Positions 1-64,000 of a stretch of 64,000 nt of DNA are shown one piece after another. Each line of letters begins with the position of its first letter. The first letter of the stretch is position 1. The stretch comes from a virus (lineage: Duplodnaviria; Caudoviricetes), in the IMG/VR virus record IMGVR_UViG_3300030376_006242; one strand, written 5' to 3'. The notes under the pieces are model-generated. The model did not search any database. It was not told the DNA's origin and saw nothing but the letters and a program-made list of their open reading frames with translations. The position numbers and the translations under genes were made by a program.

Positions 1-1
1 A

Positions 2-394
2 GTGGTTTCACCATTAGCATTAACAGTACTTCAGTCAGCAACAACTTCAGCGTTCGCAAGAACAACTGAAGGAACGTTTGAAGCACCAACTAACCAAAAA
101 ATGGTTGGAACTTTAAACAGTGCGATGAAAATCTACGTAGATACATATGCGGCTGATGATACAGACGTATTAGTAGGTTACAAAGGTTCATCAGAAGCAG
201 ATGCGGCGGCATTCTATTGCCCATACATTCCGTTAATGTCTTCTGGTGTTGTACTTGATCCAGGTACGTTTGAACCAGTTGTTTCTTTCATGACTAGATA
301 TGGTTATGTTGAGTTAAACAATACTGCTTCATCACTAGGTAACGCGGCAGATTACGTTGAGACTATTGGTGTGTCTAACACATCTTTCAGTTAA
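2..394 (+). CDS. gp23: Major capsid protein, T4 gp23-like (C-terminal part; 5' end outside window)
   Basis: Motifs VGYKG..EADAAAFYCPYIPL and FEPVVSFMTRYG match the gp23 C-terminus; followed by a strong terminator. Confidence 0.93.
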   Translation: MVSPLALTVLQSATTSAFARTTEGTFEAPTNQKMVGTLNSAMKIYVDTYAADDTDVLVGYKGSSEADAAAFYCPYIPLMSSGVVLDPGTFEPVVSFMTRYGYVELNNTASSLGNAADYVETIGVSNTSFS

Positions 395-417
395 TCCGTA
401 ACTTGAACGATATATTG

Positions 418-442
418 AAGGGGGCTTCGGCCCCCTTTTTTA
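418..442 (+). terminator. Rho-independent terminator after the capsid gene
   Basis: AAGGGGGC-TTCG-GCCCCCTT stem with a UUCG loop, then a T-run. Confidence 0.92.
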
Positions 443-460
443 TTGACTTTTTTATCAGAC

Positions 461-489
461 TTGACAGATTAACCAAAATCTGTTATAAT
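461..489 (+). promoter_or_regulatory. Consensus sigma70 (early, host-type) promoter
   Basis: TTGACA (461-466), 17 bp spacer, TATAAT (484-489). Confidence 0.9.
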
Positions 490-517
490 TATTACGAAAA
501 CTCTAACAAGGAAACAA

Positions 518-724
518 ATGAAAAAAATAGCATTAATATTAGCAACGTTGTTCATAGTATCTGCTTGTTCAATTCCAAAAAATCCAAAAGTTTCTTTTGG
601 AAAAAAATGTATGGTAAAAGACGAAAGTGTCAGTTACTCTTACGTTTGGTTATATGATAAGAACACAGGCTTACCTGCATCAGCAGAACAGTGTGAAGCA
701 CTACCTAACGCAAAAGGCAAATAA
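518..724 (+). CDS. Small lipoprotein
   Basis: MKK, hydrophobic stretch and lipobox VSAC (Cys17); SD AAGGA upstream. Confidence 0.75.
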   Translation: MKKIALILATLFIVSACSIPKNPKVSFGKKCMVKDESVSYSYVWLYDKNTGLPASAEQCEALPNAKGK

Positions 725-729
725 ACTTC

Positions 730-1530
730 ATGGACCTAATTCAGCCATTGTTTTTGAACCAATCAGGTAGAACAGAAACGGCTGAATTAGGCGTAGCCAA
801 TAGTAGTTGGTCACAAACTTTTATCTTTGATGTAATTCAAAAAGACATAGACAAAGGTGTAGACAGTTTCTTACTGTTTATTAAACCAGAAGAAAAAACA
901 TGGACTCCTGATTGGAACTACCAAGCAGAGATGGTAGCCAAAATTAAAAAACAATTTCCAAAAATACAATTGATTGTAGATGTTTGTTTGTGTTCTACTT
1001 TGCCAGATGGTCATTGTAGAGTGATGGACAAACCAGACACCAGTGAAGCACTGTTAATCAACTTGGGTAAGAAATTAGAATCAGCAGGTGCAGACATATT
1101 GGCTCCATCAGACATGGGAGACAACACAGTGCAAAATTTAAAAGCAGAAACAGACTGTGAAGTAATGGCGTATGTAAAATATAGAAGTGTGTTTTACAGT
1201 TCATTTAGAAATTTAGCAGACAGCACACCAACAACTGAAAGAACATATCAGTTGCCTATCAATGGTGATTCAGGAATGATTGCCACAGCAAATAAATTTA
1301 GAAGTCAAAAAGCAGATTATCTCCTACTTAAACCAGCACAGCACAGTTTGAATGATTTAGGCATGATATCCATCAGTACATATAATCCAGTAGGATTGTA
1401 TCAAGTGAGTGATGAATATCTAGGATTGCCCACTGTAGAGCATCAAATAGAAATTGCTAAAGTGTATCGCAAAGCAGGTGCTAAATTTTTAGTCACATAC
1501 GGAGCAAGAGATATAATTGGGAAAATTTAA
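730..1530 (+). CDS. hemB: Porphobilinogen synthase (ALA dehydratase)-like, lacking the N-terminal arm
   Basis: DVCLCSTLPDGHC (Zn triad), GADILAPSDM, YVKYRSVFYSSFR (Schiff-base Lys 1), YQL, LLKPA (Lys 2), YQVSDEY, AGAKFLVTY. Confidence 0.85.
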   Translation: MDLIQPLFLNQSGRTETAELGVANSSWSQTFIFDVIQKDIDKGVDSFLLFIKPEEKTWTPDWNYQAEMVAKIKKQFPKIQLIVDVCLCSTLPDGHCRVMDKPDTSEALLINLGKKLESAGADILAPSDMGDNTVQNLKAETDCEVMAYVKYRSVFYSSFRNLADSTPTTERTYQLPINGDSGMIATANKFRSQKADYLLLKPAQHSLNDLGMISISTYNPVGLYQVSDEYLGLPTVEHQIEIAKVYRKAGAKFLVTYGARDIIGKI

Positions 1531-1802
1531 TGGAACACGAAAAGATACTGATAGAATTTAAAGAATACATGGATAGACTTCAAATATGGAAGAAAAATCA
1601 TGGTATATTCATCAATGACATAAAGAAACTGGAAAACTCAATGAATAAAATGTATGATGAATACACTAATATTTTAGTTGATTACCGTAGAACCAAAAAA
1701 GACAGATACCTAGAAGAAGCCAATAAAGTGCTGTTAGAAGCAATAAATCTAGCAAAAAAATTCTCAAAAGTAGAACTATTGGCATCACTCAGCAAACGAT
1801 AA
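1530..1802 (+). CDS. Hypothetical helical protein
   Basis: 90-aa ORF coupled to hemB by a TAATG overlap. Confidence 0.7.
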   Translation: MEHEKILIEFKEYMDRLQIWKKNHGIFINDIKKLENSMNKMYDEYTNILVDYRRTKKDRYLEEANKVLLEAINLAKKFSKVELLASLSKR

Positions 1803-1805
1803 ATA
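1799..1805 (+). promoter_or_regulatory. T4-late-like promoter ATAAATA
   Basis: Same box precedes most structural genes in the window. Confidence 0.7.
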
Positions 1806-1807
1806 CC

Positions 1808-1897
1808 TTTAGTTCAAACGAACTTTGGCATAATGTCAAAGTCTTATGCAGTAATAACCCACTGCGTACCGGATAGAACCCGGATTGGACTTCTAAA
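1808..1897 (+). ncRNA. Candidate structured 5' leader (four-way junction)
   Basis: Closing stem 1811-1817/1885-1891 encloses hairpins 1822-1842, 1845-1868 and 1869-1883; G-U pairs in three of the four stems. Confidence 0.55.
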
Positions 1898-1911
1898 ATA
1901 GGAGAAAACAA

Positions 1912-2370
1912 ATGGGAAGACCACTTAACAAAAGACTGTTCACAACAGCGGCTGGCGGTGCAACTGCGGCGGCAAGTGAAATTAAAGTCAACTTTCACAA
2001 TGGTTCATCAGTTGTTGAAGGTACTATCGTAAGGCAAAAAGGATCTAAAAAATTCGTAGTTGCTGAAACTGGTGCCACTGACACTGAAATCACTTGTACA
2101 TTGGTATCTGGAAAATTACCTGCGGCATTAACTTCAGGCGAAATGACAATATCAGTACAAGGTTCTGACAATGAAACTTACGGCGTAAGCAAAATTTCAG
2201 GACGTACTTTGACAGTTGCTAAACCAAGCAATACTGGATCAAACGCATTAGACGGACAAAAACTCGCATGGGATTTTGCGGCGGCTAGTGCTGGTAAAGT
2301 AAAAGTTGAAGAAGCGGGTGATGACGACGTTGCTAACTCAGACGACGACGACTTCACAGATGACGCATAA
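1912..2370 (+). CDS. Hypothetical virion protein with acidic tail
   Basis: SD AGGAG; late promoter upstream; hairpin downstream. Confidence 0.8.
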   Translation: MGRPLNKRLFTTAAGGATAAASEIKVNFHNGSSVVEGTIVRQKGSKKFVVAETGATDTEITCTLVSGKLPAALTSGEMTISVQGSDNETYGVSKISGRTLTVAKPSNTGSNALDGQKLAWDFAAASAGKVKVEEAGDDDVANSDDDDFTDDA

Positions 2371-2382
2371 TATAAAATACAG

Positions 2383-2408
2383 TTTAGGGAGTGGCAACAC
2401 TCCCTAAA
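2383..2408 (+). terminator. Hairpin (terminator or processing site)
   Basis: TTTAGGGAGTG-GCAA-CACTCCCTAAA, 11 bp with a GNRA loop; weak U-tract. Confidence 0.65.
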
Positions 2409-2420
2409 TTATAAAAAACT

Positions 2421-3434
2421 ATGGCAAAAACAGTTTATATAGAAACAGGTGATTACAAAATTAAGGTAGCAGATACCAGTAATGAAATTACATTAGATTC
2501 TGCTTTAACTCATATCACAGGTGATTTAAGAGTTGAAGGAAACACAACCACTGTCAACACAACAAACTTAGAAATCGAAGATAACAATATTCTTTTAAAC
2601 AAGAATGAAGCAGGTGCAGGTGTTGGTGAAGGCACAGCAGGTGTTAGTATCGATAGAGGTACATACGCAAACGTACAAATAATTTATGACGAATCAATAG
2701 CATGGAACAATCCAAGCACACAAACAGTTTCACAAGGACCAGGACTACAAGGTCCAGGATATGGTTCTTTCAAAGTTTCATCAACAGATGGAAATGACAT
2801 TTTAGCATTAAGAGTTGCCAACATAAACAACACAAACGCAATTTATTTTGAACCAGGTGGAACGGGCACTTTGAGATTAGGTGGCAGTATTGCTCCAGCA
2901 AACTACATCAGCAGAATGAACGATGACAACGATATTCCAAATAAAAAATATGTTGATGATGAAATTAATGCTGTTGTAATTGGTGCGGCATTTCCTAGAA
3001 TAGTTCAAGATGACACAGAAGTAAAAATAACAGACAACAGTGTATCTGGTAACACATCTAAAATAGAAGTTACTATTGATGGAACATTATTAGGATTATG
3101 GGAGCCTACAAGATTTGAATTATACCAACAAACAACAGATATTGCTAACATAAGAATTGAAGGTGACACAATCAGTGGATTAAATTCAAATCAAGATTTA
3201 GAATTGGTAGCACCGGGTACGGGTTCAGTAAGGGCAAATGACTCGTTCGTTATCAACAATAGACCAAGTGTGCAGGATCCTGCTGTAGACCCGTTATATG
3301 ACGCCAATGGCGTTAAATTGTATGCTAAATCACCATCTGGTGGAGATACAGGATTATATTTTGTAAATACAAACGATACAAGAGGAGAAGTGATCAGCAA
3401 GAACAGAGCACTGCTTTTTGGATTAATTTTTTAA
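2421..3434 (+). CDS. Virion fibre/baseplate structural protein
   Basis: GDLRVEGNTTTVNTTNLEIEDN and DIPNKKYVDD fibre motifs; hydrophobic C-terminus. Confidence 0.7.
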   Translation: MAKTVYIETGDYKIKVADTSNEITLDSALTHITGDLRVEGNTTTVNTTNLEIEDNNILLNKNEAGAGVGEGTAGVSIDRGTYANVQIIYDESIAWNNPSTQTVSQGPGLQGPGYGSFKVSSTDGNDILALRVANINNTNAIYFEPGGTGTLRLGGSIAPANYISRMNDDNDIPNKKYVDDEINAVVIGAAFPRIVQDDTEVKITDNSVSGNTSKIEVTIDGTLLGLWEPTRFELYQQTTDIANIRIEGDTISGLNSNQDLELVAPGTGSVRANDSFVINNRPSVQDPAVDPLYDANGVKLYAKSPSGGDTGLYFVNTNDTRGEVISKNRALLFGLIF

Positions 3435-3444
3435 AGGAGAAACG

Positions 3445-3771
3445 ATGGCAATAACAAACTCAGAAGTAAACGGAACAGTAGACGTTCTTACAGTACCTGC
3501 AGGCAAAAGTTATGCTGTTACATCTATATTGATCACAAACGTTGGACCAGAAGCCTCAGATGGCAGTGAAGACAGTAACTTCACATTGTACGCTGTTACA
3601 GGTTCTTACAGTTCAAATGCATCAATGATAGTTAACAACGCATTACTTCCTGGAGCAGAAACTTTTACACTAGATACAGAAAAAATAGTGTTGGGTGCTG
3701 GAGACTTTATCAGAGTTGCTCAATCAGGTAATAACAATATTTCAGTTGTGGTTAGTTACTTGGAGGTGTAA
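3445..3771 (+). CDS. Small structural adaptor (~108-aa family, copy 1)
   Basis: Similar to 11687..12019 and 25101..25421 (T/Y-x-P start, EKIVL/EKLIV, V-x-SY-x-E end). Confidence 0.7.
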   Translation: MAITNSEVNGTVDVLTVPAGKSYAVTSILITNVGPEASDGSEDSNFTLYAVTGSYSSNASMIVNNALLPGAETFTLDTEKIVLGAGDFIRVAQSGNNNISVVVSYLEV

Positions 3772-4568
3772 TGAGATATTTAAAACGTCAATCAACAAAT
3801 AGAAGACTCCTACGAGGTAAAGGTTTAATTTACACTCAGTATGAAGAAATTGAAGCACAATCTACAGGTGCTTTTTTAGTTCCTAAAGGAACTCAAGCAC
3901 AACGTCCTGGATCACCAACAGAAGGACAATTAAGATTCAACACAACATTAAGACAACTAGAAGTTTATGAATCATTAGGTGGTGGTGCACCTGTTTGGAA
4001 ACAGTTTAGATTATCTGAAGCACAAAATATTGTTGTACAAAATTTAAGTAATGGTGATGATGTAGAAGTAAACTTTGGAGGATTAAATGATGGATTTGGA
4101 TCAGGTTTAGGTTATCCAACTTCACCAGAAAATATTTTAGTAATGGTTGAAAACGTTTTACAAATTCCAAACACAAACTACACTTTAACACAAAATCCAT
4201 GTGATGTAAACAGCAATATTATAAGTGCTGTCGCAAATTACAATTCTACAGGAGTTGGTGCTTTTATCAGTGGCAACACTGCTTTGATTGATTGGCAGTC
4301 AAAAGGTTATCATGTTGGACAAACTGTGGTAGTTTCAGGTTCAGCAACAAATGACGGCACGTACACAGTGTCAGCAGTTACTCCACAATATTTGAGCGTG
4401 ACTACATTGTTGAACACAGAAGCAAACAATGGTGGTGGAAACACATTCAACATGGATGGAAAAAGTTCTGTAACAGGATTATCTTACCCAGCAGGACAAT
4501 ATATTACATTTGGAACGGCAGTTCCAACAGGTAAACCAGTCACTGTTTTACACAACTTTGACAAATAA
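3771..4568 (+). CDS. Virion structural protein
   Basis: VPKGTQAQRP..P.EGQLRFNT fibre repeat; VMVENVLQIP. Confidence 0.7.
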   Translation: MRYLKRQSTNRRLLRGKGLIYTQYEEIEAQSTGAFLVPKGTQAQRPGSPTEGQLRFNTTLRQLEVYESLGGGAPVWKQFRLSEAQNIVVQNLSNGDDVEVNFGGLNDGFGSGLGYPTSPENILVMVENVLQIPNTNYTLTQNPCDVNSNIISAVANYNSTGVGAFISGNTALIDWQSKGYHVGQTVVVSGSATNDGTYTVSAVTPQYLSVTTLLNTEANNGGGNTFNMDGKSSVTGLSYPAGQYITFGTAVPTGKPVTVLHNFDK

Positions 4569-4609
4569 TACCTTTACCAAATTTCAATAAATACTAAAAA
4601 AGGAGCACT

Positions 4610-7600
4610 ATGGCTGTAACCAATGTAGGTAGAATATCAGGACCATTATTAAAAGCAAATCTTACAAGAACATCTGATTTGGCTTTTGAAACGGATCTTT
4701 TATACATCGGACACACTAACGGCAGAATAGGTGTAAAAAGCGATGCTCCTACAAGAGATTTTCAAGTTAATGGTAATGCTAGATACACAGGCGATTTAAT
4801 TGCCACAAACTCCGCATCATTTGGAAACTTAGAAATTGATGGTTTAACCAGTACATTCTCAACATTTACTGGTCCAATCAATATGAATGCCACTACAAAA
4901 TTCCAAATGACTGAATTACGTACAGGAAATTTAGCATTTACAAACAGTGGTATAAGAGCATACAACGGTCAAAATATTGAAATTGCACCAGGACCGGGAA
5001 CAGGTAAAGTAATAATTCCATCAGACCTTAATACAACAGGAAGTATTCATGCTACTGGAGATATTTCTTTTGACGGAAATATTTTTATAGGTGGTGATGG
5101 TCCAGAAGATACTTTAAGTTTCAAAGGCGATATAGAATCAGATTTAATTCCTGATGTCACAGGCACTTATAATATTGGTTCAACTTCACAACGTTGGGGC
5201 GATGTTCATGTTGGTTCCATGACTGGTTTAAATGATATTGTTGTTGATAATACTATTTCTTTAGCAGGTGTAAGAGTAAACTTAGGTATTGAAAACAAAT
5301 GGTATGTAAGTACAAATGGAACTGATAACCTAGCAGGTAATCACCCTAACTTCGCATTTGGAACAATACGTCATGCACTTCAATACATTGAAGAAAGCAC
5401 AGCAGGACCACATCAATTACATATTTTACCAGGAACTTATATAGAACAATTTCCTTTAGAAGTACCAGCAAACGTAACAGTAAAAGGTGCAGGTATCCGT
5501 TCAGTAACAATTAAACCAAATGTTCCAGGAAGATATCAAGATGCATTTTTAATGAATGATGGTTCTTCTGTAACTGATTTAACAATTAAAAATTTCCATT
5601 ATAGTGCTAGTCTAGACAGAGGTTATGGATTTAGATTTGCTCCTAACGCCGGTATAGTTACCAAGTCACCTTATATACAAAACGTTTCAGTTGTTACTCA
5701 AGGCGACAATCGTACAGCCACTGACCCAAGAGGATTTGATTCAGGTGACGCAGGTAGAGGTGCTTTAGTAGATGGAAATGTTTTAGATACAGCATCTCCA
5801 AGAGCAAGTATGCTTTTCAATGGTGTAACATTTATCACTCCAGGCGCAGATGCTGTTACAGTTAAAAATGGATCAAGAATAGAATTTATAGATTGCTTTA
5901 CGTACTTCGCAAACAGAGGTTTGTATTTAGAACACTCGTTAAATCAATACACGCCAACAGGAGGAAGTTATAATCCTGCGACTGGTGTAATGAGTTTGAC
6001 CGTTGGCAATCACTCGATGAGAGTTGGTGAAACAATCACTATCGCAAATAACAGTTTGACTTTCACGTGTGCTATGGACAATCATCAAACAGATCACACT
6101 TACCCAAGAGCAACAGATCCTTATTCAGGAAAAAAGATTACAATTACAGACACAACCGCAACGTCTATTACTTGTAATGTTGGTATATCCAGCAACACAT
6201 CAGCACACACATTCAAAAGTGCTACTGCCAATGCTGTAACAGAAGGCACAATGAACGAAGCAAGAGTAATTGCTAGTGCCACAGTTTATGGTAATCAAGG
6301 TGTTGTAGCAGACGGTAATGGTTGTTTAGCATATTTGATAAGTCATAACTTTGCTTATGTTGGTGCAGGAAAAAATGTAGAAAATGATGTAGACAGCATT
6401 GATCAAGCAAATGAAGTTGTAACAACAAATAATGCTAAAGTTCATTTTGTTAGTCAAGACCAAGGCGGAGATTTTAGAGTTGGTGATAATTTTATTGTGG
6501 ACCTAGCAAAAGGTACAACATCAATAGCAGTAAATGAAGGTGACCTTGGTGCTTCAACATTAACAATTGGTGTACAAGGTAAACAAACTCTTGTTGATGC
6601 TACTAAAATAGATGTACCTAATTTTAGAATTAAAGATAATAAAATTCAAACTTTAAACAATGGATTTACAATAAGTGCTGTTGGATCAAATAATATAAAT
6701 TTAAATTCAAATGTTTTAATGCCTAATGTAGATGTTACAGGTAATGCTACAATTGGCGGATCAGGAATAAATTTTGGAAATGAAGCAGGTGACACTGTTG
6801 ATTTTGCTATGGAGTTTGAACAAGATTTATTACCAACGAACAACACTCAAAGCAACATTGGTTCACAAACAAAGAATTGGAAATCAACTAATTCATCAAG
6901 AATCGCATTAGATAACATTGATATTCATAACAACATAATACAAACTACAGACACAAATTCACAATTAGAATTAAGAGCAAATGGCACAGGTAAAGTTAAT
7001 TTAGAAGATATTGGTTTTAAAACAACAGTAACTTCAGAACAAGGAGATGTAGCATTTAGTGGTGGAGCAACAAGCACAATTATAGACACAACAAGTCATA
7101 TATTGCTACCATCAGGCACGTCAGCACAAAATCCTAATCAAGGAAATGCTGTAAGATTTGATTCAAGTATAAATGAATTTGAATTATTTTCAACAGGTAA
7201 AATAGCACTAAATGGAATCAAAGATGGTGACCGAGACACTTACATAGATTTAAGCAATAATAAATTTACTTTTTACGCAGATAACACTTCTATTGGTGAA
7301 ATAGATGGTGCTGGAAATTTAATTGTTAATAGGTTTTCAAGTCAGGATCAATTTGCTATAGATGGCAACACAGTTACAGTGGGTACTGCTTCAAATCCTC
7401 AAGCAGGATTTACAGCAAATGGCACAGGTAAAGTTTTACTAGACACTGCTAATCTATCAGTATCTGGCGGTGTTATTGAAAACAGTGTGGTAGACGCAGA
7501 TATCACTTTTACTGGTACAGGTGTAAAACAAAATAGAACAGTAACATTTGACTCAACAAATGGTTATGTAGGACCATTTGGAACAGGTGTACAAAGAGAT

Positions 7601-7771
7601 GCCACAACTCCAAGATTAGGAGCAATATGGTGGAACTCAGACAGTGGTCTTTTAGAAGTGTATGCTGGAGCAGTTGATGGTTGGGTTTCTTCAATTGGTG
7701 TACAATCAGTCACAGTAACAGACGAAATTGCTCAAGATCTCAACGTGGTTTACAACCTCATATTAAACTAG
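4610..7771 (+). CDS. Tail fibre/spike-like protein with pectin-lyase-like beta-helix (paralogue of 7948..11679)
   Basis: N-terminal VGRISG-x-LLK-x-NL shared with the paralogue; YVSTNG-x-D, PGTY-x-E-x-FP, SPYI-x-N, DPRGF motifs. Confidence 0.75.
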   Translation: MAVTNVGRISGPLLKANLTRTSDLAFETDLLYIGHTNGRIGVKSDAPTRDFQVNGNARYTGDLIATNSASFGNLEIDGLTSTFSTFTGPINMNATTKFQMTELRTGNLAFTNSGIRAYNGQNIEIAPGPGTGKVIIPSDLNTTGSIHATGDISFDGNIFIGGDGPEDTLSFKGDIESDLIPDVTGTYNIGSTSQRWGDVHVGSMTGLNDIVVDNTISLAGVRVNLGIENKWYVSTNGTDNLAGNHPNFAFGTIRHALQYIEESTAGPHQLHILPGTYIEQFPLEVPANVTVKGAGIRSVTIKPNVPGRYQDAFLMNDGSSVTDLTIKNFHYSASLDRGYGFRFAPNAGIVTKSPYIQNVSVVTQGDNRTATDPRGFDSGDAGRGALVDGNVLDTASPRASMLFNGVTFITPGADAVTVKNGSRIEFIDCFTYFANRGLYLEHSLNQYTPTGGSYNPATGVMSLTVGNHSMRVGETITIANNSLTFTCAMDNHQTDHTYPRATDPYSGKKITITDTTATSITCNVGISSNTSAHTFKSATANAVTEGTMNEARVIASATVYGNQGVVADGNGCLAYLISHNFAYVGAGKNVENDVDSIDQANEVVTTNNAKVHFVSQDQGGDFRVGDNFIVDLAKGTTSIAVNEGDLGASTLTIGVQGKQTLVDATKIDVPNFRIKDNKIQTLNNGFTISAVGSNNINLNSNVLMPNVDVTGNATIGGSGINFGNEAGDTVDFAMEFEQDLLPTNNTQSNIGSQTKNWKSTNSSRIALDNIDIHNNIIQTTDTNSQLELRANGTGKVNLEDIGFKTTVTSEQGDVAFSGGATSTIIDTTSHILLPSGTSAQNPNQGNAVRFDSSINEFELFSTGKIALNGIKDGDRDTYIDLSNNKFTFYADNTSIGEIDGAGNLIVNRFSSQDQFAIDGNTVTVGTASNPQAGFTANGTGKVLLDTANLSVSGGVIENSVVDADITFTGTGVKQNRTVTFDSTNGYVGPFGTGVQRDATTPRLGAIWWNSDSGLLEVYAGAVDGWVSSIGVQSVTVTDEIAQDLNVVYNLILN

Positions 7772-7825
7772 TATAAATTAACCTTGTACACAATATAATA
7801 CCGAAATACCGATAAATAATATTAA

Positions 7826-7934
7826 TGCAGGATCAGACCAGGTCCAGCAGGACAAACCGTGGTACAACCGGCGAAGAACCTATGAATAACGTAGGGTGAA
7901 AACAAGGGTTGGTGGGACAAGATCCCCGTGCTGT
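7826..7934 (+). ncRNA. Candidate structured 5' leader RNA
   Basis: GC-rich non-coding segment between late box 7812-7818 and the SD; hairpins 7826-7849, 7879-7895, 7914-7926. Confidence 0.5.
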
Positions 7935-7947
7935 AAAAGGAGAAACA

Positions 7948-10900
7948 ATGGCTGTAGGTCGAATATCAGGTCAACTCTTGAAGTCCAACTTACTGCGTAA
8001 TGGCGCAGATTTGGCTTTCGAGACAAACTTGTTATACATTGATGTTAATAACAATAGGATTGGTGTTAAGACCGCTACTCCGGCATACCCCTTAGATGTA
8101 AATGGAACAGCACGTACAACAAATGCTGAAGTTACTGGACAAGTAGATGTAGGAAATATCACACTTACAGGTAACACAATTTCAACAACACAGTCTCAAT
8201 TAAATTTTAACGCAGTAGATGGCATAATCTACAACAACGAAATTCACGTCGATGACCTTATAATCAGAAACAACAGAATAGAAGCCACAGATACCAATCA
8301 AAATTTTGAAATTGTTACAAGTGGAACTGGTGTTGTAGACATTATAGGTGACACAGAAGTACAAGGAAATATTCACGCAACAGGAAATATTAGAGCAGAC
8401 GGTAACATCACTATTGGTGATAATGATACAGATTCAATCACAATCAATGCTGATATTACATCTGACATTATACCTGATCAATCAAACACATACAAATTAG
8501 GTACAGCGGCAAAACGTTGGAACGAAGCATATGCCAACAACTTGACTGTGGATAACTTGGCACTGTCAGGAAACATTACAGTACAAGGACTAAACTTAAC
8601 AGCACGTCCAGGAAAAGTAATATATGTGGCAACAAACGGTGATGATTCAAAATCAGGAACACACCAAAATGATCCGTATGCTACAATTGAACAAGCCTTA
8701 TCAGTGGCTATTGCTGGAGACCATGTATACATTTATCCAGGCACCTACACAGAAGATTTTCCATTAACTATTCCAACAGGAGTTAGTATTAGAGGTGATG
8801 GACTAAGAGCAGTAAAAATTCAACCAAGTGCTTTAACAAACACAAATGACGCTTTTATATTAAATGGCGAAACAACAATTGAAGATTTAACTATAACAGG
8901 TTTTTATTACAACAGTTCTGCAAACACAGGACACGCATTTAGATTTAATTCAACAGGTGCAGATGATTCGACTGGTTTTCAAGTTACATCAAGATCACCT
9001 TACATTAGAAATATTACAGTAATTACACAAGGTTCAGTTACAACAGCACTAGATCCAAGAGGATTTGGTTCTGGTGATGCTGGTAAAGGTGCTTTACTAG
9101 ATGGTTCAGTGGCAACGCCTGCTTCTAACGAAGCAAGTTGTTTGTTTCAAAACGCAACATTTATTACACCAGGTGTAGATGCGATCACACTGACAAACGG
9201 TGTTAGAATAGAATGGTTAAACTCTTTCACTTATTTTGCGGCAAGAAGTATCTATGCTGTTGACGGCACAACTGGTTTGGCTGAAGATGGTAAAACACAA
9301 TTAAAAGTTTCAGGTTTTTCAGGCACACCTGTGGCGGCAGGACACGTAATATCTTATTATGACACAGATGGAGTAACACAACTAGCATCTGGAACAGTTG
9401 AATCTGTAGACAATGGCAAAATAATTATTGATGGTAAATCTACTGGATTTGCTATGCCACCAGAAACAACAGGAAAACAAATTACAGCCAACGGTGATGC
9501 TAAATTAGATACATCTGTTTACAAATTTGGACAATCAAGTTTACTTCTTGATGGTGTAGGAGACAGTGCGTCAATAGGAACGACAGCAGACTTTGGATTT
9601 GGCACAGGAGATTTTACAATAGAATTTTGGGCATACCCAACAACACTTCAATCAACAACAGTGTTTGATTTTAGAAACAACACATCGATAGAGTATTCAT
9701 TGATGTTGTATATGACAAACAACGGACCTAAACTTTATGTTAACGGTGCTGATGTTATAATAGGAAGTCAAGGCTTTAACTTAAACACTTGGACACACTT
9801 CTCATTAGTAAGAAGCAGTAACACTGTAACAATGTATGTTGCAGGACAAAATGTTGGATCGGCTACTGTTGCTAATGATTTAGGTGCGGCTAAACCACTT
9901 GTAATGGGTAACAATTATGATGCCAACAATGGATTTATTGGAAACATAGATGATTTTATAATTTACAAAGGTTCAGCAATACGTTCAGGAAACTTTACTC
10001 CTCCAACAACTGAAGCAATTGGAAATAACAGCACAGTATTAGTAAGTAGATTTAATGGACAAAATCTATCAACTACAATTTTAGATACAAACATTGCTCT
10101 TCAAGATATTAGATTTTCAACAGGCGCAACAGCAACAAACTTTACACTTGTAGATTATACAGACTTTGGAGCAGAAGTTAGAGCAATAGCATCAGCATCA
10201 ATCTACGGAACATTTGGTGCAGTAGGTGATGGTGTTGGTGTAAAAATGTATTTGATTTCACACAACTTTGCTTACATTGGAAATGATTATGAAGTAGACA
10301 ACGATGCAACAACAGTGATTCAAGCCAATGAAGTTGTAACATCAAATGGTGCTAAAATTTTCTATTCATCAGTTGACCACAAAGGTGATTTTAGAGTTGG
10401 TGATCAATTCCATGTTAATCAAGACACAGGTGAAGTAAACTTTACATCTGCTTCATTGAACATTGATGTGGATCAAGCATTGACATTTACATCAGGACCT
10501 AATGTTACAGTAATAGCAGGTGACAAAGTTGAAACAGGAAATGTACAAATTTCTGGAAATACAATTACAACAACTTCTGGAGATTTAAATTTAGATTCAT
10601 TTAACAATCAAATTAATTTTGTAGATGATGTAAACATAACAGGAAATTTAGATATCACTGGTGACATCACTATTGGTGGTAATGTTACTATTGGTGATGA
10701 GACAACAGATTCAATCAACATAACAGCAGGTATAGGTTCAGACATTATTCCTGCCCAAGATAACACTTACAATGTTGGTTCAGCAACAAAAAGATGGAAT
10801 ACAATTTTTGCCAATGAAGCACAAATTGACAGTATTAATATTACTAATAATGTAATTACATCTAACAACACAAATGCTGATTTAGATTTAAGAGCAAGTG

Positions 10901-11679
10901 GCACAGGTTCTGTGAGAGTTGAAAACTTTACAGTGTCTGGTGACACAATGACAAATGATACAGGAGACTTCATTGTTAATCCTGCTTCAGGTGTGTTCAG
11001 AGTTGACGGGACTGGTTCAGTAAGAATTCCAACAGGAACAAGTGCTCAAAGACCAGGCTCACCTACAGCAGGTATGATGAGATATAACACTGATGATTCA
11101 GTGTTTGAAGGATATAACGGAACGAACTGGTTGGCTTTATCTGGTGTTTATGACTTAGATAAAGACACATACATCACTGCTGAGGCTACACCAGGCGCAG
11201 ATGATGACACATTAAGATTTTATGCTGGCGGAGTTTTGGTAGCAAATGTGAACCCAACTAGATTTGATGTCACATCATTACAGGTTGATGATATCACAAT
11301 CAGTGGAAATACCCTTACAACCACTGGAACTGACCAAGATTTAATCCTAAATGCTCAAGGAAATGGTAGCATTAGAATTGAAGACTACAAATTTGAGGGA
11401 AATGCGATAACTAATATTATATCTAGTCCGATTGTGTTAAAAACAACTGGAACGGGGTATATTGATGTGTCAGACTCGGGCGGTTTTGTGCTTCCAGTGG
11501 GAACAACAGCAAACAGACCGATTACACCTGTAACAGGTATGATACGTTACAACACCGCAGATCAACGTGTTGAATTATATGATGGGAACCAATGGGGTTC
11601 AATCGCAGGTTCATCAGGTGCTGTAAGTATTATTGACGCAACAGAAATAGCAGTGGAATACGCACTGTTTATGGGATAG
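7948..11679 (+). CDS. Tail fibre/spike-like protein with beta-helix and LamG/concanavalin-like insert
   Basis: Start moved to ATG 7948 (SD AGGAG; aligns with paralogue); KFGQSSLLLDG, FGTGDFTIEFW and WTHFSLVR LamG motifs; P-x-GT..RP repeats. Confidence 0.8.
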   Translation: MAVGRISGQLLKSNLLRNGADLAFETNLLYIDVNNNRIGVKTATPAYPLDVNGTARTTNAEVTGQVDVGNITLTGNTISTTQSQLNFNAVDGIIYNNEIHVDDLIIRNNRIEATDTNQNFEIVTSGTGVVDIIGDTEVQGNIHATGNIRADGNITIGDNDTDSITINADITSDIIPDQSNTYKLGTAAKRWNEAYANNLTVDNLALSGNITVQGLNLTARPGKVIYVATNGDDSKSGTHQNDPYATIEQALSVAIAGDHVYIYPGTYTEDFPLTIPTGVSIRGDGLRAVKIQPSALTNTNDAFILNGETTIEDLTITGFYYNSSANTGHAFRFNSTGADDSTGFQVTSRSPYIRNITVITQGSVTTALDPRGFGSGDAGKGALLDGSVATPASNEASCLFQNATFITPGVDAITLTNGVRIEWLNSFTYFAARSIYAVDGTTGLAEDGKTQLKVSGFSGTPVAAGHVISYYDTDGVTQLASGTVESVDNGKIIIDGKSTGFAMPPETTGKQITANGDAKLDTSVYKFGQSSLLLDGVGDSASIGTTADFGFGTGDFTIEFWAYPTTLQSTTVFDFRNNTSIEYSLMLYMTNNGPKLYVNGADVIIGSQGFNLNTWTHFSLVRSSNTVTMYVAGQNVGSATVANDLGAAKPLVMGNNYDANNGFIGNIDDFIIYKGSAIRSGNFTPPTTEAIGNNSTVLVSRFNGQNLSTTILDTNIALQDIRFSTGATATNFTLVDYTDFGAEVRAIASASIYGTFGAVGDGVGVKMYLISHNFAYIGNDYEVDNDATTVIQANEVVTSNGAKIFYSSVDHKGDFRVGDQFHVNQDTGEVNFTSASLNIDVDQALTFTSGPNVTVIAGDKVETGNVQISGNTITTTSGDLNLDSFNNQINFVDDVNITGNLDITGDITIGGNVTIGDETTDSINITAGIGSDIIPAQDNTYNVGSATKRWNTIFANEAQIDSINITNNVITSNNTNADLDLRASGTGSVRVENFTVSGDTMTNDTGDFIVNPASGVFRVDGTGSVRIPTGTSAQRPGSPTAGMMRYNTDDSVFEGYNGTNWLALSGVYDLDKDTYITAEATPGADDDTLRFYAGGVLVANVNPTRFDVTSLQVDDITISGNTLTTTGTDQDLILNAQGNGSIRIEDYKFEGNAITNIISSPIVLKTTGTGYIDVSDSGGFVLPVGTTANRPITPVTGMIRYNTADQRVELYDGNQWGSIAGSSGAVSIIDATEIAVEYALFMG

Positions 11680-11686
11680 GAAAAAT

Positions 11687-12019
11687 ATGGCAACAAATTT
11701 TAGAAACTCTGTAACAAAAAGTATAGGAACTGTAACTACGGCTGTATACGAAGCCGCACCAGGATCATACACAACAATCATTGGAATGGTTTTAGCAAAC
11801 TTGACAGAATCAGTTGTTGAAGCAAGTGTGACACTTACAGCAACTCCAGACTCAGTTACAGGATTTATAGTAAAAGATGTTTTGATTGCACCAAACTCTA
11901 GTTTACGTGTGTTAAACTCAGGAGAAAAATTAATTGTAGCAAGTCAAAACAGTTTAAACGTAAAATGTAATATTAACGACTCATTAGATTGTGTGTTAAG
12001 TTACGTGGAGATAACATAA
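11687..12019 (+). CDS. Small structural adaptor (~108-aa family, copy 2)
   Basis: Paralogue of 3445..3771. Confidence 0.7.
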   Translation: MATNFRNSVTKSIGTVTTAVYEAAPGSYTTIIGMVLANLTESVVEASVTLTATPDSVTGFIVKDVLIAPNSSLRVLNSGEKLIVASQNSLNVKCNINDSLDCVLSYVEIT

Positions 12020-12020
12020 G

Positions 12021-12482
12021 ATGTCAAATACAGTTGGACAGGATACTGGCGTATATCTAGCAAATGGTATCAAAGACAGATACTTTTATGGATTACGAAG
12101 AACAGACGAAGGAACTTTATTCATAGGTAAAGTTGACCAATTGTCTGCAAACGATCCTGTGTCAATTAACAATCCAGGAAACATAGATGACAACTTTAAA
12201 GATTTTGATCAAGGTTATGATTTTTACGAAGGAAGAGATTTGAACCACGCTAAACCTTTTCCAAATTTAAGATACGAACAATTTAGATGGGACGATGTTA
12301 ATCTAAATTATTATATTAATTCAGAAGGCGAACTAGTTGTAAGAATAAACAGTAACGTTGGTGATGGAGAAATAACATATCCACAAACTGATGAATCTGT
12401 AATAGTAGAAACAACTGTGTTTACATTGGATAAAACAAATTACTTAATGGATAGTAATGAAATAACATTCGATAGAGGATAA
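12021..12482 (+). CDS. Hypothetical virion protein (paralogue of 13797..14171)
   Basis: Shared RYFYGLRRTD-x-G, PGNID, EGRD, PNL-x-YEQ and EGELV motifs. Confidence 0.75.
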   Translation: MSNTVGQDTGVYLANGIKDRYFYGLRRTDEGTLFIGKVDQLSANDPVSINNPGNIDDNFKDFDQGYDFYEGRDLNHAKPFPNLRYEQFRWDDVNLNYYINSEGELVVRINSNVGDGEITYPQTDESVIVETTVFTLDKTNYLMDSNEITFDRG

Positions 12483-12500
12483 AGTAGGAGGAAAAAACGA

Positions 12501-13793
12501 ATGACACGACAACTTATAAACACTGGTATTATTCCAAATGACGGTCAAGGTGACTCGTTAAGGACTGCTGGTGGAAAAATGAATAACAATTTCGAGGAGT
12601 TGTATACGGCTCTTGGAAATGGCACAACTTTGACAGTTGTCAATAATAATTTGATTACTGCCACAGGTGCAAACAAAATAACTTTTTTATATAACACTCT
12701 AGCAGAATTACCAGATGCAGGAACGTATCATGGAATGTTTGCTCATGTACACGGTGAGAATGCCTCCTACTACGCTCACGCAGGTGCTTGGGTAAAACTA
12801 GCAGATGCGAATAAATCTATCGGAATGTTTTCAGATGTTGACTTAACAGCAACACCAACGAACGGACAAGCATTAATTTATGATTCAGGTGCACAAACTT
12901 GGAAACCAGGTGATGTACAAGCCGGCGGTGGTGGTGGCGGTGGCTCAGGTGTAACTAATTTCCTTGGCTTAACAGATACTCCAGCATCATACAGCGGACT
13001 AGCAGGTGGCTTTTTACAAGTGAACGGCACAAGCGATGGTTTAGAAATTGTTGCGGCATTTTCAATTGACAAATTATCAGACGTTGATACAACAACATCT
13101 GCTCCAAGTTCAGGACAAGTTTTAAAATGGAATGGTACAAAATGGGTACCTGGAGATGATTCAACATCAGGTGGCGGAGCCGCTGATGCTGGAACATTAG
13201 ATGGTTTAGATAGTACATACTTCTTAAACTACAACAACTTGAACAACAAGCCAACTATTCCAGCGGCGTTCACAGATTTATCAGACACTCCTTCAACACT
13301 AACAGGTGTAGGTGGAAGATTTGTTAAAGTAAACGCAGGTGGTACAGCATTAGAATTTGTTGTTGACGCAGGTGGCGGAGCAAGTGCTCTTAACGATCTA
13401 TCAGATGTAACAGTTTCTAGTCCAGCACAAGGTGATGTGTTGTACTATGATGGCTCAGGTTGGGTAAAACAAAACGGCCCAACAATGAGATGGAGCATTA
13501 GTTCAAATGGTTCATCAGACTACACATTTAGTGGTCCAGGATTTCCAACTACTACAAATGATCCAGTATTATACTTGATGAGAGGACACACTTATGTGTT
13601 TGTGAACAACACTGGTGCTAGTCACCCATTTGAAATTAGAGTTTCTAATGGTGGTTCAGCATACACATCAGGCGTAAGTGGTAGTAAAAACGGAACACAA
13701 TTATTCACAGTACCAATGGATGCACCAAGCACATTGTATTATCAATGTACAATTCATTCTGGTATGGGTAACACAATCAACATAGTGAGTTAA
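12501..13793 (+). CDS. Baseplate-attached fibre with gp9/gp10-like N-terminus and C-terminal cupredoxin-like domain
   Basis: INTG..PNDGQGDSLR..G.KMN.NF.ELY; L-x-DV..GQ-x-L-x-(W/Y) repeats; SHPF...YYQCTIHSGMG. Confidence 0.75.
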   Translation: MTRQLINTGIIPNDGQGDSLRTAGGKMNNNFEELYTALGNGTTLTVVNNNLITATGANKITFLYNTLAELPDAGTYHGMFAHVHGENASYYAHAGAWVKLADANKSIGMFSDVDLTATPTNGQALIYDSGAQTWKPGDVQAGGGGGGGSGVTNFLGLTDTPASYSGLAGGFLQVNGTSDGLEIVAAFSIDKLSDVDTTTSAPSSGQVLKWNGTKWVPGDDSTSGGGAADAGTLDGLDSTYFLNYNNLNNKPTIPAAFTDLSDTPSTLTGVGGRFVKVNAGGTALEFVVDAGGGASALNDLSDVTVSSPAQGDVLYYDGSGWVKQNGPTMRWSISSNGSSDYTFSGPGFPTTTNDPVLYLMRGHTYVFVNNTGASHPFEIRVSNGGSAYTSGVSGSKNGTQLFTVPMDAPSTLYYQCTIHSGMGNTINIVS

Positions 13794-13796
13794 TAA

Positions 13797-14171
13797 ATGG
13801 CACAAGTATTTGGCGTAGGCATAGACGAATTACAGAAAACACTGGCAAACAATAGATATTTCTATGGTTTGCGTAGAACAGATGCCGGCGAATTATACAT
13901 GGTGAAATCAGATTTATTAAGACTAGAAGATGGTGTACAATTGAATAGACCAGGAAATATTGATGAAAATTACAATAATTGGAGTAGAGGTGAAGATTTC
14001 TTTGAAGGCAGAGATCAACAACATAGAAAAACTTATCCAAATTTAGTATACGAACAGTATAAATGGGACGGAAGAAACCTGTTTTATTACGTGAACAAAG
14101 AAGGAGAATTAGTATTAAAAGTTAACGAGGCTCACACATATGTAGGATATGTGGAACCTTATAGTAGTTAG
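13797..14171 (+). CDS. Hypothetical virion protein (paralogue of 12021..12482)
   Basis: Shared motifs as above. Confidence 0.75.
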   Translation: MAQVFGVGIDELQKTLANNRYFYGLRRTDAGELYMVKSDLLRLEDGVQLNRPGNIDENYNNWSRGEDFFEGRDQQHRKTYPNLVYEQYKWDGRNLFYYVNKEGELVLKVNEAHTYVGYVEPYSS

Positions 14172-14198
14172 GAAATAAATACATATAGGAATTAATCA

Positions 14199-17100
14199 AT
14201 GGCAGATTTTCGAATAGATAGGATAAGATTTAGATGGAGAGGTGATTGGTCAGCCAACACTCTTTATGTAAAAGATGACGTATTAAGATACGGTGCGAAA
14301 GTTTTTGTTTGTGTTGAAGTACACACTTCTGATACAAACTTTTATAACGACTTAAACAACACAATTCCAAGATGGGTACAAATGATGGACGGTCAAAGTT
14401 GGACCGGCGATTGGGCACCTTCTACTTTTTACAAAATTGGTGAACTAGTAAAAGTTGGTGGTTTAATTTACAAATGTATCGAAGGACATATTTCAAATGC
14501 GGATGCCAACAACGGTGTATTAGGTGATGAATTAAAATGGGTTTACTTTGCTCGTGGAGAAGACTATCAATCTGTTTGGCAACCAAACACACTTTACAAT
14601 GTTGACCAAACTGTAATTTACGGTGGTTCAATTTGGAAATGTAACACAGCACACACGTCTGCTTCAGCAGATGATGGATTACAATTCAATGCGGCTTACT
14701 GGGATCAATATTCAAGATCAGATAACTTTAGAGGTGATTGGACATCAAACACTTTATATTATCCAGATGATATTGTTTACTATGGTGGAACAGTATTTAG
14801 ATGTACAACAGGACACAGATCTGCACCATCAAATAAATTTGTAAATCCAACAACAACATACAACGGTGCATCAGGAAACGGTTTCCAATATTTTATATAT
14901 AAAACTGGAGCAACATACAACATAAAAGTTACAAATGCTGGTAACACTTATCTTGCTTCAGAAACATTTACAGTTTTAGGAACACAACTAGGTGGAGCAA
15001 CTCCAGCCAATGATGCTACAATCGTCATTGACACTGTAAACGCAGGTGCTATCGCAACACTTTCTGTAAACGGAACGGCTAACGATGCCGCTGATGGTTT
15101 AGAAGCAAACAGCGGACAATGGGAAACTGTGTTCACAGGAATTAGATACAGAGGAGATTACACTGTTGGAGAAAGATATTCAGCAGGAGAACTTGTTAGA
15201 TGGTCTCCAGGTATGTGGCAAGTTACAACAGGACACTGGGCAGTAGATCCACAAATGGTTGAAGGTAATTTCAGCCTATGGATACCAGGTTTAGAATTTG
15301 AACAACTATGGAGTATTTCACAATACTACCAACAAGGTGATGTCGTACTTTACGGAGGTTACACTTACGTTGCTTTACAAAGTAACATTGGTGTTCAACC
15401 TGCAGTTACAGACGCAACAAACACTTGGGAATTACAAGTTGTAGGATACACATTCAAAGGTGAATGGCAAGCAACTTACCTTGTTAACAATGCTGTAGAA
15501 AACTATCCATACAAAACTGGTGATGTTGTTAGAGCAGGTGGTGATTTATACATAGCAGTAAAAGATAACGAGAATGTAGATCCATCAACTAGAAGTGTGT
15601 ATGATGAAGGTTCAGACAGTCCATTCCCATGGCAATTACTTGTTGAAGGTTATGCTTTCAAAGGTCCTTGGGCAGAAACAGATTTAAACAACATAACAGG
15701 TGAATCAACTTATTTCCCAGGAGATGTTGTTACAGTAGCAGGTACACTTTATAAATGTATTTTAAAACATGAAGCAAATTCATCAGATGCTAAACCACCG
15801 TTAGATTTTGAATCAGAAAATGTTGGTCCTTATTGGGTTTTATTAGCACAAGGTCATACTCCAAACGTATTGGAATATCCTGGAGATATTAAAACACAAA
15901 ACGAAGATTCAACAAGATTAAGAATAGGAATTGGACAATCAGGACAACTTTTAAAAGTTGGTTCTAATAATATTCCTTTCTGGGAAGATTTTGATGTAAC
16001 ACCAAAAGTTTATTATGTATCACCAGACGGAGTTGACTCAGACACTAGAGGTACTCAATTAGCATCACCATTCAAAACAATCAAGTATGCTTGTGATTAC
16101 ATCAACGGCGATTTAGCCGCAAGAGCACCAGCAACTATTTTTATTAAAACAGGATTATATCAAGAAATACTTCCTATCGTTGTGCCAAGAGATGTTGCAC
16201 TTGTAGGAGATGAATTAAGAAGTACAGAAGTTAAACCAGCGGCAGGTTATGAAACTGGTTACGATATGTTTAGAGTTAACAATGGTACTGGTATTAGAAA
16301 TATGTCTTTAAGTGGACTAACAGGTACATTAGGACCAGTTAATCAATACGGAACAAGAAGACCAACAGGTGGTGCTTTTGTTACATTAAATCCTGGTTCA
16401 GGACCATCAGATGCGGCGGCTTGGATTACAACTAAATCATGTTACGTACAAAACGTATCTACATTTGGAACAGGATGTATAGGTTTAAAAGTAGACGGTG
16501 ATTTACACAACGGTGGTAACAAATCAATTGTTGCCAATGACTTTACACAGGTAATTGATAACGGTATTGGTTTCTGGGTAAATGGAGAAGGTAAAGCAGA
16601 ACTTGTATCTGTGTTCACTTACTACTGTCACATAGGATATCTTGCTACTGACGGTGGTAAAGCGAGAGCAACAAACGGAAACAACTCTTATGGAGATTTT
16701 GGTTCTGTTGCTGAAGGTGTAACACCTACAGAAACACCTATCACAGCAAAATTCAACAACAGAACACAAGAAGCCCAAGTAGATGCTGTATATAATGATG
16801 AAAACGAAATATTTGCTTTCGCTTATGATCACGCAGGACAAAATTATTCATCTGCTAACATAACTATAACAGGTTCAGGTCAAGGTGCGGCGGCAACAAT
16901 TAATTATGAAAATACAAGAGATGGTGCTGTAAACAAAGTAAGAATTTTAGGTCCAGGTGACTCAACACCAGCAGGTGGTGCCGGTTATACTAGTAAATCA
17001 GGACCAGCAATAACAGGTGACACAACATCAATCAAACTAAATGCTCAATTCCAAGGTACAACAGCACAAACAGTTGGACAAAGAATTTATATTTGGGAAG

Positions 17101-19352
17101 GTACAGGAAGAGGACAATACGGAATAATTGATTCTTTCAACGAAGTAACAAAAGTTTGTACAGTCAAAAAAGAATTTGATAACACACCAGGTTGGCAACA
17201 TTTCTTAGGCGGCTTTGCTATTGAAACGGAATTAGATCCGTCAACAAAATATTTTATTGAACCAAGAATATCTTTTAGTGAACCACCTTACAGCAACTCA
17301 ACAGCATCTATTCCATTAAATGGAGAATACTTATTAGGTGCTTCAAGAAGAGTTTCTTCTACAAACGTTACTGTGTTATTAGGAAATGGTAGAGGTTTAA
17401 GATCAGTAGATTCAACAAGTTGGACAGTTTGTAATGGTGTACCAACACAAAACTGGAACAGTTTCGAAGGTGGCGCTAACAACTTTATGGCAACATCTAA
17501 CACAGGTGCGTTAGCAAGATCTCAAGATGGTGCTAACTGGAGTGACATATCAGGTAACATAGGTGCTGATATATTCAGAAGTGTTGTTTGGGAAAATGTT
17601 TCACAACAATGGGTTGTAGTTTCAGAAACAGGTGTTGTATACATATCTGGAGATGAAGGAAACACATGGACTTCACAACAAGTTGAACCATACGATGGAT
17701 CAACACCAGTGTTTACAAAAGCGGCGGCTGGTAATGGATTAATTATTATTGGTAATGACTTTGGACAAACTTGGGAATCAGTTGACGGTGGTACAACATG
17801 GGAACTAGCGGCAGACATAGGCGGTGAAAGATATCTATTACAACACTTAACTTTCACAGGCGATAAATTTATAGCATCAGTACAAGACTCACCATTTGAT
17901 GATTCAACATCAGCAAATAAATTCTTTGTATCAAATGCGAATGCGGCACAAAGTTCTACAAGTGCTATTACAGTTTGGACAGAATCAGAAACACCTCCAC
18001 ATACAGGACCATACACAAAAGTTACAAGTTCACAAGGAACTTTTGTTGCTATAACTGGAAATGGTGAAGTAGCATATTCATATGACGCTGTAAGTTGGAA
18101 ACAATTAACAAACCTTTCAGGCACATACACTGGAATAATAGGTGGCAGATACAACGGTGGTTATTTTGTTCCGTTGAAACAAGGCACAATGTCAGATGCG
18201 ACTGTGTTGAAAAAAGGTGCTCCACCTTTATGTAGAGTAATTACAAATGCTGGAAAAGTTTCAAGAGTACAAATTTTAGAACCAGGCTCAGGTTATGCGA
18301 CTGCACCTACTGTGACAGTTACTGACAATGTGAACACATTAGATGTTGCTTTACAACCAAGAATAGCAGATGGCGTATTAGGACAACCTACATTTACAAA
18401 CAGAGGAACAGGATTTATAAATGTAAGTGCAACAGTAGACGGTGATGGATTCGCAGATGAATTCCAAGTTGGTAAAGTTGTACAAATAAAAGATTTATCT
18501 AGAGAACCAGGACCAGGTGACTTGTTATACATCAATGGTATTGGAGATCAAATTTATAGAGTTACACAGATAACAAATGTTTCAGGTGTTGCTCCTAACT
18601 TAACAGCACAATTTAGAATATCACCAAGTCTAAAAGAAAATGAATCTCCGGCTCATGAAGAGGAAATGACAATTAGACAACAGTACTCACAAGTACGTTT
18701 AACTGGACACGACTTCTTAGATATTGGTACAGGTGGATTTACAACAACAAATTATCCACAAGTTTACACAAACGCAGGATTTACAGAAGGCTATGAAGCA
18801 CAACCTGCCAGAGAAACAGCAAACAACGGTGGTGGTAGAGTATTCTACACTTCAACTGACCAAGATGGTAACTTCCGTGTTGGAGAATTGTTTGAAGTTG
18901 AACAGGCAACTGGTATTGTAACACTAAACGCAGACTTATTCAACCTACAAGGTTTATCAGAATTAGCACTAGGTGGTGTTGTACTAGGTGGTACAGAAGT
19001 TGTAATTAGAGAGTTTTCAACTGATCCAACAATGGCGGCAAATTCAGATAATGTTGTACCAACACAAAAAGCGATTGTAACTTATATTGGTTCAAGAGTT
19101 TCAGGTGGTGGTGCTAACTTGAATGTATCAGGATTTAGAGCAGGACAAATTAAAGTAAGAAACAGAGAAATATTCAATGAAGCATTTCCTGAAACAGGTG
19201 AAATCAAAATTGATAGAATTGCTAATTTAAATGGTGGATTTTCAGGCTCATTACTAGCATTGAACTTTTTCACAGGTGGAGTAGCAAGTACAGAATTGAA
19301 TGAAGGAGATCCGGCTAGTGCTATTGACAGTTCTAACGGATATGGTTCATAA
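14199..19352 (+). CDS. Giant virion protein: CBM5/12-like Trp repeats, beta-helix, BNR/Asp-box propeller
   Basis: W....Y...D.V.YGG..Y.C...H repeats; GDELRS; SQDGANW, SGDEGNTW, SVDGGTTW Asp-boxes; SQVRLTGHDFLDIGTG. Confidence 0.8.
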   Translation: MADFRIDRIRFRWRGDWSANTLYVKDDVLRYGAKVFVCVEVHTSDTNFYNDLNNTIPRWVQMMDGQSWTGDWAPSTFYKIGELVKVGGLIYKCIEGHISNADANNGVLGDELKWVYFARGEDYQSVWQPNTLYNVDQTVIYGGSIWKCNTAHTSASADDGLQFNAAYWDQYSRSDNFRGDWTSNTLYYPDDIVYYGGTVFRCTTGHRSAPSNKFVNPTTTYNGASGNGFQYFIYKTGATYNIKVTNAGNTYLASETFTVLGTQLGGATPANDATIVIDTVNAGAIATLSVNGTANDAADGLEANSGQWETVFTGIRYRGDYTVGERYSAGELVRWSPGMWQVTTGHWAVDPQMVEGNFSLWIPGLEFEQLWSISQYYQQGDVVLYGGYTYVALQSNIGVQPAVTDATNTWELQVVGYTFKGEWQATYLVNNAVENYPYKTGDVVRAGGDLYIAVKDNENVDPSTRSVYDEGSDSPFPWQLLVEGYAFKGPWAETDLNNITGESTYFPGDVVTVAGTLYKCILKHEANSSDAKPPLDFESENVGPYWVLLAQGHTPNVLEYPGDIKTQNEDSTRLRIGIGQSGQLLKVGSNNIPFWEDFDVTPKVYYVSPDGVDSDTRGTQLASPFKTIKYACDYINGDLAARAPATIFIKTGLYQEILPIVVPRDVALVGDELRSTEVKPAAGYETGYDMFRVNNGTGIRNMSLSGLTGTLGPVNQYGTRRPTGGAFVTLNPGSGPSDAAAWITTKSCYVQNVSTFGTGCIGLKVDGDLHNGGNKSIVANDFTQVIDNGIGFWVNGEGKAELVSVFTYYCHIGYLATDGGKARATNGNNSYGDFGSVAEGVTPTETPITAKFNNRTQEAQVDAVYNDENEIFAFAYDHAGQNYSSANITITGSGQGAAATINYENTRDGAVNKVRILGPGDSTPAGGAGYTSKSGPAITGDTTSIKLNAQFQGTTAQTVGQRIYIWEGTGRGQYGIIDSFNEVTKVCTVKKEFDNTPGWQHFLGGFAIETELDPSTKYFIEPRISFSEPPYSNSTASIPLNGEYLLGASRRVSSTNVTVLLGNGRGLRSVDSTSWTVCNGVPTQNWNSFEGGANNFMATSNTGALARSQDGANWSDISGNIGADIFRSVVWENVSQQWVVVSETGVVYISGDEGNTWTSQQVEPYDGSTPVFTKAAAGNGLIIIGNDFGQTWESVDGGTTWELAADIGGERYLLQHLTFTGDKFIASVQDSPFDDSTSANKFFVSNANAAQSSTSAITVWTESETPPHTGPYTKVTSSQGTFVAITGNGEVAYSYDAVSWKQLTNLSGTYTGIIGGRYNGGYFVPLKQGTMSDATVLKKGAPPLCRVITNAGKVSRVQILEPGSGYATAPTVTVTDNVNTLDVALQPRIADGVLGQPTFTNRGTGFINVSATVDGDGFADEFQVGKVVQIKDLSREPGPGDLLYINGIGDQIYRVTQITNVSGVAPNLTAQFRISPSLKENESPAHEEEMTIRQQYSQVRLTGHDFLDIGTGGFTTTNYPQVYTNAGFTEGYEAQPARETANNGGGRVFYTSTDQDGNFRVGELFEVEQATGIVTLNADLFNLQGLSELALGGVVLGGTEVVIREFSTDPTMAANSDNVVPTQKAIVTYIGSRVSGGGANLNVSGFRAGQIKVRNREIFNEAFPETGEIKIDRIANLNGGFSGSLLALNFFTGGVASTELNEGDPASAIDSSNGYGS

Positions 19353-19387
19353 TGATAAATAACTACAATAAGAGGATATATTAACCC

Positions 19388-22300
19388 ATGGCTGAGTTTA
19401 AATTAGGAAGAATACGTTTTGTTTGGAAAGGTGCTTGGTACACAGGCGCACTTTATTCTGTTGATGATGTTGTAAGATATGGTGGTAGAACCTATATTTG
19501 TATAGTAAACCACACGTCTGCGGCGGAATTTCAAAATGATTTAACAGCGGCAAATTGGGCATTGATGTCCGATGGTCAAGAATGGAAAGGTGACTGGGGA
19601 GTTAACACAACATACAAACCAAATGATGTTGTAAAATACGGTGGTTACATTTATATTTGTAACACAGGTCACACATCAAACGTAGATGTTAATGTAGGTT
19701 TAGAAGGCGACTTATCTAAATGGGATCTTTTCATTGAAGGTTTTGATTACAAATCAGATTGGGCAATTTCAACAAGATATAAAGTTAACGATTTAGTTAG
19801 ATATGGTGCAACAGTTTATCTTTGTACTACAGAACACACATCAGCGGCAACAACAGCAGATGGTTTAGAAACAGATATAGCAAAGTGGGAAGTATTTGCT
19901 AAAGGTTTCAATTGGTTAAATGCTTGGGCAATAAACACAAGATACAAACCTAACGACACAGTAAGATATGGTGGACAACTTTATGTTTGTATAACAGGAC
20001 ACGCTTCGGCGGCAACTGCTTCTTTAGGATTAGAAGCCGATCAAGCAAAATGGCAATACTTACACAAAGGTATTGAATATTTAGGTGCATGGGTAACAGC
20101 AACAAGATACAAAGTCAATGACGTTGTAAAATATGGTGCTAACCTTTGGATCGCAACTGCGGCTCACACAGCAGGTGCATCATTGGCGGCAGACGAAGCC
20201 AATTGGGAAATTTTTATTCCAGGATTAGAATTTGAAGATTCATGGAGTTCAGCAACATTATACCAACCAGGTGACATTGTTACTTACGGAGGTTATCAAT
20301 ATGTTGCACTTACAAACAATGACAACAAAGTTCCATCAACAGAAACTACTGATTGGGATTTATTTGTAACAGGTTTCAGTTTAAAAGGTGATTACAACAA
20401 CGGTACGGCTTACAAAACAGGTGACGTTGTTAGAGTTGGTGGTACAACTTACATTGCTATCGCTGACACAACAGGAAACAGACCACCAAGTGTACTACAC
20501 TGGGATAAACTTAACGAAGGTTTATACTGGAAAGGTACTTGGAACAACGCAACTGTTTATGACAAAGGTGACATTGTAAGAGGATCAGTAAACACAGACA
20601 CATCTTACATTTGTGTTACAGCACACACATCAAACAACGTTGGACCTTCAACAATTAATCAACCAGATTATGCACCAGGGGCTGGTGTTGATACATCTGT
20701 TTGGGAATTATTATCAGGTGGTCCAGAAAATGATGTATTATCAGCAGAAGGTGATATTTTAATTTACGGTGCTTCAGGACCAGCAAGATTACCGATTGGT
20801 GCTTCAGGACAAGCACTTGTTGTTAATGCGGCAGGTACTTTACCTGAATGGGGATTTGTTGGACAAGTAGATCAAGTTTACTATGTTGGTCCAAGTGGTG
20901 TAGATACTGCGGCTCCAAATGCAGGTGTTACACTTGATGCTCCATTTAAAACTGTAAGATACGCACTACATCAAATAGATTTAGGACCAAGAAATCCACA
21001 AGGTGTAAACTTATTAACAAGAAACAAAGCATTCATACAAGACGAAGTTATTGCTTGGATCAATGTTCAAATTGCTGGTAATATTTCACCATTCACAAAC
21101 GCATTTACATACAACGCAACAAAATGTAGAAGAGATATAGGTATTCTTATTGATGCTACAATAAATGATTTACGTAAAGGTGGAAATGTTGAATCAAGAA
21201 AAGCGGCTTTACAATATTTCACTCCAGCAGGCGCTTCATACGTTACTGGACAAGAGGCTGAAACTGCGGCGTCAATTGTTAGAGCGGCATACATTGCTCA
21301 ACAAGTAGTTGCTAATTCATCTTCTTACACACCATCACAAGGTACAACTTTACAAGTTTCAGATTTAACTAAAGTGGCAGAATCAACTGTGTCCGCTGAC
21401 ATCGAAACTTTAATGACACTTTCATCAGATGCTATTACAGCCGGCAACGTAAACGGTGTGCCAGCAAAAGCATCACCACAAATTACTTTAAATGTAAAAA
21501 CTGGAATATACAACGAAATACTTCCAATGAGTGTTCCACAAAATTGTGCTGTGGTTGGAGATGAATTAAGATCAACTAACATCAGACCAGCAGGTGCTTT
21601 AACACCAAGCGGTGATGTTCAATATTCATTACAAGGTATACAACGTTTAGAAGCAATTATTTCAGATGTTGTTCAAAACAATGCTGTTACAGTAACACCA
21701 TCAGGTGGTGTTGTTGGAGTTCCAACTGGAAACAGTTTAGGTTATCAAGGTGGTAATTTAATTGAAGGTACTGGTACAGTTAACTCAACAACAACTGGTT
21801 CAGGTACAGGTGCTACTTTCACAATAAGTACAAACTCATTTGGTTTCCTTTTATCATTAGCAGTTGCGGCTCCAGGACAAGGTTATGTTGCTGGTGATTC
21901 AATTACTATTCCTTCAACAGAATTAATTAATAATCCAAGCACTGGTGACACAGCAATTGGTGAAAATGTTACATTTACAATATCTTCAGTAACATCAGGA
22001 AACAACATCGCACAAAACACAGCAGTGCCGGCAGGTAGTGCGGCGGCTGGTACAGCGGCGGCGGCAATTGTTGATAACATTGAAAAATATATTGATTTCA
22101 AAATTAACGCAAATGGTACTGAGCCAACATTAGCAGGAAGTAGAATTCCTAACACAGATGCTGGTTACACAGATGCACGTTTAAGATTATTAGCAAACAG
22201 AGACTTTATGGCAAGAGAAGTAGCAGAATTTGTGAAAAGAGCAAATCCAGGTTACACTTTCAATCAAACTGACTGTGAAGACGATGTTAAAGATTATGTA

Positions 22301-25087
22301 GATTCAATCATTTACGATTTACAATACACAGGAAACTACATGGCACTAAAAGGTGCTAAATGGTATGTAAACTCTGTATCAGGTAGTACAACTTCTGATA
22401 TGTTCTATATGAGAAATGCTACAGGTTTAAGAAATGCCACTGTTCAAGGACTAACAGGTTCATTGGGTGCGGCAAACAGTTATGGTACAAAACGTCCATC
22501 AGCAGGTGCTTTTGTTTCTCTAGATCCAGGATTTGGTCCACTAGATACAAGCACATGGATTGCTAACACAACTGCTGGAACAGGTCAATTTACACCAACA
22601 AATGGTACATATGACCCTGCGACAGGTACAACAGTGTTAACAATTGGTGCACACCAAATATCACCAGGTGATACTGTAAGAATCACAACAGCAAGTTTAC
22701 GTTTCACGTGTGCTCAAGACGGACATGGTTCAAATCATGATTATCCAAGAGCATCGGACCCAGCGGCAGGTAAAGAATTATTAGTTGAAGCAACAACTTT
22801 AACAACAATCACTGTTAATGTTGGAGCAAGTCCAGGAGGACAACAATACGAACACAGATGGGTAAGTGCAACTACAAACGCAGTACAAGAAGAATCAATC
22901 ACTAGATTAGGTGGTAGATCACCTTACATTCAAAACGTTACAACGTTTGGAACTGGTGCTGTAGGACAAAAAATTGATGGTGACTTACACGCAGGTGGTA
23001 ACGATTCTATGGTATCAAATGACTTTACGCAAGTAATATCAGATGGTATTGGTGCTTGGATTACAAACTTAGGTAGAGCAGAACTTGTATCAGTGTTCTC
23101 ATACTACGGACACATTGGATACCTAGCAGAAACAGGTGGAAAAATACGTGCTACAAACGGTAACTCATCTTATGGTGACTTTGGTTGTGTGGCAGAAGGT
23201 GTTGACCCAACTGAAATTCCTGTAACAGGAAAAGTTAATAACAGATCAACAGATGCTCTAGTTGACAGTGTATTCACAGACGGTGATCAAATACTTGCTC
23301 TTGAATTTGGAAATGCTGGTAGAGAATATTCTAACGCAACAATCACAATATCAGGTGATGGTTTTGGATTAAACGGTGTTGCGGCAACTTACAATACAGG
23401 CGGTGTTTACAAAGTAAGATTAATGGAAACTCCTGCTTCTGATCCATCAGATTTAGGTGGTAAAGGTTATGTAACAACAACTAACTCCGCACAAACAGGA
23501 ACAACAACACAAATTACTTTAGCGGCGGCAGATTCTGCGGCAAGTGGTGTGTATCCAGGAATGGCATTATTTGTTACTGAAGGTAAAGGTGCTGGACAAT
23601 ACGGTTACATTGACACTTACAGTTCTTCAAGTAAAATTGCTACAATTAAAAAATTCTCAGATGATTCAGCAGGTTGGGACACATTAGGTGGCAAAGCAGT
23701 TGAGGCAACATTAGATTCAACAACAATTTATGAAATTACTCCAAGAGTAGTAATAGGTGCTCCACAAAACGATGGTTCTACAACTCCAAGACAAGCAGTT
23801 GCTAGAGCAGTTGTAACTGGAGATGTTATTTCTAATGTTAAAATATTAGACTGTGGTGCGTCTTACACATCAGCACCAACAGTATCATTTACAGATCCTA
23901 ACAACACAACAGATGCTCCAGTACAAGCATACATTGGAGATGGTGTATTAGGTCAACCAACTTTTGTTGCTAGAGGTACAGATTATGTAACTGCTTCTGC
24001 TTCAATTACAGAACAAGGTGTACAAGCAACTGTGTCAGGAATTACACAGGCTTCACCGGCAGTAATCACAACGTCAGCGGCACACAACTTTAACACAGGT
24101 GACAAAGTTAAATTTGATGCTATACTAGGAATGGTAGAATTGAATACTGGTGTTTACTATTACGCAAGAGTGTTAACTGTAGATACATTTGAAATTTACG
24201 CAGATAATGATTTAACAACTCCAATTGATTCAACTGGCTACACAGCATATGCAAGTGCCGGCACAGCAGAAACATTTGGTGGATTTAGAGATGATTATCA
24301 ATCAGGCAAATACATTGCTGTTGAAAATTTAACTTCAATTCCAAGAGCAGGTTCAAACATAGAATTTGGTCACTTACCAGGACAATACTTTAAACTTGTT
24401 GCTGTAAACCAACAACTAGGAACACAAACTCCTTTCACAGGACTATTACAAATATCTCCAGACTTGAAAGTTTCTCAATCTCCAGAACACGGACAGACTT
24501 TAGAGATGAGAATAAGATATTCTCAAGTTAGATTGACAGGACATGACTTCTTAGATATTGGTACAGGTAACTTTAGTTCAACTAACTATCCAGGTTTACC
24601 AAACCAAAATCCAATTCCAGCAAATGAAACTGTTGAAGGTGGTGGAGGAAGAGTATTCTTTACTTCTACAGACCAAGACGGTAACTTTAGAGTTGGAGAT
24701 TTATTCTCTGTAGAACAAGCAACTGGTATTGCTTCATTGAATGCTGATGCATTTAACATATCAGGACTACAAGAATTACAGTTGGGTGATTTAGCATTAG
24801 GTGGAACAAGTGCTTCTATCAATGAATTCTCAACTGATGGCACAATGGCGGCTAATTCAGACGCGATTGTACCGACTCAGAGGGCAATTAGAACTTATAT
24901 CGCTTCACAAATTGGTGGTGGTGCTAGTTCGCTCAATGTTAACTTAATTACGGCTGGATTAGTGGTAATTACAGGTAATACGATAAGTACAAGTAACAAC
25001 GTAGGAATCAATTTCCAAAGCGTCACTAACTTCACAAAAGGAGTTACTGGTGTGCCGATTGCGATGAACTACTTAATACATAGTTAA
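19388..25087 (+). CDS. Giant virion protein, paralogue of 14199..19352
   Basis: Same N-terminus, Trp repeats, GDELRS, NDFTQ and SQVRLTGHDFLDIGTG; extra helical C-x-RD..DL repeats. Confidence 0.8.
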   Translation: MAEFKLGRIRFVWKGAWYTGALYSVDDVVRYGGRTYICIVNHTSAAEFQNDLTAANWALMSDGQEWKGDWGVNTTYKPNDVVKYGGYIYICNTGHTSNVDVNVGLEGDLSKWDLFIEGFDYKSDWAISTRYKVNDLVRYGATVYLCTTEHTSAATTADGLETDIAKWEVFAKGFNWLNAWAINTRYKPNDTVRYGGQLYVCITGHASAATASLGLEADQAKWQYLHKGIEYLGAWVTATRYKVNDVVKYGANLWIATAAHTAGASLAADEANWEIFIPGLEFEDSWSSATLYQPGDIVTYGGYQYVALTNNDNKVPSTETTDWDLFVTGFSLKGDYNNGTAYKTGDVVRVGGTTYIAIADTTGNRPPSVLHWDKLNEGLYWKGTWNNATVYDKGDIVRGSVNTDTSYICVTAHTSNNVGPSTINQPDYAPGAGVDTSVWELLSGGPENDVLSAEGDILIYGASGPARLPIGASGQALVVNAAGTLPEWGFVGQVDQVYYVGPSGVDTAAPNAGVTLDAPFKTVRYALHQIDLGPRNPQGVNLLTRNKAFIQDEVIAWINVQIAGNISPFTNAFTYNATKCRRDIGILIDATINDLRKGGNVESRKAALQYFTPAGASYVTGQEAETAASIVRAAYIAQQVVANSSSYTPSQGTTLQVSDLTKVAESTVSADIETLMTLSSDAITAGNVNGVPAKASPQITLNVKTGIYNEILPMSVPQNCAVVGDELRSTNIRPAGALTPSGDVQYSLQGIQRLEAIISDVVQNNAVTVTPSGGVVGVPTGNSLGYQGGNLIEGTGTVNSTTTGSGTGATFTISTNSFGFLLSLAVAAPGQGYVAGDSITIPSTELINNPSTGDTAIGENVTFTISSVTSGNNIAQNTAVPAGSAAAGTAAAAIVDNIEKYIDFKINANGTEPTLAGSRIPNTDAGYTDARLRLLANRDFMAREVAEFVKRANPGYTFNQTDCEDDVKDYVDSIIYDLQYTGNYMALKGAKWYVNSVSGSTTSDMFYMRNATGLRNATVQGLTGSLGAANSYGTKRPSAGAFVSLDPGFGPLDTSTWIANTTAGTGQFTPTNGTYDPATGTTVLTIGAHQISPGDTVRITTASLRFTCAQDGHGSNHDYPRASDPAAGKELLVEATTLTTITVNVGASPGGQQYEHRWVSATTNAVQEESITRLGGRSPYIQNVTTFGTGAVGQKIDGDLHAGGNDSMVSNDFTQVISDGIGAWITNLGRAELVSVFSYYGHIGYLAETGGKIRATNGNSSYGDFGCVAEGVDPTEIPVTGKVNNRSTDALVDSVFTDGDQILALEFGNAGREYSNATITISGDGFGLNGVAATYNTGGVYKVRLMETPASDPSDLGGKGYVTTTNSAQTGTTTQITLAAADSAASGVYPGMALFVTEGKGAGQYGYIDTYSSSSKIATIKKFSDDSAGWDTLGGKAVEATLDSTTIYEITPRVVIGAPQNDGSTTPRQAVARAVVTGDVISNVKILDCGASYTSAPTVSFTDPNNTTDAPVQAYIGDGVLGQPTFVARGTDYVTASASITEQGVQATVSGITQASPAVITTSAAHNFNTGDKVKFDAILGMVELNTGVYYYARVLTVDTFEIYADNDLTTPIDSTGYTAYASAGTAETFGGFRDDYQSGKYIAVENLTSIPRAGSNIEFGHLPGQYFKLVAVNQQLGTQTPFTGLLQISPDLKVSQSPEHGQTLEMRIRYSQVRLTGHDFLDIGTGNFSSTNYPGLPNQNPIPANETVEGGGGRVFFTSTDQDGNFRVGDLFSVEQATGIASLNADAFNISGLQELQLGDLALGGTSASINEFSTDGTMAANSDAIVPTQRAIRTYIASQIGGGASSLNVNLITAGLVVITGNTISTSNNVGINFQSVTNFTKGVTGVPIAMNYLIHS

Positions 25088-25100
25088 AGGAGAAAAAACG

Positions 25101-25421
25101 ATGGCTTCAGGAAGAATAGGAAAAGCAGATCTTTTAGCCGCTACTAATACGACTGTATATACGACACCTGCTGACACTTTTACAGTGGCGACGGTATCGT
25201 TTTGTAACAGAGGTAACCAAGCAGTTACAGTGAGATTAGCGGTAGCAGATTCGGCGACGCCAGATAACTCAGAATATGTTGAATTTGAAACAGAAATTTT
25301 GAGTCATGGTGTGCTGGAAAGAACTGGTTTAGTACTGAATACAGGACAATTATTGGTAGCACGATCAAGTGGTGCTAATGTAAGTTGTGTTGTAAGTGGT
25401 ATTGAAACAAGTACAGCATAA
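25101..25421 (+). CDS. Small structural adaptor (~108-aa family, copy 3)
   Basis: TTVYTTP..ATVSFCN..VLERTGLVL; SD AGGAG. Confidence 0.7.
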   Translation: MASGRIGKADLLAATNTTVYTTPADTFTVATVSFCNRGNQAVTVRLAVADSATPDNSEYVEFETEILSHGVLERTGLVLNTGQLLVARSSGANVSCVVSGIETSTA

Positions 25422-25468
25422 TTTTAAGGAAAATTATATAAATAGTAATAACAAAGGAAACAAAAACA

Positions 25469-25801
25469 ATGGGAAGATACATATCAACAACTGGAACTGC
25501 TGGCGTAGTCACTAGAGAAGTGAGTACAACTTACCAAGCAGTTGTAAATGATAGAATCTTAGCAGATAGTGCCGGTGGTACTTTCACAATCACGTTACCT
25601 CTAAACGCTTCTTTGTTGATCAATGACACAATTCAAATCATTGACGCAACATCGAACTTTGGAACTAACGCGGTTACAGTTGCTAGGAATGGTTCACTAA
25701 TACAAGGTTCTGCAGATGATTTAACTGCTGACTTAAATGGTGCGATCATGACTTTAATTTACACTGGTCCAACTTATGGTTGGATAGTAGGTGCTGTATA
25801 A
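25469..25801 (+). CDS. Small fibre-connector protein
   Basis: DSAGGTFTITLP..D.IQIID..NF.TN..TV.RNG..I.G domain typical of phage fibres; late box at 25438. Confidence 0.7.
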   Translation: MGRYISTTGTAGVVTREVSTTYQAVVNDRILADSAGGTFTITLPLNASLLINDTIQIIDATSNFGTNAVTVARNGSLIQGSADDLTADLNGAIMTLIYTGPTYGWIVGAV

Positions 25802-25859
25802 TTTTTTATAATATTTTTTATACTAAATTTACATTACTTAACTTGGAGAAACAAAGATT

Positions 25860-26822
25860 ATGGCTAGTTTAAAATCATTACTTGGAACAAAACAGGACTC
25901 ATTCGTCTCGGTTGAAGAAAGTAACCTAGAGAAAGGACGTATTTACGTTTACACTCAAGGTGCTAACTACTCGAGATTATGGTGCGGATTTTGTTTTCAT
26001 CCAGAAGTGGCAGGAACAGCAATAGTAGAAATTTGGGGAGCAGGTGGATCAGGCGCAGAAATGTGTTGTTGTGGTTTTGGATTACCTGGAAACTCAGGCG
26101 CTTATGTTAAAAAACAAGTTTCAATGTCTCCAGGAGATTACATCTGCGGATGTACAGGTCAAAGTTGTGGTAACTCAGACTCATTATGTTTCAGAGGTTG
26201 CTCAGAAGCAACTCTAGTAAGATTTTGTATAGCAAGTAACGAAACTTGTGCTTGTTCAGAAGGTGGAAAAGGTGGAGTAACTTATTGTTCTACTAACTCA
26301 TCATTTTATTGTTGTTACAGAGCAAACGGTTTCTGTGTAACAAGAACAAATAACGATAACTGTGGTATAATTTGTAACCAATGTGATGGTTCATGGTGTG
26401 CTAGAGGTTATGGTGGACAAGAAAATAAATGCGGTAAGATGTCATGTGTGTCAGCATTTGGCTGTTACCCATCATGTATTTGTATGTTTAATCATCATAC
26501 ACCAACTCCCCCAGGAATGGGTTCTAAAGAAGGTAGAATGATTACGTACACAAACGATGATTTCAATGGAACACAAAACTGGTCAGGTATGGGCCACTAT
26601 CATCATTTAGCAAACCTAGGTTCAGGCAGATTCCCAACAGGCGGTGTGCCGTGGGCAAGTTGTTGGGACGGTGGTGTTGCTTGTGGTTGTTATCAAAATG
26701 ACGGTTGTATTCCTCAAATGCCAATTGGTACAGGAGGAAGAGGTCCTAACCCATGTCCAGGTGTTAGAGATCACGCAATCAGAGGTGGACACGGAGGAGT
26801 GCGAATTAAATTCGTAAGTTAA
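25860..26822 (+). CDS. Cys/Gly-rich virion protein, paralogue 1 (31 Cys)
   Basis: EIWGAGGSGA-x-MCCC..PGN-x-G-x-Y start and RDH..RGG-x-G..RIKF end (Gly-rich fibre-tip-like frame). Confidence 0.75.
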   Translation: MASLKSLLGTKQDSFVSVEESNLEKGRIYVYTQGANYSRLWCGFCFHPEVAGTAIVEIWGAGGSGAEMCCCGFGLPGNSGAYVKKQVSMSPGDYICGCTGQSCGNSDSLCFRGCSEATLVRFCIASNETCACSEGGKGGVTYCSTNSSFYCCYRANGFCVTRTNNDNCGIICNQCDGSWCARGYGGQENKCGKMSCVSAFGCYPSCICMFNHHTPTPPGMGSKEGRMITYTNDDFNGTQNWSGMGHYHHLANLGSGRFPTGGVPWASCWDGGVACGCYQNDGCIPQMPIGTGGRGPNPCPGVRDHAIRGGHGGVRIKFVS

Positions 26823-26828
26823 TTTATT

Positions 26829-27845
26829 ATGGCAAGTTTAACAACATTACTTCAAACCAAATATGATTTTTCAGTAGGAAACGAAACTAACCTTGAAAAA
26901 GGTAGAATCTATCAGTATTATCCAGGTACATCAAGAGGTACAAACTTTAGATGTCACGTATGTTTTGTTGCACCATCAGATGGTACAGCAACAATTGAAG
27001 TTTGGGGTGCTGGCGGTTCAGGCGCAGAGATGTGCTGTTGTGGTGGAGGTATTCCAGGTAACCCAGGTGGTTATGCGAAGAAAACAATCACTATGGTAGA
27101 AGGTTGTTATATTTGTGCTCAAATTGGTTTATCTTGCGGTAACTCAGATGATTTATGTTTTAGAGGCTGTTCAGAGCCAACTCAAGTATGTTGGTTTGGT
27201 GACGGCGGCGGTGACGGATGTATTTGTGCCCAAGGTGGTATTGGTGGAAGAACATGGTGTTCAACTGGTTCTTCAATCTACTGCTGTGCGGTAGCGGCAA
27301 ACTTCTGTAACACACAAGGCGGTGGCACATATTGTGGTATCGTTTGTAACTTTATGGATTCAGCAAACTGTCCTCAGTTCTGTGCTTTTGCTTATGGCGG
27401 AGACGTTAACTGTTATGGCGGTTTCAGTTGTCATTATTTCAGAGGATGTCAACCAAACTGTAACTGTAGACAAGTTCCAGTTAACAAATTTCCTCCAGGA
27501 ATGATTTCAACACTAGGTGGAGAAGTACATTACACAATGGATTCAGACTCAGGAAGATCTCAATGGTCAGGAATGGGCGGATGGATGTATGCTTCACATG
27601 GTTTCAATTTAGCAACACGTAACCCTACAACAGGCGGTCCTTACACTGGTTGTTGGGAAGGTAACAGAAGTTGCGGTTGTTACAATCAACAAGGTTGTAA
27701 CACTTTCTATCCAGCAGGTATTGGCGGACAAGGTCCAACACCTTGTGATGGAGTAAGAGATCACGCACACAGAGGTGGTCATGGTTTAATGAGAATCAAG
27801 TTTGTGTCACCGACAGATGAATACGATCTGCCGTCGGCACCATAG
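26829..27845 (+). CDS. Cys/Gly-rich virion protein, paralogue 2 (31 Cys)
   Basis: Same motifs as paralogue 1. Confidence 0.75.
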   Translation: MASLTTLLQTKYDFSVGNETNLEKGRIYQYYPGTSRGTNFRCHVCFVAPSDGTATIEVWGAGGSGAEMCCCGGGIPGNPGGYAKKTITMVEGCYICAQIGLSCGNSDDLCFRGCSEPTQVCWFGDGGGDGCICAQGGIGGRTWCSTGSSIYCCAVAANFCNTQGGGTYCGIVCNFMDSANCPQFCAFAYGGDVNCYGGFSCHYFRGCQPNCNCRQVPVNKFPPGMISTLGGEVHYTMDSDSGRSQWSGMGGWMYASHGFNLATRNPTTGGPYTGCWEGNRSCGCYNQQGCNTFYPAGIGGQGPTPCDGVRDHAHRGGHGLMRIKFVSPTDEYDLPSAP

Positions 27846-27863
27846 GAAGGAATAAATATTAGT

Positions 27864-28838
27864 ATGGCAAGTTTAAAAGGATTATTAACTACTAGAAACC
27901 CAGCAGAGATGATTGAAAACAATCTCGAAACTGGATACATTTATTCATACACTTCAGGCACGAATTACTCAAAATTTTGTAATGGTATTTGTTGGACTGC
28001 TAGAGTAGACGGCACAGCAACTATTGAAGTTTGGGGTGCAGGTGGTTCAGGTGCTAGAATGTGTTGTTGTGGTGATGGATTACCAGGCAACGCAGGTGCA
28101 TACGTACAGAAAAAAATAACAGTAGAAGCAGGTGATACAATGACTGGTCAAACAGGACACAGTTGTTATGCTCACCCATTATGTCACTCAGGTTGTTCAG
28201 AGCAATCAGAAGTTTGTTGGGTAACATCAGCAAACGGTAATGGTTGTATATGTTCAAGAGGTGGTTATGGTGGTAAAACTATGTGTACTACAGGTTCTTC
28301 ATTGTTCTGTTGTTACAGAGCACAAGGTTTCTGTTACACAAAATGCAACAATGATAACTGTGGACTAGTATGTAACGTTTGTAACGGTCACTGGTGTTCA
28401 TTAGGATACGGCGGTGACGCAGGTAAAAACTGTTGCGGACAGTTTTCATGTGCTAGTTTCTTTGGTTGTTGTCCACACTGTAAGTGTAGATTCCAACAAC
28501 ACGTGGCTACACCGGCTGGTCTATTTTCAGAAGAAGGTTCTTTGATTACTTTCCAAAAAGAATCGGATGGAACTCCGATGTCACAATGGTCAGGTAACCA
28601 ATTATTTCAGTGGTATGCGGCACTTAACTTGGCAACTAAAACGCCAAGACAAGGTAGTCCAGATGCTCACTGTTGGAGATCAACAAGATCTTGCGGATGT
28701 TATGAGATGCAAGGTTGTAACAATTATCTACCTGTTGGAGCAGGCGGACTATCACCAAACCCATGTCCAGATGTAAGAGATCACGGAATTAGAGGTGGAT
28801 TTGGTGGAGTTAGAATCAAGTTTGTTCCGGCAAGTTAA
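27864..28838 (+). CDS. Cys/Gly-rich virion protein, paralogue 3 (32 Cys)
   Basis: Same motifs as paralogue 1. Confidence 0.75.
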   Translation: MASLKGLLTTRNPAEMIENNLETGYIYSYTSGTNYSKFCNGICWTARVDGTATIEVWGAGGSGARMCCCGDGLPGNAGAYVQKKITVEAGDTMTGQTGHSCYAHPLCHSGCSEQSEVCWVTSANGNGCICSRGGYGGKTMCTTGSSLFCCYRAQGFCYTKCNNDNCGLVCNVCNGHWCSLGYGGDAGKNCCGQFSCASFFGCCPHCKCRFQQHVATPAGLFSEEGSLITFQKESDGTPMSQWSGNQLFQWYAALNLATKTPRQGSPDAHCWRSTRSCGCYEMQGCNNYLPVGAGGLSPNPCPDVRDHGIRGGFGGVRIKFVPAS

Positions 28839-28876
28839 TAGTAATTTGATAAATAAAACTGTAAGAGGATAAAAAA

Positions 28877-29533
28877 ATGGCAATAGAAAAAGCATTTAAC
28901 ATTAAAATACCAAATCAACCATACGTTGATGATTTTTCTGACGATAAAGAACAAGCATCAGTATACAACGGCGAAAGATACATTAAATTTCAATATCACG
29001 CTACTACTGGTCATATCGTAAATGTTATCGGTAACGGTGACACAGAAGAAGAAATGGTGGCTAATGAAGGTCCTTTAATGGAAGGTCATCTTCCAGCAGT
29101 AATAGACGCAGATGCGGCTCCATTACACGCGGCATTAATCACAAGACAATACACAACAGGTGATGTTGCTGATTACACAGAAAATTTAGGCACAACAGAT
29201 GCTGAAGGAAACGCAGAAACTTGGGAACACTATTGGAACGATGGTACAGGTCTTCTTTCACAAATTTACAACATTGAAACAATGAAATGGGAAAACAACG
29301 CAATAGTAATGCCAGAATTTAAAACACACGGAATTACAAGAGAATCTTTTTTAGAAGGAATTAATCAACAAATAGCGGCTTGTACAACAGAATTAGCAAG
29401 AAGTGATGTATACAGCGATGGCGAAATAGCAGAGATCACAGCATACAAAACTACTTTAGAAGGTATCGAAGCAAAATATGATGGTGTTGATCATTGGAAA
29501 ATTCCTTTCCCACAATCACCAACATTTAAATAA
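28877..29533 (+). CDS. Putative fibre assembly chaperone, paralogue A
   Basis: Shares IP..PY.D.FS, G.RY.KF, L.QIY, C..ELAR and HWK...P..P with 29994..30659; C-terminus resembles Tfa-type chaperones. Confidence 0.55.
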   Translation: MAIEKAFNIKIPNQPYVDDFSDDKEQASVYNGERYIKFQYHATTGHIVNVIGNGDTEEEMVANEGPLMEGHLPAVIDADAAPLHAALITRQYTTGDVADYTENLGTTDAEGNAETWEHYWNDGTGLLSQIYNIETMKWENNAIVMPEFKTHGITRESFLEGINQQIAACTTELARSDVYSDGEIAEITAYKTTLEGIEAKYDGVDHWKIPFPQSPTFK

Positions 29534-29542
29534 TAATTTCTT

Positions 29543-29929
29543 ATGGCAACTTTAACAAGAGTAAGCGGATCCGGACTATCAACAGCAGGAAACGTTTTTT
29601 ACCCAGGTGCATTTGCATTTAAAATTTTAGTAAAAATTGCAAACGGTACAGCAGTTGATTTAAGAGGTGAAGATGATGCTATTGACGAAACAGTAGAAGC
29701 AATTTGCAAAGAAATTAATCCTTTAATTTATCATACTACAGACGACAACAGTGGTACAATGACTGTTGTATGTGATAACAGTGCAACAGCGGCAGACTTA
29801 CAAGCACGTATTAGATTAATTGGTAGAGCGGAAAACTATCCAACAAGCACAGTTACAGCAGTTGGCCCAAATACTATTGATACAAGCGGTACATTAGTAA
29901 CTCTCGCGGCAACATTAATAGCGACATAA
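29543..29929 (+). CDS. Hypothetical (probably virion) protein
   Basis: Clean Ala/Thr-rich ORF in a late operon. Confidence 0.7.
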   Translation: MATLTRVSGSGLSTAGNVFYPGAFAFKILVKIANGTAVDLRGEDDAIDETVEAICKEINPLIYHTTDDNSGTMTVVCDNSATAADLQARIRLIGRAENYPTSTVTAVGPNTIDTSGTLVTLAATLIAT

Positions 29930-29993
29930 TCCAAAAATACAATAATCACTTTTAGTTACAATTCAGAGTTACTGGAAATAAGTATTTCTAGTT

Positions 29994-30659
29994 ATGATAC
30001 TACATAAAGATCAATTAAGTAAATTTCAGTTCGAAATGGAGATTCCTGACGAACCCTATCTTGATAATTTCAGTCAAAACAAAACACACACAGCATATTA
30101 CGTTGGCGATAGATATCTAAAATTCGCAGTTGAAGAAGACACAGGCATTGTAAAAGAATGTATGTGGAGAGCACCAACAATAGAAGACCTAGAAAAAAGA
30201 AAAATTTATCCTGAACCTGGACATTATGTAATCACTATTGATGCCAAAGAATATCCGTGGGAAGCATCTTATTTGACAAACGCATACGAACATGAACCTG
30301 TGCCTTTATATGAAGAAGATGTTGGACAACTAGACAGTGATGGCAATCCAATTATTTGGGATTATGATTGGGGTCATGTTTTAAATCAAATTTACTATAT
30401 CAATGACTTGAAATACATAGACGGAAAATTTGTAAAGCCATCATTTAGATTTCATCAACACAAAGATGAAGACATATGGGAGGATATCGATGACCATATT
30501 GAAATGTGCGAAAGAGAATTGGCAAGATTAGTTTATGAACCTAATGAAAGAGAAAAAATTGAATCATGTAAAGCACAATGGATCAACATAAGAGATAATT
30601 TTAGACACGTAAAACACTGGAAGTTAAAATATCCTGATATGCCATTAATAAAACCATAG
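29994..30659 (+). CDS. Putative fibre assembly chaperone, paralogue B
   Basis: Paralogue of 28877..29533. Confidence 0.55.
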   Translation: MILHKDQLSKFQFEMEIPDEPYLDNFSQNKTHTAYYVGDRYLKFAVEEDTGIVKECMWRAPTIEDLEKRKIYPEPGHYVITIDAKEYPWEASYLTNAYEHEPVPLYEEDVGQLDSDGNPIIWDYDWGHVLNQIYYINDLKYIDGKFVKPSFRFHQHKDEDIWEDIDDHIEMCERELARLVYEPNEREKIESCKAQWINIRDNFRHVKHWKLKYPDMPLIKP

Positions 30660-30708
30660 AATCACTATCGTAATTCTACAAAAAATAAATTTATAAGTAA
30701 TTGTACAA

Positions 30709-31662
30709 ATGAGCACAGAACAAAAAAGACCTAAAGCATTCTTACTTAATGGCGGCATGGGAAGAATTATATCTGCTATTCCAGCCTTAGAAAAATATCA
30801 AGAAGAAGGAAATGATCCAAATTTTATCGTAGTAATAGAAGGAGTGTGTGACATAATGAAAGGTCATCCAACACTGGATTCTAAAACTTACGATATGTAT
30901 CATAAAAATTTATTTCACACAAAATTAGTCAACATGGACATTGTAAGTCCAGAGCCTTATAGAGTACATGAATATTTTAATCAAAAATGTAACATTGCTC
31001 AAGCATTTGATTTATTAATAAACAACAAAGGCTTAAGAGACTTACCTAAGTCAACACTTGTTTTAAGCAAAGAAGAATTAATAGCAGGAAGACAAGCAGT
31101 TGATCAAGTAAAAGAAAAACTTAAAAAAGAAAAAGTTGTTGTGATACAACCTTTTGGCAGAGCAATAGAACAAATTGATGGTTCTTTTGTAGATAAAACA
31201 AACAGAAGTATAGAGTTTTTCAATTTAAAAAGATTAATTAAAAAATTACAGGAAAAAGATTTTGCTGTTATGTTAATGTCAGAGTTTGGAATTGATTTTA
31301 AAGATGCTGGATTTCCAGATGAAGTTGCTATGCCTGAAAAAGTTGAATTAAGACAATGGGCATCAATTATAAAACACGCAGACCATTTTTTAGGATGTGA
31401 TTCATTGGGACAACACCTTGCTTACAGTTTAGATACGCCAGCAAGTGTAGTGTTTGGTGCTACATATCCAGAAAACACATCATATGCAAAATCAGATAAG
31501 TTTAACATCATAGATTTAGGACAAATGGTACGTGAATATGATCCAATTAGAATAACAATGGATGAAAGAATTAGTAGAAAACAAGAACAAATAATGACAA
31601 TGACTCCTGAAATAGAAGATTATGTAGTATCAGCAGTAAACGGTGACCCAATAGAGGATTAA
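30709..31662 (+). CDS. GT9 (ADP-heptose heptosyltransferase)-like glycosyltransferase 1
   Basis: GGMGRIISAIPAL and ADHFLGCDSLGQHLAYSLDTPASVVFGAT match the GT9 G-D-x3-P and D-S-G-x-x-H-L-A motifs. Confidence 0.75.
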   Translation: MSTEQKRPKAFLLNGGMGRIISAIPALEKYQEEGNDPNFIVVIEGVCDIMKGHPTLDSKTYDMYHKNLFHTKLVNMDIVSPEPYRVHEYFNQKCNIAQAFDLLINNKGLRDLPKSTLVLSKEELIAGRQAVDQVKEKLKKEKVVVIQPFGRAIEQIDGSFVDKTNRSIEFFNLKRLIKKLQEKDFAVMLMSEFGIDFKDAGFPDEVAMPEKVELRQWASIIKHADHFLGCDSLGQHLAYSLDTPASVVFGATYPENTSYAKSDKFNIIDLGQMVREYDPIRITMDERISRKQEQIMTMTPEIEDYVVSAVNGDPIED

Positions 31663-31664
31663 TT

Positions 31665-33494
31665 ATGGATGACATAGAAAAATATAACAAAACAGGTTAC
31701 ATTGCCGCAATAGCCAGAGGACACAATGCAGGTGTTTGTCTATTAAAAGACGGTGAAGTAGTATTTTCAATTGAAGAAGAAAGATTATCAAGAAGAAAAT
31801 ATGACGGTGGACCATATGCTTCAATGGTAGAAATTTTAAAATACACAGACAAGATTGATTATCTTGTTGTTGCTCACACACAAAGTTTAGAAGACAGATC
31901 AACTGGTAGAGTAGACTATTCAGGAGATGATGTTTACACAGGAATAGCAAGAAAATTAGGATTAATTGATAGACACGTATTTGACACAAAACATCCTCAA
32001 GTAATTGACTTGTCACACATTCATCACAAACTTCATGCCGCGTGTGCTTTTTATAGATCAGGATTTGATAAAGCAGTAGCAGTAATAGTAGACGGAGCAG
32101 GAACTTTTATTCCAATTAATAACAGTGTGTCAGGACAAACAACTGTGTTTGAAGTAGAAAGTATTTTTAGTTGTGATTATCCAAATGATATCTACGCACT
32201 GTACAAACATTATGGAACAGGTGAAGCAAGTCCAGGAGCATTTTATCCAGACTTTGCTTCTGATTCAATAGGTGAGCCAGGCAAAACACACCAAGCATTA
32301 TTCACAGACAGAGCAGGAATTGTAAAAGTTTATGAAGCAGTAACACAGTATTGTGGATTCAGTGCCATTGAAGCAGGAAAGACAATGGGATTATTTCCTT
32401 ATGGAAAAGAAAATGATATTATTCCACCATTGTTTAAGAAAGAAGGACACTATTCTTTATCTAATAGAAACTTAATTGTGCCAACATATCCTAATGCATC
32501 GTTAGTAAACAGTGGATTATATCCATTTATAGATCAAAATCCTGAATCAGAAGACAAAGACGATTGGACAAAAATGCAAAATAGAAGAGATTTGGCATAT
32601 GCTGTACAAAAAGAATCACAAAAAGAATGTTTAGACTTAATTTACAAAGCAGTACAGATGAGTGGATGTAAAAATGTTGTGTTTTCAGGAGGATATGGAT
32701 TAAATTGTGTAGCAAATTATTATTATTTAGATAGTTTAAAGAAAGATGGCATAAAATTTTACGCAGAACCAGTTTCAAATGATGCGGGAACGGCTATGGG
32801 TGCCGCAATGTTGTTCTATTACAGTCTAACACAAACAAAAGAAAAGAAAGTTGATGAACCTACACTATACTTAGGTCCAAAAAGAACATACACAGATGAA
32901 CAAATACAAAATGTTTGTGCTCAAGATGGTGTAGAATTAACAGAAGCAACCAACGAAGAAGTTGTAAAAATTATTGCTGAAAGAAATATTGTTTCAATAT
33001 TCCAAGGAGCAAGTGAAAACGGTCCAAGAGCATTGGGTAACAGATCAATATTGTATGATCCAAGAGACCCTAATGGTAAAGACCACGTAAACAAAGTTAA
33101 ACATAGAGAATATTTCAGACCATTTGCCGGAACTATACTACATGAATTTGTACATGAATGGTTTGACTTGCGTGGTATGGAAGAAACACCACATATGATG
33201 TATGCTGTAAACTGTCAACCAGGCATAGAAGAAAAAATTCCAAGTATTATTCACGTTGATGGAACTTGTAGAATACAATCAGTTAAGAGAGAACAAAATC
33301 CTTTGTACTATGACTTAATCAAAGAGTTTCATAAACAAACAGATTGTCCTATTATATTCAATACTTCATTTAATTTAGGTGGTGAACCGTTAGTTGAAAC
33401 TTTAGAAGATGCTGTACGCACATTGATACACAGTGAAATTGAGTATTTGTACTTGCCTGAATATAACAAATTAATAAAGGTAGCAAATAAATGA
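31665..33494 (+). CDS. O-carbamoyltransferase, NodU/CmcH/TobZ family
   Basis: EEERLSRRK, HHKLHA, DGAG, GKTMGL, GG-x-GLNCVAN, DAG-x-A-x-GAA, GPRALGNRS, KHRE-x-FRPFA, HVDGT, NTSFN..GEP. Confidence 0.93.
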   Translation: MDDIEKYNKTGYIAAIARGHNAGVCLLKDGEVVFSIEEERLSRRKYDGGPYASMVEILKYTDKIDYLVVAHTQSLEDRSTGRVDYSGDDVYTGIARKLGLIDRHVFDTKHPQVIDLSHIHHKLHAACAFYRSGFDKAVAVIVDGAGTFIPINNSVSGQTTVFEVESIFSCDYPNDIYALYKHYGTGEASPGAFYPDFASDSIGEPGKTHQALFTDRAGIVKVYEAVTQYCGFSAIEAGKTMGLFPYGKENDIIPPLFKKEGHYSLSNRNLIVPTYPNASLVNSGLYPFIDQNPESEDKDDWTKMQNRRDLAYAVQKESQKECLDLIYKAVQMSGCKNVVFSGGYGLNCVANYYYLDSLKKDGIKFYAEPVSNDAGTAMGAAMLFYYSLTQTKEKKVDEPTLYLGPKRTYTDEQIQNVCAQDGVELTEATNEEVVKIIAERNIVSIFQGASENGPRALGNRSILYDPRDPNGKDHVNKVKHREYFRPFAGTILHEFVHEWFDLRGMEETPHMMYAVNCQPGIEEKIPSIIHVDGTCRIQSVKREQNPLYYDLIKEFHKQTDCPIIFNTSFNLGGEPLVETLEDAVRTLIHSEIEYLYLPEYNKLIKVANK

Positions 33495-34468
33495 AAAAGA
33501 CAGCAATATTTTTAAATGGCGGAGCAGGTAGAATGATCAGTTCTATTCCAGCAGTAGAAAAATACCTAGAAGAAAACCCAGATAAAGATCCAATTTTAGT
33601 TTGTGAAGGTGGTACAGATGTATTCAAAGGTCATCCTAAATTTCATTTTAGAGCATATGACAGTTGGCACAAAAATTTGTTCCAAGAAATGCTTAAAGAT
33701 AGAGAATTAATTAGTCCAGAGCCTTATAGAATATGGGAATATTACAATCAAAAGTGTAGTCTTGCTCAAGCATATGATATTGCTATTAATAATAAAGGAA
33801 TAAGAGACCTACCTAAACCTACAATAAGATTAAGCAAAGAAGAATTACTGATGGCAAGACAAATGATTACTGAAGTAAAAGAAAAAACAGGCAAAGATAA
33901 AATTATAGTAGTTCAACCTTTTGGAAGAGGTGCTCAACCTGAGAAAATTACTGAAAAACAAATGGAAAAAGGTAAACAACCTGATATTTCAGATGTTACA
34001 GGTAGAAGTATTGAACTGAAAAACCTCTGGAGCATTGTAAGAAAATTATCTAAAAAGTATGGCGTTATGATGATGAGTGAATTTCCACTAGAATTTAAAA
34101 ATCATATGTCGGCACCAGTGGCTACACCTATGAATGTTCACATTAGAATATGGATGGCATTAATTAAACAGACCAATCATTTTGTTGGCTGTGATTCTGT
34201 AGGGCAACACCTTGCTTATGCATTTGATAAAACAGCCACAGTAATAATAGGTTCAACGTATCCTATAAACACATCATTTCCTGATGCTGAAAATATAGAT
34301 ATTATTGACCTTGGATCGGAAGATAGAGTATATTCACCAATTAGAATCACATCAGATGAGTTTAGCGATAGGCTGAATGAGGGAATAATGGCTATGGAAG
34401 ACCAAACTGAAGACAAGGTAGTGAAGTCAGTTGAAAAGATGCTTAAACAGAGCAAAAACAAGCAGTAA
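33491..34468 (+). CDS. GT9-like glycosyltransferase 2 (paralogue of 30709..31662)
   Basis: GGAGRMISSIPAV, SPEPYR, QPFGR, HFVGCDSVGQHLAY; ATGA-type overlap region with the carbamoyltransferase end. Confidence 0.75.
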   Translation: MKKTAIFLNGGAGRMISSIPAVEKYLEENPDKDPILVCEGGTDVFKGHPKFHFRAYDSWHKNLFQEMLKDRELISPEPYRIWEYYNQKCSLAQAYDIAINNKGIRDLPKPTIRLSKEELLMARQMITEVKEKTGKDKIIVVQPFGRGAQPEKITEKQMEKGKQPDISDVTGRSIELKNLWSIVRKLSKKYGVMMMSEFPLEFKNHMSAPVATPMNVHIRIWMALIKQTNHFVGCDSVGQHLAYAFDKTATVIIGSTYPINTSFPDAENIDIIDLGSEDRVYSPIRITSDEFSDRLNEGIMAMEDQTEDKVVKSVEKMLKQSKNKQ

Positions 34469-34537
34469 TACCCAAAATACAGTAGTAATACAATAGTTCT
34501 AAAATAGGTAAATACACTATAATAAGGATTATTCTAT

Positions 34538-34972
34538 ATGTTTGATGTATCAAGATTTTTTGGAAAAGGAGACAGAAATACTCTTCTAATGAAGAACGGG
34601 TTAAACCTGTCTTACAATGGGCCATATTCTGTAGTAGAAGATGGCATGATACTTGACCAATGGCACGTGAATACATTCACCACAGCAGAATATACAATCA
34701 GTGTAGATTACGACACAAACAATAAAGAAATTTTAAAAGTACTTGTAGCGGCAAGTCCTAATCAAAGCAGTTTATCAATATATGGTAGATCTAATCTAGG
34801 AAACAATTTAATAAAGATTGCAAGTGAAGTTAATAACTCATATGTAAGAATTAAAATTGATCCAGCAGATAAAAGTGCAACAGAAAAATATAGTGGTTCA
34901 AAAATTATATTTGGTGCTACTTATTTTGCCACGCAAAATGCTTTGGTAGGTGGAACGCAGGTAACAGAATAA
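34538..34972 (+). CDS. Hypothetical virion protein
   Basis: Late box GTAAATA at 34508; beta-rich LDQW..FTTAEYTI domain. Confidence 0.7.
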   Translation: MFDVSRFFGKGDRNTLLMKNGLNLSYNGPYSVVEDGMILDQWHVNTFTTAEYTISVDYDTNNKEILKVLVAASPNQSSLSIYGRSNLGNNLIKIASEVNNSYVRIKIDPADKSATEKYSGSKIIFGATYFATQNALVGGTQVTE

Positions 34973-34991
34973 TAAATATGGATGTAGCATA

Positions 34992-36854
34992 ATGGCAGTT
35001 GTTTTTAAACCTTTTGAAACGGATTACGGGTATAAGTCACCAGGATTTAGTGTTGACACAAATGGTAATGTTACTGTCCGTACCGTTACAACCACATACA
35101 TACCACCAGTAATTCCACCAGCACCTGATTTTAACGTAAATGAAACAGCAGGTGCATTTACTTTCTTAAACAAAGGTACTGCTGTGGCAGGAAATAATCC
35201 TCAAATCACAGTTGAAAGAGGAACAACTTATACGTTTGTTTTGAATACAAGCAGTTTGGCTTTCAATGTTTATAAACCAGATGTAGGAAATACAAGTGTT
35301 CCTGGTTTATTATACAGTGAAGGATTATCTCACGCAAATACAGTATCAGGTGAAAATTTAGCAACAGGTACAATAAGTTTTACACAAACGTGGCAACAAC
35401 AATCGTCAGGATTTAGTAGAACTGCTCAAGTGGTAGTGCCAGACACAACAGGCACAGCATTAGAAGGCAAAAAAATTCCTGTGGTTATTTCATTACATGA
35501 CGATGGATTTACTCAAGCAAACGGTATAACCAATGTTAATTTTATCACAGACAAAATTTTAATAGCACCTCAAGGTTACAACAATCAATGGAACATTGGT
35601 TATCAAACATCTAAAGCAGACGATATTGCTTTACTTGATTCAATTATTTCAAGTTTAAGTGACTATGACAATGTTGACACAAGAGAAATCACAATAATTG
35701 GTTACGGTAACGGTGGGCAATTAGCATTACAATATTCAAATTATTCTCAAAATGCTTCAGTAAAAAATATTATCGCATTTAATGGACTTTTAAATGTTGA
35801 TCAATATCAAACAGTAGATCACAGTTTTTACACATATGATTTAGATGATCAAGTACAAGACCAATCAACTATTATTAATTGGACAAGTGTTACTCCACTG
35901 GGTAGTAAAAATGTTTTAATGTTCAATGGTAAAGATGATTTAAATTTCCTTTACAATGGTGGCACAGTTGGTGCTCAAGAATTATACAGTGCTGAAAATT
36001 CTATATATGGAATGGCTAGAGCAGATGGCTCAACTGAAGATAAAATTACAACAGCAACATCTGAATCAGACGGCAGTGAAAGTTTCACATACGACAACGG
36101 CGCTATAAGATTATATGCCTTTCCAGGTGTAGCAAATAATTTTACAACGTATCAAAACGTTATTAGAACAAGAATAAACTCTACAATAGCAACAAGCACA
36201 TACTTAGATATTCCAGTTGCTACTACATTGACTGATGCAGAAGCACAAGGTAAACAATCAGGAACTTTAACATATGCTGTTCCTGTTGATGCTCCAGATA
36301 CACTTTACTACGGAGATACAGACGGTGTTCCTTATGGACAATTAACTGTTGCTCAACCAAGTATAATTGGTGCTGGTGTATTCAGTTCAATTTTAGATAC
36401 AGGCGATTTATTAGCAGAAGGACAAGATGCACAAATTAGGTTAAGTCCTTCAGGAACAGGTACAGTCACAATTAATCCTGCAACAACAGGTACTGTGAAC
36501 AACGTAAATGTAAACGCACAAAATTTATCAACAAGTGGAAATGTAAGTTTAACACCAAATGCTGATGTAACAATCAGTCCACAAGCGGGAGGCACACTTA
36601 CTATGAGACCTACTGACACTGGTCTTGTAGATAATGTATCAATAGGGTCTGTAATACCAAGAAATGGAACCTTTTCAACATTGAATTCTTCCCAAGGAAC
36701 GTTAAATAACACTACATTAGGATTAACAACGGCGGCACAGGCGGCTTTTACATCGGCTACTGTTTCAAGTAACCCAAGTAATGCTAATGATGTTACAAAG
36801 AAGCAATATGTTGATAACACAGCCACAGTGTTATCGATAGCATTAGGAGTATAG
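34992..36854 (+). CDS. Virion fibre protein carrying an inactive alpha/beta-hydrolase (PHB-depolymerase/LpqC-like) domain
   Basis: PVVISLH, APQG...W, DDIA.L..II, GYGNGG (Ser replaced by Gly), NG-x-DD; C-terminal KQYVD..SIALG. Confidence 0.7.
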   Translation: MAVVFKPFETDYGYKSPGFSVDTNGNVTVRTVTTTYIPPVIPPAPDFNVNETAGAFTFLNKGTAVAGNNPQITVERGTTYTFVLNTSSLAFNVYKPDVGNTSVPGLLYSEGLSHANTVSGENLATGTISFTQTWQQQSSGFSRTAQVVVPDTTGTALEGKKIPVVISLHDDGFTQANGITNVNFITDKILIAPQGYNNQWNIGYQTSKADDIALLDSIISSLSDYDNVDTREITIIGYGNGGQLALQYSNYSQNASVKNIIAFNGLLNVDQYQTVDHSFYTYDLDDQVQDQSTIINWTSVTPLGSKNVLMFNGKDDLNFLYNGGTVGAQELYSAENSIYGMARADGSTEDKITTATSESDGSESFTYDNGAIRLYAFPGVANNFTTYQNVIRTRINSTIATSTYLDIPVATTLTDAEAQGKQSGTLTYAVPVDAPDTLYYGDTDGVPYGQLTVAQPSIIGAGVFSSILDTGDLLAEGQDAQIRLSPSGTGTVTINPATTGTVNNVNVNAQNLSTSGNVSLTPNADVTISPQAGGTLTMRPTDTGLVDNVSIGSVIPRNGTFSTLNSSQGTLNNTTLGLTTAAQAAFTSATVSSNPSNANDVTKKQYVDNTATVLSIALGV

Positions 36855-36860
36855 AAAAGA

Positions 36861-39800
36861 ATGGCAAAGAAACGTATTAATACATACAAATTTACACCAG
36901 GAATACCACAAAGCGGAAATCTTTATCCTAACGCATGGGCTCAAATTAATGCCAACAAAGAATGGTTAAAAGATGAATCCAATGCTTACATAGATTATAA
37001 AATTACAGAAGACACAGCGGCTGATTTATTTCCAAGTGCATCATTAAGATATCTAAACAACAGAGAATATGTCAAAGCAGAAGTGGCGGCATGGGTAGCG
37101 GCACAAGTCGCAGGCAATATATCACCATTTGCTGGATACACAAAAACAGCAACACAGATTAAAAATGATGTTGAAAAAGTAATTAATGCGGCATATCTTG
37201 ATATGAGATATGGCGGTAATGAAAACGTAAGAACAGTATCTCAAAGTTATTATGTAGACGGAGTTCTACAATTAGCGGCGGCTGGTGAACCAGAATTAGC
37301 ATATTGGAATAAAGCAAAACAAATTATAGACTTATACATCTTCACAGGTTTAGCATACGGCACTATTAACGTAGAAGGTATATCACAAAATACGTCAGGT
37401 TCAAATGGTGAAGCAGGTGGTAAAACAAATTTTGCGGCTAACATGGCTGTAATAGACAATGTTGTTGACAACGGTATTTTAAATTTACCAGCACTTGTAA
37501 GTTCGGCTTATGTATTTGCTAACTTTACATATGAACCATATCTTTGTGAAAGAGATATGGGTTACAACATTGATGGTCTTTTAACAGATTTAAGATATGG
37601 TGGTAATGAACAGTCAAGATATAACGCATCAACTTATTGGGTTGGCACAGTTTCTGTATTGACTGGTGACAGACAACCTGAATTAGCAGTAAAAAATGAA
37701 ATTAGAAATATCATAAACAACTATGTAATACCAGGTATTGCTTTTACTTCAAAACAATCACCAGTTGTTACACAACAAACTATTTTAGGCACTCCTGGAG
37801 AAGCAGGTGCCACATCGAGAATAACTGCACTAGTAGGTATAATCACAGATGTAATTACAAATGGTTTAGATAATTTACCTACACAAATTAACAACGGTAT
37901 TTCAAGTGTTAAAATTCCAGAAAGAGTAGAACTATCAGAATTATTATTGATTACAAACACAACATCAAACAATGTGTTGTACACTTTCAATGATCCGGCA
38001 AAAGGAGCAACAGCAACTTATAGAAGAGAATACACAGATGACACTTCAAACCCAACTCCGTTTGTTGATCCTGATTTCCCTAAAGCATTCCATGGTAATG
38101 ATACAATCACTACTATATTTTTAAATGCTGATACATCTACAGATAATGCGTTAGATCAATTACAAATTTTTGTTGAAGATGATGAAATAAGAACACGTCC
38201 ATATGACTTTGGAACAGATGCAATTGAAAGAATGAGAGTTGCACAACCTGAGTCAATGCTTGATGCTGACTTTGAGTATGGATTACAGCCTACGAAGTGG
38301 CAAGCAATTGCAACACAAAGAGGTTATCCATCAATTTACGAAGTACCAGGTACAGACTTTGACATATCATCAGTAACATCAGATGCTTCAGCAGGTACAC
38401 AAGGTATTGGTTCTTCTTTAATTACAGTTACAACAATTGGTCCACACAATTTTGAAGCAGGACAACCTTTTACAATTACAGGATTTGACAACTCTGTGGC
38501 AGGAGCAAGTAGAGCCGCAGGTTCATTTGTAGTAAACACAGTTCCTACAACAACATCATTCACTTATTATGGAAAAGCAAAAGTTGGAACAGTTAATCCT
38601 ACAACAATTTCTACAAACTTTACTCAATTGAGAGAAGGAGACTTTTACACAGGTGCGGCAATTGGTTTCCCATCATTCAGTGTTGCTTCAAATGGATCTT
38701 CAGGAAATTTTGTAACAAGTTTGGCAACATTATCAGGTTCAACAATTTTACCTTACACAGGAGTACAACCAGAAATAGGTGCTCCTTTAACAGGAACAGG
38801 AATACAAACAGGTACACAAATTACTGCTGTTAATGGTTCAGGTGGTGCGTTAGCATCTCCAACTGTAACAGGTGATTACTCAGCAGGTGCAACAGAAATT
38901 ACTGTGGCAGATTCCGCTGGTATTATTCAAAACTCAGTGATTGACAGAGGTGATGGATTTGCTGTAACAATTATAAACGTGGCAGGAAATCAATTAACTT
39001 TAAGTGCTCCATTGAACCAAGACTTAATTGGTGACATCACACAATATACAAATTTAGCAGGTGTAAATTACACACCAGCAGGACAATTAGCAAGATTTGA
39101 TGTGTTTAGAGTAGGAGGAGCATATTCAGTTTCAATAGTAACAAATGGACAAGTTGGTTCAGGACAAGATTATGCTGTTGGAGATGCTATTATAGTAAGT
39201 GGTACAGACTTAGGCGGAGCAACACCTGCCAATGACGCTACAATACTTGTAGAATCTGTTGACACAGGTGGAGAAATTTTAACAGCATCAGTATCAGGTA
39301 CAGCATTCACAGGAACAGGTACAGCATCAGCAGTACAAACAGTGTTCCAAGGTGGTGTTGGTACAGGTGCACAAATAAACGTAACAAAAAATGCCGGCTC
39401 ATACACAGTGGCTCTTAATGCTCCATCATACACTAACGTAACATTAGGAACTTTCCCAGGCACAAACGGTAATGGTGGTATTTTTGATGTTGCTGTTGAT
39501 TCAGGTGTATACACAGTAACAATTGATACAGCAGGTACAGGGTATATTGAAAATGATGTTGTAAGAATAGCAGGTTCAGTTTTTGGTGGAACAGGTGCTA
39601 ACGATTTAGATATTAGAGTTACATCAGTTGGAGGTAGCGGAGAAATTCAAACAATTAATGCGGCAGGTACAGCACCAGATCAAACTGTACAATACGTAAG
39701 TCCAACATACACAACTGCAAGTGCAGGTGGCGTTACAGCGTCATTTACTGTTACAAGAACAGGAACAAGTTACTCAGCAGTAGTAACAACAATAGGAACT

Positions 39801-42800
39801 GGTTATTCAGCATCAGATCAATTAGTTTTTGCTGGTACACAATTAGGTGGAGCAACCACAGCCAATGACATGACATTAACTGTTGATTCAGTTGATGGTA
39901 ATGGTGGAATTTTAACATTCTCAGTAGCAGGTACATCTGTAAACACACAATCTTATCCAGGATTAACTTCAGGTTCAAATGTAACAGGTCAAAACGGAAC
40001 ATTTGATGTAGCGATATCAGGCACAAGTTACACTGTGACGTTAAACAATGCTGGTGACGATTATGGTGTAGGTCAAACACTTACAATTCCAGGAACAAGT
40101 TTAGGTGGTGCGACACCAGCCAACGATGTTTCAATAGTAGTTGATTCAGTTGCTGGCACAGGAGCAAGTGCAATAGCAACTTTCACAGCAACAGGTACAG
40201 CGGCTCTAGATGGTACTTCAGCATACAAAGTAGGTGATCAATTCTTTGTTAGTGGTACAGATTTAGGTGCGGCAACACCAACCAATGATGCTTATGTAAC
40301 AGTTTCAACTGTAAATGGCAATGGTGGAATAACAGGTTTATCAATAAACGGTACAGGTACAGACGCAAACGTAGATTACGCAAGTCCAACTTACACAACA
40401 TCAGCATCTGGTACAGCGGCTGTGTTCAGTGTGAATAGAACAGGCGCAGTTTATTCTGCAACATTTAGTAACAACGGTAGTGGATTTGTTGCCGCAGAGA
40501 CAATTGACATAGCAGGTACAGAATTAGGTGGCTTATCGCCAGCAAACGATTGTCAAATCACTGTTGACACAGTATCTGCAGGAGCAGTAGCAACTTACAC
40601 TGTAACAGGTACAGCAGTTAACACACAAACATTTACAAATGTTAATAAATCAGCAAGAACACCATCTGGATTAACATTAGATGTTACACTTAACGCAGGA
40701 GCATACACAATAGCAATAAACAATCCTGGAAGTGATTACGCTCCAGATCAAGAATTCAAAGTTTTAGGTACAAACTTATTTGGTTCATCTCCAGCAAATG
40801 ACATGACATTCACAGTTACAGGAATAGATGCTGTGGCAACTGGAGTAGTAACAGTTGTATCAGCGGCTTCAGGAACTGCTAACACTGGTACAGGTAATGC
40901 TTTAAATGTTGCTGGTACAAATAGAGTCCCACAAGGTGTTGGTGCACAATTTAGTGTAACAAGAACAAATGCTACAGATTCGTCAACAGACTACACAGAA
41001 GTAACAGTTGTTCAAGAAGGAAGTAATTATGAAATAGGAGACAAACTAACTATTTCTGGATCAAGTTTAGGTGGATCAACTCCAGCCAATGACATTGTTG
41101 TAAGAATACAAAGTGTTTCATCATTTGGTGGTGTTGTTTCAAATACACACTCAGGTACAGCAATAGGTGGAACAGGTTTAAGTGTTTACAGTTCAGTAAC
41201 AATTTCTGATCCAACAAGTCAAGCAATACCTTTAAGTTCAACAATTTCATATTCAGCATTGGCAACTATTAGAGTTGACTTTACAACTCCTCATGGATTA
41301 GTTCCAGGAAATGCTTTCTTGGTTGTTATTATATCAGATGATGGTGCTAACAATCACATATTGGCTTCAGGACCATTCCTAGCAACGGCTATACCATCGC
41401 CAACAAGTTTAACTTATCAAGTTAGATCACCAGGCGCTATAACAGACGCAGGTTGGCAAGGATCAATATATGGCAGACCAGATTCATTCTTTATACACAG
41501 ACCATTCGATGGTGGTGTACAATTAGGAACAGGTGGTCCGGCACACGGTGCACAGGCAATACGTCAATCTAAAAAATATATTAGATATCAATCAGGTAAA
41601 GGTTGTATGTACACAACTGGTGCCTTGTTTGCTCCAAGTTATGACATTTTAAATATAACATCAGATGGAATTGATGCAGGTTCAACAATTACAGTAACAA
41701 CAGATGATGTTGACCACAATTTACAGGTTGGTGCTGTAATAAGATTAGTAGGTGTAGCCACATCAGGTTATGATGGTGAATACACAATTACTTCAGTAAT
41801 TAACGAAAGATCATTTACTGTAATTGCACAGATTTCATTAGGTGGCACAACTCCAGAATTTACAGATCAACCACAAGTATCATTGTACAAATGGAATGGT
41901 GCTACTGTAAGATCAGGAATATTTGATGACCAAAACGGAATTTTCTGGGAGTATGATGGACAAAATACAAATGCTGTACAAAGAACTGCCACAAGACAAT
42001 TAGCAGGTACAGTCACAGTAACACCAAATTCAAATAATGTTACAGGTGTAGGAACAAGATTCAGAGAACAAATCAAAGCAGGTGACAGAGTTGTAATAAG
42101 AGGTATGACACACGTGGTATCAAGTGTTACAGACAACACAACAATGAGTATTACTCCAGATTATAGAGGTGTTAATGTATCAGCAGGTGTTAAAATGTGT
42201 GCTGTGGTTGACAAAAAAGCAAAACAATCAGAATTTAATAAAGACAAATTAGACGGTACAGGCCCAAGTGGTTATAAATGGGACGTGTCTAAGATGCAGA
42301 TGATTGGAATACAATTTTCATGGTATGGTGCTGGATTTATCGACTGGATGACAAGAGGTCAAAAAGGTAATTTCATATTTGTACACAGAATGAGAAATTC
42401 AAACGTAAACACAGAAGCATTTATGAGAACAGGTAACCAACCTGTGCGTTATGAAGTAACAAACGAAGGTCCTGGTGGAAGATTGATAGAAAACATAGAT
42501 GACACTCAGACAACTATTACATTAGAAGATGCTTCTTTCTTCCCATCAACAGGCGGAACTGTTTATATCGATAACGAAGTAATAACTTTTACAGGTATTA
42601 CAGGAGATACATTGACAGGTTGTACAAGAGCGGCACAACTTACAAACTTTGCGGCTGGTGCCACAAGAAACTATTCAGCGGGTACGGCGGCGGCTCACTT
42701 TAGAAATACTGGTGTTGTACTAATTTCTAACACAGCGTCTCCAATCATATCGCACTGGGGATCAGCATATCTAACAGATGGTAACTTTGATGAAGATAGA

Positions 42801-43895
42801 GGATATCTATTCAACTACTCAGGTCAAGGATTACAACTATCAACAATTAGACAAACTGTATTCTTAATGAGATTGGCTCCTTCAGTATCCAATGCCTTAA
42901 CAGGTGATTTGGGAGATAGAGATCTACTTAACAGAGCCCAGTTGCTACTAGACGGTATTGAGATTACAACAGAACCAGTTGCGGCAGGACAAACACAAGG
43001 TCAGTTAGTTGTACAAGGAATTATTAATCCACAAAACTATCCAATTGATCCAGCAGACATAGGTTGGACAGGACTACAAGGTACAGCACAAGGTGGTCAA
43101 CCAAGTTTCGCTCAGATTGCTCCGGGTGGTTCAGTTAACTGGAACGGTGGTGCATCAATCACAACTCAAACAGCAGATACTCAAGCAGAAATGACATCTT
43201 CATCCAATCACTGGTTTAACTTGAGTGGTAACAGAAACTATGCATACTTCCTTGAAGCACAATGGGAAGGCAAAGGTCACACAGTTGGTATGAAAGTAAC
43301 CTCAGGTCAATTCCCTGCCAACACAGTGGTTACACAGATTAGTGATAATGGTTCTTACTACTTTGTAAGATTTTCAAACAGACACTCAGGTATATCAGGT
43401 GGACAAGCAGTTGACTTCGCATTTGGTGGTGACTTTACTGGTACTAACTACTTGTTCTTTGATCCAACAACATGGGAAGCCTCAGGCGCAGTGGCAGGTA
43501 CTGAAGTAGATACAGCAACATCAACAGAATTTCCATCAGGTACAACAGTACAAAGTGTACAAGCAAAAGCAACATTTGGTTCAACAGAATACTATAGAGT
43601 TGACTTTAACCAAACATTTAACGGAACGATTTCGGCGGCAAGTAGCATATCATTCCAATTTGGTCAACCACCTTACGCACAACCAGGTGAAACAATTTTC
43701 TCTTTCATTGCCCAACCGGGAGAAAGAGCAACACTTGCCTTAGACAAGATCAAAGCCTTAACTAACACAACACTAGGTGGACGTGGTACGTTCCCTAATG
43801 GTCCAGACGTGTTAGCAATCAACGTATTTAGAACTGCTGGCTCAGGTGATGTAGCCGGCACAGTTACACTGCGTTGGTCAGAAGCACAGGCTTAA
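36861..43895 (+). CDS. Very large (2344 aa) virion fibre/baseplate protein with tandem beta repeats
   Basis: LLLITN, DADFEYGLQPTKW, RYQSGK, SWYGAG and HWGS motifs; eight LGG-x-TPAND repeats. Confidence 0.8.
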   Translation: MAKKRINTYKFTPGIPQSGNLYPNAWAQINANKEWLKDESNAYIDYKITEDTAADLFPSASLRYLNNREYVKAEVAAWVAAQVAGNISPFAGYTKTATQIKNDVEKVINAAYLDMRYGGNENVRTVSQSYYVDGVLQLAAAGEPELAYWNKAKQIIDLYIFTGLAYGTINVEGISQNTSGSNGEAGGKTNFAANMAVIDNVVDNGILNLPALVSSAYVFANFTYEPYLCERDMGYNIDGLLTDLRYGGNEQSRYNASTYWVGTVSVLTGDRQPELAVKNEIRNIINNYVIPGIAFTSKQSPVVTQQTILGTPGEAGATSRITALVGIITDVITNGLDNLPTQINNGISSVKIPERVELSELLLITNTTSNNVLYTFNDPAKGATATYRREYTDDTSNPTPFVDPDFPKAFHGNDTITTIFLNADTSTDNALDQLQIFVEDDEIRTRPYDFGTDAIERMRVAQPESMLDADFEYGLQPTKWQAIATQRGYPSIYEVPGTDFDISSVTSDASAGTQGIGSSLITVTTIGPHNFEAGQPFTITGFDNSVAGASRAAGSFVVNTVPTTTSFTYYGKAKVGTVNPTTISTNFTQLREGDFYTGAAIGFPSFSVASNGSSGNFVTSLATLSGSTILPYTGVQPEIGAPLTGTGIQTGTQITAVNGSGGALASPTVTGDYSAGATEITVADSAGIIQNSVIDRGDGFAVTIINVAGNQLTLSAPLNQDLIGDITQYTNLAGVNYTPAGQLARFDVFRVGGAYSVSIVTNGQVGSGQDYAVGDAIIVSGTDLGGATPANDATILVESVDTGGEILTASVSGTAFTGTGTASAVQTVFQGGVGTGAQINVTKNAGSYTVALNAPSYTNVTLGTFPGTNGNGGIFDVAVDSGVYTVTIDTAGTGYIENDVVRIAGSVFGGTGANDLDIRVTSVGGSGEIQTINAAGTAPDQTVQYVSPTYTTASAGGVTASFTVTRTGTSYSAVVTTIGTGYSASDQLVFAGTQLGGATTANDMTLTVDSVDGNGGILTFSVAGTSVNTQSYPGLTSGSNVTGQNGTFDVAISGTSYTVTLNNAGDDYGVGQTLTIPGTSLGGATPANDVSIVVDSVAGTGASAIATFTATGTAALDGTSAYKVGDQFFVSGTDLGAATPTNDAYVTVSTVNGNGGITGLSINGTGTDANVDYASPTYTTSASGTAAVFSVNRTGAVYSATFSNNGSGFVAAETIDIAGTELGGLSPANDCQITVDTVSAGAVATYTVTGTAVNTQTFTNVNKSARTPSGLTLDVTLNAGAYTIAINNPGSDYAPDQEFKVLGTNLFGSSPANDMTFTVTGIDAVATGVVTVVSAASGTANTGTGNALNVAGTNRVPQGVGAQFSVTRTNATDSSTDYTEVTVVQEGSNYEIGDKLTISGSSLGGSTPANDIVVRIQSVSSFGGVVSNTHSGTAIGGTGLSVYSSVTISDPTSQAIPLSSTISYSALATIRVDFTTPHGLVPGNAFLVVIISDDGANNHILASGPFLATAIPSPTSLTYQVRSPGAITDAGWQGSIYGRPDSFFIHRPFDGGVQLGTGGPAHGAQAIRQSKKYIRYQSGKGCMYTTGALFAPSYDILNITSDGIDAGSTITVTTDDVDHNLQVGAVIRLVGVATSGYDGEYTITSVINERSFTVIAQISLGGTTPEFTDQPQVSLYKWNGATVRSGIFDDQNGIFWEYDGQNTNAVQRTATRQLAGTVTVTPNSNNVTGVGTRFREQIKAGDRVVIRGMTHVVSSVTDNTTMSITPDYRGVNVSAGVKMCAVVDKKAKQSEFNKDKLDGTGPSGYKWDVSKMQMIGIQFSWYGAGFIDWMTRGQKGNFIFVHRMRNSNVNTEAFMRTGNQPVRYEVTNEGPGGRLIENIDDTQTTITLEDASFFPSTGGTVYIDNEVITFTGITGDTLTGCTRAAQLTNFAAGATRNYSAGTAAAHFRNTGVVLISNTASPIISHWGSAYLTDGNFDEDRGYLFNYSGQGLQLSTIRQTVFLMRLAPSVSNALTGDLGDRDLLNRAQLLLDGIEITTEPVAAGQTQGQLVVQGIINPQNYPIDPADIGWTGLQGTAQGGQPSFAQIAPGGSVNWNGGASITTQTADTQAEMTSSSNHWFNLSGNRNYAYFLEAQWEGKGHTVGMKVTSGQFPANTVVTQISDNGSYYFVRFSNRHSGISGGQAVDFAFGGDFTGTNYLFFDPTTWEASGAVAGTEVDTATSTEFPSGTTVQSVQAKATFGSTEYYRVDFNQTFNGTISAASSISFQFGQPPYAQPGETIFSFIAQPGERATLALDKIKALTNTTLGGRGTFPNGPDVLAINVFRTAGSGDVAGTVTLRWSEAQA
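39190..41130 (+). repeat. Eight degenerate protein-level repeats (G-T-x-LGG-x-T-P-A-N-D)
   Basis: Read from the translation; a further copy lies near 14975-15045. Confidence 0.8.
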
Positions 43896-44023
43896 TGGAT
43901 CAACTCATCAAATTTATATGTCCGCAATGTGGCTGTGAACAGCACTGTAAATCTTCATGCTCAGAATGTCAGGATTGTCCAGATTGTATGTGTGAGGAAT
44001 GTGTTCCTACAAAATCTAAATAA
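43895..44023 (+). CDS. 42-aa metallothionein-like Cys-rich peptide (not in ORF track)
   Basis: MDQLIKFICPQCGCEQHCKSSCSECQDCPDCMCEECVPTKSK; 10 Cys and 1 His; TAATG overlap with the upstream stop; fills the gap exactly. Confidence 0.75.
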   Translation: MDQLIKFICPQCGCEQHCKSSCSECQDCPDCMCEECVPTKSK

Positions 44024-44392
44024 TTATTTTTTTTGAGAATCTCCAGGAATGACTCTGTAATTGTCTTCTGGATCGTCAGCGGTGCTTACTTCTGTGATAC
44101 TTCCTCTATCAGTTAAACATTGTACTTGATGAGGCATTAAAGGTAAATTTCTCCAAGTTTCACCTTCTTTTATTTCTTTTGTTAAAAGTGTTGCTGTTTT
44201 AGTATCTATCCAACTTAAAAGGAATCTGCCTTCATTTACAAACCATGATTCATCTTTTGTTTTATGAAAGTGCATTGAAAATTTTGCACCTTTGCGTTCA
44301 AATACCATTATTTTTCCACAGTACTTGTCGTTGGAGGCCCATATTAATTCATAACCCCAACCTTTATCTACTTTTCCTTCTTTATTGATCAT
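44024..44392 (-). CDS. Cupin, sugar isomerase-like
   Basis: KGWGYE, SMHFH..K-x-E, P...HQ, EVST. Confidence 0.8.
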   Translation of the reverse strand: MINKEGKVDKGWGYELIWASNDKYCGKIMVFERKGAKFSMHFHKTKDESWFVNEGRFLLSWIDTKTATLLTKEIKEGETWRNLPLMPHQVQCLTDRGSITEVSTADDPEDNYRVIPGDSQKK

Positions 44393-45200
44393 TTAAATAT
44401 TGCTCAACTGTTTTATAATTTATTGTAACATTTTTATTTAATTCTGTCAAATCTGCACAGGTGTAAGACTGGTATTGTCCTTTCAATGCTTGTGGCATTG
44501 GAATAGTTTCTATTTTGGCATTGTATTTTTTGGCTACAGACTCTGCTACTGATTGAAATGATGTTGCTTTGCCTGTTCCTATGTTAAAAATACCGCTTGT
44601 ATCTTTTCCAAGCATTTGACAATGTACGTTACAAATATCATCTACACATACAAAATCTCTTAAAAACTTGTCACTGTTTTCAAATACTTTAATTACTCCT
44701 GTATCTTTTGCTTGTTTAGAAAACTTTGTTACTGGAGATGCTTGGTCTCCTTTATGTTCTTCATTATTGCCATAAACATTAAAATATCTAAAACCTTGTA
44801 CTAAAATTTTAAATTCTCCCATTGCTTGTTGAACAAATCTGTCAAACAGATACTTGCTCCAAGCATATGGTGATTGTGGATACACTGGACCACTTTCAAC
44901 AAAACTGTTTGTGTTTCCATACACACTAGCAGAACTAGAATATTGAAAATTTACACCCATTGTATCACACATTTGTAATAATTTTAAACTGTATTCGTAA
45001 TTTTGATTCATTATTAATTCTACATTTCTTTCTGTTGTAGAACTAATAGCACCTAGATGTATAACCCAATCATACAAACTAGGATCAGGAAAACTATTTT
45101 CAGTATATTCAAATTCAGTTACATCATGGTTTTGATCTCTTAAATGTTTAATTAAATTTTTTCCTATAAAACCAGCAGATCCTGTTACAACAATTCTCAT
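44382..45200 (-). CDS. hldD: ADP-L-glycero-D-manno-heptose 6-epimerase
   Basis: TGSAGFIG, HLGAISSTTE, SSASVYG, YAWSK, GFRYFNVYG..E-x-HKG-x-QAS; start adjusted to MRIVV. Confidence 0.88.
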   Translation of the reverse strand: MRIVVTGSAGFIGKNLIKHLRDQNHDVTEFEYTENSFPDPSLYDWVIHLGAISSTTERNVELIMNQNYEYSLKLLQMCDTMGVNFQYSSSASVYGNTNSFVESGPVYPQSPYAWSKYLFDRFVQQAMGEFKILVQGFRYFNVYGNNEEHKGDQASPVTKFSKQAKDTGVIKVFENSDKFLRDFVCVDDICNVHCQMLGKDTSGIFNIGTGKATSFQSVAESVAKKYNAKIETIPMPQALKGQYQSYTCADLTELNKNVTINYKTVEQYLNDQ

Positions 45201-45799
45201 ACATGACTCCATAGTTTTACAATTTCTTCTGAATTTTTTGGAGCAATATCTTTTACAAGTTGGTCAGAATGATGTGTAACATAATTGATGTTTATATTCA
45301 CTCTAGACCTTGCGTTACTACAAGTACTTCCAGTATGTTCCATATAACTTGGAAATATAACCATTGAGTTTGCTTCGCTTACAATTTTATCTCCATCTTT
45401 AAATTCTGTATAGCCATTATTTGTATTACAATAAAAAATTGCTGTATAACTTAATGGCACACTTACATCACAATGCATACCGTGAGTAATAATTTTATCT
45501 TGTCCAGGAATATTGTTTGCTTTTACACGTAAAAAAGTATGAGGCTGTAACACAGCAAATATAGGTATTAACATATTCCATAGTTCTGGTCCTGTCACAA
45601 TATTACTAACTTCATGAAATTTGTGTACAAATTGAATTTGATATTTTTCTTCTGTGCTAGATTGTTCCGGATTAACCACATGGTCTTGATAAAACCAAGG
45701 AAATTTATCACTCAAAATAATATCTGTTAGTTGTTTAAAATGTTCATCAGATAAAACATTCTTTATAATAATTTTATTATTTTTTATTTCTTTGTTCAT
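45197..45799 (-). CDS. 2OG-Fe(II) oxygenase
   Basis: H-x-D (HCD), NGYT-x-F, distal H (EHTG) and R-x-N-x-N. Confidence 0.75.
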   Translation of the reverse strand: MNKEIKNNKIIIKNVLSDEHFKQLTDIILSDKFPWFYQDHVVNPEQSSTEEKYQIQFVHKFHEVSNIVTGPELWNMLIPIFAVLQPHTFLRVKANNIPGQDKIITHGMHCDVSVPLSYTAIFYCNTNNGYTEFKDGDKIVSEANSMVIFPSYMEHTGSTCSNARSRVNININYVTHHSDQLVKDIAPKNSEEIVKLWSHV

Positions 45800-47036
45800 T
45801 TACTTTGTCCACTATATTAGATGTTGAAAAACCTTTCACTGTTGGAAATATTCTTACATCTGCTAATTCATTGCCTACTGTTGTTTCAACAGTATAATCT
45901 CCACCTTTTACTATTACGTTTGGTTGGTGTTCTTTAATTGCTTCAATAGGCGTGTCTTCTTCAAACACAACAACTTCATCTACCCATGGAAGTTCTAATA
46001 GTTGTTGCTTTCTTAAAATAGTATTATTCAATGGACGACCTTCTCCTTTTAATCTTTTGACACTTTCGTCTGAATTAATGCCAACAATTAATTTATCGCC
46101 CTGACTTTTTGAAAATTTTAATAATTCTAAATGTCCTTGATGTAATATATCAAAAACACCATTGGTCCAAACCACTGTATCTTCTATATCTGATAATTGT
46201 ACAACAGTTACTCCTCTGTGTTGAACAACAGCACTAGCACCTTTTAATGCTAATGTACAAGCATCAATCATATTTGTTCCCTGCTCAACATACTTTACAA
46301 TTATTGCTAGAACAGTGTCACCTGCACCACTGACATCTGCTAATTCAACAGCATCACCCGTGATGTGTTTATAAGTATTTTCACCAACAACATGAATACC
46401 ATTACCACCGTCAGTTATTACAAGCCACTCCCAAGCAAATTCTTTTCTAAATTGATCCGCATTTTCTTTTGTGAATTCACCAAACCATTGTTCATACTCT
46501 TTCATATTAGGTTTCACAAGATATGCACCTTTATAATTTGTAGGTTGTTGTTTCGGGTCAACATAAACTCTTTTTACAGAAGACACAATATCTTTGACTA
46601 AAGAATTATTAACAACTCCTTTATCGTAATCACTTATCAATACAATATCGTCTTTTTGTAAATTTTTAATTAAATTTTTGGTAGGTTCAGCATCAGTATA
46701 TTTGTCTTCCTTATCAAGTCTTAATAGGTGTTGACCATCACTACCAATCATTCTAGTCTTCACTGTGCTTGTTTTGGCATCGCTACTGATGAATGTTTTA
46801 ATGTTATTTTTCAACAATATTTCCTGTATTTTATGCCCTGGGGCATCGTTGCCCACCGAACTATAAAGATGCGTGTCTACGCCCAAGTTTGACAGGTTTA
46901 AAGCGAGATTTCCTGCCCCTCCTACGTTGTAATTACGTTTGCTTTCCTTAAGAACAAGTGCTGATGCTTCTGGAGATACTTTGGTACAATTCCCTTGTAC
47001 CCAGACATCCAACATAACATCGCCGATTATTTTCAT
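45777..47036 (-). CDS. hldE: Bifunctional heptose-7-P kinase / heptose-1-P adenylyltransferase
   Basis: GDVMLD, SPEA, GGAGN, SDYDKG, VDPK and DVSGAGDT (PfkB), then TNGVFDILH-x-GH, NSD-x-SV..LKG..RP and KGGDY. Confidence 0.92.
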   Translation of the reverse strand: MKIIGDVMLDVWVQGNCTKVSPEASALVLKESKRNYNVGGAGNLALNLSNLGVDTHLYSSVGNDAPGHKIQEILLKNNIKTFISSDAKTSTVKTRMIGSDGQHLLRLDKEDKYTDAEPTKNLIKNLQKDDIVLISDYDKGVVNNSLVKDIVSSVKRVYVDPKQQPTNYKGAYLVKPNMKEYEQWFGEFTKENADQFRKEFAWEWLVITDGGNGIHVVGENTYKHITGDAVELADVSGAGDTVLAIIVKYVEQGTNMIDACTLALKGASAVVQHRGVTVVQLSDIEDTVVWTNGVFDILHQGHLELLKFSKSQGDKLIVGINSDESVKRLKGEGRPLNNTILRKQQLLELPWVDEVVVFEEDTPIEAIKEHQPNVIVKGGDYTVETTVGNELADVRIFPTVKGFSTSNIVDKVNEQRNKK

Positions 47037-47467
47037 TTGATTAATTTTAACATCTTAAACACAGTGTCTAATTTAATTTGATTTGTTTTATTTTGAAAAG
47101 TCTTACGTAGACCTTGGTGTAATGGTTTGGGCCAATTGCCAAAACTTACCCAAGCATATCCATCGTGTTCTGTGTTTAATGAAGGAATAAATTCTTTTTC
47201 AACAACACACAAATAAGTGTGGTACAAAAAATTTTCATCATTACTGATGAACGTTTCCATTGGAATAGTTTTTTTAACTTTTTGTTCGCCTATTTCTTCT
47301 TTAATTTCTCTTTGTAGACCTTCCCACAAATTTTTATCTGTTGTGGTTGTACCACCTACTAGTCCCCAAACATTATTTTGTTTGCTTTGAGTTCTGTGTA
47401 GTAACAAAAATCTTTTGGTATCTAATGTGTAGAAGAGTGCTCCACACCCTACAATTTTACTGTTCAT
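47033..47467 (-). CDS. NUDIX hydrolase
   Basis: WGLVGG...REIKEEIG (first Glu of the Nudix box replaced by Lys), LN-x-EH..Y-x-W; start adjusted to MNSKI. Confidence 0.8.
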   Translation of the reverse strand: MNSKIVGCGALFYTLDTKRFLLLHRTQSKQNNVWGLVGGTTTTDKNLWEGLQREIKEEIGEQKVKKTIPMETFISNDENFLYHTYLCVVEKEFIPSLNTEHDGYAWVSFGNWPKPLHQGLRKTFQNKTNQIKLDTVFKMLKLIK

Positions 47468-47483
47468 GTAAGTAATTATATGA

Positions 47484-48893
47484 CTACTGGATCTTCCAAG
47501 TGCCTTTTCGATATTCACCTTCGAAAGACAATAACCATTCACTACCATTCCATTTGTATTGTACGCCTGTGTTTAAATTGGTAACGTGAGTGGTATTCGT
47601 TGTTGTGCTGGCATCAAAAATAACTTCCCAATTGGTACCGTTCCATTCTATGATGTCATTAGCACCAGCAACTAAATCTATATTGCTGTCACCTTTCCAA
47701 GCATCAGCACCATCTTCATTATCTGTTGAGCCAATACCTTTTAACAACAATAATCTTTTTCCATTCTGTTTAACTGTTGTTGGATCAAATTTTGTAGGGT
47801 CTACAATAAAATCAACTGAACCACTTGTAGTGATTGGTCCAACAATTACAGTGTCAGTTGGAATTGTGTCTTCATCCCAATCAATTAATAATTGATATGG
47901 GTTTGCTTCGTTTACTGCTACTGTACCAACTACTTGAGCATCAATGCCTTCTCTATTCAAATAAATTTTGCTCAATCCATTTTTAAAATTAGGTATTGTT
48001 AATACATTGCCTGTCCATACTTCGCCACCTATTACACCTTTAACAATAATTTGAGCAACACTATTCAATACATAGATGTCTACATTAATGCCTGTTGTTC
48101 CTTGTACTGAGTCTGTATCTTTTCTTATTGCTCTTCCTTTGTCATCTAATTTGATACTGTTTTCATATCCATCTTGGTATGCTTTTAGTTCAGGCATAGT
48201 TTGGCTTAAATCTATATTTCCAGTTTGTTCATTGAATATACTTGTTATAATGTGTGTGATTACTCCTAATTTTTTTACTTTTGTTGGCGGAGAAATGTAT
48301 ATAGGTGTTGTAAAACCTAAAGTCGCAACATCGACTTCTGTTTCCGTTCCTAATGGAATCGTTCTAGACGAAAAATTAATATTAGATAATTCTACTACAC
48401 TTAAACTTGTCCAGTCAACGTAGTTGTCTGTGGTTTGTATTTCTAGAGATGGATTAAACAACATCATTATTTGTTCCATTACTTGTAATTTTTGTTCTGT
48501 GTTTGATGTCCAAATATCAGCATTCAATGTTAATGTGTATGGTGTTGGCATTAATCTTTCAACTGTAACATTTTTACCTTGTGTATTCAAATATTCATTA
48601 TTGTTGGCATCATATGCTCTTTCTCTAACATGGACTTTACTAATGAAACTAGAATCTGCTAAACGAGTTCTGTCCATTTCTAAACCGGTAACATACACAC
48701 CCATTCTAGGCACAGACGGTAATTTATTTTCTGAATTATCTCTTATAATGTGTGATACTTGTCTTGTAATATCTCCATACATTACCGGAATAGTTCTTAA
48801 AGAACCATCTCCATCTTTGTATGAAAAATTACTCATCAGTCTAATTATTTGAGTAATATATCTTCTAATCTGTCCGTCGTAAAAAAATTGCAT
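47484..48893 (-). CDS. gp15: Tail completion / sheath stabiliser, gp15-like, with C-terminal extension
   Basis: FFYD-x-QIRRY, IPVMYG, P-x-PY-x-L, Q-x-MEQI...F-x-P; next to neck genes. Confidence 0.7.
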   Translation of the reverse strand: MQFFYDGQIRRYITQIIRLMSNFSYKDGDGSLRTIPVMYGDITRQVSHIIRDNSENKLPSVPRMGVYVTGLEMDRTRLADSSFISKVHVRERAYDANNNEYLNTQGKNVTVERLMPTPYTLTLNADIWTSNTEQKLQVMEQIMMLFNPSLEIQTTDNYVDWTSLSVVELSNINFSSRTIPLGTETEVDVATLGFTTPIYISPPTKVKKLGVITHIITSIFNEQTGNIDLSQTMPELKAYQDGYENSIKLDDKGRAIRKDTDSVQGTTGINVDIYVLNSVAQIIVKGVIGGEVWTGNVLTIPNFKNGLSKIYLNREGIDAQVVGTVAVNEANPYQLLIDWDEDTIPTDTVIVGPITTSGSVDFIVDPTKFDPTTVKQNGKRLLLLKGIGSTDNEDGADAWKGDSNIDLVAGANDIIEWNGTNWEVIFDASTTTNTTHVTNLNTGVQYKWNGSEWLLSFEGEYRKGTWKIQ

Positions 48894-50050
48894 TAATTAT
48901 CTGCCTTTGGTCTGAGTGCTTTTGATAAACTTTGTCTTTCAGTTACTGATTCGCCAGCAATCGTTGATGTTTTAGTGTTATTAATAAATGTACCTTTTTG
49001 TGTACTTCTTGTATCAGTATTAGTTAGTGTCATACGTATGTTATCTTCCATTTTTACCCAACGTCCGCCATCAAATCTAAACAATCTATTTGGCAAAAAG
49101 TCAGTACGTAAAAAATAATCACCTTTGTCTGAAGCAGTTGGAAAACTAATACCAAATCCAAACTGTTCACCATTAGGTGCTATGCCATCACCAAGAATAT
49201 AACCATCATAACCTTCTTTACTAGGTGTTTGATTTACTCTATCGGCTAATGTGTTTTGTGTAGTTGTGTCTAATTGGCTTGTATCTGTTGTAACAAGTTC
49301 AGGTTTTCCTTGATCATCCACTTGTAGTGTATAAAAATGTGCTATGTCATATCCTGATTTAGGTGAATCTGCTTCTGCTTGTTGAACAACAGCATTATTG
49401 ATCTGCATTTCTTTTTCATAAGTTGAGAGCACATCTCTTAATGTTTTGCCATCGCCTGCTCCAGCATCTTTGTTTAGTATTTCTTTGAATTCTTGTGAGT
49501 CGTAAATTTGTTTTAACTTAACTCTGTATAAGTGAGGATACCAAGTTTGTGAAAAACCTTCTGCCGCTCTGTTGACGTCTTCAACCACATAAAATCTTTT
49601 CAGTGCTACACTAAAATCGTTCAGTGCGTATTCATCTTTTAAATGAGGTAATTCAAATACATCACCTGGCATAACTTTTCTACCCAAAGTTTTAACACTC
49701 GAAGTGATGGGTATTGTCATGAACAATGTGTCATTTTGTAAGAACAATCCAAATTGACTCATATCAAAGTCAATATCTTGAACGTTGTATATTCCTCTTA
49801 TGCTGTACACATCAGAACTGTATTTTCTATCCCTGTTTTCCAGGAACAACATATCTTGTATGTTGGTTTCTTTTACAGCATCATATCTAGGCTGTGTAGG
49901 AGTAGCATCTGCTTCTTCCGTATTCTTAGGTCCCAAGTATTTGTGTACAAATACGTCGGTTCCGCCCACAGTGAACATTTCAACCACTGTTTTGTCTAAG
50001 AATGTGTAATCGTTCCCTTTTTCTGGTTTATAAAGACTTAATCTAGGCAT
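48893..50050 (-). CDS. gp14: Neck/head-closure protein, gp14-like
   Basis: D-x-LFLE, MSQFGLF, PGD..ELP; position between gp13 and gp15; start adjusted to MPRLSL. Confidence 0.6.
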   Translation of the reverse strand: MPRLSLYKPEKGNDYTFLDKTVVEMFTVGGTDVFVHKYLGPKNTEEADATPTQPRYDAVKETNIQDMLFLENRDRKYSSDVYSIRGIYNVQDIDFDMSQFGLFLQNDTLFMTIPITSSVKTLGRKVMPGDVFELPHLKDEYALNDFSVALKRFYVVEDVNRAAEGFSQTWYPHLYRVKLKQIYDSQEFKEILNKDAGAGDGKTLRDVLSTYEKEMQINNAVVQQAEADSPKSGYDIAHFYTLQVDDQGKPELVTTDTSQLDTTTQNTLADRVNQTPSKEGYDGYILGDGIAPNGEQFGFGISFPTASDKGDYFLRTDFLPNRLFRFDGGRWVKMEDNIRMTLTNTDTRSTQKGTFINNTKTSTIAGESVTERQSLSKALRPKADN

Positions 50051-50083
50051 ATACATATATTTATCGGACGATAAATATGTATA
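50051..50083. promoter_or_regulatory. Back-to-back divergent late promoters in an inverted repeat
   Basis: TATTTAT 50058-50064 and ATAAATA 50071-50077. Confidence 0.7.
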
Positions 50084-50094
50084 AGGAAAACTGT

Positions 50095-50853
50095 ATGAGC
50101 GATTTGACCACACAAAAACAAGAAGTATTTGACTATGTACACGCCAGCCTAGGTGGTGGTATGGTTGATGTAGAATTAGACCCAGTACACTACGAAACAG
50201 CACTTAAAGATGCATTAGACAGATTTAGACAAAGATCAGACAATTCTGTGGAAGAAAGTTATATGTTTTTACCACTAGTATTGGATCAAAACGACTATAT
50301 CCTTCCTAATGAAGTGATAGAAGTAAGACAAATTTATAGAAGATCCATTGGTTCAAGATCCGGTGGTGGAGATGGTGGTACATTGTTCGAACCATTCAAT
50401 TTAGCATACACAAACACTTACCTATTAGCAAGTTCTAATATGGGTGGTGTAGCAACTTATAATATGTTTGCTCAATATCAAGAATTAGTAGGAAGAATGT
50501 TTGGTTCATTTATTGAATTCAAATGGAACACAACCACTAAAAAATTAACAATACTTCAAAGACCTAGACAAGGTGAAGAAGTATTATTAGAATGTTACAA
50601 TTACAGACCAGATTCAGAATTGCTGAAAGATTATTTGGCACAAAAATGGTTAAGAGATTACACTTTGGCAAAATGTAAGTATATGCTAGGTGAAGCAAGA
50701 AGCAAATTCAATACAATAGCAGGTCCACAAGGAGGTACATCATTAAATGGTGATGCTCTAAAACAAGAAGCACAGGCTGAAATGGAACGACTAGAAATAG
50801 AAGTCAAAACACAAACTGGTGGTGGACAAGGTTATTCTTTCGCAATTGGTTAA
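50095..50853 (+). CDS. gp13: Neck protein, gp13-like
   Basis: LGG..VDVEL, WLRDY-x-LA..K..LG..RSKF..I-x-GP-x-GG..LNG; start adjusted to MSDLT. Confidence 0.82.
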   Translation: MSDLTTQKQEVFDYVHASLGGGMVDVELDPVHYETALKDALDRFRQRSDNSVEESYMFLPLVLDQNDYILPNEVIEVRQIYRRSIGSRSGGGDGGTLFEPFNLAYTNTYLLASSNMGGVATYNMFAQYQELVGRMFGSFIEFKWNTTTKKLTILQRPRQGEEVLLECYNYRPDSELLKDYLAQKWLRDYTLAKCKYMLGEARSKFNTIAGPQGGTSLNGDALKQEAQAEMERLEIEVKTQTGGGQGYSFAIG

Positions 50854-50860
50854 TTCATAG

Positions 50861-50889
50861 TTGACAATTCAATAAACATATAGTAATAT
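50861..50889 (+). promoter_or_regulatory. sigma70-type promoter
   Basis: TTGACA, 17 bp spacer, TAATAT. Confidence 0.7.
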
Positions 50890-50896
50890 AAACTAT

Positions 50897-51535
50897 ATGA
50901 AACACCAAATTATTCCGATGTTTTCGGTTCCTCTATATCAGACAAATATTCCCTCTTTGGATCCTATAGAAGAATCTTGGATAAAAAATTTAAATTTTCC
51001 TCCACAAAGTGTTGGTTTATATGATGCTGAAAATGAAGAGCCAATTAATAAAGGAATGAAAGTTTTAGACCAACCACAACTTAAGAAATTAAGACAACAA
51101 ATTAAAGATGCTGTGGATAATTTTACACAAGATGTTTTAGACATAGAGCAAAAATTTGAATTTACAACAAGTTGGGTAAACAAATACGGTAAAGCAGATT
51201 TAAATCATCAGCATTCACATCCAAATTCAATGATCAGTGGTGTCTATTATATTGAGAGTGATGAAACATCATCACCTATCATTTTTAACAAACCATACTT
51301 TTTCACAAATTTATTTCATGAAACAATAAAACCAACTTTTAAAAATAAAAACAACAATCAATACAATCTTGATTACTATGGATTCAAGCCTAAAACAGGA
51401 GATTTATATCTTTTCCCATCTTGGTTAGAACACACAGTACCTCCACAAGAAGTTGACAAGGAAAGATGGAGTTTAGCATTCAACTGTTTTGCTAGAGGTA
51501 AGTTAGGATCAGGCACTAAACAATTACAATTATGA
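50897..51535 (+). CDS. Putative 2OG-Fe(II) oxygenase (TIGR02466-like)
   Basis: SWVN, HSHPNS-x-ISGVYY, FPSWL-x-H-x-V, R-x-SLAFN. Confidence 0.85.
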   Translation: MKHQIIPMFSVPLYQTNIPSLDPIEESWIKNLNFPPQSVGLYDAENEEPINKGMKVLDQPQLKKLRQQIKDAVDNFTQDVLDIEQKFEFTTSWVNKYGKADLNHQHSHPNSMISGVYYIESDETSSPIIFNKPYFFTNLFHETIKPTFKNKNNNQYNLDYYGFKPKTGDLYLFPSWLEHTVPPQEVDKERWSLAFNCFARGKLGSGTKQLQL

Positions 51536-52158
51536 TTATAGGAATATGCGGACTGATAGGTTCAGGCAAAGACACCATTGCTGACTTTTTAGTAAAAGAA
51601 CACAACTTTCAAAAATTATCTTTTGCTGACAAATTAAAAGACAGTGTGGCTGAAATGTTTGAATGGGACAGACAGTTGCTGGATGGTAAAACAGATGAAA
51701 GCAGAGCATGGCGTGAAAAGTCCGATGAATTTTGGAGTAAAGAAATGGGTAGAGACATCACTCCTAGATATGTGCTTCAAGTGTTTGGCACAGAATGTAT
51801 GCGTGATGGATTCTATGATGGAGTATGGGTAAGTTTAGCAAAAAAGAAAATTTTAGACAATCCTGATATCAACTGGGTAATACCAGATGTGCGTTTTGAA
51901 AATGAAGCAAACATGATTAAAGAAATCAACGGTGAAGTTTGGTGGGTAAAACGAGGACAAATTCCTATATGGTTTAAAATGTATCAGGATATAGGTCAAA
52001 AACCTAAAGACGTACATCCTTCAGAGTGGGCATGGGCAAATACTGATTTCACATCAGAATTGACTAATAATGGCACTATTGCTGAACTTAAAAATCAGGT
52101 ACAAGATCGCCTTGTTGCCAACGGATTCCTTCAAGGTGCAAGGATCTTTGGCAATTAG
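51532..52158 (+). CDS. Deoxynucleoside monophosphate kinase (T4 gp1-like)
   Basis: G..GSGKDT, SFAD-x-LK, TPR..LQ..GTE, DVRF-x-NE, H-x-SE. Confidence 0.88.
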   Translation: MIIGICGLIGSGKDTIADFLVKEHNFQKLSFADKLKDSVAEMFEWDRQLLDGKTDESRAWREKSDEFWSKEMGRDITPRYVLQVFGTECMRDGFYDGVWVSLAKKKILDNPDINWVIPDVRFENEANMIKEINGEVWWVKRGQIPIWFKMYQDIGQKPKDVHPSEWAWANTDFTSELTNNGTIAELKNQVQDRLVANGFLQGARIFGN

Positions 52159-52429
52159 CACACACAGTTTTTAAATTATTGAACCTACAGTTGTGTAAAT
52201 TACCATCCACATGAAACACATTAAAATGCTGTTTGAATTTGCTTGAGTGTCCACACTTGTCACATTTTTGCTTTAATCTGTATCCTGCTATATACCATTT
52301 GGGTTGATAACCACTAGGTCCACCATACTTCAAGCACATCTCACATTGCTTTCTATAATATGTTTTGCCTGCCTTTTTATAGTTCACAGCAGAAGGTCTT
52401 TCTTTACATTTTGTACATAATGGTCTCAT
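52088..52429 (-). CDS. Zn-finger/HNH-like protein
   Basis: Four CxxC pairs; H-x-DGN..N....NL..VCANC. Confidence 0.7.
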   Translation of the reverse strand: MRPLCTKCKERPSAVNYKKAGKTYYRKQCEMCLKYGGPSGYQPKWYIAGYRLKQKCDKCGHSSKFKQHFNVFHVDGNLHNCRFNNLKTVCANCQRSLHLEGIRWQQGDLVPDF

Positions 52430-52548
52430 ACGACAGTATTTACCTGCCCTTTCCTACCCCTTTTCTTGGTATAGTAATACAGCACGATTTGGGTATTCGT
52501 CATAAATACTAGCAATAAAGTTTTACACTTTAATAGGAGATAAAAAAA

Positions 52549-55500
52549 ATGGCATTAGTTTCACCAGGAGTACAGGTTAGTGTAATAGACGAAAGTTTCT
52601 ACACACCAGCAGAACCGGGCACAGTCCCAATGATATTTGTTGCTTCGGCACAAGATAAAACAAACAGTTCCGGAACAGGAACAGCAGAAGGTACAAAAGC
52701 GGCAAACGCCGGCAAAGCGTACTTAATGACTTCACAAAGAGAATTAGCAGAAACATTCGGTGATCCAGTATTTAAAACTGACGCAAATAATAATCCTATC
52801 AATGGTGGTGAAACAAATGAATACGGATTACAAGCGGCTTATTCATACTTGGGTGTTGCCAACAGAGCATATGTTGTAAGAGCAGATGTTGACTTAGGTC
52901 AATTAGAAGCATCAGCAACAGCACCAGCGGCAAATCCAGAATCAGGAACTTACTGGTTTGACACAGCAACTTCTAAATTCGGAATATTTGAATGGAATGG
53001 TGCTTCAGCATCAACAACTGGTGGACAAAGTTTTAGCAATAAAGTTCCACACGTAATTACAGATTCAACACTATTAGTAACTGGTACAGATCGTCCTAAG
53101 ACTTCTTTTGGACAAGCAGGAGATTATGCAATCTCGGCTACAACAGATGCTAACACAATGTGGTTTAAAAAATACGATGGTACTTGGAAAGGCGTAGGAA
53201 CAGCAGATTGGACTGCTTCGAACCCAACAGCATCAGGTAACACAGCAACAGCAGGTTACACAGGTGTAATTGGTTCAGGAACGAATTTCCAAATCACTAT
53301 AAACGGCGGCGCAACTACAATTACAACATCGGGTACAACGGTAGCAGATGTGGCGTCAGATATTACAGGAGCAGGTGTTTCAGGTTTATCAGCAAGAGCA
53401 GTTGGTGGTTTACTTCAAGTTTACTACGATGGCTCAAATGATCAAGACATTATCTTTACAGATGGAACACTAGACACAGGTGTAGCACTAGGTATTGAAG
53501 CAGGTACATATTACGTACCATCATTATCTGTTGCTCCACATACTTCAGTTCCAGAATTTAAATCAACTGACACAAACCCAAGACCAACAGGTTCTTTATG
53601 GGTTAAAACAACAACACCTAACGCAGGTGCTAGTTGGATGGTTAAAAAATTCAATGGTACAACTAAATTATGGGAAGAAGTACCAGCACCAATTTACGAA
53701 AGTAATGAACAAGCACTTTACAATTTAGACAGAGTGGGTGGTGGTTTAAATCTTGCTGTAGGCAGTTTATACATTGACTGGCAACAAGAATCAAGTGGAC
53801 TAATTCAAACAATTATGAGAAGAGAGTCTACAGGCTCAACAAAAATTACAGGTACAGCAGTAGCAACTGGTATTACAGCAGGTAGTAAAACATTTACGAT
53901 TGCTGAATCAATTGTTGGTCAAGCGGCTTTAAATTCTGCTGTAACAGTTTCAGTTTCACCAACAGGTGCGGCAACTGATGCTGATTTAATAGCAGGTGCT
54001 ATTAACGGTTCAGGATTCACAAACATTGTAGCAAGTGTTGATTCTTCAAACAGAATCGTAATAGAACACAACGATGGTGGTGAGTTTGTAATTACTGACA
54101 CAAACGGAACATTAGGCGAAGCAGGTTTCACTGCTTACAATTACACAACAAAAGCAGGTACAGCCAACTTATACGCAGATGGTTCAAACCTAAGAGCAAG
54201 TAATTGGAAAATTTTAACTTATACAGCAAGTGCCAACGCAGTAACAACAACTGCGGCAGATGGTCAATTATGGTACAGTTCAATTGTTGATGAAGTTGAT
54301 ATTATGTATCACAACGGTACAGACTGGAAAGGTTATTCAGCAGTATCAAGTTCAGACCCAGCAGGTCCACAAGTTTCAGCAACTGCTCCGACTACACAAT
54401 CAGATGGAACAGCACTTGTTGAAGGCGACTTATGGATTTCAACAGCAGATTTAGAAAACTATCCATTAGTTTACAAATGGAACGCAACATCTTTAAGTTG
54501 GATACAAGTTGACACAACTGATCAAACAACAGAAAATGGAATGCTATTTGCTGATGCTAGATTCGGTACAACGGGTGGTTCAACAACAGTTGCTCCATCA
54601 AGCACAATAGCAGAATTATTAGCAAGTGATTACTTAGACCCAGATGCTCCAGATCCAGCATTATATCCAAAAGGTATGTTGTTATGGAACACAAGACGTT
54701 CAGGTTTCAATGTTAAGAAATTTGTAAGAAACAGCATAGATGTTACAGCAAAAAACACTAGAGGTACAGATGCTGATACATTAATGACAAATTACTATCC
54801 ACATAGATGGGTAACTGAATCGGCTAACCAAGCAGATGGTTCAGGTTCATTTGGTAGAAAAGCACAACGTAAAGTTATTGTACAATCTTTACAAGCAATG
54901 TTAAACTCTAATCAAGAAATTAGAGATGACGAATCAAGATTGTTTAACTTAATGGCAACACCAGGTTATCCAGAATTGATTGGTGAAATGATTTCATTAA
55001 ACAATGACAGAGGCTTGTCAGCATTTATACTAGGTGACTCACCAATGAGATTAACACCAGATGCAACAAGTTTACAAAACTGGGCAACAAACGTTAACCA
55101 AGCAGTTGAAGACAATGACAAAGGTTTAGTAAGCACAGATGAATATCTTGGTGTGTTTTATCCATCAGGATTTACTTCAGACAACTTTGGAAACAATGTT
55201 GTAGTTCCAGCATCACACATGATGTTAAGAACTATTGCTTTAAGTGACCAAGTTTCTTTCCCATGGTTTGCTCCAGCAGGAACAAGAAGAGGTGGTATAA
55301 CTAACGCAACATCAACAGGTTACATCAACAACGAAGGCGAATTTGAAGCAACAGCATTAAACGAAGGTCAAAGAGACACATTGTACACAAACAATGTAAA
55401 CCCAATCACTTTCATTACAGGTGCTGGTTTAGTAAACTACGGACAAAAAACTAGATTTGCTGGAAGTTCTGCACTAGACAGAATCAACGTTGCTAGATTA

Positions 55501-55794
55501 GTAATTTACTTAAGAAGTCAGTTAAACAAACTAGCAAGACCATATGTGTTTGAACCAAATGATAAAATCACAAGAGATGAAATCAAGGCTCAAGCAGAAA
55601 GTTTATTACTTGAACTAGTTGGTAACAGAGCGATTTTTGATTTCTTAGTTGTGTGTGATGAATCAAACAACACACCTACAAGAATAGACAGAAACGAGTT
55701 GTACTTGGATATTGCTATTGAACCAGTCAAAGCAGTAGAGTTCATCTACGTACCATTAAGATTGAAAAACACTGGTGAAATAGCAGGATTATAA
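52549..55794 (+). CDS. gp18: Contractile tail sheath protein (1081 aa)
   Basis: LVSPGV-x-V..IDES, SQREL...FG-x-P, PWFAPAG..RG, RD-x-LY...VNPI, GQKT, DRINVARL, FEPND, CDESNNTP..IDRNEL. Confidence 0.95.
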   Translation: MALVSPGVQVSVIDESFYTPAEPGTVPMIFVASAQDKTNSSGTGTAEGTKAANAGKAYLMTSQRELAETFGDPVFKTDANNNPINGGETNEYGLQAAYSYLGVANRAYVVRADVDLGQLEASATAPAANPESGTYWFDTATSKFGIFEWNGASASTTGGQSFSNKVPHVITDSTLLVTGTDRPKTSFGQAGDYAISATTDANTMWFKKYDGTWKGVGTADWTASNPTASGNTATAGYTGVIGSGTNFQITINGGATTITTSGTTVADVASDITGAGVSGLSARAVGGLLQVYYDGSNDQDIIFTDGTLDTGVALGIEAGTYYVPSLSVAPHTSVPEFKSTDTNPRPTGSLWVKTTTPNAGASWMVKKFNGTTKLWEEVPAPIYESNEQALYNLDRVGGGLNLAVGSLYIDWQQESSGLIQTIMRRESTGSTKITGTAVATGITAGSKTFTIAESIVGQAALNSAVTVSVSPTGAATDADLIAGAINGSGFTNIVASVDSSNRIVIEHNDGGEFVITDTNGTLGEAGFTAYNYTTKAGTANLYADGSNLRASNWKILTYTASANAVTTTAADGQLWYSSIVDEVDIMYHNGTDWKGYSAVSSSDPAGPQVSATAPTTQSDGTALVEGDLWISTADLENYPLVYKWNATSLSWIQVDTTDQTTENGMLFADARFGTTGGSTTVAPSSTIAELLASDYLDPDAPDPALYPKGMLLWNTRRSGFNVKKFVRNSIDVTAKNTRGTDADTLMTNYYPHRWVTESANQADGSGSFGRKAQRKVIVQSLQAMLNSNQEIRDDESRLFNLMATPGYPELIGEMISLNNDRGLSAFILGDSPMRLTPDATSLQNWATNVNQAVEDNDKGLVSTDEYLGVFYPSGFTSDNFGNNVVVPASHMMLRTIALSDQVSFPWFAPAGTRRGGITNATSTGYINNEGEFEATALNEGQRDTLYTNNVNPITFITGAGLVNYGQKTRFAGSSALDRINVARLVIYLRSQLNKLARPYVFEPNDKITRDEIKAQAESLLLELVGNRAIFDFLVVCDESNNTPTRIDRNELYLDIAIEPVKAVEFIYVPLRLKNTGEIAGL

Positions 55795-55819
55795 TAGATA
55801 AATATTATAGGAGAAACAA

Positions 55820-56446
55820 ATGAGTATATCTACACTATCAAAAATTACAGTACCTTTAGACAGTAACCAATCTGCTTCTAACCAAGGTCTGTTAATGCCA
55901 AAGTTACAGTATCGTTTTAGAGTATCACTTGAAAACTTTGGTGTATCTACACCGACTACTGAACTTACAAAACAAGTTGTAGATATCACAAGACCTAATT
56001 TAAGTTTTGAAACAACAACTATTGATGTTTACAACTCTAAAGTATATCTAGCAGGTAAACACACATGGGAAACTGTTACACTAACATTAAGAGAAGATGT
56101 CAGCAACAACGTACAAAAACTTGTTGGTGAACAATTACAGAAACAATTTGACTTCTTTGAAATGAGTGCGGCGGCTTCAGGTTCAGACTACAAATTCGTA
56201 ACAAGAATAGAAATTACAGACGGCGCAAACGGTGCCAACACAGTGAATGTTTTAGAAACATTTGAACTGTATGGTTGCTACATTGAATCAGCAAACTACA
56301 ATCAATTAGCATATCAAACAAGTGAACCTGTGACTGTAACGTTAGCATTAAGATACGACAATGCTATCCAAACTCCACAAGGAACAGGTGTTGGAACTGC
56401 TGTAGGCAGAACTGTAAACACTTTAATTACAGGCGGCGGCGCTTAA
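55820..56446 (+). CDS. gp19: Tail tube protein
   Basis: Follows the sheath gene; RFRV, RP-x-LSF, YLAGK-x-TW, E-x-FEL-x-GC; terminator downstream. Confidence 0.82.
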   Translation: MSISTLSKITVPLDSNQSASNQGLLMPKLQYRFRVSLENFGVSTPTTELTKQVVDITRPNLSFETTTIDVYNSKVYLAGKHTWETVTLTLREDVSNNVQKLVGEQLQKQFDFFEMSAAASGSDYKFVTRIEITDGANGANTVNVLETFELYGCYIESANYNQLAYQTSEPVTVTLALRYDNAIQTPQGTGVGTAVGRTVNTLITGGGA

Positions 56447-56472
56447 TAATCATTAGCAATTATAAATTCAGG

Positions 56473-56495
56473 AAGGGGGCTCAGGCCCCTTTTTT
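56473..56495 (+). terminator. Rho-independent terminator
   Basis: AAGGGGGC-TCAG-GCCCCTT followed by a T-run. Confidence 0.85.
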
Positions 56496-56520
56496 GTTAT
56501 AACCAAGGAGGATAACCCCC

Positions 56521-56640
56521 ATGAAGAAAATGTTGAAAAACAAAAAACTATGGATCGGTATTGCGGTTCTAGTAATCGTGATTGGTGTGGCAATGTTAAC
56601 TGGCGATTCAACACCAGTTGATGCTACTACACAAGGCTAA
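56521..56640 (+). CDS. 39-aa single-pass membrane peptide (not in ORF track)
   Basis: MKKMLKNKKLWIGIAVLVIVIGVAMLTGDSTPVDATTQG; strong SD AAGGAGG at 56505-56511. Confidence 0.75.
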   Translation: MKKMLKNKKLWIGIAVLVIVIGVAMLTGDSTPVDATTQG

Positions 56641-56656
56641 TCCTAATATAACAGTG

Positions 56657-56689
56657 CTTAAGGCGGCTTTATAGTTGCCTTAAGTTTTT
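56657..56689 (+). terminator. Rho-independent terminator
   Basis: CTTAAGGCGGCT / AGTTGCCTTAAG stem followed by TTTTT. Confidence 0.75.
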
Positions 56690-56725
56690 AATACTACCGC
56701 TTTTTCCCTTACATAAATACTGTAT

Positions 56726-57859
56726 ATGGCAAATTTACTAAAAGGTTTTTTAGACAATGTGTTCAAAGGAACACTAAATCCCAAAGGAAATCTAGCAGAT
56801 TTCAGCCATGCTTCTAGGCTTTATGTTGATGACAGTTTTAGATTAGCACCCAAACAAAAATTTTTATATCATGTGGTTTTCAATATTAATCCACAAGCGG
56901 CAATTACAGATCCGCCATTAAGTAATCATCAAAGAGAATTGAATATGCTTGTAAAAGCAGTAGACTTACCACAATACACTGTGGATATGATCACTGCACA
57001 ACAATACAACATTAAAAGAAAAGTACAAACTAAAATTTCATATGATCCTATAAACATTACATTTCATGATGATAATTATGGCGTCACAACAGCATTATGG
57101 GAAACATACTATAGGTATTACTTCAATGACGGAAATTATGGTTCTAAAGATACAGTAGGAAATCAGTCTAGCAGTACAGAAAGACCTTACAGTAAAATAG
57201 GTGGACTACACAATAGTAAAAATACAAAAAATAGATTTGGTTTAGATAATGATGCCAATATTCCTTTTTTTACAAGCATTCAAATTTATCAGATGGCAAG
57301 AAAAACTTATACTTGTTACACATTGGTAAATCCTATTATTCAAAGATGGCAACATGATTCAATGAACAATCAAGAAAATGCTCCTGTACAAAATCAAATG
57401 GTTGTAGAATATGAAGCAGTATTTTATTCAAGAGGTAGAGTACAAGCCAATGGTGCTCCAGCAGGTTTTGGAAAAGAACATTACGACAAAACTCCTTCAC
57501 CTAATTCATTATCAGGTGGTGGCTCTACAAGTTTATTAGGCACAGGCGGTGTGTTATCAGGATTGTTCGGTGAGAATGATGGCCCATATACTTACATTGG
57601 AAGTCAACTTGGTTCTAGCAGAGGAAAAATAACTTTAGGATCAATAATAAGAACAGCAAACAGATTAAAAAATGCTAAAAATTTATCTAAAGAAGGTTTG
57701 AGGCAAGAAGGTTTCAACATTCTTACAGGTGCAATAGGAAGAATTGGAAACACTTCTGATCAAGCATATGGAGTACCAAATACGTTTATAGGTAGAAGTG
57801 CTTCAAATATTGGATCAGGATTAAAAGCAGTAACAAAAGCATTAATAAAAAGGAACTAA
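56726..57859 (+). CDS. Tube-fold baseplate protein (gp48/gp54-like)
   Basis: LVKAVDLP, YDPINITFHDD; position after the tube gene. Confidence 0.6.
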   Translation: MANLLKGFLDNVFKGTLNPKGNLADFSHASRLYVDDSFRLAPKQKFLYHVVFNINPQAAITDPPLSNHQRELNMLVKAVDLPQYTVDMITAQQYNIKRKVQTKISYDPINITFHDDNYGVTTALWETYYRYYFNDGNYGSKDTVGNQSSSTERPYSKIGGLHNSKNTKNRFGLDNDANIPFFTSIQIYQMARKTYTCYTLVNPIIQRWQHDSMNNQENAPVQNQMVVEYEAVFYSRGRVQANGAPAGFGKEHYDKTPSPNSLSGGGSTSLLGTGGVLSGLFGENDGPYTYIGSQLGSSRGKITLGSIIRTANRLKNAKNLSKEGLRQEGFNILTGAIGRIGNTSDQAYGVPNTFIGRSASNIGSGLKAVTKALIKRN

Positions 57860-58221
57860 TGAGTAATTTACCTAAACAAAACAATGACAGCAATCAACCT
57901 GTAAAAGAATTTTTTAATAATTATTTTAACGAAACAATTTCTTTTCCAAGTAATGATGTTGACGCAGTCGTAGGTTATTTTGAATCACGAGGATTTGATA
58001 GAACTGCTAGTATATCAACAGCAACAGTAATATTACAACAGGCTAAAATTGACGGAGTAAAAGTATTTGAATTATTGGATACTTTGAAAGGCATGGACAA
58101 AGTTCAATTAAGTTATATCGTTACAGAAATTTTAAACCACAATAGGTCCAACACATCATCACTTGGATACAAAGTTAAAACTGAAAACAGCCTTTCAGAA
58201 AAACGTAACATAGTGGTATAA
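57859..58221 (+). CDS. Hypothetical protein
   Basis: ORF coupled by a TAATG overlap. Confidence 0.75.
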   Translation: MSNLPKQNNDSNQPVKEFFNNYFNETISFPSNDVDAVVGYFESRGFDRTASISTATVILQQAKIDGVKVFELLDTLKGMDKVQLSYIVTEILNHNRSNTSSLGYKVKTENSLSEKRNIVV

Positions 58222-58225
58222 TCCA

Positions 58226-58657
58226 ATGGCGAAGTTCGCTCAAGGAAGATTTCAAATAAAAAATCCTGACAAGTATGTTGGTGGTAGAACACCTTTATAT
58301 CGAAGTAGTTGGGAATTTGCTTTTATGAGATTTTGTGATGAAAGTCCTAGTATATCTAAATGGGCAAACGAATCAATACGTATTCCTTACAAACATCCAC
58401 TCACAGGAAAATTTACAATATATGTGCCAGATTTTTTTATTGCTTACACAGATAAAAATGGAAGACCCCATGCAGAAGTAATTGAGATTAAACCAGAAAA
58501 TCAAACATTGACCGAAAAGGTTGGCAAAAACAAATACAATCAAGCACAACTGATTATTAACAAAGCAAAATGGATGAGTGCTCAAATGTGGTGCAAGAAT
58601 AAAGGATTCAGATTTAGAGTAATAAACGAAAAAGACATTTTCCACGGTACCAAATAA
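58226..58657 (+). CDS. gp4: Head completion nuclease, T4 gp4-like (TnsA fold)
   Basis: NP-x-KYVG, YRSSWE..FM..CD, IPY, Y-x-PDF, EIKP, N-x-AKW..A...C. Confidence 0.87.
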   Translation: MAKFAQGRFQIKNPDKYVGGRTPLYRSSWEFAFMRFCDESPSISKWANESIRIPYKHPLTGKFTIYVPDFFIAYTDKNGRPHAEVIEIKPENQTLTEKVGKNKYNQAQLIINKAKWMSAQMWCKNKGFRFRVINEKDIFHGTK

Positions 58658-58699
58658 GTTTTTCGGTGACCATGGGGTACACTAAATAAAATTACATTT

Positions 58700-59251
58700 A
58701 TGACCAAAAAATTAGAAGAACTACTCAACCTTCCAGAGTCGCAGGAAATAGTAAAAGAAGAACAAGCGAAATCTAAGGCTGAAGACGAAAAAGCACAAAA
58801 GAAATCTCAAAGTATTGACCAACAAAAAAGCACAATGAGAGATATTGCTGAGTTTGATAAAATTGCCGCGGCATTACCAAAAGTTGAAGGCTTAGGAGAA
58901 ATGGGTGATTCTGAATTGGATGATGTGGGTACTAGAGCAATCAATGCCTATGAGGACTTAATGGATTTAGGAATGAATGTAGAAAGTAGATACTCTGCTC
59001 GTATATTTGAAGTAGCAGGCAATATGTTGAAGACAACACTTGACGCCAAAGTCGCAAAAATGGATAAAAAGTTGAAGATGGTTGATTTACAACTTAAAAA
59101 GCAAAAACAAGACCAAAAAGCGGGAGATTCCGACACTAATGTGGTACAAGGCGAGGGATATGTGATATCAGACCGTAACAGTTTATTGGAAAAACTTAAA
59201 AAGATGGATAAATACAACAAAGCAGAAAAAGATGACAAAAATGACAAGTAA
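58700..59251 (+). CDS. Probable terminase small subunit (gp16-like)
   Basis: ARIFEVAGNMLK resembles gp16 PRAYEVAGQLIK; coiled coil; lies upstream of the large terminase. Confidence 0.5.
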   Translation: MTKKLEELLNLPESQEIVKEEQAKSKAEDEKAQKKSQSIDQQKSTMRDIAEFDKIAAALPKVEGLGEMGDSELDDVGTRAINAYEDLMDLGMNVESRYSARIFEVAGNMLKTTLDAKVAKMDKKLKMVDLQLKKQKQDQKAGDSDTNVVQGEGYVISDRNSLLEKLKKMDKYNKAEKDDKNDK

Positions 59252-59825
59252 ATTTGAACAATATCTAGCAGAAAGCACAAAAACGTACCCATTCAAAATT
59301 GGGGTAGCGGGTGATTTGCCAGAAGGTTTCGCTGACACTTTAGAATCAGCACTAGCAAAATTCGTAGTTGTTAAAATGAGCAACGGTAAAAAAACTCCAA
59401 TACAAAAAAGACCATTGGATTTTCCTGCTTTAGAAAACGAAAGAACAACCTACTTTGAAACAGAATTACAATACCCAACAACAACACAAGTTCTACAACA
59501 ATACATCAAAACATACACTGATCTTCCTGAAAGTCATATTATTGTGAGAAATCCAAATGAGCCTCAAGAAGAGTACCAAGCAGAAAAAGATGATGCTCCA
59601 TACGAAGCAAAATTAAATTCAGCATATGAAGACAGCAAAGACGAACAAAAGTCAGCAGGTACAAGCAGAGTAATGGATTTATTAAAGGAATTAGAAAAAG
59701 AAAGAAAAGAAAGATCAGCACCAGATGCCGCAGGTGATATCAAACCAGGCGGTAACGTTATGCCAAATGAAGGCGACAGCAAAAACAAAATGTCACCTAT
59801 TTCAGGCAAGTCGAAAGGTAAATAA
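59232..59825 (+). CDS. Hypothetical protein, possibly a head-internal protein
   Basis: N-terminal FEQYLAES resembles a prohead-protease targeting/cleavage motif; start may be 59241. Confidence 0.7.
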   Translation: MTKMTSKFEQYLAESTKTYPFKIGVAGDLPEGFADTLESALAKFVVVKMSNGKKTPIQKRPLDFPALENERTTYFETELQYPTTTQVLQQYIKTYTDLPESHIIVRNPNEPQEEYQAEKDDAPYEAKLNSAYEDSKDEQKSAGTSRVMDLLKELEKERKERSAPDAAGDIKPGGNVMPNEGDSKNKMSPISGKSKGK

Positions 59826-59829
59826 TAAC

Positions 59830-60285
59830 ATGGACATAAGAGATTTTTTAACAAAAATTGATGCTATTCAAAATAAAGAGCAAATGAAAGAAGATGTAAA
59901 GAAAATACATCTTAACGAAGCATCACAAGTAATGTTGTATGGAGATACTCCAGAAGACATGAATGCTATCGCACAAATTTTCAAAAACGCAGGAGTAACT
60001 CCTCCAGCACCAGTTGAAGGTCCAAAGCCAGAAGAAGCAGAAGCAGAAGAAGTTTCAGCAACTGAAGAAGTTCCAGGCAAAGCAACAACAACACCTAATC
60101 CTGAGTACAAAGACACACAGTACATGACTAAAGATTTATCAGGTGGTCCAAACAGAATTCAAAAAACTTATCCAAAAGTTGCAGGTGGAGATAATCCAAT
60201 GGCAATTAAAACGGATGAAGAAATTGAATCTTCAATTAAAGAAGCACTAGTTCAAGCATACCAAGACTTCAAAAAAAAAGACTAG
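59830..60285 (+). CDS. Hypothetical acidic protein; probable -1 frameshift extension to 60437
   Basis: Start adjusted to MDIRD; ends TTC AAA AAA AAA GAC TAG. Confidence 0.75.
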   Translation: MDIRDFLTKIDAIQNKEQMKEDVKKIHLNEASQVMLYGDTPEDMNAIAQIFKNAGVTPPAPVEGPKPEEAEAEEVSATEEVPGKATTTPNPEYKDTQYMTKDLSGGPNRIQKTYPKVAGGDNPMAIKTDEEIESSIKEALVQAYQDFKKKD

Positions 60286-60437
60286 AACGTAGCCTTACAA
60301 AACCAGAAGAAAAAGCAAAAGAAAAATACGTCAAAGGTATGAAAAAAGCCAAAGGCGATTTTAAAGACCGTTATGGTGACGATGCTGAGGCAGTAATGTA
60401 TGCGACTGCTACCAAAATGGCAAAGAAAAACGCATAA
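60271..60437 (+). other. A9 slippery site and -1-frame extension (LERSLTKPEEKAKEKYVKGMKK...VMYATATKMAKKNA)
   Basis: The -1 frame is open 60240-60437, reads like protein, and has no start codon before its internal Met. Confidence 0.6.
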
Positions 60438-60480
60438 TCAAAAAGCAATACACCACCAATTTTCAGCATAAGTATTATAT

Positions 60481-62064
60481 ATGAGTAATAAAAGTTTAGA
60501 CGGTGTCCTTACCAAAAAAGCACACCAACGTGAAAGGTTTACAGAAGAACAAATAGCAGATTTAGTTGCCTGCTCAAACGAAAAAACTGGCTTCGAAGCA
60601 TTTGCTAAAAAGTTTTTCTTTATACAACATCCTGTAAAAGGAAAATGTATTTTTGAACCTTTTGATTATCAAACAAGATTACTTCACAGTTATCACGATT
60701 TTAGATTTAATATTAATATGCTACCAAGACAAAGTGGTAAGACAACAACTGCCGCTTGTTATCTTTTATGGTATGCTATGTTCCACCCTGACCAAACAAT
60801 TCTAATTGCGGCACACAAATACACAGGTGCTCAAGAAATTATGCAACGTATAAGATATGGATATGAACTGTGTCCTGATTTTGTCAGAGCAGGTGTTACA
60901 AACTACAATAAAGGTTCAATGGAATTTGAAAATGGATCACGTATTGTATCAGCAACTACCACAGGTAACACAGGTAGAGGTATGTCTATATCATTATTAT
61001 ACTGTGATGAGTTTGCGTTTGTAAATCCAGGAATAGCACAAGAGTTTTGGACTTCTATTTCTCCAACACTAGCAACAGGTGGACGAGCGATTATTACTTC
61101 CACACCTAACTCAGATGAAGATGTATTTGCGACTATTTGGCGAGAAAGTCAAAACAAATTTGATGAACACGGCAACGAACAAGAATTAGGAATCAACGGT
61201 TTTCATGGATACACAGCAAGTTGGGACGAACATCCTGAGCGAGATGAAGAATGGAAAAAACAAGAATTAGGACGTATTGGTGAAGAAAGATTTAGACGTG
61301 AGTACGGTTGTGAATTTTTAGTTTACGATGAAACATTAGTCAACAGTTTAGTATTAACAACTTTAGAAGGTGCAGATCCTGTTTTAAATATGGGACAAAC
61401 ACGTTGGTACAAAAAACTTGATCCCCATGCCACTTACGTTGTCGCATTGGATCCAGCAATGGGTACAGGTGGAGACAATGCCGCAATTGAAGTATTTGAA
61501 TTGCCTACATACAAACAAGTAGCAGAATGGAAACACAACACAACGCCTATTCCACAGCAAATTAGAATAATGCGTGACATATGTAACTACATAAAAGAAG
61601 AAACAAAATCATCAGGCTCAAACATATATTGGAGTGTTGAAAACAATACCATAGGAGAATCAGCACTGTTAGTTATAAACGACTTTGGTGAAGACTCTAT
61701 ACCCGGTCTATTTGTATCAGAACCAATCAGAAAAGGACACATAAGAAAATTTAGAAAAGGATTTAATACCACACATAAAACAAAAATCACTGCTTGTTCA
61801 AGATTAAAAAATATGATTGAAAAAGAAAAATTAAAAATTTATAGCAAGCCACTAATTAGTGAACTTAAAAGTTTCATTGCCGCAGGTTCATCATTCAAAG
61901 CAAAATCAGGTCAAACAGATGATTTAGTGAGTGCTACACTGTTAATCATGCGTATTATTAGTGTGCTTAAAGACTGGGATCCAAAAATATACTCGTCTTT
62001 TAGCCAGGCTGATGAAGACACCCAAGACAAGGTGATGCCAATGCCTATATTTGTAAGCCACTAA
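60481..62064 (+). CDS. gp17: Terminase large subunit
   Basis: PRQSGKTT (Walker A), LLYCDEFAF (Walker B), ITSTPN, F-x-REYGCEF, LDPA-x-G-x-G-x-D, VENN, DDLV. Confidence 0.96.
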   Translation: MSNKSLDGVLTKKAHQRERFTEEQIADLVACSNEKTGFEAFAKKFFFIQHPVKGKCIFEPFDYQTRLLHSYHDFRFNINMLPRQSGKTTTAACYLLWYAMFHPDQTILIAAHKYTGAQEIMQRIRYGYELCPDFVRAGVTNYNKGSMEFENGSRIVSATTTGNTGRGMSISLLYCDEFAFVNPGIAQEFWTSISPTLATGGRAIITSTPNSDEDVFATIWRESQNKFDEHGNEQELGINGFHGYTASWDEHPERDEEWKKQELGRIGEERFRREYGCEFLVYDETLVNSLVLTTLEGADPVLNMGQTRWYKKLDPHATYVVALDPAMGTGGDNAAIEVFELPTYKQVAEWKHNTTPIPQQIRIMRDICNYIKEETKSSGSNIYWSVENNTIGESALLVINDFGEDSIPGLFVSEPIRKGHIRKFRKGFNTTHKTKITACSRLKNMIEKEKLKIYSKPLISELKSFIAAGSSFKAKSGQTDDLVSATLLIMRIISVLKDWDPKIYSSFSQADEDTQDKVMPMPIFVSH

Positions 62065-62080
62065 CAGATAAATACACTAT

Positions 62081-64000
62081 ATGAACTTAAATGTTATAGC
62101 AAAAGACCTTTTTAACAAGATTAGAGGGCAATTTCCTCAGGTTACATTGGGTGATTCACAGGGTAAAGCAACCACTGAACCCACTGAAGCAAGGTTCTTT
62201 GACTTCGATTTCAAAGAGGGCGGAAACACTCTAGGAAAGGTAAGTATTAGCATAAGTGAAGAAGATGGCTTGGTTGTAATGCACAGCAAAGACTTTGTAG
62301 AACAGTCAGATGAGCCATTAAAACACGGTTGGTACAACTTTTTAAAAGAATTAAGAAGTTTTGCTAAAGCAAGAGTGCTTGGGTTTGATACAAGAGATAT
62401 CACAAAAAGCAATCTTGAAAAAAGAGACTACGATTTTTTAGGACAAGGAAAAGAGGTAGAAAAAGTGAGCGAATCAAATTTATACGGTACAACAAAAACA
62501 AGTTTTCAATCTGTGGGCGAAGCACGTTTAGTAATTAAACATTCTGCTCCAGTAAATCCAACAGTAGCAGGTGGTAGAACACACAGAATAGAATCTCTTT
62601 TCATAGAAAACAATGCAGGCGAAAGATTCAAATATCCATTTAAACATTTAAACGGTGCTAGAGCAATGGCACGTCACGTATCAGAGGGCGGCAATCCATT
62701 TGACGACTTTGGTAAGCACATTTCTGAAATGAGTTCAGAATTAAATCAATTAAGAAAATTCAAAACATACATGAACAGATCAAGTGTGATGGCAGAAGGT
62801 CTTAAACAATATCAATCTGTTGTAGATGAAAGAATTGAAGAAATTAAATCAAATTGTTTAAAATTACAAAAACAATCAGCATACAAAGAATCATTTGAAA
62901 GTTACAGTAAATCAGAATTAGCAGAAGTTCCAGAAGATGTGAAACAATCTTGGATAGACGAATTAACTATTAAAACATTCAACGAAGAATTACAAGATGT
63001 GTTTCCTTACATCTACAAACTTGTTTCTGAAAGAACAGCAATAGAAGAATTAGGTCCAACATCATTTGAAGCACATGGATACCAAGGTGGAACAGAACCA
63101 AGAACATTAAAATATGATTTAGTTGGCGACTTTGATCCTGAGAATCCAGTTGGAGACATGGATGTAGATAATATTCAAAACTTATTATCCAAAGCAGGAA
63201 TATCAGCAGATGTACAACCAGATGAATCTAGATTCCAGGGCGTAGTTGTACACACAGATACAAATCCAGAAGAAGTTGAAAAAGTTTTAGGCGGAATGAT
63301 TGAGACTGTGGATAACTTTCATGAATTTGAATCAGCAATGGATGATATTGTAAGAGAAGACAATGGTTTATTTTCAGATGATGCTGAAGAACAACAACAA
63401 GCATTAGAACAATTAAACAAATTAATGGCTAAACATTTTCCTGTAGGTATCAATGGTACAAACGGTATTGAAAGTCTAGCAGGTATAATTGATGATCAAG
63501 AATTAAATTCACAAATTCAAAAAGCGGCTAAAGAAAATTCAGATGCTTGTATGCGTCCAATGATAATGGATTATGTATCACAAAAAGATCCTACACTGGT
63601 TTCAAAAATTGACACAGGTGATATGAATAATGAACCTAAAGAAGATGAAGCAATTACATTTGAAGACATCAAACCTTATGTGTCTATGTATCAAGGCAAA
63701 GATGGTAAAATGGTATATGATGTGTTAGGTAAAGATGGCGAGTCAGTAGAAAAATTTGGTGATGCCAAAGCGGCAATGGCTTATTTAAAACAGAATTTCG
63801 ACAAATTAAGAAACAAAGGTGTAAAAGAAAAAACAACAGCACACGATCTAGATACAGATTACGAAGGATCATTTGATTATGAACTTACAGGTGATGATGG
63901 AGAAATGGCTCACGGTACAATCAAATACAAAGCAATCAACGGACAAGTTGATCCTAACAGTTTAGAAGGTGAATACACATACGATGGCAATCATAAAATT
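62081..64000 (+). CDS. Large hypothetical protein, 3'-truncated by the window edge (not in ORF track)
   Basis: MNLNVIAKDLFNKIRGQFP... in frame with ...LEGEYTYDGNHKI at the window end; late box 62068-62074. Confidence 0.85.
   Translation, partial: MNLNVIAKDLFNKIRGQFPQVTLGDSQGKATTEPTEARFFDFDFKEGGNTLGKVSISISEEDGLVVMHSKDFVEQSDEPLKHGWYNFLKELRSFAKARVLGFDTRDITKSNLEKRDYDFLGQGKEVEKVSESNLYGTTKTSFQSVGEARLVIKHSAPVNPTVAGGRTHRIESLFIENNAGERFKYPFKHLNGARAMARHVSEGGNPFDDFGKHISEMSSELNQLRKFKTYMNRSSVMAEGLKQYQSVVDERIEEIKSNCLKLQKQSAYKESFESYSKSELAEVPEDVKQSWIDELTIKTFNEELQDVFPYIYKLVSERTAIEELGPTSFEAHGYQGGTEPRTLKYDLVGDFDPENPVGDMDVDNIQNLLSKAGISADVQPDESRFQGVVVHTDTNPEEVEKVLGGMIETVDNFHEFESAMDDIVREDNGLFSDDAEEQQQALEQLNKLMAKHFPVGINGTNGIESLAGIIDDQELNSQIQKAAKENSDACMRPMIMDYVSQKDPTLVSKIDTGDMNNEPKEDEAITFEDIKPYVSMYQGKDGKMVYDVLGKDGESVEKFGDAKAAMAYLKQNFDKLRNKGVKEKTTAHDLDTDYEGSFDYELTGDDGEMAHGTIKYKAINGQVDPNSLEGEYTYDGNHKI

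Follow-up and report, generated by a model that had tools for sequence, protein, structure and literature searches.

The window analysed here, a 64,000-nucleotide stretch of DNA from a virus of the class Caudoviricetes, contains two paralogous glycosyltransferase-like genes that flank a carbamoyltransferase gene, all three on the forward strand. The first, GT1 (positions 30709–31662, 317 residues), is assigned by Pfam, phrog, AF2 and VIA evidence to a GT9-fold, phage-specific subfamily (phrog_8954, E = 2e-125), and the second, GT2 (33491–34468, 325 residues; phrog_8954, E = 1e-132), shares 50–52% identity with it. Both translations contain the two motifs by which we refer to the subfamily, GGxGR (G15-G16-M-G18-R19, or GGMGR, in GT1, 30751–30765; GGAGR, residues 10–14, in GT2, 33518–33532) and PEPY (P81-E82-P83-Y84 in GT1, 30949–30960; 33716–33727 in GT2). 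GT1 also contains the segment D162-x3-R166-S167 (31192–31209), and a donor-site motif is found in both proteins, as GCDSLGQHLA in GT1 (residues 229–238, 31393–31422) and GCDSVGQHLA in GT2 (residues 233–242, 34187–34216).

The enzyme encoded between them (31665–33494, 609 residues) is an O-carbamoyltransferase of the NodU/CmcH/TobZ type and, like these proteins, contains both Pfam domains at scores above the cut-offs (Carbam_trans_C, 198.7 bits, E = 7e-59, cut-off 27; Carbam_trans_N, 78.7 bits, E = 7e-22, cut-off 24). Its relatives in the PDB are 7xb6, GdmN, NovN and TobZ (E = 1e-50 to 1e-43), and its score against the NodU equivalog model, 126.6, lies below the cut-off of 1000. Unlike those of TobZ, NodU and CmcH, its gene has a fixed place in a virion module, beside a GT9-like gene. 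Genes on the reverse strand encode an HldE-like heptose-7-phosphate kinase/heptose-1-phosphate adenylyltransferase (45777–47036; NCBIfam PRK11316, E = 2e-92; Pfam PfkB and CTP_transf_like) and an HldD-like ADP-glyceromanno-heptose 6-epimerase (44382–45212; TIGR02197, E = 9e-74); in S-CAM1, P-SSM2 and the loci L023 and L069–72 these two genes come directly after the carbamoyltransferase. In the literature (PMC3037559), neighbouring heptose genes have been treated as 'LPS genes' whose role is unknown. An identification of the window's cupin with the 'phosphoheptose isomerase' of P-SSM2 proved wrong; the cupin matches PSSM2_312.

Upstream of GT1, three tandem genes (25860–28838, forward strand) encode Cys/Gly-rich fibre proteins (phrog_4205), which their Cys content, fold and co-inheritance make candidate acceptors. 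Their fold resembles that of the cyanophage Pam3 fiber (Z = 15.2) and the Bxb1 tail tip (Z = 11.9). An earlier note on this DNA had mentioned neighbouring proteins with about 10% Cys, in agreement with the 31, 31 and 32 Cys residues that we count in 320–338 residues (9–10%).

Fold and active site of the two glycosyltransferases

The AF2 model of GT1 (pLDDT 96) shows a GT-B protein of two domains, and its strong structural matches are GT-B proteins without exception. The VIA Z scores were 23.9 for PDB entry 3tov, 21.4 for 1psw, 20.1 for TibC and 19.4 for WaaC, with the next fold at 11.4, and the best 30 Foldseek matches were all GT9 chains (E = 2e-10 to 1e-8). The sequence signal is concentrated at the C-terminus: the match to Pfam PF01075 (29.1 bits for GT1, cut-off 22; 14.8 bits, below the cut-off, for GT2) is limited to the last 55 residues. 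A search of family profiles against PDB sequences likewise gave weak C-terminal GT9 matches and detected no solved GT9 structure for the N-terminal half, so that the N-terminal mapping is based on hhalign and the fold match. Aligned by hhalign with WaaC, WaaF, WaaQ and WaaU of Escherichia coli (probability 97.5%, E = 5e-12, 260 columns), the phage family profile places R19 on Asp13 of WaaC, R166 on Lys192, D231 on Asp261, H236 on His266 and G250-x-T252 on the G-P-T motif. The nearest genome record, a 15.8-kb fragment (G001), yielded no GT9 match.

The phage enzymes thus resemble WaaC and WaaF (CAZy GT9, PF01075) in their GT-B fold (Z = 19–21), their D-[ST]-G-x-x-H donor motif and, probably, their ADP-heptose donor, with Arg166 in place of Lys192, a residue with a phosphate-binding role in WaaC (bioRxiv 10.1101/2021.06.16.448588), and G-x-T in place of G-P-T. 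Unlike WaaC and WaaF, they have Arg instead of Asp13, a shorter N-terminal acceptor domain (four strands in about 120 residues), an invariant PEPY loop and a further motif, YxPIR, and they are found only in phages, in fibre modules. In the profile alignment, nothing in the phage family corresponds to the stretch of WaaC containing the invariant acceptor-binding Arg120. Asp13 of WaaC is the catalytic base and, according to published descriptions, strictly conserved among heptosyltransferase homologues; the G-D motif is seen in WaaC, WaaF, WaaQ, WaaU, 1psw and 3tov. The replacement of this Asp by Arg in both enzymes and the retention of the donor-binding motif, both described in the earlier note, are borne out by the translations and by the alignment with WaaC. 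The Arg codon is AGA in both genes and differs from the Asp codons GAT and GAC at all three positions, a difference that a single-base sequencing slip would not account for.

Heptosylation of protein rather than LPS is known from TibC and AAH (BAHT), which use ADP-heptose (PMC4358343) and have the same GT9-type catalytic domain (Z = 20 for TibC). Unlike the phage enzymes, TibC keeps an Asp base, Asp110, and the D110A variant is inactive (PMC4358343). TibC also forms an iron-containing dodecamer (PMC4358343), modifies Ser in β-helix repeats and has an N-terminal extension of about 90 residues that the phage enzymes lack, residue 1 of the model being aligned with TibC residue 88.

Conservation and gene neighbourhood

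Arg19 is present in 78 of the 84 full-length family representatives (clustered at 50% identity and sharing 22–50% identity with GT1), with Lys in three others, and in every one of the 103 GT copies in viral and metagenome-assembled (MAG) loci, a pattern far beyond chance. Being family-wide, Arg is ancestral to the whole family, the distant members in Vibrio and Aeromonas phages included, and not the product of two independent changes. The downstream GT copies form a separate clade (support 100/99), and dN/dS is about 0.05 for each of GT1, GT2 and the carbamoyltransferase, indicating purifying selection. The argument in the earlier note that the same change in two diverged paralogues had been selected therefore stands as regards conservation and selection, but the two are not independent occurrences. 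Each of the donor-site residues R166, D231, S232, H236, G250 and T252 is found in 75 or more of the 84 representatives. The GGxGR/PEPY subfamily is a phage-only branch of the heptosyltransferase family and comprises 574 clusters at 50% identity, together with thousands of sequences from marine metagenomes.

The PEPY loop is conserved at least as strongly, with Glu82 in 80 and Pro83 and Tyr84 in all of the 84 representatives. All four sequences without Glu82 fall among the six without Arg19; the co-variation of the two residues hangs on these four, two of which look generally degenerate. MI-APC couples position 19 with positions 82 and 281, and the co-varying positions are in loops that follow strands 1, 2 and 4. 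Since Glu82 is lost solely in sequences that also lack Arg19, a different base is possible, and Glu82, in a loop that Rossmann topology and co-variation would place adjacent to Arg19, is a strong candidate for it.

In all lineages examined, the GT genes are part of the late fibre module, and the distant homologues from Vibrio and Aeromonas phages are placed between large tail genes. A GT gene adjoins the carbamoyltransferase in nearly all of 80 viral loci, a partnership that is not universal, the carbamoyltransferase being absent from the Vibrio and Aeromonas phage members. In some relatives the two genes are separated by ORFs of about 300 residues, which show no resemblance to GT9 and no match in Pfam. 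The GT is co-inherited with two or three Cys/Gly-rich proteins (8–11% Cys), which occur in 77 of 89 loci, the remaining 12 all being truncated. The link survives rearrangement of the gene order in L053, L067, L071 and L077, where the Cys/Gly-rich genes are downstream on the other strand. Among cultured phages, a search with the P-SSM2 homologue found these proteins confined to GT-bearing genomes, and the same cassette is present in S-CAM1, S-CAM3, S-SSM7 and P-SSM2. The gene adjoining the GT homologue in Aeromonas phage HJ05 and Vibrio phage D505 contains a stretch with about 7–8% Cys, compared with 0–3% in other structural genes. The Cys-dense region of the Vibrio phage has no sequence relation to the triplet in the window, and hhalign gave no significant match between Aeromonas gp49 and the Cys-rich family profile, the likeness being at the motif level only. 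Synteny inside a T4-like structural module has many possible causes.

Predicted function

Taken together, these observations lead us to propose, with a probability only slightly better than even (roughly 55%), that GT1 and GT2 are active ADP-heptose transferases that place heptose or carbamoylheptose on virion fibre proteins by means of a rewired acceptor site. They would constitute an inverting, ADP-heptose-dependent, phage-restricted subfamily of GT9, in which the acceptor site has been rebuilt with GGxGR in place of the canonical G-D base and the invariant Glu-Pro-Tyr of the PEPY loop beside it, and would belong to an accessory module for decorating the virion. The HldE and HldD enzymes of the phage would make the donor, although this might be another ADP- or NDP-sugar; the GT would attach the heptose to a virion fibre protein, most probably one of the co-inherited Cys/Gly-rich proteins encoded just upstream, and the TobZ/NodU-type enzyme would then O-carbamoylate the sugar. 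Glu82 may serve as the base or as a partner of Arg19; alternatively, Arg19 may stabilize the diphosphate as it leaves, or else an anionic nucleophile. An acceptor oxygen (Ser, Thr or Tyr) is somewhat more likely than sulphur.

An unlikely alternative, close to the suggestion of thiol chemistry in the earlier note, is that the enzymes are protein S-heptosyltransferases, in which Arg19, perhaps with the invariant Tyr84, stabilizes a Cys thiolate of the fibre proteins that attacks ADP-heptose without a general base to give S-linked heptose. The location of Arg exactly at the base position throughout the family would fit such a mechanism, as would the strict co-inheritance of the GT with proteins containing 8–11% Cys and the Cys-dense stretches beside its homologues in HJ05 and D505, and Arg and Tyr are the usual thiolate-stabilizing residues in peroxiredoxins, tyrosine phosphatases and glutathione transferases. 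However, the invariant Glu82, co-varying with Arg19, is available as a base, and the Cys-dense region of the Vibrio phage is unrelated in sequence to the triplet. Some 15 of the 31 Cys residues show 90% conservation or more among members of the closer subfamily, a pattern of disulphides or metal sites rather than of modification sites. To our knowledge, none of the characterized S-glycosyltransferases SunS, ThuS, GccA and UGT74B1 belongs to GT9; SunS and ThuS are members of glycosyltransferase family GT2 with a GT-A fold, unlike the GT-B fold of the phage model. Furthermore, POFUT1 (GT65; PMC8631701 and PMC6096484), an inverting GT-B enzyme that lacks a classical Asp, Glu or His base, O-glycosylates Ser/Thr in folded Cys-rich modules, and on this precedent Arg and Cys-rich neighbours alone do not point to sulphur. 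POFUT1 is a precedent and not a relative: it belongs to another family, uses GDP-fucose, has its key Arg and Asn at other positions and is not among the top fold matches of the phage model.

It is slightly less probable still that the acceptor is not a protein at all but an anionic glycan or lipid-linked intermediate, of the host envelope or made by the phage, whose phosphate or carboxylate is bound by Arg19 in the course of remodelling the infected-cell surface. A Gly-rich loop with a basic residue after it does resemble phosphate-binding loops, and 7-O-carbamoylheptose is known from the LPS core of Pseudomonas aeruginosa. The GGxGxH loop of MurG is thought to bind acceptor charge in a similar way, canonical GT9 enzymes use basic loops on the Kdo and heptose of LPS, and one metagenomic GT member is fused to a domain of GT8, typically an LPS-core transferase family; the 'LPS genes' of PMC3037559 could be read in the same sense. 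Against this, the GT genes keep to the late fibre module, their co-inherited partners are fibre proteins and not other envelope genes, and the N-terminal domain, smaller than that of WaaC, lacks the segment with the acceptor-binding Arg120.

A non-catalytic role, raised in the earlier note as the alternative, in which a GT9-shaped protein that has lost its base acts as a scaffold or fibre-assembly chaperone, may draw on the absent Asp, on the close structural match to PnsB1, a GT9-like subunit of chloroplast NDH (Z of about 19), and on the position of the HJ05 gene after a fibre gene, the usual place of fibre chaperones, but is very improbable because the donor-site residues are near-invariant at 22–50% identity to GT1, the phage encodes a pathway for the matching donor, the pairing with a sugar-modifying carbamoyltransferase is tight and one member carries a fused GT8 domain. 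DNA modification was dropped as a target: the genes belong to the fibre module, and the neighbourhood showed no hydroxymethyl-pyrimidine pathway.

A literature search on cyanophage heptosyltransferases and virion heptosylation returned nothing relevant and no description of such a module for cyanophages or marine T4-like phages. Whatever its acceptor atom, the module very likely glycosylates phage fibres, and its GT enzymes represent a whole branch of GT9 without the accepted Asp base yet with a donor site kept under strong selection. Whether it relies on a relocated base, on none or on a sulphur nucleophile, the underlying chemistry would widen the known GT-B repertoire. Should the GGxGR/PEPY enzymes turn out, against our expectation, to hold a fibre Cys thiolate with Arg19 and Tyr84, they would be the first protein S-glycosyltransferases with a GT9 fold, and the receptor-binding fibres of marine T4-like phages would bear S-linked carbamoylated heptose. 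More generally, a glycan coat on receptor-binding proteins could influence how abundant ocean viruses recognize their hosts, how stable they are or how well they resist grazing.

A GT9-like family with arginine at the catalytic position

The region 30709-34468 comprises three tightly packed plus-strand genes: GT1 (30709-31662; 317 aa), a carbamoyltransferase (31665-33494; 609 aa) and GT2 (33491-34468; 325 aa). The motifs quoted in the earlier note are exact in both glycosyltransferase (GT) translations, with GGMGR at residues 15-19 and GCDSLGQHLA at 229-238 of GT1 and GGAGR at 10-14 and GCDSVGQHLA at 233-242 of GT2; the arginine codon is AGA in both genes and differs from an aspartate codon at all three positions. 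Both proteins belong to phrog_8954, of 'unknown function' (E = 1e-125 and 1e-132), and Pfam PF01075 matches only their C-terminal donor region, above the cut-off for GT1 and below it for GT2. An AlphaFold model built from a 78-sequence alignment (pLDDT 96) gave top structural matches that were all GT9 enzymes (3tov, Z = 23.9; WaaF, 21.4; TibC, 20.1; WaaC, 19.4), followed by PnsB1, a non-catalytic GT9-like subunit of chloroplast NDH (Z ~19), with the next fold at Z = 11. Profile-profile alignment with four Escherichia coli GT9 enzymes (97.5% probability over 260 columns) pairs R19 (GT1 numbering throughout) with D13 of WaaC, R166 with K192, D231 with D261 and H236 with H266. WaaC, WaaF, WaaQ, WaaU and the Veillonella GT9 (3tov) carry G-D at the place of R19, whereas the phage family has arginine; the TibC mutant D110A is inactive (PMC4358343). 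The phage GTs are GT9 proteins by fold and donor site, without the defining catalytic residue of that family. In one metagenome representative (P0264, 558 aa), a GT8 domain (E = 3e-12) and a GT9-like domain of the GGIGR type are naturally joined in a single protein, which suggests that the glycan made by some family members contains two or more sugars.

When 1.84 billion representatives were scanned in full with HMMER, 574 clusters matched at E ≤ 0.001. As the earlier note had expected, the arginine is conserved in homologues: position 19 is Arg in 78 of 84 full-length representatives (Lys in three, another residue in three), the motif taking the form (D/N)GGxGR, and GGxGR is present in 103 of 103 copies from the loci inspected (89 fetched viral and MAG loci; four cultured-phage loci, from S-CAM1, P-SSM2, Vibrio D505 and Aeromonas HJ05) and in homologues from Vibrio and Aeromonas phages at only 25-28% identity. 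A maximum-likelihood tree groups the downstream (GT2-type) copies in a single clade (support 100/99) and nests the upstream (GT1-type) clade (100/99) among single-copy genes within a larger clade (100/100). The arginine was therefore passed to both paralogues by the family ancestor. The argument that its occurrence in two diverged paralogues marks a selected change thus survives as to selection (dN/dS ~0.05 in both copies) but not as to two separate occurrences, the change being one old event; judged from the sequences, the real evidence of selection is the retention of Arg at this dN/dS in GT1 and GT2. A search of 185,579 species genomes with a narrow pattern matched only nine contigs, all from MAGs whose titles place them in seven unrelated phyla, and the GGxGR family looks phage-restricted.

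Genomic setting of the cassette

The window is a fibre/virion module of a marine T4-like myovirus, its giant proteins matching tail-fibre and virion PHROGs; IMG/VR contigs related to it are up to 350-364 kb long. For a gp15-like tail-sheath stabiliser (47484-48893, minus strand), the closest relatives in culture are the jumbo phages Sinorhizobium Phosso, Agrobacterium Atu_ph07 and Pseudomonas PA5oct (30-33% identity) rather than cyanomyoviruses. The phage seems to represent an uncultured large T4-like group that has the cassette in common with some cyanophages.

The carbamoyltransferase, related over its full length to O-carbamoyltransferases of solved structure (7xb6, GdmN, NovN and TobZ), follows the GT gene almost without exception (80 IMG/VR loci, 52-92% identity), and GT2 is confined to the nearest relatives. 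Genes for an HldE-type kinase/adenylyltransferase and HldD follow directly in several lineages, S-CAM1 and P-SSM2; the window has its genes for HldE (E = 2e-92) and HldD (E = 9e-74) ~10 kb downstream of the cassette. One lineage has two carbamoyltransferase genes in tandem after the GT (L068:11169-14566 and L069), and S-SSM7 has four tblastn match places for this gene. Between GT and carbamoyltransferase, some relatives carry one or two additional ORFs of ~300 aa (L071:10998-12799, L077:11002-12825, L050:11009-11929, L084:10927-11775); these gave no Pfam match and no similarity to the GT9-like family. A 620-aa protein downstream of the cassette (34992-36854; phrog_2576), gives a weak dienelactone-hydrolase/esterase match below the cut-off (E = 3e-4); of the 21 loci nearest the window, 15 have a homologue of it (46-79% identity) after the cassette (L006-L016 without the truncated L009 and L012, plus L021).

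No GmhA was seen among the scanned ORFs of the window. A small cupin in the ADP-heptose operon (44024-44392, minus strand) has a homologue in PSSM2_312 (33% identity, E = 3e-18), annotated in its record as 'cysteine dioxygenase', and gives only weak D-lyxose-isomerase-like and cupin matches in Pfam; it might serve as a stand-in sugar-phosphate isomerase.

Cysteine-rich fibre proteins as candidate acceptors

Three tandem paralogues at 25860-28838 (phrog_4205) have 31-32 Cys each and a conserved WGAGGSG...CCCG core. A model of the first (pLDDT 79) resembles the fibre of the cyanophage Pam3 (Z = 15.2), the Bxb1 tail tip (Z = 11.9) and the glycine-rich domain of ALK (Z = 8-10), and on this prediction the triplet consists of fibre proteins. 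Cys/Gly-rich ORFs (at least 7% Cys and 12% Gly, 200-450 aa) are found in 77 of 89 loci, with exactly three in 62; every one of the 12 loci that lack them is truncated. In four loci (L053, L067, L071 and L077) the triplet lies downstream on the opposite strand, still within a few kilobases. The Cys-rich query matched only 11 of 50,697 cultured-phage records, all of them GT carriers. Just upstream of the Aeromonas HJ05 GT homologue, gp49 (L005:7303-8982) has 22 Cys in its last ~290 aa and LVGGGAS and GIVEITW motifs resembling those of the triplet, the hhalign comparison with the triplet family not being significant. The Vibrio D505 tail protein adjoining the GT homologue (L004:9744-15014) has 23 Cys in residues 101-400, a stretch that, from its sequence, looks unrelated to the triplet.

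Across distant relatives, conservation reaches 80% or more in only six Cys columns; within the closer subfamily it reaches 90% or more in ~15, about half of the cysteines, a pattern such as structural cysteines would give. This pattern speaks against the S-linked protein heptosylation (thiol acceptor) that the earlier note had put forward as possible. Two reports on POFUT1 (PMC8631701, PMC6096484) also speak against it, describing an enzyme without a basic active-site residue that nevertheless O-fucosylates Ser/Thr in Cys-rich EGF domains; on this precedent, neither the missing Asp nor Cys-rich partners require a sulfur acceptor. We rank O-linked protein heptosylation above S-linkage, which we regard as unlikely.

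A possible relocated base and the probable role of the cassette

Residues invariant or nearly so in the family are G15, G16, G18, R19, E82, P83, Y84, E123, Q147, P148, G150, D162, R166, S167, R215, D231, S232, H236, G250, T252, N256, Y259, R281 and N292. The donor-side residues are those of GT9, which argues for a working enzyme, and P-E82-P-Y is a new acceptor-side feature of the phage family. In the N-terminal Rossmann domain (model strands 9-13, 40-43, 60-62 and 77-79), PEPY comes immediately after strand 4, which in this topology is the neighbour of strand 1 with its GGxGR loop; the geometry of R19 and E82 is inferred from this topology and from co-variation. Glu82 is absent from only four sequences (two Asn, one Lys, one Asp), all among the six without Arg19; the hypergeometric figure for joint loss is ~8e-6, two of the four appearing degenerate elsewhere, and one double change is a conservative Lys/Asp swap. 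By mutual information, the strongest couplings of Arg19 are those with Arg281 and Glu82, and the loops that follow strands 1, 2 and 4 contain positions coupled to one another (14-44, 85-44). Glu82 is a serious candidate for a relocated base.

Arg19 might pair with Glu82, which would then act as base, or might steady the leaving diphosphate or hold an anionic nucleophile. Slightly less probable than a thiol is a non-protein, anionic acceptor, and a non-catalytic role for the GT-shaped proteins is very unlikely given the retained donor site. ADP-heptose would be the likely donor and the Cys/Gly-rich fibre proteins the best acceptor candidates, and the carbamoyltransferase would most simply modify the sugar once transferred.

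A comparative paper of 2010 (PMC3037559) lists the carbamoyltransferase and regards the heptose genes as 'LPS genes' with no known function. The GT gene is annotated as 'hypothetical protein' in all records examined, and we found no study of it in the literature searched. The phage GTs are almost certainly active nucleotide-sugar transferases of a module that decorates virion fibres.
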